Virus record (IMG/VR): IMGVR_UViG_2579778786_000004
Coordinates: 1 to 47,988 of that record
From: a virus
Taxonomy: Duplodnaviria > Heunggongvirae > Uroviricota > Caudoviricetes
DNA: 47,988 nucleotides
Direction: 5' to 3' (one strand)
Part shown: positions 1-47,988 of the stretch, piece by piece
How the letters are laid out: every line of letters starts with the position of its first letter
Position numbering within the stretch: position 1 is the first letter of the stretch
The notes under the pieces: model-generated
The model's database searches: none
What the model was told of the DNA's origin: nothing
The model's input: the letters and a program-made list of their open reading frames with translations, nothing else
Translations under genes and position numbers: made by a program

Positions 1-933
1 ATGGACAACGACAAAATTGATCAACACAGCGACGAAATTGAAGTTGAGAGCGAAGAAAAAGAGCGCGGCAAAAAAATAGAAATAGATGAAGATCGACTCC
101 CCTCCCGGGCGATGGCAATTCATGAGCATATCCGCCAGGATGGTGAAAAAGAGCTGGAACGCGACGCAATGGCGCTACTGTGGTCAGCCATTGCGGCGGG
201 TCTGTCGATGGGCGCTTCGCTACTGGCAAAAGGGATATTTCATGTCGAACTGGAAGGAGTGCCAGGCAGCTTCTTACTGGAGAATCTCGGTTATACCTTT
301 GGTTTTATTATCGTCATTATGGCCCGCCAGCAATTATTTACCGAAAACACCGTGACTGCGGTACTACCCGTCATGCAAAAACCGACAATGAGCAACGTCG
401 GCTTACTTATGCGATTATGGGGCGTCGTGCTGCTGGGTAATATTCTCGGGACAGGTATTGCTGCATGGGCATTTGAATATATGCCTATCTTCAATGAAGA
501 AACTCGCGATGCATTTGTCAAAATCGGCATGGATGTGATGAAGAACACCCCCAGCGAGATGTTTGCCAACGCGATCATTTCCGGCTGGCTGATCGCCACT
601 ATGGTTTGGATGTTTCCTGCTGCGGGTGCGGCAAAGATTGTGGTGATTATATTGATGACCTGGCTTATTGCACTGGGTGACACCACCCACATCGTTGTCG
701 GTTCTGTTGAAATCCTCTATCTGGTGTTTAACGGCACGCTGCACTGGAGCGATTTCATCTGGCCCTTCGCACTACCTACTTTAGCGGGGAACATCTGCGG
801 CGGCACCTTTATCTTCGCGTTAATGAGTCATGCACAGATTCGTAACGACATGAGCAACAAGCGTAAAGCAGAAGCACGCCAAAAAGCAGAACGTGCGGAA
901 AACATTAAGAAAAATGATAAAAACCCAGCATAA
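1..933 (+). CDS. yfdC: Inner-membrane protein of the formate/nitrite transporter family (YfdC-like); host gene left of the prophage
   Basis: 310 aa ORF with hydrophobic multi-pass core and charged N and C termini; sits directly upstream of tRNA-Arg as yfdC does in E. coli K-12 (recalled). Confidence 0.75.
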   Translation: MDNDKIDQHSDEIEVESEEKERGKKIEIDEDRLPSRAMAIHEHIRQDGEKELERDAMALLWSAIAAGLSMGASLLAKGIFHVELEGVPGSFLLENLGYTFGFIIVIMARQQLFTENTVTAVLPVMQKPTMSNVGLLMRLWGVVLLGNILGTGIAAWAFEYMPIFNEETRDAFVKIGMDVMKNTPSEMFANAIISGWLIATMVWMFPAAGAAKIVVIILMTWLIALGDTTHIVVGSVEILYLVFNGTLHWSDFIWPFALPTLAGNICGGTFIFALMSHAQIRNDMSNKRKAEARQKAERAENIKKNDKNPA

Positions 934-1008
934 ATGGCGAGGGTTTAAGCAATCGAGCGGCAGCGTACTTACCCCGCAGTCCATTAGCGGGTATACTCAT
1001 GCCGCATT

Positions 1009-1083
1009 GTCCTCTTAGTTAAATGGATATAACGAGCCCCTCCTAAGGGCTAATTGCAGGTTCGATTCCTGCAGGGGACACCA
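1009..1083 (+). tRNA. argW: tRNA-Arg (anticodon CCU), integration target of the prophage
   Basis: 75 nt: GTCCTCT acceptor, anticodon loop CT-CCT-AA, T-arm GCAGGTTCGATTCCTGC, 3' ACCA. Confidence 0.9.
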
Positions 1084-1208
1084 TTTATCAGTTCGCTCCC
1101 ATCCGTACCAGTCCGCAAAATCCCCTGAATAGCAAGCCTTCCATAGATTCACAGTTCGTAATGGTTCGCGTCAGATCGTTGACAGCCGCACTCCATGACG
1201 GGTAAAAA

Positions 1209-2405
1209 GTGGATAAAATAATTTTACCCACCGGATTTTTACCCATGCTCACCGTTAAGCAGATTGAAGCAGCAAAGCCGAAAGAAAAACCATACCGCCT
1301 TCTCGATGGTAATGGCCTGTACCTTTATGTCCCTGTGTCAGGGAAAAAGGTATGGCAGCTTCGCTACAAGATTGACGGTAAGGAGAAAATCCTGACTGTC
1401 GGAAAATATCCGCTTATGACTTTGCAGGAGGCAAGGGATAAAGCATGGACTGCGAGGAAAGACATCTCGGTTGGCATAGATCCGGTAAAAGCGAAAAAGG
1501 CTTCGTCTAACAACAACTCCTTTAGTGCCATTTACAAGGAATGGTACGAGCACAAGAAGCAAGTGTGGTCTGTAGGGTATGCGACTGAACTTGCCAAAAT
1601 GTTTGATGACGACATTTTACCCATCATCGGCGGTCTCGAGATTCTGGATATTGAGCCGATGCAACTGCTGGAAGTAATCCGCAGATTTGAAGATCGCGGT
1701 GCAATGGAGCGAGCCAACAAAGCCCGCAGAAGATGCGGCGAGGTTTTCCGTTACGCTATTGTCACTGGTAGGGCTAAATATAACCCGGCACCTGACCTTG
1801 CTGACGCCATGAAGGGATACCGCAAGAAAAACTTCCCGTTTCTTCCTGCAGACCAGATCCCGGCATTTAACGAAGCACTGGCAACATTTTCAGGAAGCAT
1901 CGTATCGCTCATTGCGACCAAGGTTTTACGCTATACAGCCCTAAGAACGAAAGAGCTTCGTTCCATGCAATGGAAGAACGTCGATTTTGAAAACAGGATT
2001 ATCACCATCGACGCCAGTGTGATGAAGGGTCGCAAAATTCATGTGGTTCCTATGTCAGACCAGGTGGTTGAACTTCTCACTACGCTAAGCTCAATCACTA
2101 AACCAGTATCAGAGTTTGTTTTTGCCGGTCGCAACGATAAGAAGAAGCCAATCTGCGAGAACGCGGTATTGCTTGTGATCAAACAAATCGGCTATGAGGG
2201 TCTGGAAAGCGGTCACGGATTCAGGCATGAATTCAGCACAATTATGAACGAGCACGAATGGCCTGCTGACGCTATTGAAGTGCAACTGGCACATGCCAAC
2301 GGCGGATCTGTGCGCGGTATTTACAACCATGCGCAGTATCTCGATAAGCGCAGAGAAATGATGCAGTGGTGGGCTGATTACATCGATGGTCGTGCAGGAG
2401 TGTAA
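1209..2405 (+). CDS. intS: Tyrosine recombinase / phage integrase (IntS-like); alternative start at 1245 (MLTVKQIEAAK)
   Basis: 398 aa; N-terminal motif typical of P4-type integrases, C-terminal catalytic region with R...H..R...Y (HANGGSVRGIYNHAQY); adjacent to tRNA. Confidence 0.85.
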   Translation: MDKIILPTGFLPMLTVKQIEAAKPKEKPYRLLDGNGLYLYVPVSGKKVWQLRYKIDGKEKILTVGKYPLMTLQEARDKAWTARKDISVGIDPVKAKKASSNNNSFSAIYKEWYEHKKQVWSVGYATELAKMFDDDILPIIGGLEILDIEPMQLLEVIRRFEDRGAMERANKARRRCGEVFRYAIVTGRAKYNPAPDLADAMKGYRKKNFPFLPADQIPAFNEALATFSGSIVSLIATKVLRYTALRTKELRSMQWKNVDFENRIITIDASVMKGRKIHVVPMSDQVVELLTTLSSITKPVSEFVFAGRNDKKKPICENAVLLVIKQIGYEGLESGHGFRHEFSTIMNEHEWPADAIEVQLAHANGGSVRGIYNHAQYLDKRREMMQWWADYIDGRAGV

Positions 2406-2409
2406 GCCA

Positions 2410-3441
2410 TTACGCGAATTCTTCCACGATCGCCATGCCAGTAGCACCATCACCACCGGTAAATGCCGTACCGGTAAACCCAAGGTCATACGCGCCACCA
2501 CCACCGGATCCGGGAGCTGCGCCAGCAATACCGGCCTGAGAACCCGCCCGGCCACCGCCGCCAAAATACGACGCCCCGCCGTTGCCCGTCAGAAGGCTTG
2601 AGCCTGTCTGTCCATCTGAGCCGGTACCACCGTTGATCCTGATATCTCCGGTCGCCGCCGTACCTCCGTCGCCGCCGGCGGTATTGGACACGCCTGACTT
2701 CACTCCTCCTTTCCCGCCAGGAGCTGAGAACAGGCTGGCAAACGAGGTAGCACCACCATCCGCACCACTTACTGCGCCAACTCCGCCCTTACCACCCTTG
2801 CCGACAGTAATCGCGTAAGAACTGGCAGCAGACAGGTCAACCCATACGATAATGGTCGCACCCGCGCCGCCGCCGGCACCGGAAAAGGTTTCGGTGTTAT
2901 TAGATGCCTGGCATCCGCCACCGCCGCCGCCACCTCCGACCAACGTTACTTTTGCATAACGGGCCAGAGGAGAGCGCGTATAGGTGCCGTTTGCATAGAA
3001 CGCTTTTGGAGCGCCAAGAGAACGCCCGACAAAACCAGAGGAATCAGATATTCCGAGGTTATAACGGGCTTCATTTACCGCATCATCACCGGCATCTTTA
3101 ATTTCTGACAGGTTATTACTGATCTGCAGGAACGATAACAATGATCCGGCTGTCATTAGATTCGCGACAATGTCATTTGTTGACCATACGCGCGCCGTAG
3201 TTCCTTCCTGACCACGAATTACTGTCATCACGTCACCGGATACAGACGTGACGTGCATAATTTCAGAAATTGTTTTCGTGGCCGCGTCGGTTATCGTTAA
3301 TTTGAAATAACTCTGCCCTGATACAGGGGAAGGGAATAAAGCCCCCGCTCCAGTTCCCACGGTAATAACGGTAGCGGACGCGCTAATACCCGCAGCGAGA
3401 ACACTCTTTGCGTTATTATTGGCTAATAGCTTAAGCGCCAT
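2410..3441 (-). CDS. Glycine-rich tail-fibre-like protein (paralog of the fibre at 8291-9076)
   Basis: 343 aa; C-terminal half dominated by GGxGG repeats ending VEEFA, same architecture as the C-terminus of the 8291-9076 fibre (ends YLEEFS). Confidence 0.55.
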   Translation of the reverse strand: MALKLLANNNAKSVLAAGISASATVITVGTGAGALFPSPVSGQSYFKLTITDAATKTISEIMHVTSVSGDVMTVIRGQEGTTARVWSTNDIVANLMTAGSLLSFLQISNNLSEIKDAGDDAVNEARYNLGISDSSGFVGRSLGAPKAFYANGTYTRSPLARYAKVTLVGGGGGGGGCQASNNTETFSGAGGGAGATIIVWVDLSAASSYAITVGKGGKGGVGAVSGADGGATSFASLFSAPGGKGGVKSGVSNTAGGDGGTAATGDIRINGGTGSDGQTGSSLLTGNGGASYFGGGGRAGSQAGIAGAAPGSGGGGAYDLGFTGTAFTGGDGATGMAIVEEFA

Positions 3442-3785
3442 ATATACCCCAGTTAAATAATAGAATTATCAGAACGAACATCGCAGATAGTAAATGTCAC
3501 GACGCCGATGACAGTAACATCGTCCAGGGCTTCACCCTCGATCGCTTCACCATCTTCGGTAATCAGCGACCTTCCTCTCAGCGTGGATGCCTCGCCGGCG
3601 CAGCGCGGTAATGAAGTCGCGGGTGTGAAGGTACTGGAACCCCTTGGAACTGCGCAAAACTGACTCGCGGAAAGCCGCGGCGATGTCTGAATGCCTAAAC
3701 ATGATCTGCCCTTCGATAAACACTGTATTCATATACAGTGGTTTTAAACAGGAAGCAGATCAAGCAGGCTAACAACTGCTATGCG

Positions 3786-4589
3786 TTAAACAATTATGCC
3801 TCGGCGCAGGGCATAGCTTTGAATGTACGCATACATGGAGGCCTCTTCCGCATTCGTCAGCGCTCTGTCCCAGAGCATTGCCAGCATGATCTCCGTTGTT
3901 GCTACCGTAGTCCCAGATGGTCCACGCGTACCAATACGGAGAGTGGCGGTGTTGCGCAGGTCACGAACGTTACCCGATACCAGTGCCTGTGAAGCCTGCG
4001 TGCTCTTGGTGAGGTTTTTTACATAACGGTTGCCGGCGGTTCCTGAAACACCCGTCCCGTCGATTTTCCCCAAAATAGCCCTCCACCAGGTGTCATCTGC
4101 CGCTGCAAGAGAGGTTGGAAGTCCAGACTCTGCAGTTAATACAGCAGAGTTAGCGTTCGATGCGGTTCCGGCGACACCGGTATAGGATGCGCCAACCATT
4201 TGCTGCGTGCCGACAGCCTCAAATACGATACCGCAACCTTGTGCCGTTACCGAGTTACCGCTTTCAGTAATGACATTGTTAAAGTTGGTAAATAGCGGCA
4301 GGCGAACAGTTTGAGGGGCATATATTTTGGCAACAACAATCATCGTTGGGTTTGCCATTTCAGCAATATTAGTGTCGATATAATTGGTTAATGACAGCTG
4401 GGAACTATATTCCGTTACGTGATTTGGTGTTCCTACAATGGTGGGCTGGACTCCGCCAGCCACCTGGTTTACCCATAATCCTTTAGAGCCACCAAACCAC
4501 ACTCCAAGCAGGCCATCCATAACAGGAACATTAATGCCCATTGAAAAAGACTGAGCATTTACATTTTTTCCAATAATTACTGCACCCAT
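3786..4589 (-). CDS. Hypothetical protein, coupled to the upstream esterase-domain gene
   Basis: 267 aa ORF; start codon overlaps stop of the 4592-6925 gene (ATGGGTGCAGTAA context); no recognisable motif. Confidence 0.5.
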   Translation of the reverse strand: MGAVIIGKNVNAQSFSMGINVPVMDGLLGVWFGGSKGLWVNQVAGGVQPTIVGTPNHVTEYSSQLSLTNYIDTNIAEMANPTMIVVAKIYAPQTVRLPLFTNFNNVITESGNSVTAQGCGIVFEAVGTQQMVGASYTGVAGTASNANSAVLTAESGLPTSLAAADDTWWRAILGKIDGTGVSGTAGNRYVKNLTKSTQASQALVSGNVRDLRNTATLRIGTRGPSGTTVATTEIMLAMLWDRALTNAEEASMYAYIQSYALRRGIIV

Positions 4590-4591
4590 TT

Positions 4592-6925
4592 TTAGGCCTC
4601 TTCAGTAGCTGTAATAATGTCAGCGCCGCACCAGTTTTGCAGTGCGTACGGTTTACCATTTAGTTCAGAAATTGATTCTGCTGCTGGCGAGCCGGTTACC
4701 AGTTCCCACTTATATGTTGATAATGAGTCGTCACTATCAGCGATATTGTGAACGCCAGAATGATAGGTTTTATCTCCAAGCCAAATATTTACCGGAGCAA
4801 CCAGTTTTCTTGATGCGACAATTTTAACTACCACGTCAGAAGCTAATGTCACGGTCAAATCTGAACCATACAAAACCCCCTGCGCATCTTTTATGGTAAA
4901 ACCTTTATCGGCAAAACTTGTTGCCACATTTCCTACATATCCGGGAGTAAATTTAACTGGAGGGACGGGAACCGAAAAAGCTATGTTAACTGTATCTTCT
5001 CTAAAAATAGCCTCGCGCATGCGAAAAACTGGCCTTCCGCATCCCCTTTGCACTAAATCCATAACCTTGCCTGCATCGCATCCAAACCAGCGATATGAAT
5101 TAGCAAACATGTGGTTGTCGTTGCCATCAGGATTCACTGGTTTTGGCAAATGTCCCACCGGATTAACAAATGTCGCCAAGCCTGGATTATTGTCGCAGAA
5201 ATCAAGAAGTGCGCGAGACACCGCCATTGAATTTGAATCAGAGGTATACGTGCCACCCGGTTGATAATTATACCAGTGCGGTGGCAGTGTCTGACCAAAA
5301 ATAGCCATCCCATCCGTGCAAATGTTGTTATAAAGCGTATTTAATGCAGTCATATATGCATCGTACGCCGTTGAACCATCGTTCTCGCCCTGCATCCACA
5401 TGAAGCCACAAAAGCGCGATGTCTTTCCTGCAGCATCTGCTGCGGCTTTAATAGCCTGAAGCGCGGTAATTACGTGATTATAGAAGTTGGGAGTCGCTCC
5501 TTTACTGAGCTGCGCGATGGTCTTTCCCCCAACACCACAACATGCGCCGGCAAAGATTCGCGACGAATCATTATCGACCATCAACCGCTGGTTATGCAGC
5601 AACTTACCGAAGTTAAGCCAGCCAGAAAGCGGGGTTTCACCGAAACTACCGGATGAAGGGCTGAGAGTGCCATCATCTAGCTGTCGCACCTCAATTAAGT
5701 TATTGAGATTGCTGTTTCCTACCGGGCCAAACTGATCTGATGTCGTGCCGCTAACGTAATTAGAGCCTCTCGGAGAATTGCCAAGCATCAGGTTCCCGAA
5801 CATGTTCAATACAGAGAGAGGCACCTGGCTATTCGTTCCGACAGAAAAAGACTGTCCATAAACAATATATATGTTTATATCTGCTGTCGGCATCTGTGTC
5901 AGGTAATAACGCTGCCGAATTGCCCCAGCGACCAGAGATAGAGAGTTGTTAGCTATTCTTGCTACAGAATCGGTGCCTGAAACCTCACCATCAACCCTAA
6001 TTTTCGTCTGGAGTTTGAAGTCTTTAGTTAACCTAAGAAAAACAATCCCGTCAGGGTCCTGCATTGTAATAATGTCAGAGCTATTCCCATCAACATAGAA
6101 CCTAATGGCACTTGACTCAATGCCAATATTGTTCCCAAGCATAGAGACAATTTGTTGTATCCAGTCATATTTAACTGTAATACCTAAACCTTTAGCCACT
6201 CCATTATTGAAGCTGGCGAGAATGCGACCATCCTCATCCTGAACAGAAAACCCATCCTCTGTAACTTTAAAAAAAGAAAAAATGGCATTTTCAAGCAACT
6301 CAGGCATAAGAGATACTTTGCTTGTTTTAAACCCTACCCCGCTATCATCCTCTTCTACTTTGGCAGCAATAAATCCGTCTTCATCGCAAAAATCAATAAG
6401 AGTTTCACTGTCTCCATTTTGATAAATGCTTTCTGCTACAGAATCGGCTTTCACTTTTGCCTCATCAACTGCAGCCTGTGACGGCATTTTCCTCCCGGTA
6501 GGTTCCAGGGTCCCTCCGTTATTAATAACTTCAATAGCCAGCGCGCTATCATCCGGGCTGCGGTAATACGTGGCGCTTCCTGTCGGAATATTAGCAATAT
6601 CTGCCTGTGCATCAGCAAGCGTCATGTATTGCTTGCTCAGAGGGATCAGGTTTTGGCGGGCTTCATCAATAACAGCGTCGGTAGCAGCTGCCATTTTTTT
6701 AGTAGCCCCAGTCATCGTATCCCGGGCGTTACCAAAACGATCTATAAAAGTATCGCTTTCGCTGTTCAGGAAATCATCGTACGCCAGGGCGTTATCATTC
6801 AGATCCTTCATGCTATTTGAAGGTCTTGGATTGCCGGTATTATATCTTTTGTCCATACCTGTTCCTGTCTTCATCTTTTCAATGAAGCAATTAAGATTGA
6901 CGCCCCGCCCCTTCAGGGCTAACAT
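4592..6925 (-). CDS. Large prophage protein with carbohydrate O-acetylesterase (SASA/SGNH, DUF303-like) domain, resembling prophage NanS-p-type esterases; likely true start at 6856 (MDKRY, RBS AGGAACAGG)
   Basis: 777 aa; central motifs GQSFSVG and WMQGENDG match the sialate-O-acetylesterase-type signature (GQSN..G / W.QGE.D); located next to tail fibre genes. Confidence 0.6.
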   Translation of the reverse strand: MLALKGRGVNLNCFIEKMKTGTGMDKRYNTGNPRPSNSMKDLNDNALAYDDFLNSESDTFIDRFGNARDTMTGATKKMAAATDAVIDEARQNLIPLSKQYMTLADAQADIANIPTGSATYYRSPDDSALAIEVINNGGTLEPTGRKMPSQAAVDEAKVKADSVAESIYQNGDSETLIDFCDEDGFIAAKVEEDDSGVGFKTSKVSLMPELLENAIFSFFKVTEDGFSVQDEDGRILASFNNGVAKGLGITVKYDWIQQIVSMLGNNIGIESSAIRFYVDGNSSDIITMQDPDGIVFLRLTKDFKLQTKIRVDGEVSGTDSVARIANNSLSLVAGAIRQRYYLTQMPTADINIYIVYGQSFSVGTNSQVPLSVLNMFGNLMLGNSPRGSNYVSGTTSDQFGPVGNSNLNNLIEVRQLDDGTLSPSSGSFGETPLSGWLNFGKLLHNQRLMVDNDSSRIFAGACCGVGGKTIAQLSKGATPNFYNHVITALQAIKAAADAAGKTSRFCGFMWMQGENDGSTAYDAYMTALNTLYNNICTDGMAIFGQTLPPHWYNYQPGGTYTSDSNSMAVSRALLDFCDNNPGLATFVNPVGHLPKPVNPDGNDNHMFANSYRWFGCDAGKVMDLVQRGCGRPVFRMREAIFREDTVNIAFSVPVPPVKFTPGYVGNVATSFADKGFTIKDAQGVLYGSDLTVTLASDVVVKIVASRKLVAPVNIWLGDKTYHSGVHNIADSDDSLSTYKWELVTGSPAAESISELNGKPYALQNWCGADIITATEEA

Positions 6926-6933
6926 CGCCTTAC

Positions 6934-7221
6934 GTGTTTAAACGGTTAAATAAGAGAATGATTTTAATAAATAAATACACCCCTCCAACGCAGGAAGATT
7001 TAGCCAGACTGAAATCCGCACTAAATTACTCCGGAAACCAAATGGCAGGGCTCGCAGGTGTAGCCAGCGATAGCCAATGGCGGAAATACACTGGCGGAGA
7101 GAGCCCCAGGGTAATGTCAAGACACATACTGTTTTATATTGCAGCTCAGCTTGTTCTGTCTGATGAGCAACTTAACAATGTAATAAATAAAATGCGCGAT
7201 ATTGGCGCGGAGATAAAATAA
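6934..7221 (+). CDS. Small putative helix-turn-helix protein, coupled to the downstream acyltransferase
   Basis: 95 aa; segment GNQMAGLAGVASDSQWRKYTGG resembles an XRE-type HTH; stop overlaps the ATG of the next gene (TAATG). Confidence 0.4.
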   Translation: MFKRLNKRMILINKYTPPTQEDLARLKSALNYSGNQMAGLAGVASDSQWRKYTGGESPRVMSRHILFYIAAQLVLSDEQLNNVINKMRDIGAEIK

Positions 7222-8312
7222 TGCTTGGCCTAATAAGGTTTTTTTTGGCATCGTGCGTCATTGCTTTTCACTTAACGGCTCGCATACCTGCACTTGGCAA
7301 CTTTGCAGTGAATTGCTTCTATGTTATTAGTGGTTTTTTAATAACATACATTTTGCATGAAACATACAAGTTCAACTTCTCTATGTTTTGGAAAAATAGA
7401 ATACTGAGGTTATTTCCGGCATATATATTTTTTCTCGTCATGGGCTTTCTTATTATAAAATTAATTCCATCCGCAAAGGAATTCCACTCAAACTGGACAG
7501 GCAATTTCTTACTTGGAGATTTATTAGGAAACATCTTAATCTTCCCCTGGGCTTTCCTTTCTGATAATGCTGTAGCAAATCCATTCGGTGCCTTTTCATC
7601 CATTTATCACTTTGCTATTGATGGTAATAGATTCAGAATAGTCACATCATCATGGTCAGTGGGTGTTGAGATAACATGTTATTTTTTGTTGTGGCTTTTC
7701 ATAGCCCGAAATAAATTTACAGCCATTACGTCGATTCTGCTTTCACTGCTTTATCATGCTTACGTATATGTAGTACACCATTCTTTTGATATGGCGTATT
7801 TCCCATTCCTTGCTGCAACACTTCCTTTTAGCATGGGTTCTCTGGGTTATTTTTCCCATAGAAAATTCAAAGCTATGTATCTTTCTCCACACAAAGCTTT
7901 TTTAATAACATTTATTTGCATCGGGATTTTTATTACCAATTGGCATTTATATACAATTAATGCATTAGGTCAGCACAACATAATACTTTACTACACCAAT
8001 AATGTAATAGCATTGTTTACAACCCTGGTATTATTAAAAATAAAGACAAACATACATCTTGAGAAAATACTCAAGTGGTTTGGTGATCTGGCCTATCCAA
8101 TTTTTCTTTGTCAATATTTTGGTGGATTTCTAGCATGGCTTGCTATTGGTGGTGAAAATCGTGGCTTATCCATCTTTTTATTAGGCTACCCAATATCAAT
8201 TGCACTTGGGATCGTTTGTGTAATATTAATAGACAAGCCACTAATTAAAATTAGAGCAAAAATAAGGGCGGACGCTCAAAGCAAAAATAATCAGGAAAAC
8301 TCTTCAAGGTAA
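7221..8312 (+). CDS. Integral-membrane acyltransferase family 3 (O-antigen/polysaccharide O-acetyltransferase-like, Oac/OafA type)
   Basis: 363 aa, about 10 predicted TM segments; N-terminal FH and FYVISGFLITY...RILRLFPAY motifs typical of acyltransferase-3; markedly AT-rich compared with neighbours. Confidence 0.75.
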   Translation: MLGLIRFFLASCVIAFHLTARIPALGNFAVNCFYVISGFLITYILHETYKFNFSMFWKNRILRLFPAYIFFLVMGFLIIKLIPSAKEFHSNWTGNFLLGDLLGNILIFPWAFLSDNAVANPFGAFSSIYHFAIDGNRFRIVTSSWSVGVEITCYFLLWLFIARNKFTAITSILLSLLYHAYVYVVHHSFDMAYFPFLAATLPFSMGSLGYFSHRKFKAMYLSPHKAFLITFICIGIFITNWHLYTINALGQHNIILYYTNNVIALFTTLVLLKIKTNIHLEKILKWFGDLAYPIFLCQYFGGFLAWLAIGGENRGLSIFLLGYPISIALGIVCVILIDKPLIKIRAKIRADAQSKNNQENSSR

Positions 8313-9076
8313 ACTAAACCATTCGCTCCTTTTCCTGATGAATAGTTACCATTCCCCCCGGCACCACCTGAGCCGGGGAAACCGCCATTATCGCCAGAAC
8401 TACTGAAGTGGCCATTGCCACCTGTTGATGAAAATGCAGATCCTCCAGTCCCGCCAATAAAAGCATCAGAACCATAATACAGACCACCTTGAGATATTCC
8501 GCCAGTAACATTTAAAATGTTCCCGCCACTTCCGATACCTCCAGCAGGAGCTGTAGCCCCGCCACCACTCCCTCCAGTAGCTGAGATTAAACTTCCGAAC
8601 CTTGTATCACCACCATTCCCGCCTTTAGACGAGACACCAGCAGCAACAGCACTGCCACCAGTACCTATCGTCACAGATATAGTTTCTTTATCAGAAATAT
8701 TAAATAACCCTTCCGAAAATCCACCAGCACAACCTCCAGATGCGCCCACACTAACTGGAGCATTCTGGCCACCTCCCCCCGCTCCCCAAACTTTCACCCG
8801 CACTCTTTTCGTCCCTTTAGTTGGAGTGTAAGTCCCTGACTTAGTAAAGGTGACAATATTAAGCAGGCGACCGCCACCAATCGCTTTAAGAACCTGTGAA
8901 TCATCATCAGGATCAAGCTCAAGCCCCGAGCCCTCAACAACGTTTACCAGCTCACGCTGAAAGGTATTCATCATCTCAGCATTAATTATTGTCGGTGAAA
9001 TACCATTAGCGACATTACCATTAGTGTATTCACCATTAGCATCAGCGGTGTCAGTTGTACTGCCAACTTTTCTCAT
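8291..9076 (-). CDS. Tail fibre protein with glycine-rich C-terminal domain
   Basis: 261 aa; N-terminal ISPTIINAEMMNTFQRELVNVV fibre-attachment-type motif, Gly-rich C-terminus; directly downstream of the baseplate genes. Confidence 0.7.
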   Translation of the reverse strand: MRKVGSTTDTADANGEYTNGNVANGISPTIINAEMMNTFQRELVNVVEGSGLELDPDDDSQVLKAIGGGRLLNIVTFTKSGTYTPTKGTKRVRVKVWGAGGGGQNAPVSVGASGGCAGGFSEGLFNISDKETISVTIGTGGSAVAAGVSSKGGNGGDTRFGSLISATGGSGGGATAPAGGIGSGGNILNVTGGISQGGLYYGSDAFIGGTGGSAFSSTGGNGHFSSSGDNGGFPGSGGAGGNGNYSSGKGANGLVYLEEFS

Positions 9077-9102
9077 ATAAACCTTCTTTTTAAATGTCTG
9101 AA

Positions 9103-9777
9103 TTAAACGTAACCGGAAGCGATATCAAATATTCTGGCAAACTCAGGCGTGACTTCGTAAACCCCCTCATCGTTAAAACCGAAATAGATATAGCCGAATT
9201 TGACCAGGGTGTATGAGGGGGCGAGGGCATTAATCCGGCATTCAAGCTGACGATTACCCCAGGAACGTAATGGATCGCCACAATAACTCAGACCTGCACG
9301 GGCATAAGTTATCGTTGTGTCTTCCGCCTCTACCAGCCAGACAAATGGCCAGTCATCCCCATTTAGCCCGTCACCACATACCGATAAGCCAGCACGCGCC
9401 TGCCGGTATTCCTTAATCGAAATCGTATAACCCATTGCTGCGGCAATACTGATGAAATAGCTCTTTGACTGCCCGCCGGTGCTGATGAGTTTCGATACAA
9501 TGGCAGACTGACGCTTCGCAATCGTATCCACTTCGCCAATTGAGCAATCATCAGGTAAGCCGAGTGTTTTTTCCCACTCGGTGAGCATAATCGTCGCAGT
9601 TTTTGGAAAGGCACCGCGCAGCAATGCGAGTGCGTCGTTATCACTACGCTGGAAACTGGCCGCAATGGCCCGCAGTACAGCAGCCTGAACAGCTTTTGGA
9701 TCCCGTGTCCACGCTCGGCCGGTGGGGATAAGCGCCTGCAGTGCCTTCTGATAATCGTCTGTTGAGAAAAGGCTCAT
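9103..9777 (-). CDS. Mu gp48-like tail/baseplate protein (DUF2313 / YmfQ-like)
   Basis: 224 aa; position between baseplate J-like gene and tail fibre, as in Mu-like tail modules. Confidence 0.65.
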   Translation of the reverse strand: MSLFSTDDYQKALQALIPTGRAWTRDPKAVQAAVLRAIAASFQRSDNDALALLRGAFPKTATIMLTEWEKTLGLPDDCSIGEVDTIAKRQSAIVSKLISTGGQSKSYFISIAAAMGYTISIKEYRQARAGLSVCGDGLNGDDWPFVWLVEAEDTTITYARAGLSYCGDPLRSWGNRQLECRINALAPSYTLVKFGYIYFGFNDEGVYEVTPEFARIFDIASGYV

Positions 9778-10922
9778 GTGTAGTTCACCTCACCACGAAC
9801 AGCCAGCTCCCCAACTCCCGGCTCAATATTCGCAGAAGGCGACACAAGGATATAACCTGAAGTACCGGCAACATCCCCTATCGCACGGTTGAGATCTGAA
9901 AGGTAAATTTTCCCTGTGCCGAGCGGGTTAGCGGATTCAAACAATACCCCGTCAATCGCATCCGCAATGGCCGCAGTCGTTGCGCTGTCGGCATCAGATA
10001 TCCCGCTTATTTCAAAATCGATAACGCGTTCGATGGGAGAGCAGACATAGTTAAGGGAGGTAACCGGCGCAAGCGGATACATATAATCGGCAACTCTCCC
10101 CTGATCCCCGGTGGCTTTTACAGCCCCCCACTCTTCCAGTTGAGAGACACCGTCAGTTCCTACAGGGAATCCATGATTGGTTTTATCATCGCCGTCGCAC
10201 ATGATGTAAATCACCACGGTACCCGGCCCCATCCCCCGGCGCCGTATCCATGCCCTGGTGATCCCCGACACGGATAAAGCCCAGCTTTTATAATCAGTGT
10301 CACTCCCTCCCTGCGGGGGATTCTGATACGCCAGCAGACCACGTAATCGGAAATCCTCTTCACTTTCAATGTTAGCGCCGCCGGTGGCAGGCTCAATCAG
10401 CGTGACCGAGCTGTCTATGCCGGGGGCATTAGCATCCAGTGTAAGAATGGTGCCAGCATCGGCATTTCCGGAAGCGCCTCCTCCTGTCACATCGTCTGTG
10501 ATATCCGGCAAAACCGCTGTTACGGCGACCGTCGCACTGCCAGTGGTATTTATCGTTATGGCGTCATCGGTTATGTACTGGTAACCATCATCACGGTTTA
10601 ACACAGCCCCTTTTGACAGTGTTTTTCCCGGTGTTCCGGTAACTTTCGCCGCCGGAGAGCGTGCTGCCGTTGCGGCTTTTCGGTAAATCTGCTTTAGCGC
10701 CATCCATCCGGCAAGCCACTCATCGGTAGAGGTGAAAGGCGTGCTCTGACGGGCAATATAATCCAGGTAGGCGTAGTGCAGATGGGCCATGCCCGCATCC
10801 ATATCAGCGAGCACCTTAAGGTTGCCAAACCGTAACAACGCGCCAACACTTTCAAGCTCTGCCTGCATAAACTGGCGATTCTCCTGCCGGAGCTCGCTCA
10901 GTGTTTTCCGCTTAAATGGCAT
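9774..10922 (-). CDS. Baseplate J-like protein (Mu gp47-like)
   Basis: 382 aa; gene order and overlapping start/stop with neighbours typical of the Mu baseplate operon. Confidence 0.7.
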   Translation of the reverse strand: MPFKRKTLSELRQENRQFMQAELESVGALLRFGNLKVLADMDAGMAHLHYAYLDYIARQSTPFTSTDEWLAGWMALKQIYRKAATAARSPAAKVTGTPGKTLSKGAVLNRDDGYQYITDDAITINTTGSATVAVTAVLPDITDDVTGGGASGNADAGTILTLDANAPGIDSSVTLIEPATGGANIESEEDFRLRGLLAYQNPPQGGSDTDYKSWALSVSGITRAWIRRRGMGPGTVVIYIMCDGDDKTNHGFPVGTDGVSQLEEWGAVKATGDQGRVADYMYPLAPVTSLNYVCSPIERVIDFEISGISDADSATTAAIADAIDGVLFESANPLGTGKIYLSDLNRAIGDVAGTSGYILVSPSANIEPGVGELAVRGEVNYT

Positions 10923-11361
10923 TATTCAGTTGCTCCCATAGCCAGAAGAATTTGAACTCCTGCCAGTCCCCCGTCGGCGGCAAATACCGGATGATGAGGT
11001 TCAGCCTGTTCGGGAAAACAATCTCTGACTGAGCCTCTATCGCTGCTGCAATACCATCCGACTTCATCCAGGCCAGAGCCTCTTCGGCGTAATCTTCAGC
11101 TCTCATCGCCACTTCGCGCGTCAGTTTTTCACGCCGCAGTAGCCACAGCCTTGAGCCAATATTCCGGTCGTTGTCCAGATCCCCCCACCAGCCGCGGCGG
11201 TCAGTTCCTTCATAATCATCATCAGCGCGCGCCAGTCCGTCAGTAAACAAACTGATAATAATGGCCGTGTGCATATCATTCTCAGATGTCAGTAAGCCGT
11301 TACCGGTTTGCCAGTCAGCATGAATGGCATCCACATCCCAGAATGAGGAAATATCACTCAT
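10912..11361 (-). CDS. Phage GP46-family baseplate protein (Mu gp46-like)
   Basis: 149 aa; conserved position between V-like spike and J-like genes. Confidence 0.65.
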   Translation of the reverse strand: MSDISSFWDVDAIHADWQTGNGLLTSENDMHTAIIISLFTDGLARADDDYEGTDRRGWWGDLDNDRNIGSRLWLLRREKLTREVAMRAEDYAEEALAWMKSDGIAAAIEAQSEIVFPNRLNLIIRYLPPTGDWQEFKFFWLWEQLNNAI

Positions 11362-11939
11362 ACCTGACTCTCTGTTTTTTCGCTTGTGATCGTGCTATCG
11401 CCGGACTGAACTTCTTTAACGTCATGGTCATGATCGTTGTGAGCATCCCGCAGCGCTTTGAGCGTTGAATTGTTCGTCTCGCAGTTATCGATGATGTCAC
11501 CCGTCACCAGGAGTTTGGGGGTAACCAGCTTTACCTGTTCCGTTGCCGTCGCGGTGATGTTTCGGGCATTGTTGATCTCTACATCTTTGCCTTTCGCATC
11601 AATGAAAATTCCCGCCTCAGTCAGATGAATATTCATCCCCTGCTGGTTATAGACCACCGTTTCGCCTGGCTTAAGCCCGGTATGCCGGTAGCTTTGATGG
11701 TTAGAGGCAATGACGACGGGACTGGAGCGGTCCCCGCCGAGAAAGGCAATAACCACATCCGATCCCGCCGGCAACCCCGATGAAAAACCAAAATCAGAGA
11801 GCCGTGGGGCGCTGGCCACTTCCAGCGGTGTCTGGTACTGGATTTCCTGCACAACCCCGCTATCTTTCTGCGTGGTAATACGGCCAATGCCCAGCATGCC
11901 GGCGATGCGCGTGGCCGATTTCTTTAAATTTTGATTCAT
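11358..11939 (-). CDS. Baseplate assembly/spike protein (Mu gp45 / gpV-like)
   Basis: 193 aa; position and size in the Mu-like baseplate operon. Confidence 0.6.
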   Translation of the reverse strand: MNQNLKKSATRIAGMLGIGRITTQKDSGVVQEIQYQTPLEVASAPRLSDFGFSSGLPAGSDVVIAFLGGDRSSPVVIASNHQSYRHTGLKPGETVVYNQQGMNIHLTEAGIFIDAKGKDVEINNARNITATATEQVKLVTPKLLVTGDIIDNCETNNSTLKALRDAHNDHDHDVKEVQSGDSTITSEKTESQV

Positions 11940-13021
11940 TGGTTTAGTCCGGGTATTTGCTGGTAGAAAGCATAAGGCTGGACAGCGAAAGCCTCCGGGG
12001 GCATCAGATAAAGGCGCGCATGGGTGCCGTCACTGTCTCTGATATAAGTCACCTCTGCGATAAGCAATTCGGTGTCAGGCAGCTGCAGACTCGGGATGTT
12101 GACCGGGATAAGCGTATTCGGCTCCCATAATTTCCCGGATTTATCGCGCCAGGAATCAATCGTCACCGTTAACTGACGGGAACGGCCGTATCGGCGGTTC
12201 ATCTCCCAGTCAATCGCTCGCTGAGCCTGTTGTGAAGCCATCAGTGTACTTTCAACAATAATGATCCGTTTTCGGTAACGCATACTGGCCGCCTCAGGAT
12301 CGCGGGCCGTCGCCAGCGTCACCGAATCATAAGCCGTATCTGGCGAGAATCCTGCAATCGGCGAAATGCTCATCGATACGCCGACGTAATCAGAAAAGCG
12401 GTCAGCCATCGAACGGCGGTAATAAGCCTGTTCGATATTTACCCCTTCTGCGATACCGCTGGCCGCGCGCTTTGTCCCCACCCTGGTCAGAAATAAGTTA
12501 CCGTCAGGCTGATCGTAATAAAGCAATGCCGACCAGCGGGAGACACGATCAAGTATTTCCTGTGGCGATTCCCCCCAGTTCAGGGAAAATTGCGGAACTT
12601 TCACCAGATCATCAACGTCTGTACTTACACCAATGTTGTAATGGGATGCGAGGCGGGAGGCAATATCAAGCGCATTACTGTTATTGATGACGTTATTTGG
12701 CCATTCAGCAGAGCAATCAACGAGATCTGCGCACTTACTGCGGCCTGAGGCTCTGACTTCATGGCGCGAACGGGAAATAGCAGGCGACCAGTCATCAACA
12801 TACCCCGTCACCACCAGGTCGTTACCAAGCTTTACCTGACAAGGCATCCCTTCCTTTACCAGCTGCTTCTGGTCACTTCCCGGAAAATAATCCATCAGTC
12901 CCAGGTCAAAATCGGAGGGAAAACGCTCAATGCCACGGGTCACCCGCACAGAGTCCCATCCTTCAATGATTTTTCCGCCCACTATCAGGGAGACAATATC
13001 CTGATCATTATCCGTACTCAT
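11936..13021 (-). CDS. Baseplate hub / tail protein (Mu gp44 / gpP-like)
   Basis: 361 aa; follows DNA-circulation-like gene as in Mu. Confidence 0.6.
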   Translation of the reverse strand: MSTDNDQDIVSLIVGGKIIEGWDSVRVTRGIERFPSDFDLGLMDYFPGSDQKQLVKEGMPCQVKLGNDLVVTGYVDDWSPAISRSRHEVRASGRSKCADLVDCSAEWPNNVINNSNALDIASRLASHYNIGVSTDVDDLVKVPQFSLNWGESPQEILDRVSRWSALLYYDQPDGNLFLTRVGTKRAASGIAEGVNIEQAYYRRSMADRFSDYVGVSMSISPIAGFSPDTAYDSVTLATARDPEAASMRYRKRIIIVESTLMASQQAQRAIDWEMNRRYGRSRQLTVTIDSWRDKSGKLWEPNTLIPVNIPSLQLPDTELLIAEVTYIRDSDGTHARLYLMPPEAFAVQPYAFYQQIPGLNQ

Positions 13022-14418
13022 TGTCTCAACACCTTCATCGTCGTCGGCATAAATGCCGGATGCGGTACGCTGGCCTCCTGTATCAGTTCATTTGCCCGCG
13101 AGGCATCCTGATACAGGCGGTTGGCCAGTACCAGGGCAGGAACCGGCACCGCAGTATTGATTTGCATCAACTCACTCAGTCCGGATGAAGTCTGAGCCAT
13201 GGTATTCAGAAAAGCGGTTCTCACGTCCATCAATGCCGTATAAAGATCATCATCGCCACGGTCGCCCGCCAGTAGTAACGCGGTATCCAGTTGCCCGGCC
13301 ACGCGTTGAGTGATTTCTTCGGCCTCATTACGACTGGTTGGGTTGTAATCTGCAGCAGCATCCGTCATGGCTCCGGTACATAGCACTACGATCAGCGTGT
13401 TCATGGTGCCAGCCAGTTGCTGGCTGCTTTCGGAACGCTGGTATCCGGTACTGGTTGAAGCCGCCAGTTTTTCAAATGCGGCAATTTTGTCACTCACGCT
13501 ACCAGCGCTGGACAGAATGCGATTAATCACATCGGCAACGCCCTGAACAAATTCCTCGACCGATACAGATTCATTCAGTGCAGCCGTTGTATCGAGCACA
13601 GCCTGGCGATCCATCACCGCCCGGGCGGTAACCTGTTCAGACAATGCCTGATGGTCTTCTGAGTCATCGGCATCACGATTGCCGTTAATACCCGAAGAGC
13701 TCCCGCCTACGGTCCCCTTGCTGTACCGCCCGTAACGATTATTCCCGAAAGTAGAATCCAGCACGTTACTGACGTTTGTTACCTCACTGATGGTGTTATC
13801 CACCATATTGGTCCAGAACGTCACGGTTCCCCTGATGGTCTGAATCCCCTGCGACACACCGCGGATCTCGCTTTTAATTCTCGCGAGGGTACTGGCAACC
13901 GTCGTACTAACCAGCTTCAGATAGTTGGTGCCAACGGTATCCCCCGCGGCGGCACTGTCGGTAACGGCAAAGACCTTTAACCCCGACTCAATGACCATCA
14001 GGGTAAATTCAAACGAACGGCCGTTGTCGGCGGAACCGGAAAACCTTAAACCATTCTCAGGTATGGAAACGGTCATCTCCCCCAGCGTGGGGTGAATGAG
14101 CGTACCACTCCCCTTAGCTTCACACGCATTGATCAATGACTGGCGCTGAGAAATAACGTCGCCACCGCCGTATACCAGACTGTTCTGGACGATAAAGCCA
14201 CGGATAATAAATCGCCGTGTCCCGCGCCCCATATCCTCAATCCAGGCGGTATCACGGTATGGATATTCATGAACCGCCTGCCGCCGGCCATGACTGCCTT
14301 CCTCATTCACCACAGCAAAAGGCACGCCCCGGAACGAGCCAGGACGTAGCTGGCTCAACCAGTCCTCACTACCACCGCCCCCCATCAGAGAAGTTATTGC
14401 ATCCTGGATAATTGCCAT
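13018..14418 (-). CDS. Mu gpN-like DNA circulation / tail protein
   Basis: 466 aa; position directly downstream of the tape measure gene. Confidence 0.6.
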   Translation of the reverse strand: MAIIQDAITSLMGGGGSEDWLSQLRPGSFRGVPFAVVNEEGSHGRRQAVHEYPYRDTAWIEDMGRGTRRFIIRGFIVQNSLVYGGGDVISQRQSLINACEAKGSGTLIHPTLGEMTVSIPENGLRFSGSADNGRSFEFTLMVIESGLKVFAVTDSAAAGDTVGTNYLKLVSTTVASTLARIKSEIRGVSQGIQTIRGTVTFWTNMVDNTISEVTNVSNVLDSTFGNNRYGRYSKGTVGGSSSGINGNRDADDSEDHQALSEQVTARAVMDRQAVLDTTAALNESVSVEEFVQGVADVINRILSSAGSVSDKIAAFEKLAASTSTGYQRSESSQQLAGTMNTLIVVLCTGAMTDAAADYNPTSRNEAEEITQRVAGQLDTALLLAGDRGDDDLYTALMDVRTAFLNTMAQTSSGLSELMQINTAVPVPALVLANRLYQDASRANELIQEASVPHPAFMPTTMKVLRQ

Positions 14419-14464
14419 CAGGCCTCCTGAATTAAAAAACCGCCAGGGTGGCGGTTTAATAGGG

Positions 14465-16318
14465 TTAGTAATTCATGGCGGTTGTTATTCTGCCGTTATC
14501 CTCGACGTTATAGGTTTTCTTCTCCCCCTTATCATTGACCAGGGTGATTTCCAGCTTCATTTTCTGATCGGCCATCGCCTCTTTGAGGGACCGGGTCAGG
14601 TTTTCACTGACAGTGTCTCTCCCATTACCGGAAGCTGTCAGGATTGAGGTACTGTCAAACTTGTCCGGTTGCGGTACGAGGATGTTCTCTCTCTGCTGGC
14701 TGAGCACTCGGCTGTCACGAAGACCAGACCAGCGCGGATCACTGATAGCCGTCTGAATTGCCGCCCGTATCTCATCTTCAGAATATGGCTGCGCCCCATT
14801 CTCATGCTGAATCATGGCCGCCATGACTGACTTCAGCACCTCCGGGTTATGCAGATCCACCCGCTGATGGGGCTGAATACCTGTCGCGGCCGATACTGAA
14901 TTGATATAGGACTGCGTATCATTTTCCGAGCGTGGCGCATAAGTGTGGATCATGCTGTTCAGCGTGTTATTCCCACGATCGCCATATAACATCAGTTGCC
15001 GGGCCATTGCCGCCAGCCCGTCGCTGCTGTTGTCATAAGTGACGAAACCACGATTCACCCCAGTCGCATTAGGCGCTATCCGGAGATTGCCGGGGTTATT
15101 ATTTCTCAGGCCCAGTGCCTGGTTAGATGGCTGGCTGTAATTCACCTCTCCGCGTGGAGCTGCTGCACCTGCTGGCAGGATGACAGACAAATCATTTCGG
15201 AGTTGTTCAGCTCTGTCACTGGCGCCATATTGCGCGTCATAGCGTTTACGGACGGCATCAGTCATAAAGCCGGCATCCACCGCTCCGCGCTCGCGCCGGG
15301 AAAGGGTGTTATACAGCGCCTTATCACCCTGAATGCGGCGTAGCTTCCCGGCATCCTTGCTACTGATAAACCCCAGCGCATGCGACAGCCCGGTGAAATC
15401 GCCATTCGTGAACAAGTCGGTCACTCCTTCAAGGCCGTCTTTCACCGAACCATCAGAAAGCAATCCCTTAAACAGAGAGTTTTTCGAACGGTTTTTCAGC
15501 CCATCCCATGCAGCGCCCAGCTCATTCATGGAGCCGTTAACCTCGGACAATTGCCGGTTAAATTCCGGATCAACCGTCAGGCCAAGTTCATCAGATTTAG
15601 CCAGCAATGCTTTCATCCGTACGCCTTCACGCATCAGCGCCAGCATTTCCGGCGTCAACCCGAGGGCATCGGAAACTGATTTCTGCTGGTCTGGTCGCAG
15701 ACTCGGGAAAACTCGTGCTATCGACTCCAGCGTTCTCAGCGTATCAACGGATCCATCGTTGTTTTTCTGGATCTGAACGCCAATCTGTGACAATGCGCCG
15801 AGTACCTGGCTGTTGGCACCGCTGGCGGCCTCCTTCAGGCTTTTAGCCATCCCCTCAATGGAGGAATTTGCACTGTCGCCATCAGCACCCAGTATCCGCA
15901 TGGCACCGGACAGGCGGGAAAAATCGTCCACTCGCATACCCGCATTTTTCGCGGCGACATCGAGGTTATAGGCTTCCCTTGAGGCCTCATGGAAACCGTA
16001 GGCAATCCGTTTCAGCCCATATCCCGCCGCTCCAACCACCCCCAGCGATACCAGCTTACCGGAGAGCTCACCGACCATCTTCAGCGGCGGTACCATGTCC
16101 CCGATGTACTGAACATTATCACGGGCATTTTTGGACAGATTTTCTAAGCGGTAAATAAAGCCATTCAGTCCATCGAGGGTCTCCTGCCCTCCTAACTGGA
16201 GTCCCTCTTTGGTTTTATCCAGCTTTGGTTCCAGATCACGGATAGCCTCATTGATACGCTCAATGGCTTCCGTCGCCTGGTCGCTGGCCACCAGCTCAAA
16301 GTCGAAAGAATTACTCAT
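14465..16318 (-). CDS. Tail tape measure protein
   Basis: 617 aa, helical low-complexity protein downstream of the frameshifted chaperone pair. Confidence 0.7.
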   Translation of the reverse strand: MSNSFDFELVASDQATEAIERINEAIRDLEPKLDKTKEGLQLGGQETLDGLNGFIYRLENLSKNARDNVQYIGDMVPPLKMVGELSGKLVSLGVVGAAGYGLKRIAYGFHEASREAYNLDVAAKNAGMRVDDFSRLSGAMRILGADGDSANSSIEGMAKSLKEAASGANSQVLGALSQIGVQIQKNNDGSVDTLRTLESIARVFPSLRPDQQKSVSDALGLTPEMLALMREGVRMKALLAKSDELGLTVDPEFNRQLSEVNGSMNELGAAWDGLKNRSKNSLFKGLLSDGSVKDGLEGVTDLFTNGDFTGLSHALGFISSKDAGKLRRIQGDKALYNTLSRRERGAVDAGFMTDAVRKRYDAQYGASDRAEQLRNDLSVILPAGAAAPRGEVNYSQPSNQALGLRNNNPGNLRIAPNATGVNRGFVTYDNSSDGLAAMARQLMLYGDRGNNTLNSMIHTYAPRSENDTQSYINSVSAATGIQPHQRVDLHNPEVLKSVMAAMIQHENGAQPYSEDEIRAAIQTAISDPRWSGLRDSRVLSQQRENILVPQPDKFDSTSILTASGNGRDTVSENLTRSLKEAMADQKMKLEITLVNDKGEKKTYNVEDNGRITTAMNY

Positions 16319-16502
16319 CGGGTTCGGGATTCCTGAGTTTATTGATACGGGAGGCCTGCGATACCCACCACTTCAGACGGGCATAGGTCATGCCCCATGC
16401 CCTGTCTTCTGTCCAGCGGAAATAAAATGTGACGTCAGCCGCCGTTTCCTGCCAGGCGGTCAGGGCTTCCAGGTCAAAAAACCGAGCAAAAACTCCTCGC
16501 AT
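16311..16502 (-). CDS. Frameshift extension of the tail assembly chaperone (GT-like, -1 frame)
   Basis: ORF in the -1 frame overlapping the 3' end of the chaperone gene; reached by slipping at the heptamer complementary to 16475-16481. Confidence 0.5.
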   Translation of the reverse strand: MRGVFARFFDLEALTAWQETAADVTFYFRWTEDRAWGMTYARLKWWVSQASRINKLRNPEPDE

Positions 16503-16738
16503 TTTCGGAAGTCGATAAAATCCATCGGCTGAAGCACACTTTCCCGCGTATCCGTGACCAGCGAGATCAGCAGGCGCATCGCCGCCAGTGAAGTGGACGA
16601 TGCCTGCTTTTCGTAGAACTGCTCTGCCTGGCTGAGCGTCGGCGCCTTCAGCTCCAGTTGCTCATAGCGTGTTTTTTGCGCCTCATCGACCAGAGGCTTG
16701 ATGAGGGGAATGACTTTGGTGCGTTCAAGTTCTGCCAT
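16460..16738 (-). CDS. Tail assembly chaperone (G-like)
   Basis: 92 aa between tail tube and tape measure genes; ends just after a UUUUUUG slippery run. Confidence 0.6.
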   Translation of the reverse strand: MAELERTKVIPLIKPLVDEAQKTRYEQLELKAPTLSQAEQFYEKQASSTSLAAMRLLISLVTDTRESVLQPMDFIDFRKCEEFLLGFLTWKP

Positions 16739-16739
16739 C

Positions 16740-17111
16740 TTAGTTCTCCGTTACGTCCCGGCCTTCCCAGCGAACATCAAACACTGCATCTTCGCTTTCC
16801 ACTTCCTGAACGTTCACCGTCCATAGCGCGCGACCGATAATAGTCTTTCCGTTCGCCAGTTCGGCGATCACGTTGACGTTCGTCTGTTTGTTAAAACCCA
16901 GTACGTTGGTACCGCCGCTGTCGCGAAGACGGGCAGAAATATACGGGGCAACCGGCTTTTCTTTGTAGCCATGCACACCGTCCATGCCTGTCAGTGTGGT
17001 ACGGTTAACAGTGGAGGTCTGATACTTGAATGAGCCCTCCACCATAACGGTCACCCCGTTTACGGTGACATAAGCGGTACCTGCCAGGCGATTAGTGGTA
17101 TCTCCAGCCAT
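16740..17111 (-). CDS. Tail tube protein (Mu gpM-like)
   Basis: 123 aa directly downstream of the sheath gene. Confidence 0.7.
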   Translation of the reverse strand: MAGDTTNRLAGTAYVTVNGVTVMVEGSFKYQTSTVNRTTLTGMDGVHGYKEKPVAPYISARLRDSGGTNVLGFNKQTNVNVIAELANGKTIIGRALWTVNVQEVESEDAVFDVRWEGRDVTEN

Positions 17112-17114
17112 GTT

Positions 17115-18626
17115 TTATGCTCCTGTTGATTCAGCCTGCAGGCGGAACTGGTTAAGCAGCGCGAAGATGCGCAACTGGTTCATAAGCGTTCCCGGCCACA
17201 ACACATCGACGCGGTTCGGATTTGTTTTGTTCTGCTCCACGATAATGTTTCTGGCGAAGGCCTCAGCGTCCTGCGCGTAGCCGTTAAAGACCAGCGTCTG
17301 GTATTCCGCGATCTGATCGGCTCTGATGATGTTTGGCGTCACTATCGCCGCCCCCGGCGCAAAACGCGTGCCATCCGCGGCCAGCTTCATGCGACCAAAT
17401 TTACTGGTCACTGCAGTGCGGAGATATCGCGTGACAAACATCAGGCTGAAGAGCGTTTCCACCTGAAGGTAACTGTCGTCTTCGTCGCCATAGCTGTTTT
17501 TCTGGTAGGTGGTAATCAGGTTTTCAATCATCACCGTCCCGTCATCACCCACGGTGTAAGTGGAGATGCCGCTGTGCAGCAGGTTGTTGCGCTCTGTCAG
17601 CTCAAAGCGATCCGCCAGGTCCGGTGCCAGCACGCCATAAACAGGCAGACTTTGTAGCGGACGTGCGGGGTCATTACGCAGGCTGGGTGCGGCGGCCCCT
17701 GTCAGTGCCGCCGACCAGATATAACGCGGTGACGGTGAGCGATACACACCAAGCAGTGACTCATGCTGGTTATTACGGTTTTCCCCTTTGGTGCCAAGCT
17801 CGGCGTAAGTGCCGTTGGTAGTGGTGAATGCGTGGCCATAAAGCTGTTTATCCCATGCCCAGCGGCCGGTTGCATCGTTCAGAAATTCTCTGATGGCATC
17901 CAGTGATGCGGTGTCATCATAAGGGTTGATGACAAAATCAAAGGTCTTATCCTGCAGGTTGCCAAGGGCATCAACAAAATCCGGCGCGCCGTTGCCGCCG
18001 GTCATGCCCGTGATGGTGAGTGTCAGGCCCGCGGGCGTCACCTCACCACCCTGAACACCGAGATAATTCAGCCTGATATCAATACCATTGCCCAGCAACC
18101 CGGCATTTTTGGCCGTCAGTGTCACGGTATCCGTTGCATCGGCTTTTACAGCAGCTGTCACCGGCAGTTCCGTTTTGCGGGTAATCGCCGCGACCAGCGC
18201 AGTGGCAATCTGAGCCGGAGTGTCAGTCGCCAGTACGGTCAGTTGTACGCGAACGCCAGCAATATAAAGAGAGATAACGCCGGTTTCTGCCGCCTGTGTG
18301 GCAACCTTGATACTGCCAGTTGCCACTGCCATCGAATCCGCATCATCAGCCAGCGGAAGGATCCAGACCTCCGCAGCAGTATCGTTTTTTTGATACGCCG
18401 TCATCATGCCATGCAGCATTGATCCTTTTCCGGTGAGCTCACCCACCGCATTGGGAGAGGAGACTTTTACCGGGATTTTTTCCTGTGCAGAGCCTGATGC
18501 CAGCATCTGACCAATCAACAGCGTTCGTTGTGTAGCCGTCGCCGTGTTGGCCATGGAGTTATCAAACTCCACATAAAAAAGCGGCACACGTAAATTGCTG
18601 GGAACTCGCGAAAATGGAACGGTCAT
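17115..18626 (-). CDS. Contractile tail sheath protein (Mu gpL-like)
   Basis: 503 aa; size and position typical of myovirus sheath. Confidence 0.8.
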   Translation of the reverse strand: MTVPFSRVPSNLRVPLFYVEFDNSMANTATATQRTLLIGQMLASGSAQEKIPVKVSSPNAVGELTGKGSMLHGMMTAYQKNDTAAEVWILPLADDADSMAVATGSIKVATQAAETGVISLYIAGVRVQLTVLATDTPAQIATALVAAITRKTELPVTAAVKADATDTVTLTAKNAGLLGNGIDIRLNYLGVQGGEVTPAGLTLTITGMTGGNGAPDFVDALGNLQDKTFDFVINPYDDTASLDAIREFLNDATGRWAWDKQLYGHAFTTTNGTYAELGTKGENRNNQHESLLGVYRSPSPRYIWSAALTGAAAPSLRNDPARPLQSLPVYGVLAPDLADRFELTERNNLLHSGISTYTVGDDGTVMIENLITTYQKNSYGDEDDSYLQVETLFSLMFVTRYLRTAVTSKFGRMKLAADGTRFAPGAAIVTPNIIRADQIAEYQTLVFNGYAQDAEAFARNIIVEQNKTNPNRVDVLWPGTLMNQLRIFALLNQFRLQAESTGA

Positions 18627-18808
18627 TTAATTACGCCCTCTTTTTTTACGGCGTTTTTAACGCCCTTTTCCGGTACCAGACTGACGTCGCCATCCTTCAG
18701 GCGGCGACGCCAGAACGTATTATCAGGTACCTCCGCGCCATCTTTGGGCAAAGGCTCCCCCCTGACAGGGCAGCGAACGCTGAGCCCGTCCTTCGGTTTT
18801 ACAAACAT
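18623..18808 (-). CDS. Small phage protein (Mu gp38 / DUF2635-like)
   Basis: 61 aa, start/stop overlap with neighbours. Confidence 0.45.
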   Translation of the reverse strand: MFVKPKDGLSVRCPVRGEPLPKDGAEVPDNTFWRRRLKDGDVSLVPEKGVKNAVKKEGVIK

Positions 18809-18810
18809 GA

Positions 18811-19356
18811 TTACTCCTGAAGGTCTATTTTTACGCCCGGCTGCGGCGTACCGTCCGGCATGTCGATGGTGATGTCGATCCCCGCCAGCGGCACCGTATC
18901 GACCGGATAAAAGTCTTCCGGTCCCTGATAGTGCTCAATATCAATTTCGATAAGCAGCTGGCCCATATGCGCTTCACCATCCGCATCAACATCAATCGTC
19001 GAGCGGACCTCCGCATATTTCTGGATGTTCCGGGTTAACTCGTAGCTGTTAATCACCGCCCTTTCTACCTGTTCGCGGAGCTCTTCCAGCGCAACCTCCG
19101 CGCGCATGGCGCCATCATCAGTAGTTTCACTGTCGTACTCCTGAACCCGGCCAGTAATGCGAACGGTGGTCAAAGAGGTAAAGGCCGGGACATTTCTCCC
19201 CTGCGCCTTTTTGTGATCAAATGTCGTCTGAACAAGCAACGCTGGGTACAGGTCCGGCGAAGTTGCCCAGTCACGCGGGGAATACACACGATCGGCGGCA
19301 GCCGTTTTATCTTTCAGCGCTGCCACGACCATGTGTCGTATTGCGGAAGCATTCAT
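18811..19356 (-). CDS. Head-tail connecting protein (Mu gp37-like)
   Basis: 181 aa, position between head and tail modules. Confidence 0.5.
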   Translation of the reverse strand: MNASAIRHMVVAALKDKTAAADRVYSPRDWATSPDLYPALLVQTTFDHKKAQGRNVPAFTSLTTVRITGRVQEYDSETTDDGAMRAEVALEELREQVERAVINSYELTRNIQKYAEVRSTIDVDADGEAHMGQLLIEIDIEHYQGPEDFYPVDTVPLAGIDITIDMPDGTPQPGVKIDLQE

Positions 19357-19712
19357 CGGGTTTTCGCCACATTGAGAACAAGACGTGAGCCGCCATGGCT
19401 GTCCGGTTCGACGTTGGACACAACAAATAACTGATTGATGATCTGACCTCCGACCGTTTTGATAAACACACGGTCAGATACGGCAGGTTGCGGTTTACCC
19501 AACTGACGAAATTCAGCATCGCGCACCCCAAGCATTGGGCTGGAGGTGTTAATTTCTGAATCACCATCAAGATTTTCTGCAACCTGCGCATAGCCACGGT
19601 CAAAAATACCGTTAATCGTAAAAGGAGTACCGTTGCGGGGACGGTACTCATGCTCATCGCCAAACACGCCATGGAGCGGACTCAGAAGATGTAAATCCCA
19701 GTCCACGCCCAT
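19353..19712 (-). CDS. Head-tail joining protein (Mu gp36-like)
   Basis: 119 aa, overlapping stop/start with downstream gene. Confidence 0.5.
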   Translation of the reverse strand: MGVDWDLHLLSPLHGVFGDEHEYRPRNGTPFTINGIFDRGYAQVAENLDGDSEINTSSPMLGVRDAEFRQLGKPQPAVSDRVFIKTVGGQIINQLFVVSNVEPDSHGGSRLVLNVAKTR

Positions 19713-19716
19713 ATGC

Positions 19717-20094
19717 TCACTCCGTTGTTATTTTCACACCACGCGCAGCAGATAACGCGCGCTGTCGCAGAGCATGGACATCGGCAATTACACCTGCGGC
19801 CAGCAGACGCTCGGCATCCTTACCGGAGACCGGAATTAGGGAGTTTTCCCGGTAAACCTCACCGTCATGGCGAATGCAGTTCCCTTTCAGGACCACAAAC
19901 TCAGGTTCCGCTACTTCCTGAAAATCTTCTTCATCGTCATCCTGATCATCAGATGAATCGCCGTCTTTTTCGTCATGCTGTTGCGTCATCTGAACGCTGC
20001 CGCCGGCATTCAGGTCGTCGATATTCAGGGCGTCTTCGGTGGCGCCTTCCGCATTCAGATCATCGACCTGCTCGGTTTTAGAGATTTTTGCCAT
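19717..20094 (-). CDS. Acidic hypothetical head-associated protein
   Basis: 125 aa with an Asp/Glu-rich stretch, directly downstream of the major capsid gene. Confidence 0.45.
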   Translation of the reverse strand: MAKISKTEQVDDLNAEGATEDALNIDDLNAGGSVQMTQQHDEKDGDSSDDQDDDEEDFQEVAEPEFVVLKGNCIRHDGEVYRENSLIPVSGKDAERLLAAGVIADVHALRQRALSAARGVKITTE

Positions 20095-20095
20095 A

Positions 20096-21145
20096 TCAGA
20101 CCACCGTCGCGCAGAGGGATGCGTTTACCCGGCTCGGAATAACCAGCGGGGAGGATTGCATTAGGATAAGACGCTGGGCCGGATCTTCTTTCACCCAGGA
20201 TTTTGGCGCATAGGCCAGGGGACCGTAGTTAAATGCCGGGTCCAGGATAACGCCAAAAGCGCGGGTACCCATCAGATCAGCGCCAGACATAATAACGGCG
20301 CCGTCGGGGATCATCGGCTTCTCGACATTATCAAGTGGGTCAATAAACCAGTCGTTATATAACCAGAGGTCAAAGTTACCCCAGCGACCTTTATAAATAG
20401 CGCCCTTCATCGCCTGTGGACCAGCATTAATCTGGTTACCAAACGGGCTCAGCGCCGGGAACGTGATGGCGTTATCTTTGATGGTGGTATCCAGTCGGAA
20501 AGCACGCCATGACTTGCTTGTGAACACCAGATCTGTCGCGACGGAACCGGATTCTTTCAGGAAAAGCGTCTGCCAGGTTTCAATATCATCAGAGGGCTGG
20601 GTATTAGTGGCACCCGCGGCAACCTTCAACGGCCACTTATCTGAACCACTCAGAGTGATAGTCAAATCCGGAGAGCGCCCGAAATCCACCACTTTGGTTT
20701 CATAGCCTTCCCCGGCAACCGTGACGGTACCGGACACCAGAGCGCTGGCCGCCATCCATTCCAGCCGACGGTTGATCATGTCAATCTGATCAGTCATCTC
20801 AAACTGCAGGTTCAACATTTCGCGTTCTGCGGCGGTATATTCACCGCCAATACGCTCACCAATCTGGCGGCGGATAGGTTTACGCAGGTCCGGCGCCCGC
20901 TTGTCTTTGATGTACGCCGGTTTGAACGTATTGGTCTGGTATTTACGGGACTCGACCAGCTTACCTTCCACCAGCGGGGAGACGAATGGCGCCATACGAC
21001 GCAGGCCGACATCCACGTCAATCGCTACTTCTTCGGTCTCATAAGTCACGACGTTCGGGAAGAAGCGATCAAGCAGCCAGTTCTGACTGGTTTTCAGGTT
21101 AGGAACGACCTGCACCAGCACACTGGTATCATAAATATTTTCCAT
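20096..21145 (-). CDS. Major capsid protein (lambda gpE-like)
   Basis: 349 aa, size and position (after decoration gene) as in lambda. Confidence 0.8.
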   Translation of the reverse strand: MENIYDTSVLVQVVPNLKTSQNWLLDRFFPNVVTYETEEVAIDVDVGLRRMAPFVSPLVEGKLVESRKYQTNTFKPAYIKDKRAPDLRKPIRRQIGERIGGEYTAAEREMLNLQFEMTDQIDMINRRLEWMAASALVSGTVTVAGEGYETKVVDFGRSPDLTITLSGSDKWPLKVAAGATNTQPSDDIETWQTLFLKESGSVATDLVFTSKSWRAFRLDTTIKDNAITFPALSPFGNQINAGPQAMKGAIYKGRWGNFDLWLYNDWFIDPLDNVEKPMIPDGAVIMSGADLMGTRAFGVILDPAFNYGPLAYAPKSWVKEDPAQRLILMQSSPLVIPSRVNASLCATVV

Positions 21146-21243
21146 ATTCAGTCTCTTGATAATGCCAGCTAGACGCTGGCATAAATTTTAAATAGGTCAG
21201 CGCCTGCCGGTTAAAGCATTCGCCAGGATAAATGAGGGATAAA

Positions 21244-21651
21244 TCAGGAGGTGGTTAAAGGTGCCTTGGCGCTGTCTTTCAGGAAGATGGCCAGCGGACG
21301 TAGTGCTGTTTTCAGTTCCTGCGCAGTCCAGGAATCGTCAAAAATAATATGATTCTGGTTGAACTCGCCCATCAGGTACAGGCCGCCGGACTGATCGCCA
21401 TTGGTGGAAGCGTCAACATCATCAACCAGAATGGCCACTGGCTTCTCGCTACCATCCGTTGCGGTTTTCACACTGGATGTATATTTGCCACTGGCGGTGA
21501 TCATGCCAAGCACAGTGCCACGCTTATACACACCGCCGGTGATCGTGCCGGTGTCAGTGACCAGTTGCAGCGTACCGGCAATTAACTGATCCGGCACAAA
21601 CACTGAACTCTTCATGCCAGGTGCAAAGGCATTCTGACCAAATTGATCCAT
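21244..21651 (-). CDS. Head decoration protein (lambda gpD-like)
   Basis: 135 aa between scaffold and capsid genes. Confidence 0.65.
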   Translation of the reverse strand: MDQFGQNAFAPGMKSSVFVPDQLIAGTLQLVTDTGTITGGVYKRGTVLGMITASGKYTSSVKTATDGSEKPVAILVDDVDASTNGDQSGGLYLMGEFNQNHIIFDDSWTAQELKTALRPLAIFLKDSAKAPLTTS

Positions 21652-22241
21652 TATTTCTCTCCTTTAATGGAGTTGTAGAGGCCGGTCATCTGGTTTACCA
21701 GTGCCGATTTACCGTTCTCTTTCTTGCCGCCATCCGGATTCAGACGGACATTATAGCTTTCCTGCATGCGCTGATCGAGAGAGCGCCCGCGCGTTGCCTT
21801 TGGTTGCAAGGCTGGCGCCGTGGATGCCAGAACATCGATAGCGGCGGCAGAGCTCATCCCGGTATTGAATGCGAGTGAAGCGGCCAGTGACGGATTCGCC
21901 GCAGCGTGCTTACTGCCGAAGATACGGGCGCAACGTTTACGCTCGGCGGCGCGGGCATTTTTCACCGCTTTGCTTTCTTTGCGGTCATCGTCGCCGTCAT
22001 CTTCGGAATCGTCATCGTCTTCAGCCGCATCCGGGTCGTCACCGTCATCTTCAGCGTCATCATCACGATCGTCGTTTTCCGCGTCATCTTCGCGTTCATC
22101 GTCCCCGGCATCATCTTCGCGCTCATCCTCTTCCGCGCGACGGCCTTTCGCTTTTTTGGCCTTTTTGTCCTCTTCCTCTTCGGAAGCAGTCGCGCCACGG
22201 CCAATAAGATGAGCAAAACTAAAAGTCTTTTTCTTCGCCAT
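21651..22241 (-). CDS. Capsid scaffolding protein with extremely acidic repeat region (Nu3-like position); ORF track gives a longer ORF to 22325
   Basis: Start MAKKKTFSF at 22241 with RBS AGGAG; long run of D/E-rich repeats; sits after the protease gene. Confidence 0.5.
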   Translation of the reverse strand: MAKKKTFSFAHLIGRGATASEEEEDKKAKKAKGRRAEEDEREDDAGDDEREDDAENDDRDDDAEDDGDDPDAAEDDDDSEDDGDDDRKESKAVKNARAAERKRCARIFGSKHAAANPSLAASLAFNTGMSSAAAIDVLASTAPALQPKATRGRSLDQRMQESYNVRLNPDGGKKENGKSALVNQMTGLYNSIKGEK

Positions 22242-22242
22242 T

Positions 22243-23109
22243 TCAGGCTCCTGTTTTTTCAAGTAAGTTTCTGAACGCAGCATCAGGAGGACACACCTCA
22301 TCAGCCAGTCCAAGTTCCACACCATCAGCAGCCATAAAACAGGCAGCCTGAGTACTTTTGATAACCTTTGCGCTAATCCCCCGATTTCTGGCGACGGTAT
22401 TCACAAACAATTCGCCCATGGTGTTGATGTCCTGCTGAATAGCCGCCAGCGCTTCATCTGACAGCTCTCTCAGCGGTGACCCCTCAGCCTTACGGGAACC
22501 GTAGGTGATGATGGTGACTTTGAGGCCGTCATCTTTTATCCGCTGGGTCCAGTCAAGGTGCATAGTGATCACACCAACTGAACCCACACCACCGGTTCGG
22601 GGAACAGAAATCCGGTCCGCCGCACTGGCAATCGCATAGGCGGCGGAATAGGCGCTTTCCGTCAGAATGGCATGGATGGGCTTTTTCCCGCGGGCGCCAT
22701 AAATGACATCTACCAGATCGAAACATCCGGCGACCTCGCCTCCTGGCGAATCAATATCCAGGCAGATCCCTGTAATATCGGGGTCTTCCATAGCAGTCAG
22801 GAAGGCCTGACGAATGCCGTCATAGCCTGTCATGCCACTGTATGGGCGCAGACTACCCAGCTTCTGCACCAGGGTCCCACATATCGGGATGACAGCGACG
22901 CCCAACACATTGTCATAACCCGGGTCGCTACGGGATTCCCGCCCCCGGTTATCGTCGTATCCATACCAGTCATCATCCATGGCAAGAGAGGATTCGATTT
23001 TACTGATGCCAAACCGGTCCATAACGGATGCCATGATGACTTCAGCTTTACTTGGGTGCAGCGCCAGCGGTGTATTAAAAAGGCGCTGGGCCAGATGAGG
23101 TAGATTCAT
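22243..23109 (-). CDS. Head maturation protease, S49 (SppA/ClpP-like) family
   Basis: 288 aa; directly downstream of portal gene as lambda gpC. Confidence 0.75.
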   Translation of the reverse strand: MNLPHLAQRLFNTPLALHPSKAEVIMASVMDRFGISKIESSLAMDDDWYGYDDNRGRESRSDPGYDNVLGVAVIPICGTLVQKLGSLRPYSGMTGYDGIRQAFLTAMEDPDITGICLDIDSPGGEVAGCFDLVDVIYGARGKKPIHAILTESAYSAAYAIASAADRISVPRTGGVGSVGVITMHLDWTQRIKDDGLKVTIITYGSRKAEGSPLRELSDEALAAIQQDINTMGELFVNTVARNRGISAKVIKSTQAACFMAADGVELGLADEVCPPDAAFRNLLEKTGA

Positions 23110-24740
23110 TTTTCCTCCGGATCGGTAATTGTCTGGCTGGCGAACTGGTCCGCCTGCGCCCAGCTAGGTAATGGAAGTCCGCGCTTCAGGCAGGACTCAA
23201 TTTCCCGCTGGCGCTGATCAAGTATCTCTTCCCAGTCCTCACCCACGTTTTCACCCACTTCAATTTCGAGAGTGGAAAGGCCGGCATCGAGGCCGAGAAT
23301 GGCGCCTTTTTTCTCTGCCACCGGATCAACCCATCCTCGCCCCGGCCCCATCCAGCGCGCACGGGAATACGCTGCCCGGGCATCAACAAAATCAGGGGCA
23401 TCATTAGGTAGAGGTAAATCCTCGTTATCGTGAACTTCCTCCACAAAGGCCGTCAGAAGCGGCTGAGCGGTACCCATGGAAAAATCATCACGTCGGCGGG
23501 TGAGCGTTTTCCATGCCTCCAGCAAGGAAGATCGCGCAGAGCTGTAATTCACATCAGACCAGTCCTGTGTAACCTGCTGAGGAGATAACCCCGTACCGGA
23601 TGAGAAATTACGCAATACTGCAGACTCGAAAACCTCAAAGTTGCTGTAAGGGCGGGCAGCGTTGACCGTTGTTATTTTCTCCCCTGGATAAAGGATCGGC
23701 ATACGGGCGCCGTTCTGCAGCGTCAAACGGCGATCATTATGAAACTCTGCGCGACCATCCTGGTATGCTCCCAATCCCTCTTCGAAGTTTTCCCCCAGCG
23801 CGGACTGGATCATTTCGGGATCGTATGGAGACTCAATATACGCGGCGAAGATAGCATTCAGAATTGCTGCTTCCAGCTCGCTCTGGTCGTACTTCACCAG
23901 CATCTTCAGACGTTGCACTACTGGAGTCAGAATGCCATTCCCCCGATGCTGAGCTCCACGCTCATGGTCAAAGTCGTGCACAACGTGCGGGCGCCCCCAT
24001 GCGGTTTCGCGCGGGATTCGTCGCCATGTCATTGTTTTGGCGCCACTCCACCAGTCACCGATATGTGCTTCACGTATGTGATAAGCCACAGGTGCGCCGT
24101 CAGCATCAATTTCAACGCCGCCGCGGATATTCGGCATATCAAAATTCTGCTGCGGGTTACTGAGTCTGTCGGGATCAACAACCTGCACCGTCGTGGCATA
24201 ACGCCCCTTACCTGGTCCAAGGCGATCGGTGCGATACTGAAGCACCATCAGGGCATCGCCATCAATCAGCTTGTGGCGAAAGGCCAGACGCAACATTTGT
24301 GGAACGGTTAGCTTGCGCTCAACGTCACAATAACGGCCTGGGTCGTATGCCCAGGTTCTCCAGTGGGAAGCGAGTGCTTTTCCGTACTCTTCCGCCCATA
24401 CTGCGTCAAAACTTTTATTACCTGTCATCATCCGTAATACACGATAGTCAGGCTTCATGATCGGACGGAAATTGGCGCCGACCGCATTATCAAGCAGGCG
24501 AGTTATGGCACCATTGGCCCATCCATCATTTCGGACCAGATCCCGCGCACGGGAAACTATACGGTCACGATAGATATTAATTTCGTTATCCGGTGACCAT
24601 AGTGCGGGCTGCCAGTTCGCCAGTTGATCGCTGAAGGAATCCGCGGCGTCATATGGCACCCGGCTACCGCCCGTCAACATGCTGGGTTTTGGTGCCTGAT
24701 AAGGTCTCCCGTCAGGACCAAGGATTTGCACTTTATTCAT
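23106..24740 (-). CDS. Portal protein (lambda gpB-like)
   Basis: 544 aa; size and position after gpW-like gene. Confidence 0.8.
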   Translation of the reverse strand: MNKVQILGPDGRPYQAPKPSMLTGGSRVPYDAADSFSDQLANWQPALWSPDNEINIYRDRIVSRARDLVRNDGWANGAITRLLDNAVGANFRPIMKPDYRVLRMMTGNKSFDAVWAEEYGKALASHWRTWAYDPGRYCDVERKLTVPQMLRLAFRHKLIDGDALMVLQYRTDRLGPGKGRYATTVQVVDPDRLSNPQQNFDMPNIRGGVEIDADGAPVAYHIREAHIGDWWSGAKTMTWRRIPRETAWGRPHVVHDFDHERGAQHRGNGILTPVVQRLKMLVKYDQSELEAAILNAIFAAYIESPYDPEMIQSALGENFEEGLGAYQDGRAEFHNDRRLTLQNGARMPILYPGEKITTVNAARPYSNFEVFESAVLRNFSSGTGLSPQQVTQDWSDVNYSSARSSLLEAWKTLTRRRDDFSMGTAQPLLTAFVEEVHDNEDLPLPNDAPDFVDARAAYSRARWMGPGRGWVDPVAEKKGAILGLDAGLSTLEIEVGENVGEDWEEILDQRQREIESCLKRGLPLPSWAQADQFASQTITDPEEK

Positions 24741-25003
24741 CAGAATCTGAACCTCACTGGCTTCCGTGGCCTGGCGACAATTCCCAGTTGCGCCTGCAGC
24801 AACTGAATCAGCGCCAGCAGGTCGGCGAGAGAGCTTTGCTGATAGGAGACAGAGCGCGTCCCATCACCCTGCGTATAGGAGAATGAGACGCCACGGCTGC
24901 CGGTAGTCAGGTCGATATAAGCCTGCTGCGCTTTCTGCAGAGCGTCTCTGAGCTGCTCATCAGTCATCCCACCAGCAAGTAAGCTCGTGTTTCGGTTAAA
25001 CAT
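24740..25003 (-). CDS. Head-tail joining protein gpW-like
   Basis: 87 aa; C-terminal sequence closely resembles lambda gpW as recalled. Confidence 0.7.
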   Translation of the reverse strand: MFNRNTSLLAGGMTDEQLRDALQKAQQAYIDLTTGSRGVSFSYTQGDGTRSVSYQQSSLADLLALIQLLQAQLGIVARPRKPVRFRF

Positions 25004-25011
25004 GGTTTTCC

Positions 25012-27144
25012 TTATTGCGGCAGGAGTTTAGAAATGTTCTTACGCTTAACAGGAGCCATAGCCTCATCCACGATGGCACCCGGTAATTCGTAATTGATTT
25101 TTTCTTCTGGCTCGGCTGGCGCCGGCAGGAACTTATCGGGATCGGCCTGAAGGTTAGCGGCCCGAACATTGAGTTTTAATCCCATATGTTTCAGCCCACA
25201 CAACGCGGCATAGCTGTAAACGAGGCAGTCGAGTGCTTCGTTCGCCCGTCCGGGGATAGGCTCCCAGACACTGAATCGCTGACCGGCCACCACTTTATAA
25301 ACCAGTCGCTCGGCCAGCAGCTGGTTGAAATATCCGAGGTCACGATCATCCGGGAAGTGCATATAGCCCGCACCGGCAGTACCTAAAGCTGGCGGTTCAA
25401 GATGCAGACGACCACGGATAACATCTTTCGCAGAGTTCACGCCAAGTATAATTGGCCTGAAGCTGGCTTTACTTTTCGATGTCGGTCGCTTGGTTGGCCA
25501 GACGGGGTTGCGTTTCCCACCCTGCGCAGATTCGCCCTTGATAGCCCAGACGCGGCGCCCAAGGCGATCTTTGCAGAACTCATAAACCTTTTGCGTGTGG
25601 TGACCGCCGGAGTCCATACATGCAGCCAGAATATTCAGCCCTCGCCCGTCGCCGCGTCGCCATATCTGTTTCAGGTACGCATCGAGGCGCTTCCAGGGTT
25701 CCTCAGTCTCCAGATCGCCATAAATGACGTCATGCGCAACTGACCACGATTCCTCGTCCCGCCCCCAGCCAGTGATCGTGATTTCGAATCGGTCATCCTG
25801 GGTATCGACGCCCGCAGTTAACAATGCCACGCCATCAGGAACGACGGCCGGGAAGACTTCACGGCGCGCCAGCAGGACATCAACCGGGAGCTGTTTCCCG
25901 TGGTTAGGCCGGTGCGGCAACCCCATCTGGGTGTTCCACCAGGCCTGTTCCTTATCCGGATCCCCTTTCGCATCGAGGTATTTCTTTGCAATGTCCGATG
26001 GCTTGTCTTTTTGCCAGGGACTGAAGAGTTTTGACGCCTGGTACCCGGCGTGGTGATTATCCAGCGCCTCAGCCCCGCAGTCCGGGCAAATCGCCCGGTA
26101 TACGGCATGCCGTTCCGACTCTGACCAGCGCCAGACGGCATCAACACTGCCCTCGTCTCCTTCATGCCATTTCTGGTCGTATTCCATTAATGGTGAATGG
26201 CGGGAACCACAACATTCAAACGGTTTGGTCTGATGCCAGCGGATTGTCTGTAATGCCCGCAGACGCTCACCCTCTGACCAGCCAGCACCACAACATTCAC
26301 AATGGATCATGGCCGCTTTGGTCAGGTGCTTATCACCTTCTTTTGGCCATTGAACATGTTTGAAGAAATCAAGGAACTGTCGGTGCCCGCAATGGGGGCA
26401 AACTACAGAGGCCCGCCGCTGATCTGAATCTTCGTAACTGTCAGCAATCCGGCTTTCATCTTCGATCGTCGGCGAGCAAGCCCGCACAGACAGCCAGTTA
26501 AGGCCAAATGTGGCGGTTCGCTCTTCCGCCAGAGCAATGGGATCGCCCTCGCGGGTAATCGGGTATTTATCCACCTCATCTGCCAGCAGAACACGGATCG
26601 GACGGCGCGCAAGGTTATCTGGACTACCGGCGCCGGCCAACGCCAGAAATCCGCCCGTGAAGGCTTTATACAGAATGGTTTCTTTCGAACTCTTCTGCTT
26701 TGAGTCACCTATGATGTTACGCAGGACAGGAGTTACGCGAACCAACGGGCTGATTCGCTCTTTGGAAAACTGCTCGGCGGCTTCTTCCTTCGGCTGCAGG
26801 AGCAAAATCGGGCATGGATCGAGGTGCGCGAAATAACCAAACAGGTTTTCCAGTAGCGCGGTTTTCATTAACTGGGTACAGCACATCACGGTGATAATGT
26901 GGACGCCCGATTCCGTCGCGGCCAGCATAGGACCGCGGGCAATTTCAACCGTTGATGTTTCCCAGTTCCCGGAGGTACTGCCAGCTTCTTTCGCCAGCTT
27001 CCGGTAGTCATCGGCCCATTGAGGGACGCTGATACGTGGTGGTGGTGTCCACCCTTTCCGGACACTCAGTTGAAGACGCTCAATCTTCCGCTGGGTTAAA
27101 CTCTGGTTCTCCGAGGACTGAGATATGTTTGTGGACATGTTCAA
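25012..27144 (-). CDS. Terminase large subunit (lambda gpA-like)
   Basis: 710 aa with ATPase and nuclease regions; precedes gpW/portal. Confidence 0.85.
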   Translation of the reverse strand: MNMSTNISQSSENQSLTQRKIERLQLSVRKGWTPPPRISVPQWADDYRKLAKEAGSTSGNWETSTVEIARGPMLAATESGVHIITVMCCTQLMKTALLENLFGYFAHLDPCPILLLQPKEEAAEQFSKERISPLVRVTPVLRNIIGDSKQKSSKETILYKAFTGGFLALAGAGSPDNLARRPIRVLLADEVDKYPITREGDPIALAEERTATFGLNWLSVRACSPTIEDESRIADSYEDSDQRRASVVCPHCGHRQFLDFFKHVQWPKEGDKHLTKAAMIHCECCGAGWSEGERLRALQTIRWHQTKPFECCGSRHSPLMEYDQKWHEGDEGSVDAVWRWSESERHAVYRAICPDCGAEALDNHHAGYQASKLFSPWQKDKPSDIAKKYLDAKGDPDKEQAWWNTQMGLPHRPNHGKQLPVDVLLARREVFPAVVPDGVALLTAGVDTQDDRFEITITGWGRDEESWSVAHDVIYGDLETEEPWKRLDAYLKQIWRRGDGRGLNILAACMDSGGHHTQKVYEFCKDRLGRRVWAIKGESAQGGKRNPVWPTKRPTSKSKASFRPIILGVNSAKDVIRGRLHLEPPALGTAGAGYMHFPDDRDLGYFNQLLAERLVYKVVAGQRFSVWEPIPGRANEALDCLVYSYAALCGLKHMGLKLNVRAANLQADPDKFLPAPAEPEEKINYELPGAIVDEAMAPVKRKNISKLLPQ

Positions 27145-27643
27145 TCAGCACCTCTGTCATCCTGTCCGCCGGCACATTCAGATCGGCGGCTATCAGCGGT
27201 GCCACGCGTGAAGGCCAGTTCAGCCAGGCATCACGCTGCTGGCGAAAGGCGTTAAACAGAACCTCCTCGGCGATGGCCAATTCAATTGTCTGGCCGCTGT
27301 CTTTTTCATACTGGAGCTTTGCCTGCATGGCCATGTAATTTTCACGGATCCGCGCGGCCTCTTCCCTGGAAAGGGCTGCACCTTCTGTAAGCATTATCTG
27401 GCGAACGGTTTCATCAATTTCATCGTCGCCATCATTCCGGGGTGCTGGGGCTTTTTTCTTCTTCGCGTTTGATGCCCGCGGATCTTTTCCATCACGGTTT
27501 TTCTTCAGCGCGGCATCGCTCGCCTCAACATCAATCAGGTCGCCATCCATGACGATAAACCGACCAGCCTTGATCCATCGGCCAATAGTCTTGCGATCGA
27601 CGCCTGAATGTTGCGCGTACTGACTCTGGTTCATCGTGGTCAT
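27080..27643 (-). CDS. Terminase small subunit (HTH DNA-binding)
   Basis: 187 aa, N-terminal HTH-like segment (RKTIGRWIKAG), overlaps the large subunit start, lies next to the cos-like repeat array. Confidence 0.6.
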   Translation of the reverse strand: MTTMNQSQYAQHSGVDRKTIGRWIKAGRFIVMDGDLIDVEASDAALKKNRDGKDPRASNAKKKKAPAPRNDGDDEIDETVRQIMLTEGAALSREEAARIRENYMAMQAKLQYEKDSGQTIELAIAEEVLFNAFRQQRDAWLNWPSRVAPLIAADLNVPADRMTEVLIEHVHKHISVLGEPEFNPAED

Positions 27644-27790
27644 GGGACATCACCTGGGACATTTTTGGGGTGGGACATTTACCTGGGACATTTTTTCAAT
27701 GTCCCACACGAATGTCCCACTGGAATAAATGGAATAATCCGTGCTGGCTCTGGCGTGGCTGGCGATCCCTTGGGGTGGGACATGGGACAC
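27641..27790. repeat. cos / terminase-binding region: array of direct and inverted GGGACAT repeats
   Basis: At least six direct TGGGACA(T/C) copies and two inverted ATGTCCCA copies immediately upstream of the small terminase start. Confidence 0.55.
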
Positions 27791-27890
27791 AAAATAAAAG
27801 TTTGTAGCTAGGAAAACACTGCGGCGCGCAATGCCCGTGCTTTACAAAAGTCTCAGGAAGGACCCAAACCCTATGGGGTAGGTATTCAGG

Positions 27891-28529
27891 TCATTTTGCC
27901 GTTCGAATCGCTTCCTCAATCGCCCTACTCAGCGCGCCGGGCATTAAGCCGGCTGCCATTGATCGTGAGCGGTTCATGTAGTCAAGCGTAGGCGTAACAG
28001 GTAGAGCATCACCAAACCTCACCAGCAGCTTAGGAGCACGCTGTTTCCGCTTTGGTCTGCGCGTACCATTCGCTGAGCGCCGGGCTCGTTTCTTTTTCGC
28101 CTTCTTCGGTTTACGCCTCTGCCAGACAGCATCAACACCATTGACCTCACCTACGAACACATTCGGCTTCGCTTTCAACTGCGACAGCTTATTTCGCGGC
28201 ATGTTGCCGTATTTGTTCAGTTTGATGTTCTTTGGATTGAGCAGCGCCTGGCTGTTCAGTTTATGTTCACCACCAAATTCAAAGGGTTCGAGATATTCAG
28301 CGGCGACATCGCGCACAAAGACTTTTGCGCGGAGGTTGTTCTTTCTGGCGCCAGCAGAGCCCACTGAGTTGACGGTGAACGGCGTCGGCGATTCCAGTTT
28401 TCGCCCCAGTGCCACCTTTTGCGCTGCGGCGATATCCCTTACTACCGATGTCATGGCTTGCGCCGTGGCGAAAGGGATTTGCTTCTGCAGCTGCTTTAGC
28501 TGCCGGGATAAATCCTTAAGCGTTGACAT
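27891..28529 (-). CDS. Hypothetical basic phage protein (likely start MSTLKDL at 28529, RBS GGAGGAAA)
   Basis: ORF with Lys/Arg-rich segment; between Rha-like gene and cos. Confidence 0.5.
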   Translation of the reverse strand: MSTLKDLSRQLKQLQKQIPFATAQAMTSVVRDIAAAQKVALGRKLESPTPFTVNSVGSAGARKNNLRAKVFVRDVAAEYLEPFEFGGEHKLNSQALLNPKNIKLNKYGNMPRNKLSQLKAKPNVFVGEVNGVDAVWQRRKPKKAKKKRARRSANGTRRPKRKQRAPKLLVRFGDALPVTPTLDYMNRSRSMAAGLMPGALSRAIEEAIRTAK

Positions 28530-28581
28530 GGTTTCCTCCAACATTATCGAGCCACCTCTGGAAGTGGCTCTGTAATGTCGA

Positions 28582-29136
28582 TCAGCCAATCAGCAGTTCT
28601 GGCTGCGTCACCTGCATGATGTGCTCATGCTCGAGCTCCAGAACGCGCTTCTCTTTCTTCCGCTCGTTCATCAACCGGCTGCCGATTGTGCCTTTCAGCT
28701 TTGAGCGCGTTTCTTTGATGGCGTAGCGATGCTGCAATTCTTCACCCATCGCCATGCGCCGGTTTAGCTGCTCGGCCATCCAGTTGAAGGCATTGATGTA
28801 ACACTCCTTCACTGCGGCAGCTGTTTTGCCAGTGAATCCCATCACTAGCATCATGCATCCGTCGCGGGTGATGTTATACATAGGCTGAACATCGCCATTT
28901 TTATCAATGAAATCAATGGGCGCAAAATTGCGCTGGGTGAAGTCATCGGAGCATTTCAGGTTACGTATGGCACGCAAAACGTCTTTGTGTCGCTTGCCAA
29001 AGTAATCCGCCACCTTGAGTGATGTGGTGATTATCTTGTTGTCGAGGGTCGTGACCATTTCGCGGAAGTCGAAGGCCGGAATAACTGACGGATTATTCAT
29101 AGCGTCTTTACCTTTTAGAAAGTGAGCCTGTCTCAC
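28582..29136 (-). CDS. Rha-family phage regulatory protein (possible start at 29100)
   Basis: N-terminal ...TTSLKVADYFGKRHKDVLRAI... matches Rha family signature. Confidence 0.6.
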   Translation of the reverse strand: MRQAHFLKGKDAMNNPSVIPAFDFREMVTTLDNKIITTSLKVADYFGKRHKDVLRAIRNLKCSDDFTQRNFAPIDFIDKNGDVQPMYNITRDGCMMLVMGFTGKTAAAVKECYINAFNWMAEQLNRRMAMGEELQHRYAIKETRSKLKGTIGSRLMNERKKEKRVLELEHEHIMQVTQPELLIG

Positions 29137-29298
29137 AGAAAAGCCGCCCGAGAGAGGTCGCCACCTATAACGGCATTTCTCAGGCTCGCTTACTGAAAGG
29201 CTCTCGTTAATATGCGCGTGAGATGCGCATTTACTGCGGACATAAAAAAGCCCCGCATCGCGAGGCTCATTAAATGGACTTTGTGATTTGCAAAAAAA

Positions 29299-29757
29299 TT
29301 ATTTCAGGCATTGCGCCCTGATGTATTCCTGCAGGTAGTTGACCTGTGCGGTTATCTTGTCGATTCCACTTCGGAGACGGTAATAATTGAGTTCAGCATC
29401 TGCTGTAAGTCTTGGGCTTTCTCCATCGCCCATGCCGCTGGCTCCGGTCGTTGACTTTGCACAGGTGGCGGCGACTTGCAGGCGCTTACGCCCAGCAGAA
29501 ACATCAGCACGGAGACTTTCGATAGTCGCGTTAGCATCAGCAAGCTCCTTTGTGTATCTTGCGTCGAGTTCTGCTACATCACGTTGACGCTTCCGCATGT
29601 CAGCGATGGTGGCGTTCGCCTTCTCCAGTTCACTGGCCTTGTTATCGCGCTGCTCTTTGTAGGCGATTGCGTTATCACGGTAATGATTAACAGCCAATGA
29701 CAGGCAGACGATGATGCAGATAACCAGAGCTGAGATAATCGCGGTTACTCTGCTCAT
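29299..29757 (-). CDS. Rz: Spanin inner-membrane subunit Rz
   Basis: 152 aa, N-terminal TM, coiled-coil; follows endolysin as in lambda. Confidence 0.85.
29352..29543 (-). CDS. Rz1: Spanin outer-membrane lipoprotein Rz1, embedded in Rz in the +1 frame
   Basis: 63 aa with lipobox LLGVSAC and proline-rich segment, entirely inside Rz. Confidence 0.6.
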
Positions 29758-30230
29758 ACCTCAATCTCTCTGACCGTTCCGCCAACTTCTTTGAATTTTG
29801 CAATCAGGCTGTCAGCCTTATGCTCGAACTGGCCATAGCCAGCGCCCGGCAGTGAAGCCCAGATATTGCTGCAACGGTCGATAGCCTGACGAATATCACC
29901 GCGATCAATCATCGGTAAAGCGCCACGCTCTTTAATCTGTTGCAGTGCCACAGCGTCCTGGCTTTTCGGAGAGAAGTCTTTCAGGCCAAGCTGCTTGCGG
30001 TAGGCATCCCACCAACGGGAAAGAAGCTGGTAGCGTCCGGCGGCTGTTGATTTGAGTTTGGGGTTTAGCGTGACAAGTTTGCGAGGGTGATCGGAGTAAT
30101 CAGTGAATAGCTCTCCGCCAACAATGACGTCATAACCATGATTTCTGGTTTTCTGCCGTCCGTTATCAGTTCCCTCTGACCACGCCAGCATATCGAGGAA
30201 CGCCTTACGTTGATTATTGATTTCCACCAT
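29754..30230 (-). CDS. R: Endolysin R (lytic transglycosylase, lambda R-like)
   Basis: 158 aa; sequence closely resembles lambda R as recalled. Confidence 0.9.
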
Positions 30231-30537
30231 CTTCTATTCCGGCTTTTTTAGCAGCGAAGCGTTTGATAAGCGAACCAATCGAGTCAGTACCGATGTAGCC
30301 GATGAACACGCTCGTTATATAAGCGAGATTGCTACTTAGTCCGGCGAAGTCGAGAAGGTCACGAATGAACCAGGCGATAATGGCGCACATCGTTGCGTCG
30401 ATTACTGTTTTTGTAAACGCACCGCCATTATATCTGCCGCGAAGGTACGCCATTGCAAACGCAAGGATTGCCCCGATGCCTTGTTCCTTTGCCGCGAGAA
30501 TGGCGGCTAACAGGTCATGTTTTTCTGGCATCTTCAT
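30214..30537 (-). CDS. S: Holin S (lambda S-like, class I)
   Basis: 107 aa beginning [20 protein letters not shown] with dual-start motif, three TM segments. Confidence 0.9.
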
Positions 30538-30779
30538 GTCTTAGCCCCAATAAGGGGATTTGCTCTATTTATTTAGGAATAAGGTCGATTACTGATAGAA
30601 CAAATCCAGGCTACTGTGTTTAGTAATCAGATTTGTTCGTGATCGATATGCACGGGCAAAACGGCAGGATGTTGTTAGCGCGACCTCCTGCCACCCGCTT
30701 TCACGAAGGTCATGTGTAGAAGTCCGCAACGTAACTATCACTGATGAATTCAGGATAGCCAGTGGCTACGGCTCAGTTA

Positions 30780-30855
30780 TGGTGCTGTTTAACGGACTTG
30801 AACCGCTACCCATTCGCTTACAAGGCGACCGCTCTATCATTGGAGCTAAAACAGC
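30780..30855 (-). tRNA. Phage-encoded tRNA-Thr (anticodon UGU)
   Basis: 76 nt cloverleaf by hand: perfect 7 bp acceptor stem GCTGTTT/AAACAGC, D-stem GCTC/GAGC, anticodon loop CT-TGT-AA, T-loop TTCAAGT, 3' ACCA; D-loop lacks GG. Confidence 0.6.
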
Positions 30856-30860
30856 ATGTT

Positions 30861-30935
30861 TGGCGGGACAGCGTGGACTCGAACCACGATAAGAAGGTTA
30901 ACAGCCTTCCGTAATGACCTTTATACGACTGACCC
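30861..30935 (-). tRNA. Phage-encoded tRNA-Asn (anticodon GUU), one T-T mismatch in acceptor stem
   Basis: 75 nt: anticodon stem GAAGG/CCTTC, loop CT-GTT-AA identical to E. coli tRNA-Asn loop, T-arm CGTGG-TTCGAGT-CCACG, 3' GCCA. Confidence 0.6.
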
Positions 30936-30998
30936 AAATAAAAAAAGCCACCGTTGCAACTTAAGAGTTACTAACGGCAGCTTACCTTCTAATTATGG

Positions 30999-31517
30999 CT
31001 AAATGGATAATTGCATGTCAAGGCCTTTAACAGCAACATGCTTAACTTTCTCAACACGTTTACGCATTTTGAAAGCATTTTGCATTGGCTGGTACAAAAC
31101 AAATAACGACGCTTTCAGGATGTCGTCAATTTCGTTTCTACAGGTTGCCAGTGAAGGTTTTCTCCATCCCTCGCCACCACGTCCACACATCTTGCGTGGC
31201 TTTGCAGTCGCGTGATAGTAGGATGCAATTGCTCGCTTAGATGAACCATGAGCATAGTAGCTGAGGAGGATGCCAAAGGCTTTTTTGTCAATGTACATGA
31301 CGGAATCGACGACCTGAGAAATCAACATTCCATCATCATCATTACACATTGGCCTTGTCATAACTCTTCCCGGCTCTACGCTCTCCATGAACTTCGCTAT
31401 TACGCTGCTCATGCGCTTTTCCAGACGACCTGAATAAACCCATGCGCCCCACAGTTCAAGCCAGCCATTCAGCCACTCGTGCTGCTCTTTGGTGAGTTTT
31501 AGTTCTCTTATGCCCAT
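30999..31517 (-). CDS. Late-gene antiterminator Q-like protein
   Basis: 172 aa, Cys-containing, located between the nin region and the lysis cassette. Confidence 0.6.
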
Positions 31518-32179
31518 GCGCCTTCTCCCTGTACCTGAATCAATGTGAGGTTTCCGCAGAACACTGCGCCGGTATCGATATACATCTGGTTAGCGTATTT
31601 GAGAGGCTGGCGCGCCGGGGTATGCCCGAAAATAAACAGGTATGCACCGGATATTTCATTCACAATCCCATTCTGAGCCGCGCTCACTCGCTCACGATTC
31701 CAGATCACCTGTTCTGCATCGACGGGCCTGCCATACGCATATTCGTCGTGAGGATAGTCTGCATGGCAGATGACGAACTTCTTGCCGCCCTTCTCCACCT
31801 CGATGATGAGCGGAAGTGCTGCCGCCTTGCTGACCAGTGACTTCGCAAGGATCTGCTGTTCGGCATTGAGGTTGTAGAACCAACTACCACCGTTCTGCAT
31901 CCAGTGCAGGATACTTCCGGCACCCATCACAGCATCCAGCATCATCTGCTCATGGTTGCCGCGCACCGCGCGGAACCATGGCTGATTAATCAGGTCTAGG
32001 CATTCGACGTTCTCGGTGCCGCGGTCGATGAGGTCGCCAACCGAAACCAGCAGATCCTGTGCAGGGTCGAACCCGACAGCGTCCAGCCGTTTCATCAGGT
32101 TGGTGTAGCATCCGTGCAGATCGCCAACTACCCAAATATTTCGGTATTTGCTGCCATCAATTCTTTCGTAGATATTCAT
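31508..32179 (-). CDS. Ser/Thr protein phosphatase (lambda PPase / NinI-like metallophosphatase)
   Basis: 223 aa; motifs GDLHG, GDLIDRG, GNHE of calcineurin-like phosphoesterases. Confidence 0.85.
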
Positions 32180-32781
32180 GCAGCCTCACTTCTGCTGTTT
32201 CGCAGTTTTTTAAGTTTCTGTTGATACTCCGCCTTGATGGTCCTGCACTCTTCGACAGTCCAGCGATGGCGGTTATGGTTTGATTCGATTTCGTCTACTG
32301 CTTCCTGCCCGATGCGGCTAATCAGTTCGACGCGATACGGAACGAGATTTCCGCTTTTGTGCTGGTTGCACACCACGCATTGCTTGTGAATATTGCGTTC
32401 ATCAAATCGGAGTTGAGGGGCCGCAGCAGTTGTCCGGTAATGCCCGGCATCCCACTGAGCAGACGTGAGCGTTCCGCACGAGATACATGGTAAGTCGCGG
32501 TCTCTTTCTCTGATGAAGGCGTTTACGGCTTGTTGGGCTTGTTTAATCCAGTAACTGCGGGGCTTTAAGGCGAGTTTTCGAATCTTCAGTTTATCTTTCT
32601 GTTTCTGCTCCTCTCGTCGTCGTTTCTTCTCTGCTGCTTTTTCCGCTTTTTTTCGCTGTTTACTTTGTAGTTTGAGTGCTAACTGAGTTCCGTGTTCCGG
32701 GCAGCACCACCACTGATTTGAGAATGCCGGGTGAAACCATTCCTTGCATATTTTGCATTTCCTTCGCGCTGGTTTAGCCAT
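32176..32781 (-). CDS. ninG: NinG / Rap recombination protein
   Basis: 201 aa beginning [20 protein letters not shown], near-identical to lambda NinG as recalled. Confidence 0.9.
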
Positions 32782-32950
32782 CGTCTTCTTCCTCGTACAT
32801 TGAGCTATTCGGATCGCTCATCAGTTCTGCGCAGCAGTGCTCACACACGTGAACTTCCAGCACATGCAGCTTCTGACCGCAGTTAGCGCACGTTAAAGCC
32901 CGCTCGACGCTTTCTTTCTGGTATTGAAGAGATTGGGATGGACTAAGCAT
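32774..32950 (-). CDS. ninF: NinF
   Basis: Start [13 protein letters not shown] at 32950, matches lambda NinF; ORF track shows a longer upstream extension. Confidence 0.8.
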
Positions 32951-33350
32951 GGCTTTCACCATTAAAAAGTCGCTTGTAAGCATCAATGTCTCGTTTTGCT
33001 TCACCAAGCTTTCGTCTTAATTCCATGTTTTCTGATTCAAGCTTTTCCATATCTTGCTGGTATCGATCGCGGTGTTCTTTCCATGCTTTTCGATACGCCT
33101 TCATGTATGTCGTATTGGCCTTTCTCTTTGCCTGACGAACTGCGTGGTGGTTTTTCACAAACCAGTCAGGGTCGTTAAATGCTGCTCTGGCGCATGTATA
33201 CCAATAATTTGTTGCCTCCCTGTTTAGCCAATAAATACTGATAAATGGCAACTGTATCGACACCATTTTTCGTTGAGATTCTTTCTCGCCAAACATGTGC
33301 CCTTTTTTGATGCTAAGGCCAAATCCAGGTTGAATTAAAAGCATTGTCAT
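32943..33350 (-). CDS. Hypothetical nin-region protein with C-terminal coiled coil
   Basis: ATGA overlap with ninE stop and ATGCTTAG overlap with ninF start; no recognised motif. Confidence 0.45.
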
Positions 33351-33523
33351 TTCCTCGCACGATGTCTTAGCCACCGGATATCCCACAGGTGAGCCGTGTA
33401 ATTGAAGGTTTTTACGTCAGATTCTTTTGGGATTGGCTTGGGTTTATTTCTGGAGCGTTTCGTTGGAAGGTATTTGCAGTTTTCGCAGATGATGTCGGTG
33501 AAACTTCGTCGCTGTCGCCTCAT
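33347..33523 (-). CDS. ninE: NinE
   Basis: Start [20 protein letters not shown] at 33523, matches lambda NinE. Confidence 0.85.
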
Positions 33524-34047
33524 GCCGCCCTCCTGACGCCCTGCCCGATCGCCATCAATGCCGCTTTGGATACGGTAGTAAACATCCGTCGAGGACTGAT
33601 GAACGGTCGCCAAATCAGCAGCATGGAGCCTTTGCTGTTTCCCTTCTTCTCCAGCCCTGTCGATGGTTCGATAAAATTAATCCGTCCATCAGTGATAATG
33701 CGAACTTCGTCGACACTCTCCAGAGCCTTGCTGAACCATCCGACTGACATATCCTCTGGCACAAGCATAACTACCGTCTGTCGCTGTTGTATGCACTGCT
33801 CAGCGGCTTTTTCCACCCACGGCCTGATATTGCTGTACGGTGGGTTATTCCAGATTGCACCGTGGCTTACCCACTCAGAATTGAGCGCGTCGTCGGCCTC
33901 AGTTAGCCAGTGAGCACACAGAGCATTTTTGTCGCTCGCTGCCGAATCCAGCCAGAATCCAAACTCAATATCCAGTGCATCAAAAAGCCAAAGCGGCGTT
34001 TGCCAGCAGTCCTTGTCGTGCGCTGGCGTATTTGATTTGATAGTCAT
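33520..34047 (-). CDS. Phage DNA N6-adenine methyltransferase
   Basis: NPPY motif (WNNPPYS) and Dam-like N-terminus [18 protein letters not shown]; ATGA coupling to ninB and ninE. Confidence 0.8.
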
Positions 34048-34484
34048 GCAGCCCGATCTCCCCATCTCGCTTTCCACTCCAGAGCCAGTCTCGCTTCGTC
34101 TGACCACTTAACGCCACGCTCTGTACCGAATGCCTGTATAAGCTCTAATAGCTCCGCAAATTCGCCTACACGCATCCTGCTGGTTGACTGGCCTATTACC
34201 ACAAAGCCATTCCCGGCAAGGTTAGGAACAACGTCCTGCTGCTTTAATGCTGCTGTAAAAACGCACTTCCAGCTTTCTGCATCCAGCCAGCGACCATGCC
34301 ATTCAACCTGACGCGAAACGTCACCAAGGCAAGCCCAAAGCTTCCGATTTTGGTCTAAGCTGCGGTTGCGCTCCTGAATGGTTACTACGATTGGTTTTGT
34401 TGGGTCTGGAAGGATTTGCTGGATGGCTTGAATGGCGTTCTGCTGATGGATGGGGCTTCTTAGTTCAAACGTTAGTTTCCTCAT
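34044..34484 (-). CDS. ninB: NinB (Orf-family recombination mediator)
   Basis: 146 aa, near-identical to lambda NinB as recalled. Confidence 0.9.
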   Translation of the reverse strand: MRKLTFELRSPIHQQNAIQAIQQILPDPTKPIVVTIQERNRSLDQNRKLWACLGDVSRQVEWHGRWLDAESWKCVFTAALKQQDVVPNLAGNGFVVIGQSTSRMRVGEFAELLELIQAFGTERGVKWSDEARLALEWKARWGDRAA

Positions 34485-34719
34485 TGCTCACCTTCTGCAC
34501 ACATGGATTAATTAACGCCAAAATAGCTTCTGGTTTCTCAATAACATCGAACCGCTCACCACTTGCCATTCTTACAATCGTAATCCCGGCCTCAAATAGG
34601 GTTTCGATGTTGTCAGAGTTAACGTACAAGGGCTCATATGCACTTCTGGTGCTTTCTATCACGCCTGTGCTTGGTGGCTGATAGATGCTGCATTGCATGG
34701 TTAATTTTATAAATGGCAT
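34465..34719 (-). CDS. Hypothetical protein
   Basis: 84 aa ORF in the early-right operon, start overlapping upstream gene. Confidence 0.45.
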   Translation of the reverse strand: MPFIKLTMQCSIYQPPSTGVIESTRSAYEPLYVNSDNIETLFEAGITIVRMASGERFDVIEKPEAILALINPCVQKVSNEETNV

Positions 34720-34723
34720 ATAC

Positions 34724-35044
34724 TCACTCCTTCACTTTGACTCCAGCAGCGCGGATGTTTTCCTCATAAGCATCCATTGCATCACCGAAGCCATTGGAAT
34801 AATCAACAGTAAACCCTTTGGCTAATGCTTCTCTGCTGTTGATAAACTTTGGCGCGGTTATTTCAATAGCTGATCGCGATGCCTGCCACGTTTGCCAGTG
34901 GCCTTGAACATCGTCCATCACGTATTGACCACCAATATTACCGCTGCCAATTTCATGGTGATTTTCAGGGTAACGGATAAGGTCTGAAGATTCGCCTCCA
35001 CGTCGCAACCAACTTTCTTCAAACTGCCTTCTTGATTCGTCCAT
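34724..35044 (-). CDS. Hypothetical protein
   Basis: 106 aa ORF, tightly packed with neighbours. Confidence 0.45.
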   Translation of the reverse strand: MDESRRQFEESWLRRGGESSDLIRYPENHHEIGSGNIGGQYVMDDVQGHWQTWQASRSAIEITAPKFINSREALAKGFTVDYSNGFGDAMDAYEENIRAAGVKVKE

Positions 35045-35061
35045 CGGTACTTACCCTCAGT

Positions 35062-35268
35062 TCAACTCACAAAACGCCACGCCATTTTTGCTACAGCGAC
35101 AGGCATAACACCGATAATCACCCAGACAAATGCAGCGCCAAACAACGTATACCATGGGTCTTTACCGTCATTCACAAGACGAATGTAGCTATGCAGAACA
35201 ATAAAAAACGTCAGAAGAATCCATCCAACGCCAACGCATTTGAGTGCGACGAGCATAAACTCAGCCAC
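35062..35268 (-). CDS. Small two-transmembrane-segment membrane protein
   Basis: 68 aa with two hydrophobic helices separated by NDGKDPW. Confidence 0.45.
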   Translation of the reverse strand: MAEFMLVALKCVGVGWILLTFFIVLHSYIRLVNDGKDPWYTLFGAAFVWVIIGVMPVAVAKMAWRFVS

Positions 35269-35340
35269 GATTTACTCTCCCCCAAATAAAAAGGCCTGCG
35301 ATTACCAGCAGGCCTGTTATTAGCTCAGTGATGTAGATGG

Positions 35341-36717
35341 TCATACGTCAGCCCCTTGTGCATATCGTCTGCCACGCGCAGCAGGTGCATTTGATGCTGT
35401 GCAAATCTGTCTGGCTTCATCCTGGTCACATGCAACAAAGTGTCCATTACAGAACCGCTGGTAAACCGTACCAAGTGAGCCAAAACGGTTTTTCGTCACG
35501 ATGATTTCAGCAAATGGCGAGGCGCTACTGTTCTCGTCATATACCGCTTCCCGATAGAGCATGATGATTGAGTCTGCGTCCTGCTCAATGCTTCCAGAAT
35601 CACGCAAATCTGCGTTTGTCGGACGTTTGTTTGGTCGCTTCTCAACATCGCGCGAAAGCTGACTCAGGGAGATAACTGGCGTTTTCAGGTCTTTCGCCAT
35701 CGCCTTCAGGCTTCCGGAGATGTGAGCAATTGCGAGGTCGTTGCGGTCTGCTTTCGGCTTCTCAATCAGGCCAAGATAATCCGCCATGATGAGTGACAGG
35801 TTTGGATTTTCCTGTTTGTGCCGTTCTGCGATTGAGCGTATTTCTTCGACCGATAACCGCGAGGCATCGACTACCCATACATCCAAATCTGCAAGCTGAC
35901 TCATGCCGTTAGCAACGCGCGCCCAGCCTTCGTCATCCATCGATGCAGGATTTCGCAGCACGCTAACCGACATCCTCCCGGCGTTGGCAATGCTTCGCTC
36001 TGCAATCTGCAATGCGCTCATTTCCATCGAGAAAATCAACACTCCGCGCCGGACGTCAGAACCAGGAATAACTCGGCTTGCAACGCCTTCGGCAATCTTC
36101 AGCGCCAGCTCGGTTTTCCCCATACCAGGACGAGCAGCGATTATCACCAGGTCTTCTGCGTTCATCCCTCCGGTGATGGCGTCAAGTTCTTCGATTCCGG
36201 TCTTCAGGGTATCTGACTCTTCTCCGTTCCTCAGACGCCTGTCAAGCGTGTCAGTGTAGTCAGTGATGATTTCCCCTAACCGTACAGGTTTAACCTCGTC
36301 ACGGGGCTTTCTGATGGCTGAAAGACGCTTTACAAGTTCATCCATCGCCTGACTCGATGCGTCGATGGTTCCGCTCTGAATCTGTTCACGCATTTCATCC
36401 ATGATTTCCAGTACCAGACGGCGGTGATAGTTATCCGCGACCATTCCGGCATATCCCTTCAGGTTTGCGGCACTCGGGCAGTTCTTACTGGTCATCAGGA
36501 TTGACGTGAAATGCTCCTCTCCGCACGCCTCGGCAACCATCAGCGCGTCGATTAGGTTTCTGTTTCTCGCCTGCTTGCGGATAACCTCGAAGGCTTTCCG
36601 GTAGAGCGGAATTGAAAACGCTTCCGGCTCCAGCGTTGCCAGAACGTCACTGGCGGTTGGTGTTAATCCACCAATCAGCAGGCCACCGATAACGCTCGCT
36701 TCGATATCCTGTTTCAT
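35341..36717 (-). CDS. Replicative DNA helicase, DnaB family (P22 gene 12-like)
   Basis: 458 aa; Walker A ARPGMGKT, DnaB N-terminal domain. Confidence 0.85.
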
Positions 36718-37535
36718 GCAATCCCCCTGTCTGCAAACTTCCCTTCCCGTACTCCCGTTAACGAATCTTCCCTCAGCAGGTAATCAAAATCTGCCGTCCA
36801 GCCCGTGTCGTTGTCTCCGAAGTAAAACGGCTTGGCCTGATGCACAAACGCCCTGACATACGCTCTGAAACCGTCCACGTTTGGCGTTTTCAGTTGCGGG
36901 ATGATTTTCTTCAGGCGGCGTTTGCGTTTCTCGTTGACCGCAACAGCATGTGGAAGTCTGTCACCGACTTCGGTGTTGTAGGCGTTCAGGAAGGATTCGT
37001 AGTCGATTCGTTCTGCCTTGCGACGTTCAGGTTTAACCTGCCCATCGCCTCCCCCGTTAGGGGGTAAGGGGGTATTTGTATTTATTGTCTTTTGTATATT
37101 GTCTTTTGTGTTTAGCTGACTTGGCTTATACCCATTAGCCGACTTGGCTAATGTTTTATTAGCTGTTTTAGCTAATGTTAAGCTGTCCTGGCTAATCCAC
37201 TGAGAAACCACCTTGTTCACTCCGATTTTCACGCCATCAGCAATGAGGAATTTACGCTCAATAAGCTGGCGCTTGGCAGCGCAAACATGAGTGTGATGAA
37301 TACCTGTCATGGCTGCTATCTGCGTGTTTGTGAGTCGATCCATCGGCTTATTGAATCCGTATGTCTTGCGCATGATAGCGAGCATCACCTTCAACTGCCG
37401 GACGGTTAAATCAGCCATCAGCAGACTGTCGGTAATCTCGTTAGCAACGCGCATGAAACCATCTTCGGTATCTGCCACGCGATGCTCCACGACCTCCAGT
37501 TGAGGCCTGTAATCAGCTAACTTAACGACGCCCAT
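36714..37535 (-). CDS. Replication initiator protein O-like, contains the origin iterons
   Basis: 273 aa; N-terminal O-like DNA-binding region; iteron array lies inside the coding sequence. Confidence 0.8.
37073..37195. repeat. Replication origin: AT-rich tract followed by four ~17 bp iterons (TTAGCYGACTTGGCTAA-like) spaced ~23 bp
   Basis: Iteron copies at 37112-37128, 37135-37151, 37159-37175, 37178-37195; TATTGTCTTTTGT repeats upstream. Confidence 0.6.
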
Positions 37536-37683
37536 GTTTCACTCCTGCTTTGGCTAGTCTGTAAACACCAACAAGGCGCTCTGCGAACGCCCTGTTATTT
37601 GCTGCGGCTACCACTAATCCCTCAGGTGAATCAGGGTGTCGAATCTCTTCTTTTTCCTGGTATTTCTTACGACGTTTTGTCAT
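37522..37683 (-). CDS. Small hypothetical basic protein between cII and O
   Basis: 53 aa from ATG 37683 with strong RBS AGGAG. Confidence 0.35.
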   Translation of the reverse strand: MTKRRKKYQEKEEIRHPDSPEGLVVAAANNRAFAERLVGVYRLAKAGVKHGRR

Positions 37684-37717
37684 AATTACTCCTGTGGATT
37701 GATCCAGTCTTTCTACA

Positions 37718-37996
37718 TCAGGCCTCAAAACTGTTCCCGCAGTCTTGAGGCTTTTCTTTTGTCAGCACCATGGCTACTTTCTTTGCCAGCTCCGCTAATT
37801 CCTCGTCTTCAACACCCCACTCCAGCACAGCCAGAAGCATTCCCATTTTGGGGATGAAGCTGTCTTTCCATCGCGAAATTTGCGATTCATTAATCCCTAA
37901 CGCGTCGGCAACCTTTCGCTGACCACGTACAGCAATTCGATTCAGGATGTTGCTTGTAATTGCATTCGCTTTCTTGCGAGTACTTGTAAGTTGCAT
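37718..37996 (-). CDS. cII: Transcriptional activator cII
   Basis: Start MQLTSTRKK at 37996; ESQISRWK..IPK..MLLAVLEWGV matches lambda cII. Confidence 0.85.
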   Translation of the reverse strand: MQLTSTRKKANAITSNILNRIAVRGQRKVADALGINESQISRWKDSFIPKMGMLLAVLEWGVEDEELAELAKKVAMVLTKEKPQDCGNSFEA

Positions 37997-38075
37997 ATGT
38001 AAGTATTTCCTTAGATAACAATTGATTGAATGTATGCAAATAAATGCATACACCATAGGTGTGGTTTAATTTGAG

Positions 38076-38107
38076 GCCCTTTTTCAGGGCTGGGATGTGT
38101 AAGAGCG
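38076..38107 (-). promoter_or_regulatory. nutR (boxA CGCTCTTA and boxB GCCCTGAAAAAGGGC on minus strand)
   Basis: boxB hairpin identical to lambda nutR boxB as recalled; located between cro and cII. Confidence 0.75.
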
Positions 38108-38115
38108 GGAATGTC

Positions 38116-39468
<1,353 letters not shown>

Positions 39469-39518
39469 TCCCCACCTCAATCTCGATAACCAAAAAACAA
39501 ACTATTTTCCGTTTAAAA

Positions 39519-39587
39519 ACAATGGAGTTTGTTTTTTACGCCCCTTTTTTACAATATTTCTTGTTTACAACATACAATATTTCTTGT
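39519..39587. promoter_or_regulatory. Left operator region OL (three ACAA-N6-TTGT 14-mers) with PL
   Basis: 14-mers at 39519-39532, 39551-39564 and 39574-39587; the last two identical. Confidence 0.6.
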
Positions 39588-39642
39588 AATTTTAAGCCAT
39601 CAGCAGGACGCACTGACCACCATTGAAGGTGGCGCTCTTAAA

Positions 39643-39673
39643 AATTAAGCCCTGAAGAAGGGCAGCATTCAAA
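39643..39673 (+). promoter_or_regulatory. nutL (boxA CGCTCTTA, boxB GCCCTGAAGAAGGGC)
   Basis: Matches lambda nutL boxA and boxB; upstream of N. Confidence 0.85.
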
Positions 39674-39773
39674 GCAGAAAGCTTTGAGTAGCGCGAAATG
39701 CAGCTGCAAGACAGCAACCGTGGAGATAAGCATCACGGCGCGTTACTCAAAGCTAACTGACAGGAGAATCCAG

Positions 39774-40100
39774 ATGGATGCACAAGCACGCCGCCGCGAA
39801 CGTCGCGCAGAGAAACAGGCTCAATGGAAAGCAGCAAATCCCCTGTTGGTTGGGGTAAGCGCAAAGCCAGTTAACCGCCCTATTCTCTCGCTGAATCGCA
39901 AACCGAAATCACGAGTAGAAAGCGCACTGAATCCTATAGACCTTACAGTGCTGGCTGAATACCACGAACAGATTGAAAGCAACCTGCAACGTATTGAACG
40001 CAAGAATCAGCGCACATGGTACAGCAAGCCACGCAGTGAAATGAGTGTGACTTGTGTTGGTCGCCAGAAAATGAAATTAGGCAGCAAACCACTTATTTGA
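39774..40100 (+). CDS. N: Antitermination protein N (lambda type)
   Basis: 108 aa from MDAQARRRERRAEKQAQWKAANPLLVG, near-identical to lambda N N-terminal arginine-rich motif. Confidence 0.9.
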   Translation: MDAQARRRERRAEKQAQWKAANPLLVGVSAKPVNRPILSLNRKPKSRVESALNPIDLTVLAEYHEQIESNLQRIERKNQRTWYSKPRSEMSVTCVGRQKMKLGSKPLI

Positions 40101-40111
40101 GAGGAATTAAT

Positions 40112-40735
40112 ATGTCATCAATCCGCTTAACTACGAGAATGAAAGAGGAAATCGCTCGTAACGCTTTAATTAAGTCTGGGGTTTTCACTGAACTTAAAGA
40201 AGTAACAAAGTTAAAGAACCAGCTTGCACTTGACGCCAGAGTTATTGCGTTTGGCGGTAAAAAGAAAACTGAGGAAGTGGATCAGTTATCATCCAGGTTA
40301 GTAGCTATAAGTGAAGAACTTGAAAAGATGGGATGTTCATTTTACTCATACGATGTTCGTTCTACTTCAATTTATCTGACTGTATCTGGCAGAAGGGTTG
40401 GATGGCATTCATATGGGAAAGACGGCAACGGCGAAGATATATTGCTCCCTACTCCGACCAAAGATAAATGCATGTTTAGCGCAGAACACGAAATAACAAA
40501 AAGGTTTGATGAAATCTGCGCATTGCAACAAAAACTTGAAGCCAAGAAAAAGGATATCGAATCAAATGTATGGGCTGCTTTGAACTCAGTCACAACAGTT
40601 AAGCGACTTATTGAAGTTTGGCCTGAAAGCAAAGAATTGCTACCAGAAGAAGCAGATAAAGCAAGTACAGCACTTCCTGCTTTACGGGTAGAAGATTTGA
40701 ATAAGATGATTGGACTTCCTTCCGAGGCCGCATAG
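40112..40735 (+). CDS. Hypothetical protein, first gene after N in the PL operon
   Basis: 207 aa from MSSIRLTT (RBS GAGAGGAA), soluble, coiled-coil segments. Confidence 0.55.
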   Translation: MSSIRLTTRMKEEIARNALIKSGVFTELKEVTKLKNQLALDARVIAFGGKKKTEEVDQLSSRLVAISEELEKMGCSFYSYDVRSTSIYLTVSGRRVGWHSYGKDGNGEDILLPTPTKDKCMFSAEHEITKRFDEICALQQKLEAKKKDIESNVWAALNSVTTVKRLIEVWPESKELLPEEADKASTALPALRVEDLNKMIGLPSEAA

Positions 40736-40959
40736 TCGGCCTTTACTTTTGGCATAAACAACAGAATAAACACTGCACTGTGTATTCATTCCAACGAGTG
40801 AATACACGGAGCAATGTCGCTCGTAACCAAACAGGAGCCGACTTGTTCTGATTATTGGAAATCTTCTTTGCCCTCCAGTGTGAGGGCCTTTTTATATGCA
40901 TACCAATAACGCTTCACTCGAGGCGTTTTCGTTATGCAATCAAATATAAGGAGTTACCC

Positions 40960-41094
40960 ATGATGCACTTTCAGCTCGCGGGTAGCGGCGTCATGTCCGC
41001 TTTCTACCCGCACGAATCTGAATTATCACGCCGAGTTAAACAATTAATCAGAGCAGCAAAGAAACAACTGGAGACGTTATGCGCAATGAAATAG
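40960..41094 (+). CDS. Small hypothetical protein
   Basis: 44 aa with strong RBS AAGGAG upstream of ATG 40960. Confidence 0.35.
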   Translation: MMHFQLAGSGVMSAFYPHESELSRRVKQLIRAAKKQLETLCAMK

Positions 41095-41231
41095 CCATCA
41101 ATCACCAGATGCTTCGTGCTGCACAGAACAAAGCAGTAATAGCCAGATTTATTGGTGATTCCAAAATGTGGCTTGAAGCAAATAAAGAGATGAAATCAGC
41201 TATCAACCTTCCATGGTATCGCAGGAAATGA
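41079..41231 (+). CDS. kil: Kil-like small protein
   Basis: 50 aa; segment IARFIGDSKMWLEA resembles lambda Kil (IATFIGDEKMFREA) as recalled. Confidence 0.45.
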   Translation: MRNEIAINHQMLRAAQNKAVIARFIGDSKMWLEANKEMKSAINLPWYRRK

Positions 41232-41306
41232 GTTTTACAGATAACTGGTCAGACGAAGAATTCATTCGTCAGATGAAAGAATTAATCGGTAACGAAGGAG
41301 ATATTC

Positions 41307-41477
41307 ATGTCACTTGCAACCACAGTGAAGGAGAGCAAGTTACAGAGACGCATGTACACGCAGAAAGCTCTCTGGTATCGCCATAATGGCGACCGCGAAG
41401 GAATGCGGGTATGCCTTAATATGTCCCGAGTCGAAGTATTAAATCAGCGTTATTTCCTTGGGCCGTGTCCATTCTGA
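41307..41477 (+). CDS. Small hypothetical protein
   Basis: 56 aa ORF with RBS AAGGAG 7 nt upstream of ATG 41307; below the ORF-track size cutoff. Confidence 0.35.
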   Translation: MSLATTVKESKLQRRMYTQKALWYRHNGDREGMRVCLNMSRVEVLNQRYFLGPCPF

Positions 41478-41485
41478 GGTGAATT

Positions 41486-42193
41486 ATGGATTTGAATAAA
41501 TTCGATGAGCCATTCAGCCCTGAAGATATCGAATGGCGAATACAGCAAAGCGGTAAAACACGCGATGGAAAGGTGTGGGCTATGGTGCTAGCTTATGTCA
41601 CGAACAGGGCAATCATGAAACGCCTGGACGATGTTTGCGGCAAAGCAGGATGGCGCAATGAATACCGCGATATTCCCAACAACGGCGGAGTTGAATGCGG
41701 CATATCAATCAAGATTGATTCCGAATGGGTAACCAAATGGGATGCTGCTGAAAACACGCAGGTAGAAGCCGTAAAAGGTGGTCGTTCCGGTGCAATGAAG
41801 CGTGCTGCCGTTCAGTGGGGAATCGGTCGGTATCTGTATAACCTTGAGGAAGGTTTCGCACAAACATCTCTCGATAAAAAGCAGGGGTGGCACAGGGCAA
41901 AACTGAAGGATGGAACAGGATTTTACTGGCTCCCTCCATCGCTGCCGGGATGGGCAATCCCAGCATCAGATAACAAACCATCACCAGAAAATACCAACCA
42001 GAAATCTCCATCGGTTGACTGCGAACAAATCCTGAAAGACTTCAGCGATTATGCGTCAACAGAAACTGACAAGAAAAAACTCATCGAGCGTTATCAGCGT
42101 GACTGGCAATTAATGGCTGGCAATGAGGAGGCGCAGGCTAAATGCGTTCAGGTAATGAACATCAGAGTTAACGAACTAAAACAGGCGGCATAA
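41486..42193 (+). CDS. Rad52-family single-strand annealing recombinase (Sak/Erf-type)
   Basis: 235 aa; directly upstream of SSB in the recombination module. Confidence 0.55.
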   Translation: MDLNKFDEPFSPEDIEWRIQQSGKTRDGKVWAMVLAYVTNRAIMKRLDDVCGKAGWRNEYRDIPNNGGVECGISIKIDSEWVTKWDAAENTQVEAVKGGRSGAMKRAAVQWGIGRYLYNLEEGFAQTSLDKKQGWHRAKLKDGTGFYWLPPSLPGWAIPASDNKPSPENTNQKSPSVDCEQILKDFSDYASTETDKKKLIERYQRDWQLMAGNEEAQAKCVQVMNIRVNELKQAA

Positions 42194-42667
42194 ATGGCAA
42201 GCAGAGGCGTAAATAAGGTGATTATCCTTGGTCGGGTAGGACAAGACCCGGAAGTTCGATACTCACCATCAGGAACAGCGTTCGCTAACCTGACAATAGC
42301 CACGTCAGAACAATGGCGAGATAAAAATACTGGCGAGCAAAAGGAATTGACTGAATGGCACCGCGTGGTAATGAGCGGGAAACTGGCAGAAATTGCCAGC
42401 GAATATCTGCGAAAAGGCTCTGAGGTTTATCTTGAAGGTAAATTGCGGACAAGAAAATGGCAGGATCAAAGCGGACAGGATCGGTTCACTACCGAAATCA
42501 TCGTGGGCGTTGGTGGAACCATGCAAATGCTTGGTGGCAAGCAAGGAGGCAATGAACAGTCTTCACCTCAGCGAAATAACGGTCAGCAACAAAGACAGCA
42601 ACCTCAGCAGCAGGGAAATCACAGCGAACCACCTATGAACTTCGACGATTCGGATATTCCGTTCTAG
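42194..42667 (+). CDS. ssb: Single-stranded DNA-binding protein
   Basis: 157 aa; OB-fold N-terminus, Gly/Gln-rich linker, acidic tail DDSDIPF. Confidence 0.9.
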
Positions 42668-42676
42668 GAGCTGAAT

Positions 42677-43156
42677 ATGAAAATCTGCTCAAGATGCCAT
42701 CAACAGAAGGAAGAAAGGGACTTTCAAATCAGAAGAGCATCCAGAGATGGATTAACTGCCGCTTGCCGGGCTTGCCTGGCTGAATACGACAAAGAACGCG
42801 CTGGATTGCCACATCGAGTATCAGCAAGGAGAGAATATCAATCATCGGAACGCGGAAGAGAACGGTGTAACGCAGCCAAAAAGCGGTTCATTCAGAGCAA
42901 CCCATGGAAAAGAAAAGCCCACATCATTGTGGGTAATTTTTTGCGCGACGGTAAGCTAATCCGACCACCACAATGTGAGTGCTGCGGATCAGAATGTAAA
43001 CCACAGGCGCACCACTGCGACTACAGCAAACCAACCGATGTGATGTGGCTCTGCAAGTCATGTCATGCCGAGTGGCACAAACATAACAAACCTATCTACC
43101 CAGACGAGGAACCAGTAACTCTCCCCTTCCCTCGTCACGCTATTCACGCAATTTAA
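42677..43156 (+). CDS. Cys-rich zinc-binding protein, possible HNH-type nuclease
   Basis: 159 aa with CSRC...CRAC and CECCGSEC...HHC...CKSCH..WH arrangement. Confidence 0.45.
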   Translation: MKICSRCHQQKEERDFQIRRASRDGLTAACRACLAEYDKERAGLPHRVSARREYQSSERGRERCNAAKKRFIQSNPWKRKAHIIVGNFLRDGKLIRPPQCECCGSECKPQAHHCDYSKPTDVMWLCKSCHAEWHKHNKPIYPDEEPVTLPFPRHAIHAI

Positions 43157-43169
43157 TCAGGAGAAAATC

Positions 43170-43466
43170 ATGCCAGCGCCTCAGTATGGTGCGGATGACC
43201 CGCGCCGCTGTTCCGGCAAATCCGTATCGGAGGTGCTGGATAAATTCAGAAAAAACTACGATCGGATAATGTCGCCACCACAGGAAACGAAAGAGGAAAA
43301 GGAATTTCGCCACTGTATATGGCTTGCAGAGAAAGAAGAACGAGAGCGAATTTACCAGACATCAATCCGACCATTCCGTAAATCCACATATACCCACTTC
43401 CCTGAATATATCGACCCGCGCCTGCGTAATTACCGCTCACGCTATGGCGCTATCAGTAATGACTGA
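43170..43466 (+). CDS. Hypothetical protein
   Basis: 98 aa ORF in the early-left operon. Confidence 0.45.
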   Translation: MPAPQYGADDPRRCSGKSVSEVLDKFRKNYDRIMSPPQETKEEKEFRHCIWLAEKEERERIYQTSIRPFRKSTYTHFPEYIDPRLRNYRSRYGAISND

Positions 43467-43476
43467 GGAATTAACA

Positions 43477-43767
43477 ATGAAAACAATGAAGCTAAACATC
43501 GACCTCGGAAAATACGTTATTACCGGAACCAAACACGATCTGATTCTTAGCGAAAGAGGAATTATCAAAGAAGGCGAGAATGCAGGGAAAGAAACACTAA
43601 GCCGTATCGGTTATTACAGCAAGTTTGAGCATCTGGTTAAAGAATTATGCAACCGTGAAATCCTGTTATCTCAGGCGCAGACGCTACAGGATATTCAGCA
43701 GCATATCGAGACTTTAGGTGTGTCACTTAGCATGGCCGTTGACCAGTTCGTGGAGAGTAAATCATGA
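43477..43767 (+). CDS. Hypothetical protein
   Basis: 96 aa from ATG 43477 with RBS GAGGAA. Confidence 0.45.
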
Positions 43768-43927
43768 GAGGACTTGCATACAATCCCGGCATTCTTCCGG
43801 CAGAAATGATTATTCGCCAACGCGTAAAGCCAATGCCATCGAGAGAGGAATTGCTTAAGAGAAATTCTTTTCCATCAGTGAATCAAAACAAATATCTGAA
43901 TGCGATGTGGCGCAAAGGAGGCAAGCA

Positions 43928-44227
43928 GTGAGTGTATATCTCATTGATAAACGTCGACGTGGGCAACAAATACCACCTGTAGGAATTCCGAATCACACAT
44001 GGTTTTGCGTACTTGATATCGATGGTATGGATGCGTTGGTTGACACTCGTCATTACTGCGATACCGCAACAGCTACTCCGGCGAAAGCAAAGAAAATGGC
44101 TGCTCTGATAGAAAACTGGACTCCACCTGATGGTTGGTGCAATGGGAATGATCGAGATTGGCATGAAAAAATGAAGGGCTATATCTGCGATTTCTTACGT
44201 AAATGCAACGGATTCAGGGTGATGTGA
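43928..44227 (+). CDS. Hypothetical protein (GTG start)
   Basis: RBS AGGAGG 6 nt upstream of GTG 43928. Confidence 0.4.
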
Positions 44228-44228
44228 C

Positions 44229-44636
44229 ATGAACAAGATTGACTATCAGGCACTGCGTGAAGCGGCAGAGAAAGCCGGTGAAGATAAGTGGCAGGCTAAA
44301 AAAATAAATGGTGATTTTTTTGTTATTCGTCACGGTAGTTATACAAGACAGCATGGCTACACATCGTATCAACCCATTGCGGAGATTGATTGTAAGCCAG
44401 TCCGGGATTTTGTTGCCAAGGCTAATCCGGCTACCGTGCTGGAATTACTGGATGAACTGGAAGCAGCAAAAAAGCGCATTGCAGAACTGGAAGCGCGGGA
44501 AATATCGCTCCCGGAACGTAGCAGCATGCTTCATCGAACAGATTTTCACGATGATTACCAAACGGTAATGGCATACAAAGTTTCTGAAGTCATCGCTGCA
44601 ATCCGCGTCGCTGGCATTCGCATCAAAGGAGAGTGA
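44229..44636 (+). CDS. Ead/Ea22-like protein
   Basis: 135 aa with coiled-coil segment ELLDELEAAKKRIAELEARE typical of Ea22-family proteins. Confidence 0.5.
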   Translation: MNKIDYQALREAAEKAGEDKWQAKKINGDFFVIRHGSYTRQHGYTSYQPIAEIDCKPVRDFVAKANPATVLELLDELEAAKKRIAELEAREISLPERSSMLHRTDFHDDYQTVMAYKVSEVIAAIRVAGIRIKGE

Positions 44637-44637
44637 T

Positions 44638-44901
44638 ATGGCAACTTTGACAAAAAAAGAACAAGCATGGTTGAGCGAATTACAGGACGTTCTTGATCGC
44701 TGCCCATCACCGAAAAAAATTGGTTTTTACACCATTGGCGATAAAAGCATTTACCTGTATGACCTGCGCCGCATGGATGAAATCATGGAGGCTCTTGATA
44801 ATCGTTCGTCGATGGATTGGTGTGTTGCTGTCCATGATATGAATGCAGGGTTTGATGAAAAGATTTTGTTCCCCTCATCAGTTGAAAGCACTGCGGGTTA
44901 A
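44638..44901 (+). CDS. Hypothetical protein
   Basis: 87 aa ORF tightly following the upstream gene. Confidence 0.45.
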   Translation: MATLTKKEQAWLSELQDVLDRCPSPKKIGFYTIGDKSIYLYDLRRMDEIMEALDNRSSMDWCVAVHDMNAGFDEKILFPSSVESTAG

Positions 44902-44911
44902 GGAGTAACAC

Positions 44912-45445
44912 ATGACCACTATTACCAAAGAACGTATTGAATTGTTCATTAAAAATCCGCTTTATAACGGGCTTACCCGTGGCGAACAAATGGAACTGGC
45001 ACGGATTGCACTGGCATCGCTGGAAGCAGAGCCTGTAAGCCAAACTTACAACTTGCCAGAATTAATCGAAGGCATGGAAGTTTCCATTGATGTAAGCACT
45101 TGTGATGCTGATTTCGGTAATCGCTATTTCGGCACCGTCACCGAGGCGTTAGAACTTGATACAGCCAAGAATGGTTACATCCTCCTGGTTCAGGACGCAG
45201 AGCCAAACTTCGATGTAAATGGCAACTCTCCGGTAACTCCGGATGGTTGGATAAGCTGTAGTGAGCGAATGCCAAACGAAGAAGATGTTTTGGTTTATTG
45301 TTCAGACACAAAAGAGCAGATGGTAGGGTTTCACAAAGGTAAAGGGTTATTTCAATTCTTTTACATGAACGGTGTTGAGGGGGTATGTGAGCCGTCACAC
45401 TGGATGCCGCTACCAGAACCGCCGCAGGGGGTTAACCGTGGTTAA
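44912..45445 (+). CDS. Hypothetical protein with C-terminal DUF551-like region
   Basis: 177 aa; C-terminal ...SHWMPLPEPP resembles the DUF551 signature. Confidence 0.5.
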   Translation: MTTITKERIELFIKNPLYNGLTRGEQMELARIALASLEAEPVSQTYNLPELIEGMEVSIDVSTCDADFGNRYFGTVTEALELDTAKNGYILLVQDAEPNFDVNGNSPVTPDGWISCSERMPNEEDVLVYCSDTKEQMVGFHKGKGLFQFFYMNGVEGVCEPSHWMPLPEPPQGVNRG

Positions 45446-45545
45446 CCTTCAACTTGCCGTCAAAGGTGAATAACAATCCTCGCACTCGCGGGGATTTCTT
45501 TTATCTGAACTCGCTACGGCGAGTTTTGTTTTATGGAGACAAGAA

Positions 45546-45890
45546 ATGTCAGATTTGGCTATGAAGGTTTTGAAATGGCAATCGACTGGCGATGTCGGCA
45601 TCAGTAGCGCAACTCTTGCCTCAATCGCATGTGGACTGAAAAAGAATATCTATGGTCATCACTTCGGCGCTCCACATGACGCAGCCGATTTCCGGCGATG
45701 CGTTGCGCTTGTCGAGCAGATTCCAGAAATCAGAGATTCATTCGACAAGGTTGCAAAGCGCGTTCCGGCATTCAAAGGAATCCTCAACGAATGGGATTCA
45801 CTCGTTGCCCTGTTGAAGTCTGAAATGAAGATACACGGAAACAAAGCACCACAGACTTACAGAAGAATCAGCGAGCTACGCAAGGACTAA
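45546..45890 (+). CDS. Hypothetical protein
   Basis: 114 aa ORF, last gene before the terminators. Confidence 0.5.
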   Translation: MSDLAMKVLKWQSTGDVGISSATLASIACGLKKNIYGHHFGAPHDAADFRRCVALVEQIPEIRDSFDKVAKRVPAFKGILNEWDSLVALLKSEMKIHGNKAPQTYRRISELRKD

Positions 45891-45891
45891 C

Positions 45892-45920
45892 GCCTCACAC
45901 TCGATGAGGCATTTTCATTT
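45892..45920 (+). terminator. Rho-independent terminator hairpin (GCCTCA/TGAGGC) with T-rich tail
   Basis: 6 bp stem, 7 nt loop, followed by ATTTTCATTT. Confidence 0.5.
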
Positions 45921-45945
45921 ATCAAGATATCCAGACCTACCATCG

Positions 45946-45967
45946 CCGCATCAATGCGGTTTTTTAT
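45946..45967 (+). terminator. Rho-independent terminator hairpin (CCGCA/TGCGG) with T6 tail
   Basis: 5 bp GC-rich stem, 4 nt loop, TTTTTTA. Confidence 0.55.
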
Positions 45968-46010
45968 TGCCTGATTTGCAGGTTCGATTCCCTATTCGGA
46001 GATAGCACTC

Positions 46011-46211
46011 ATGCAACACGAACTACAGCCTGATTCACTGGTTGATTTGAAATTCATCATGGCTGATACTGGCTTTGGTAAAACCTTCATCTATGACCGG
46101 ATTAAGTCCGGCGACCTGCCAAAAGCCAAAGTTATCCACGGTCGAGCAAGATGGTTATATCGTGACCATTGTGAATTCAAAAATAAGCTCTTAAGCCGCG
46201 CCAATGGGTAA
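46011..46211 (+). CDS. torI: Excisionase / recombination directionality factor, AlpA family (TorI-like)
   Basis: 66 aa; matches E. coli TorI as recalled; sits immediately inside attR. Confidence 0.8.
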   Translation: MQHELQPDSLVDLKFIMADTGFGKTFIYDRIKSGDLPKAKVIHGRARWLYRDHCEFKNKLLSRANG

Positions 46212-46284
46212 AATAGCGGGTAAAATATTTCTCACATCTAAAAAACACCATTCCAATCAATCCCCTGCTGCTTCAAGTAGATGT

Positions 46285-46299
46285 CTGCAGGGGACACCA
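46285..46299. repeat. attR core (CTGCAGGGGACACCA), direct repeat of the argW 3' end at 1069-1083
   Basis: Exact 15 bp identity with the tRNA 3' acceptor end including CCA. Confidence 0.7.
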
Positions 46300-46740
46300 G
46301 ATACCCTTCAAACGAAATCTACCTTCACCCCGTAAAAGATGGGTTTGGCAGCACACTTGCCTTATATCTACTCATTTTTACTGCAACAGGTTGAAATCTC
46401 AGCACTGTCAGAAAGCGCTGATGACTAAACAGCCCTGGGCCGGGCGATGTAACCATCACACAGAATCCTGATAGCGAAATATGGCGTGACTCGATACTTC
46501 ACTCCGCAATGCATTCCTTGATGAATTCGCAGGACCGTGATACACGGGACAGGTCACTGAATGACGACAATGTCCTGGAAATCAGCGAACCGCGCATCTG
46601 AAGTACATTTGAGCGACTGTACCAGAACATGAATGAGGCGTTTGGATTAGGCGATTATTAGCAGGGCTAAGCATTTTACTATTATTATTTTCCGGTTGAG
46701 GGATATAGAGCTATCGACAACAACCGGAAAAAGTTTACGT

Positions 46741-47988
46741 CTATATTGCTGAAGGTACAGGCGTTTCCATAACTATTTGCTCGCGTTTTTTACTCAAGAA
46801 GAAAATGCCAAATAGCAACATCAGGCAGACAATACCCGAAATTGCGAAGAAAACTGTCTGGTAGCCTGCGTGGTCAAAGAGTATCCCAGTCGGCGTTGAA
46901 AGCAGCACAATCCCAAGCGAACTGGCAATTTGAAAACCAATCAGAAAGATCGTCGACGACAGGCGCTTATCAAAGTTTGCCACGCTGTATTTGAAGACGG
47001 ATATGACACAAAGTGGAACCTCAATGGCATGTAACAACTTCACTAATGAAATAATCCAGGGGTTAACGAACAGCGCGCAGGAAAGGATACGCAACGCCAT
47101 AATCACAACTCCGATAAGTAATGCATTTTTTGGCCCTACCCGATTCACAAAGAAAGGAATAATCGCCATGCACAGCGCTTCGAGTACCACCTGGAATGAG
47201 TTGAGATAACCATACAGGCGCGTTCCTACATCGTGTGATTCGAATAAACCTGCATAAAAGACAGGAAAAAGTTGTTGATCAAAAATGTTATAGAAAGACC
47301 ACGTCCCCACAATAAATATGACAAAAACCCAGAAGTTTCGATCCTTGAAAACTGCGATAAAATCCTCTTTTTTTACCCCTCCCGCATCTGCCGCTACGCA
47401 CTGGTGATCCTTATCTTTAAAACGCATGTTGATCATCATAAATACAGCGCCAAATAGCGAGACCAACCAGAAGTTGATATGGGGACTGATACTAAAAAAT
47501 ATGCCGGCAAAGAACGCGCCAATAGCATAGCCAAAAGATCCCCAGGCGCGCGCTGTTCCATATTCGAAATGAAAATTTCGCGCCATTTTTTCGGTGAAGC
47601 TATCAAGCAAACCGCATCCCGCCAGATACCCCAAGCCAAAAAATAGCGCCCCCAGAATTAGACCTACAGAAAAATTGCTTTGCAGTAACGGTTCATAAAC
47701 GTAAATCATAAACGGTCCGGTCAAGACCAGGATGAAACTCATACACCAGATGAGCGGTTTCTTCAGACCGAGTTTATCCTGAACGATGCCGTAGAACATC
47801 ATAAATAGAATGCTGGTAAACTGGTTGACCGAATAAAGTGTACCTAATTCCGTCCCTGTCAACCCTAGATGTCCTTTCAGCCAAATAGCGTATAACGACC
47901 ACCACAGCGACCAGGAAATAAAAAAGAGAAATGAGTAACTGGATGCAAAACGATAGTACGCATTTCTGAATGGAATATTCAGTGCCAT
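46741..47988 (-). CDS. cscB: MFS oligosaccharide:H+ symporter of the LacY family (sucrose permease CscB-like); host gene right of the prophage
   Basis: 415 aa, 12 TM segments, LacY-family motifs; N-terminus MALNIPFRNAYYRFASSYSF as recalled for CscB; start codon at window edge. Confidence 0.7.
   Translation of the reverse strand: MALNIPFRNAYYRFASSYSFLFFISWSLWWSLYAIWLKGHLGLTGTELGTLYSVNQFTSILFMMFYGIVQDKLGLKKPLIWCMSFILVLTGPFMIYVYEPLLQSNFSVGLILGALFFGLGYLAGCGLLDSFTEKMARNFHFEYGTARAWGSFGYAIGAFFAGIFFSISPHINFWLVSLFGAVFMMINMRFKDKDHQCVAADAGGVKKEDFIAVFKDRNFWVFVIFIVGTWSFYNIFDQQLFPVFYAGLFESHDVGTRLYGYLNSFQVVLEALCMAIIPFFVNRVGPKNALLIGVVIMALRILSCALFVNPWIISLVKLLHAIEVPLCVISVFKYSVANFDKRLSSTIFLIGFQIASSLGIVLLSTPTGILFDHAGYQTVFFAISGIVCLMLLFGIFFLSKKREQIVMETPVPSAI

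Follow-up and report, generated by a model that had tools for sequence, protein, structure and literature searches.

The 207-residue protein encoded directly downstream of the antitermination gene N in a lambdoid prophage was revealed to be a full-length member of the Nmad5 family, an assignment that is close to certain. The gene was studied within a 47,988-nt stretch of viral DNA analysed as a whole, hereafter referred to as the window. As to the role of its product, we tentatively favor, as a possibility that falls somewhat short of an even chance, a non-catalytic early protein acting by contact at the interface of phage DNA replication and recombination.

An Nmad5-family gene in the early left operon

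The open reading frame (ORF) spans positions 40112-40735 on the plus strand, starts with ATG and ends with TAG, which confirms the 207 residues proposed by the initial annotation of this DNA. A profile search aligned residues 4-203 of the protein to positions 1-206 of the 206 that make up the Pfam model PF18757 (Nmad5, in full "Nucleotide modification associated domain 5") with an E-value of 6.3e-72 and a score of 242.4 bits against a cut-off of 27, that is, above the Pfam gathering threshold across the whole model. The protein also matched phrog_1965 (E 8.8e-84), for which the PHROG function label is unknown, and its homologs are named "Nmad5 family putative nucleotide modification protein" at NCBI and UniRef. 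This full-length membership in PF18757 and PHROG 1965 replaces the initial description of an unknown product devoid of recognizable motifs; the homology is strong, yet it leads to a named family that is not experimentally characterized rather than to a characterized one of unrelated function. Together with the Pfam score, the at least 871 clusters that the family forms at 50% identity (E<0.001, in a representative library) identify the ORF as a real gene. It is already catalogued, being present in sequenced model lambdoid phages and bearing a RefSeq name, and is not a new kind of system. On the other hand, PADLOC models retrieved 0 families at E up to 1, the NCBIfam search yielded no match, and none of Ral, Lar, SieB, Ocr and ArdA appeared among the Pfam and PHROG matches of the protein at E up to 1.

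The gene is AT-rich, with a GC content of 40.2% as compared with 49.7% for the window, and a GC3 of 33.7% as compared with 43-50% in the neighboring genes. A 133-aa antisense ORF at 40372-40773 (-), annotated as HK542c101 in the GenBank record of phage HK542, was dismissed as a probable non-gene: it belongs to no PHROG family and is entirely contained in the Nmad5 ORF plus the 3' flank of the latter. We also observed that many enterobacterial members of the family end in -AA (SEAA, TEQAA, TSEAA, SEAAAA), the C-terminus being encoded here at 40727-40732; such ends are reminiscent of ClpXP degradation tags.

The proposed location of the gene, the first one after N, was borne out by the upstream ORF at 39774-40100 (+), which encodes a lambda-type antiterminator N of 108 aa (Pfam N36, E 3.2e-25) and shares ~98% DNA identity with the N genes of HK542 and HK244. 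Upstream of N, a nutL site was read from the sequence at 39633-39663 (+), with boxA CGCTCTTAA at 39633-39641 and boxB GCCCTGAAGAAGGGC at 39649-39663, both reading like those of lambda. The boxB hairpin was also picked up by the terminator scan, and equivalents of nutL are annotated in HK542. The Nmad5 gene begins 11 nt after N and is preceded by a GAGG Shine-Dalgarno sequence (40101-40104, +) that is located 7 nt before the ATG, at the N stop codon (TGA, 40098-40100), an arrangement in which its translation may possibly be coupled to that of N. Consensus scans of the plus strand predicted neither terminator-like sites from nutL to 40724 nor promoter-like sites within 39316-41234, and an Rfam scan of 39300-41300 returned sub-threshold chance matches only. 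From the 11-nt spacing and the lack of predicted terminators before 40724, we infer that pL would drive transcription of the gene jointly with N, at a stage at which antitermination is not yet required, and that the gene would be silent in the lysogen.

On the downstream side, the terminator-like hairpin of the initial annotation turned out to be one of three on the plus strand. The first (40724-40753, stem-loop 40724-40743; GAGGCCG-CATAGT-CGGCCTT plus TACTTTTGG) overlaps the Nmad5 stop codon and, as evidenced by sequence alignment, is kept after other genes, namely Sf6 gene 34 and lambda ral. The second is an intrinsic terminator (40870-40896, stem-loop 40870-40887; GCCCTC-CAGTGT-GAGGGC plus CTTTTTATAT) homologous to a site annotated in Sf6 as "terminator, homology to lambda tL2A". 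The third (40908-40935, stem-loop 40908-40927), with a T-rich tail, maps directly before cIII and is present in lambda too, between Ea10 and cIII. In addition, the perfect 9-bp-stem palindrome reported at 40780-40807 is exact, with the arms GTGTATTCA (40780-40788) and TGAATACAC (40799-40807) flanking 10 nt, and extends imperfectly to 22-nt arms at 40770-40817. With this extended palindrome the lambdoid "boundary sequence 4" begins, and lambda has an identical palindrome after ral. The folding of the region 40715-40935 surpassed that of shuffled sequence by far (z = -5.7), 0 of 200 shuffles being as good.

The ~240 bp downstream of the Nmad5 gene are common lambdoid sequence, found in 379 phage records. 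The Sf6 annotation names the element "bsq4; boundary sequence", in HK542 "boundary sequence 4" starts 40 nt past the Nmad5 gene, and in lambda the hairpin, the identical palindrome and the GCCCTC/GAGGGC terminator all lie after ral and before Ea10. Positions 40725-40965 thus correspond to the element found after ral in lambda and HK140, and after gene 34 in Sf6, in agreement with the lambda ral position initially assigned to the gene. The palindrome and hairpins are therefore a conserved boundary/tL2 region and not specific to the Nmad5 gene, and this shared downstream element indicates that the gene occupies a variable slot between N and boundary sequence 4. The slot is the same as that of lambda ral, whereas the proteins have no sequence similarity and differ in length (66 aa in Ral and 207 aa in Nmad5).

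Further downstream, the window encodes cIII (40960-41094, +; Pfam cIII, E 7.8e-30, over residues 37-73 of ORF 40855-41094), which is the next early-left gene, followed by kil, a Rad52-type annealing protein, SSB, an HNH endonuclease and Abc2. The HNH endonuclease gene (phrog_2340; 42677-43156, +), between those of SSB and abc2, is present in only 7 of 80 close lambdoid loci and therefore looks like a mobile insertion. Elsewhere in the window, the ORF at 38992-39468 (+), just after the repressor gene in the rex position, belongs to phrog_2651 (function label unknown); an internal Met followed in the sequence by a signal-peptide-like stretch makes it a candidate for a moron that the lysogen expresses and secretes. 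The last phage gene encodes the excisionase TorI (46011-46211, +) and is followed by the host gene of an oligosaccharide MFS transporter (46741-47988, -). Neither an integrase gene nor a tRNA gene was found at this end of the window, which suggests a layout of the KplE1/CPS-53 type, in which we take the integrase to be at the opposite end from TorI.

Distribution and predicted architecture of Nmad5 proteins

The same gene was found at 96-98% protein identity in mEp235 (gp37), HK542 (HK542c102) and HK244, and at ~96% in several Stx1 phages, the overall range among close phages being 96-99%; all these copies are annotated as hypothetical. It is present in 211 of 5426 complete E. coli genomes, with the PGAP label Nmad5 in the records listed. 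The window and mEp235 copies differ by 2 synonymous and 4 non-synonymous codons, too few to gauge selection. A literature search for PF18757 or phrog_1965 found nothing, and the literature mentioning HK542 or mEp235 does not address the gene.

The comparison with the HK542 and mEp235 copies revealed no substantive difference, all of them residing in the same slot, after N or Nun and before boundary sequence 4. It is the N side that differs: the window gene directly abuts a lambda-type N, whereas the mEp235 copy follows a Nun-like gene. Between this Nun-like gene and Nmad5, mEp235 carries (3957-4092) the terminator hairpin AGCCCACTTCGGTGGGTTTTTT and, after it, an 82-nt remnant of the 3' end of a lambda-type N, and the latter reads as a footprint of cassette movement between phages. 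In the Stx2a phage Stx2_EH1965, the homolog is broken after ~codon 35, at a point equivalent to window positions 40215-40218, by a ~1.31-kb IS3-family element (500-1808) encoding orfA (108 aa) and orfB (296 aa), and the 4 bp that overlap at the junction resemble a target duplication. The same truncated match pattern (query 34-207) recurs in each of the other listed Stx2a phage records. This interruption evidences that the gene is dispensable in the examined Stx2a phage.

In 80 close lambdoid loci, the upstream neighbor was a lambda-type N (21), an HK620/mEp235-type N (29), Nun (8) or ral (11), and the downstream genes included Rad52 plus SSB (21), Red gam/bet (7) and Abc2 (48). Such a variety of N types and recombination modules indicates that Nmad5 assorts independently and is not tied to one recombination system, while its occurrence together with an upstream ral in 11 of the 80 phages argues that it is not simply a ral substitute. 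Collectively, these data define Nmad5 in lambdoids as an AT-rich, independently assorting and dispensable cassette.

The family occurs in phages of enterobacteria, Vibrio, Pseudomonas, Bordetella and a cyanobacterium, and homologs are common in virulent phages. Among the best 150 and the best 120 relatives listed, all are ~200 aa long and those with Pfam annotation carry PF18757 only, with no fusions. The window protein conforms to this stand-alone architecture of ~200 residues with the family fold, BFVD models of Nmad5 proteins matching it with TM scores up to 0.75.

An AlphaFold model built with 74 diverse homologs (pLDDT 91.5, pTM 0.80) predicts a long helical bundle with helices at residues 8-47, 50-72 and 127-158 and a beta hairpin at 86-100, and a small helical C-terminal module at 163-200, the tail (181-207) being less confident. 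These helices, a maximum Kyte-Doolittle score of 0.61 over 19-residue windows and a GRAVY of -0.37 are consistent with the soluble, coiled-coil protein anticipated by the initial annotation; the 19-residue scan detected no hydrophobic or membrane segment. In the model, single-residue beta bridges at positions 5 and 162 (DSSP) hint at packing of the N-terminus onto the C-terminal module. The fold search against solved structures returned no match and no enzyme-like fold, and the protein lacks cofactor motifs.

Conservation concentrates at this predicted end of the molecule. Scores were 0.70 for residues 159-180, 0.53 for the N-terminus and 0.52 for the tail, as compared with 0.32-0.43 for the shaft and hairpin. 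Residues K164, L166, W170, P171, E172, P178, N197, G201 and P203 remain unchanged even in very distant members, and these, along with R5, L6 and T162, place in the window protein all the family motifs, that is, the N-terminal RL, T-x-K-[KR]-L-I-x-x-W-P-E...L-P and L-N-x-x-I-G-L-P. Seven of the invariant or near-invariant residues are polar (R5, R43, T162, K164, E172 and N197, plus N17 in close relatives). Inspection of the C-terminal tail by eye gave no convincing match to clamp-binding or other known short motifs.

Gene neighborhoods in diverse phages

We further clustered the neighbors of Nmad5 genes in 39 diverse loci dereplicated at 80% Nmad5 identity, a sample biased by a search pattern that leaves out the YuA-type WPEVEQF variants. 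A family-A DNA polymerase was the most frequent (15 of the 39 loci, usually at position +1 or +2), followed by a cI-like repressor recognized by sequence (13, upstream), a DUF2800 PD-(D/E)XK nuclease (12, usually at -2) and an Enc34-type SSB (9, usually at -1). At varying positions, the loci also contained a ResIII helicase (9), a DUF3799 nuclease (6), a VRR-NUC (6) and an SNF2 helicase (5). Nmad5 adjoins exonuclease/primase/Sak4/SSB genes in the N4-like phage Pollock, AAA_24/DUF669/helicase genes in other loci and DUF3799/AAA_24 genes elsewhere. Among the commonest neighbor families of the 39 loci, no recognizable modification enzyme was found, 4 of the 10 cluster representatives scanned having no Pfam match. 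The replication/recombination context is clearly commoner than the base-modification context for Nmad5 genes.

Candidate roles of the Nmad5 protein

The tentative reading put forward at the outset would have Nmad5 as a protein that is not an enzyme and works via protein-protein (or protein-DNA) contact. Its conserved end, made up of the R5-L6 segment, the stretch T162-x-K164-R165-L-I-x-x-W170-P-E172...L-P178 and the flexible tail L-P-A...L-N197-x-x-I-G-L-P203, would dock onto a partner shared by many hosts or phages, whereas the helical shaft and beta hairpin, being variable, would be adapted to the individual phage. In lambdoids, Nmad5 would be an optional accessory, not a core function. The stand-alone architecture, the conservation concentrated at one end and the replication/recombination neighbors in the 39 loci would all fit such an accessory role, and so would the window operon, headed by Nmad5 and encoding the Rad52-type protein, SSB, the HNH endonuclease and Abc2.

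Genetic data on a distant homolog may point in the same direction. In Dhillonvirus phages, the substitution K296E/K216E in Nmad5 (SM_S22 CDS6 / SM_A8 CDS7) leads to escape from the Tmn defence, deletion of the gene is possible yet leaves Tmn sensitivity unchanged, and cloning of the wild-type gene failed, an outcome ascribed by the authors to toxicity (PMC11846954, Yamashita et al. 2025). They term the protein a "DNA modification enzyme" (PMC11846954), a label taken solely from the family name. The Dhillonvirus and window proteins belong to the same family and share the conserved C-terminal motif; they differ in that identity is ~33%, the Dhillonvirus copy has larger insertions in the beta region, and its gene lies on the opposite strand inside a head-gene cluster, whereas the window copy is in an early operon. 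The Tmn-escape lysine (K296 of 334 aa, K216 of 254 aa) aligns with R165 of the window protein, so that the sole phenotype-changing mutation known in the family maps beside the invariant K164. SM_S22 CDS6 (5005-6009; 334 aa) consists of the conserved 254-aa form preceded by an extension of 80 residues, which the other aligned members lack and which overlaps the scaffold gene. Its annotated start may be wrong and the extension an annotation artefact, which would explain the different numbering of K296 and K216. In T2, Tmn is triggered by RIIB, for which the authors use the term early replisome factor (bioRxiv 10.64898/2026.03.01.708804, 2026 preprint). The apparent toxicity and the dispensability of the Dhillonvirus homolog, its escape site beside the conserved lysine and this link of RIIB to Tmn would be in line with an accessory acting by contact.

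Several considerations temper the accessory reading. A link of Nmad5 to a phage polymerase cannot be general, since lambdoids replicate with host enzymes. The free assortment of the gene with different N types and recombination modules in the 80 lambdoid loci also counts against the accessory reading. Replication modules also house host-inhibitor genes, such as T7 5.5 and 5.9, and synteny therefore cannot separate an accessory from an inhibitor. The conserved polar residues could also form a small-ligand or catalytic site within a new fold. A bolder version, which we regard as unlikely and put forward as speculation, would make Nmad5 a new class of non-enzymatic early factor with an unsolved fold. 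Its invariant module (TxK[KR]LIxxWPE plus the flexible LN..IGLP tail) would dock on a host component kept over the range from enterobacteria to cyanobacteria, such as a protein of the replisome or of DNA repair, and would either bring DNA-processing enzymes of the phage to nascent DNA or shield intermediates of replication and recombination, the same interface being read by Tmn.

Rather than assisting phage DNA metabolism, the protein could serve anti-defence or host takeover, being made at once from pL and neutralizing a host nuclease or immune sensor like Ral, Gam, Abc2 or T7 gp5.9, an explanation that we consider somewhat unlikely but with an appreciable chance of being right. The slot is indeed occupied by ral in lambda, HK140 and Sf6 and, in HK446, by an "anti-restriction protein", and the low GC3 of the gene is moron-like. 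Dispensability, as evidenced by the IS3-split gene of the examined Stx2a phage and the deletable one of a Dhillonvirus, fits equally, as do the failure to clone the homolog, attributed to toxicity, and the change in Tmn outcome upon a point mutation in the conserved motif (PMC11846954). However, the deletion of that homolog, with Tmn sensitivity unaltered, speaks against this explanation (PMC11846954), and so does the lack of PADLOC, Ral, Ocr or ArdA matches. DNA mimics of the Ocr/ArdA type have a strongly acidic surface; the window protein balances 32 K+R with 32 D+E, has no structural match to them and, with its neutral pI of 6.8, is not a DNA mimic. Further against anti-defence, Nmad5 is found alongside ral in 11 and Abc2 in 48 of the 80 loci, and a family of at least 871 clusters with a motif invariant from enterobacteria to a cyanobacterium is unusual for inhibitors of fast-evolving defence proteins.

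A component of base modification, be it an enzyme or a subunit that confers specificity or stimulates activity, for example acting in a Ral-like manner on the phage Dam methyltransferase, is improbable in our assessment. Ral relieves restriction in that it stimulates the modification carried out by type I systems, and the window prophage does carry, ~6 kb from Nmad5 in the nin region, a gene for a phage Dam-type N6-adenine methyltransferase (33520-34107, -; PF05869, E 9e-65), the sole DNA-modifying gene among the window parts scanned. Moreover, Nmad5 lies between aGPT-Pplase1 and a thymidylate-synthase-like (dUMP hydroxymethylase-like) gene in YuA, Pam3 and SN1/M6-type phages, adjoins a thymidylate synthase gene in Pollock, and, in an Aeromonas prophage, lies two genes ahead of those for Dam and a C5 methyltransferase. 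The homologs of these thymidine-hypermodifying phages (YuA gp15, the SN1/M6 type and Pam3 gp51) are 31-44% identical to the window protein over its C-terminal half (121-207) and share the WPE and LN..GLP motifs.

Their flanking genes are what sets them apart: the scan of early-left and nin-region ORFs of the window detected no gene for an aGPT-Pplase, a 5-hmdU kinase or a thymidylate-synthase-like protein. Apart from the Dam gene ~6 kb away, the association with base-modification genes on which the family name is based was thus not seen in these ORFs; it is a contextual feature and not a criterion of the HMM. The name Nmad5 derives from gene neighborhoods, and the family was reportedly first defined in Iyer et al. 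2013. The predicted structure, with neither an enzyme-like fold nor a cofactor motif, and the lack of recognizable modification enzymes among the commonest neighbors in the 39 loci (with the 4 of 10 representatives that have no Pfam match) further argue against a part in modification. So does the finding that 5-NedU, the hypermodification of M6, was rebuilt in vitro from gp51-gp54 alone, Nmad5 not being among the proteins used (PMC8989533); the presumed placement of Nmad5 on the M6 gene map follows from synteny with SN1.

Finally, superinfection exclusion of the sieB type, to which the position of the gene points (sieB lies beside N in lambda), is hardly credible: such a lysogen-expressed membrane protein with its own promoter contrasts with a product free of membrane segments (19-residue maximum 0.61), a plus strand without promoter-like sites in the consensus scan of 39316-41234, homologs common in virulent phages, and an orientation with pL and direct coupling to N that should keep the gene repressed in the lysogen.

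Among these readings, the contact-based accessory at the replication/recombination interface is the one we tentatively retain. The Nmad5 gene itself is ordinary, and its value is that of a tractable handle on a large, strongly conserved and functionally blank family, whose name should not be taken as function. The lambdoid copy is probably immediate-early and dispensable, and resides in phages growing on E. coli K-12. This tractable lambdoid site, together with a known mutation beside a lysine shared across the family, makes deletion and point-mutant work informative for the family as a whole. If the docking reading is true, it would be testable in E. coli K-12 with the HK542 or mEp235 copy.
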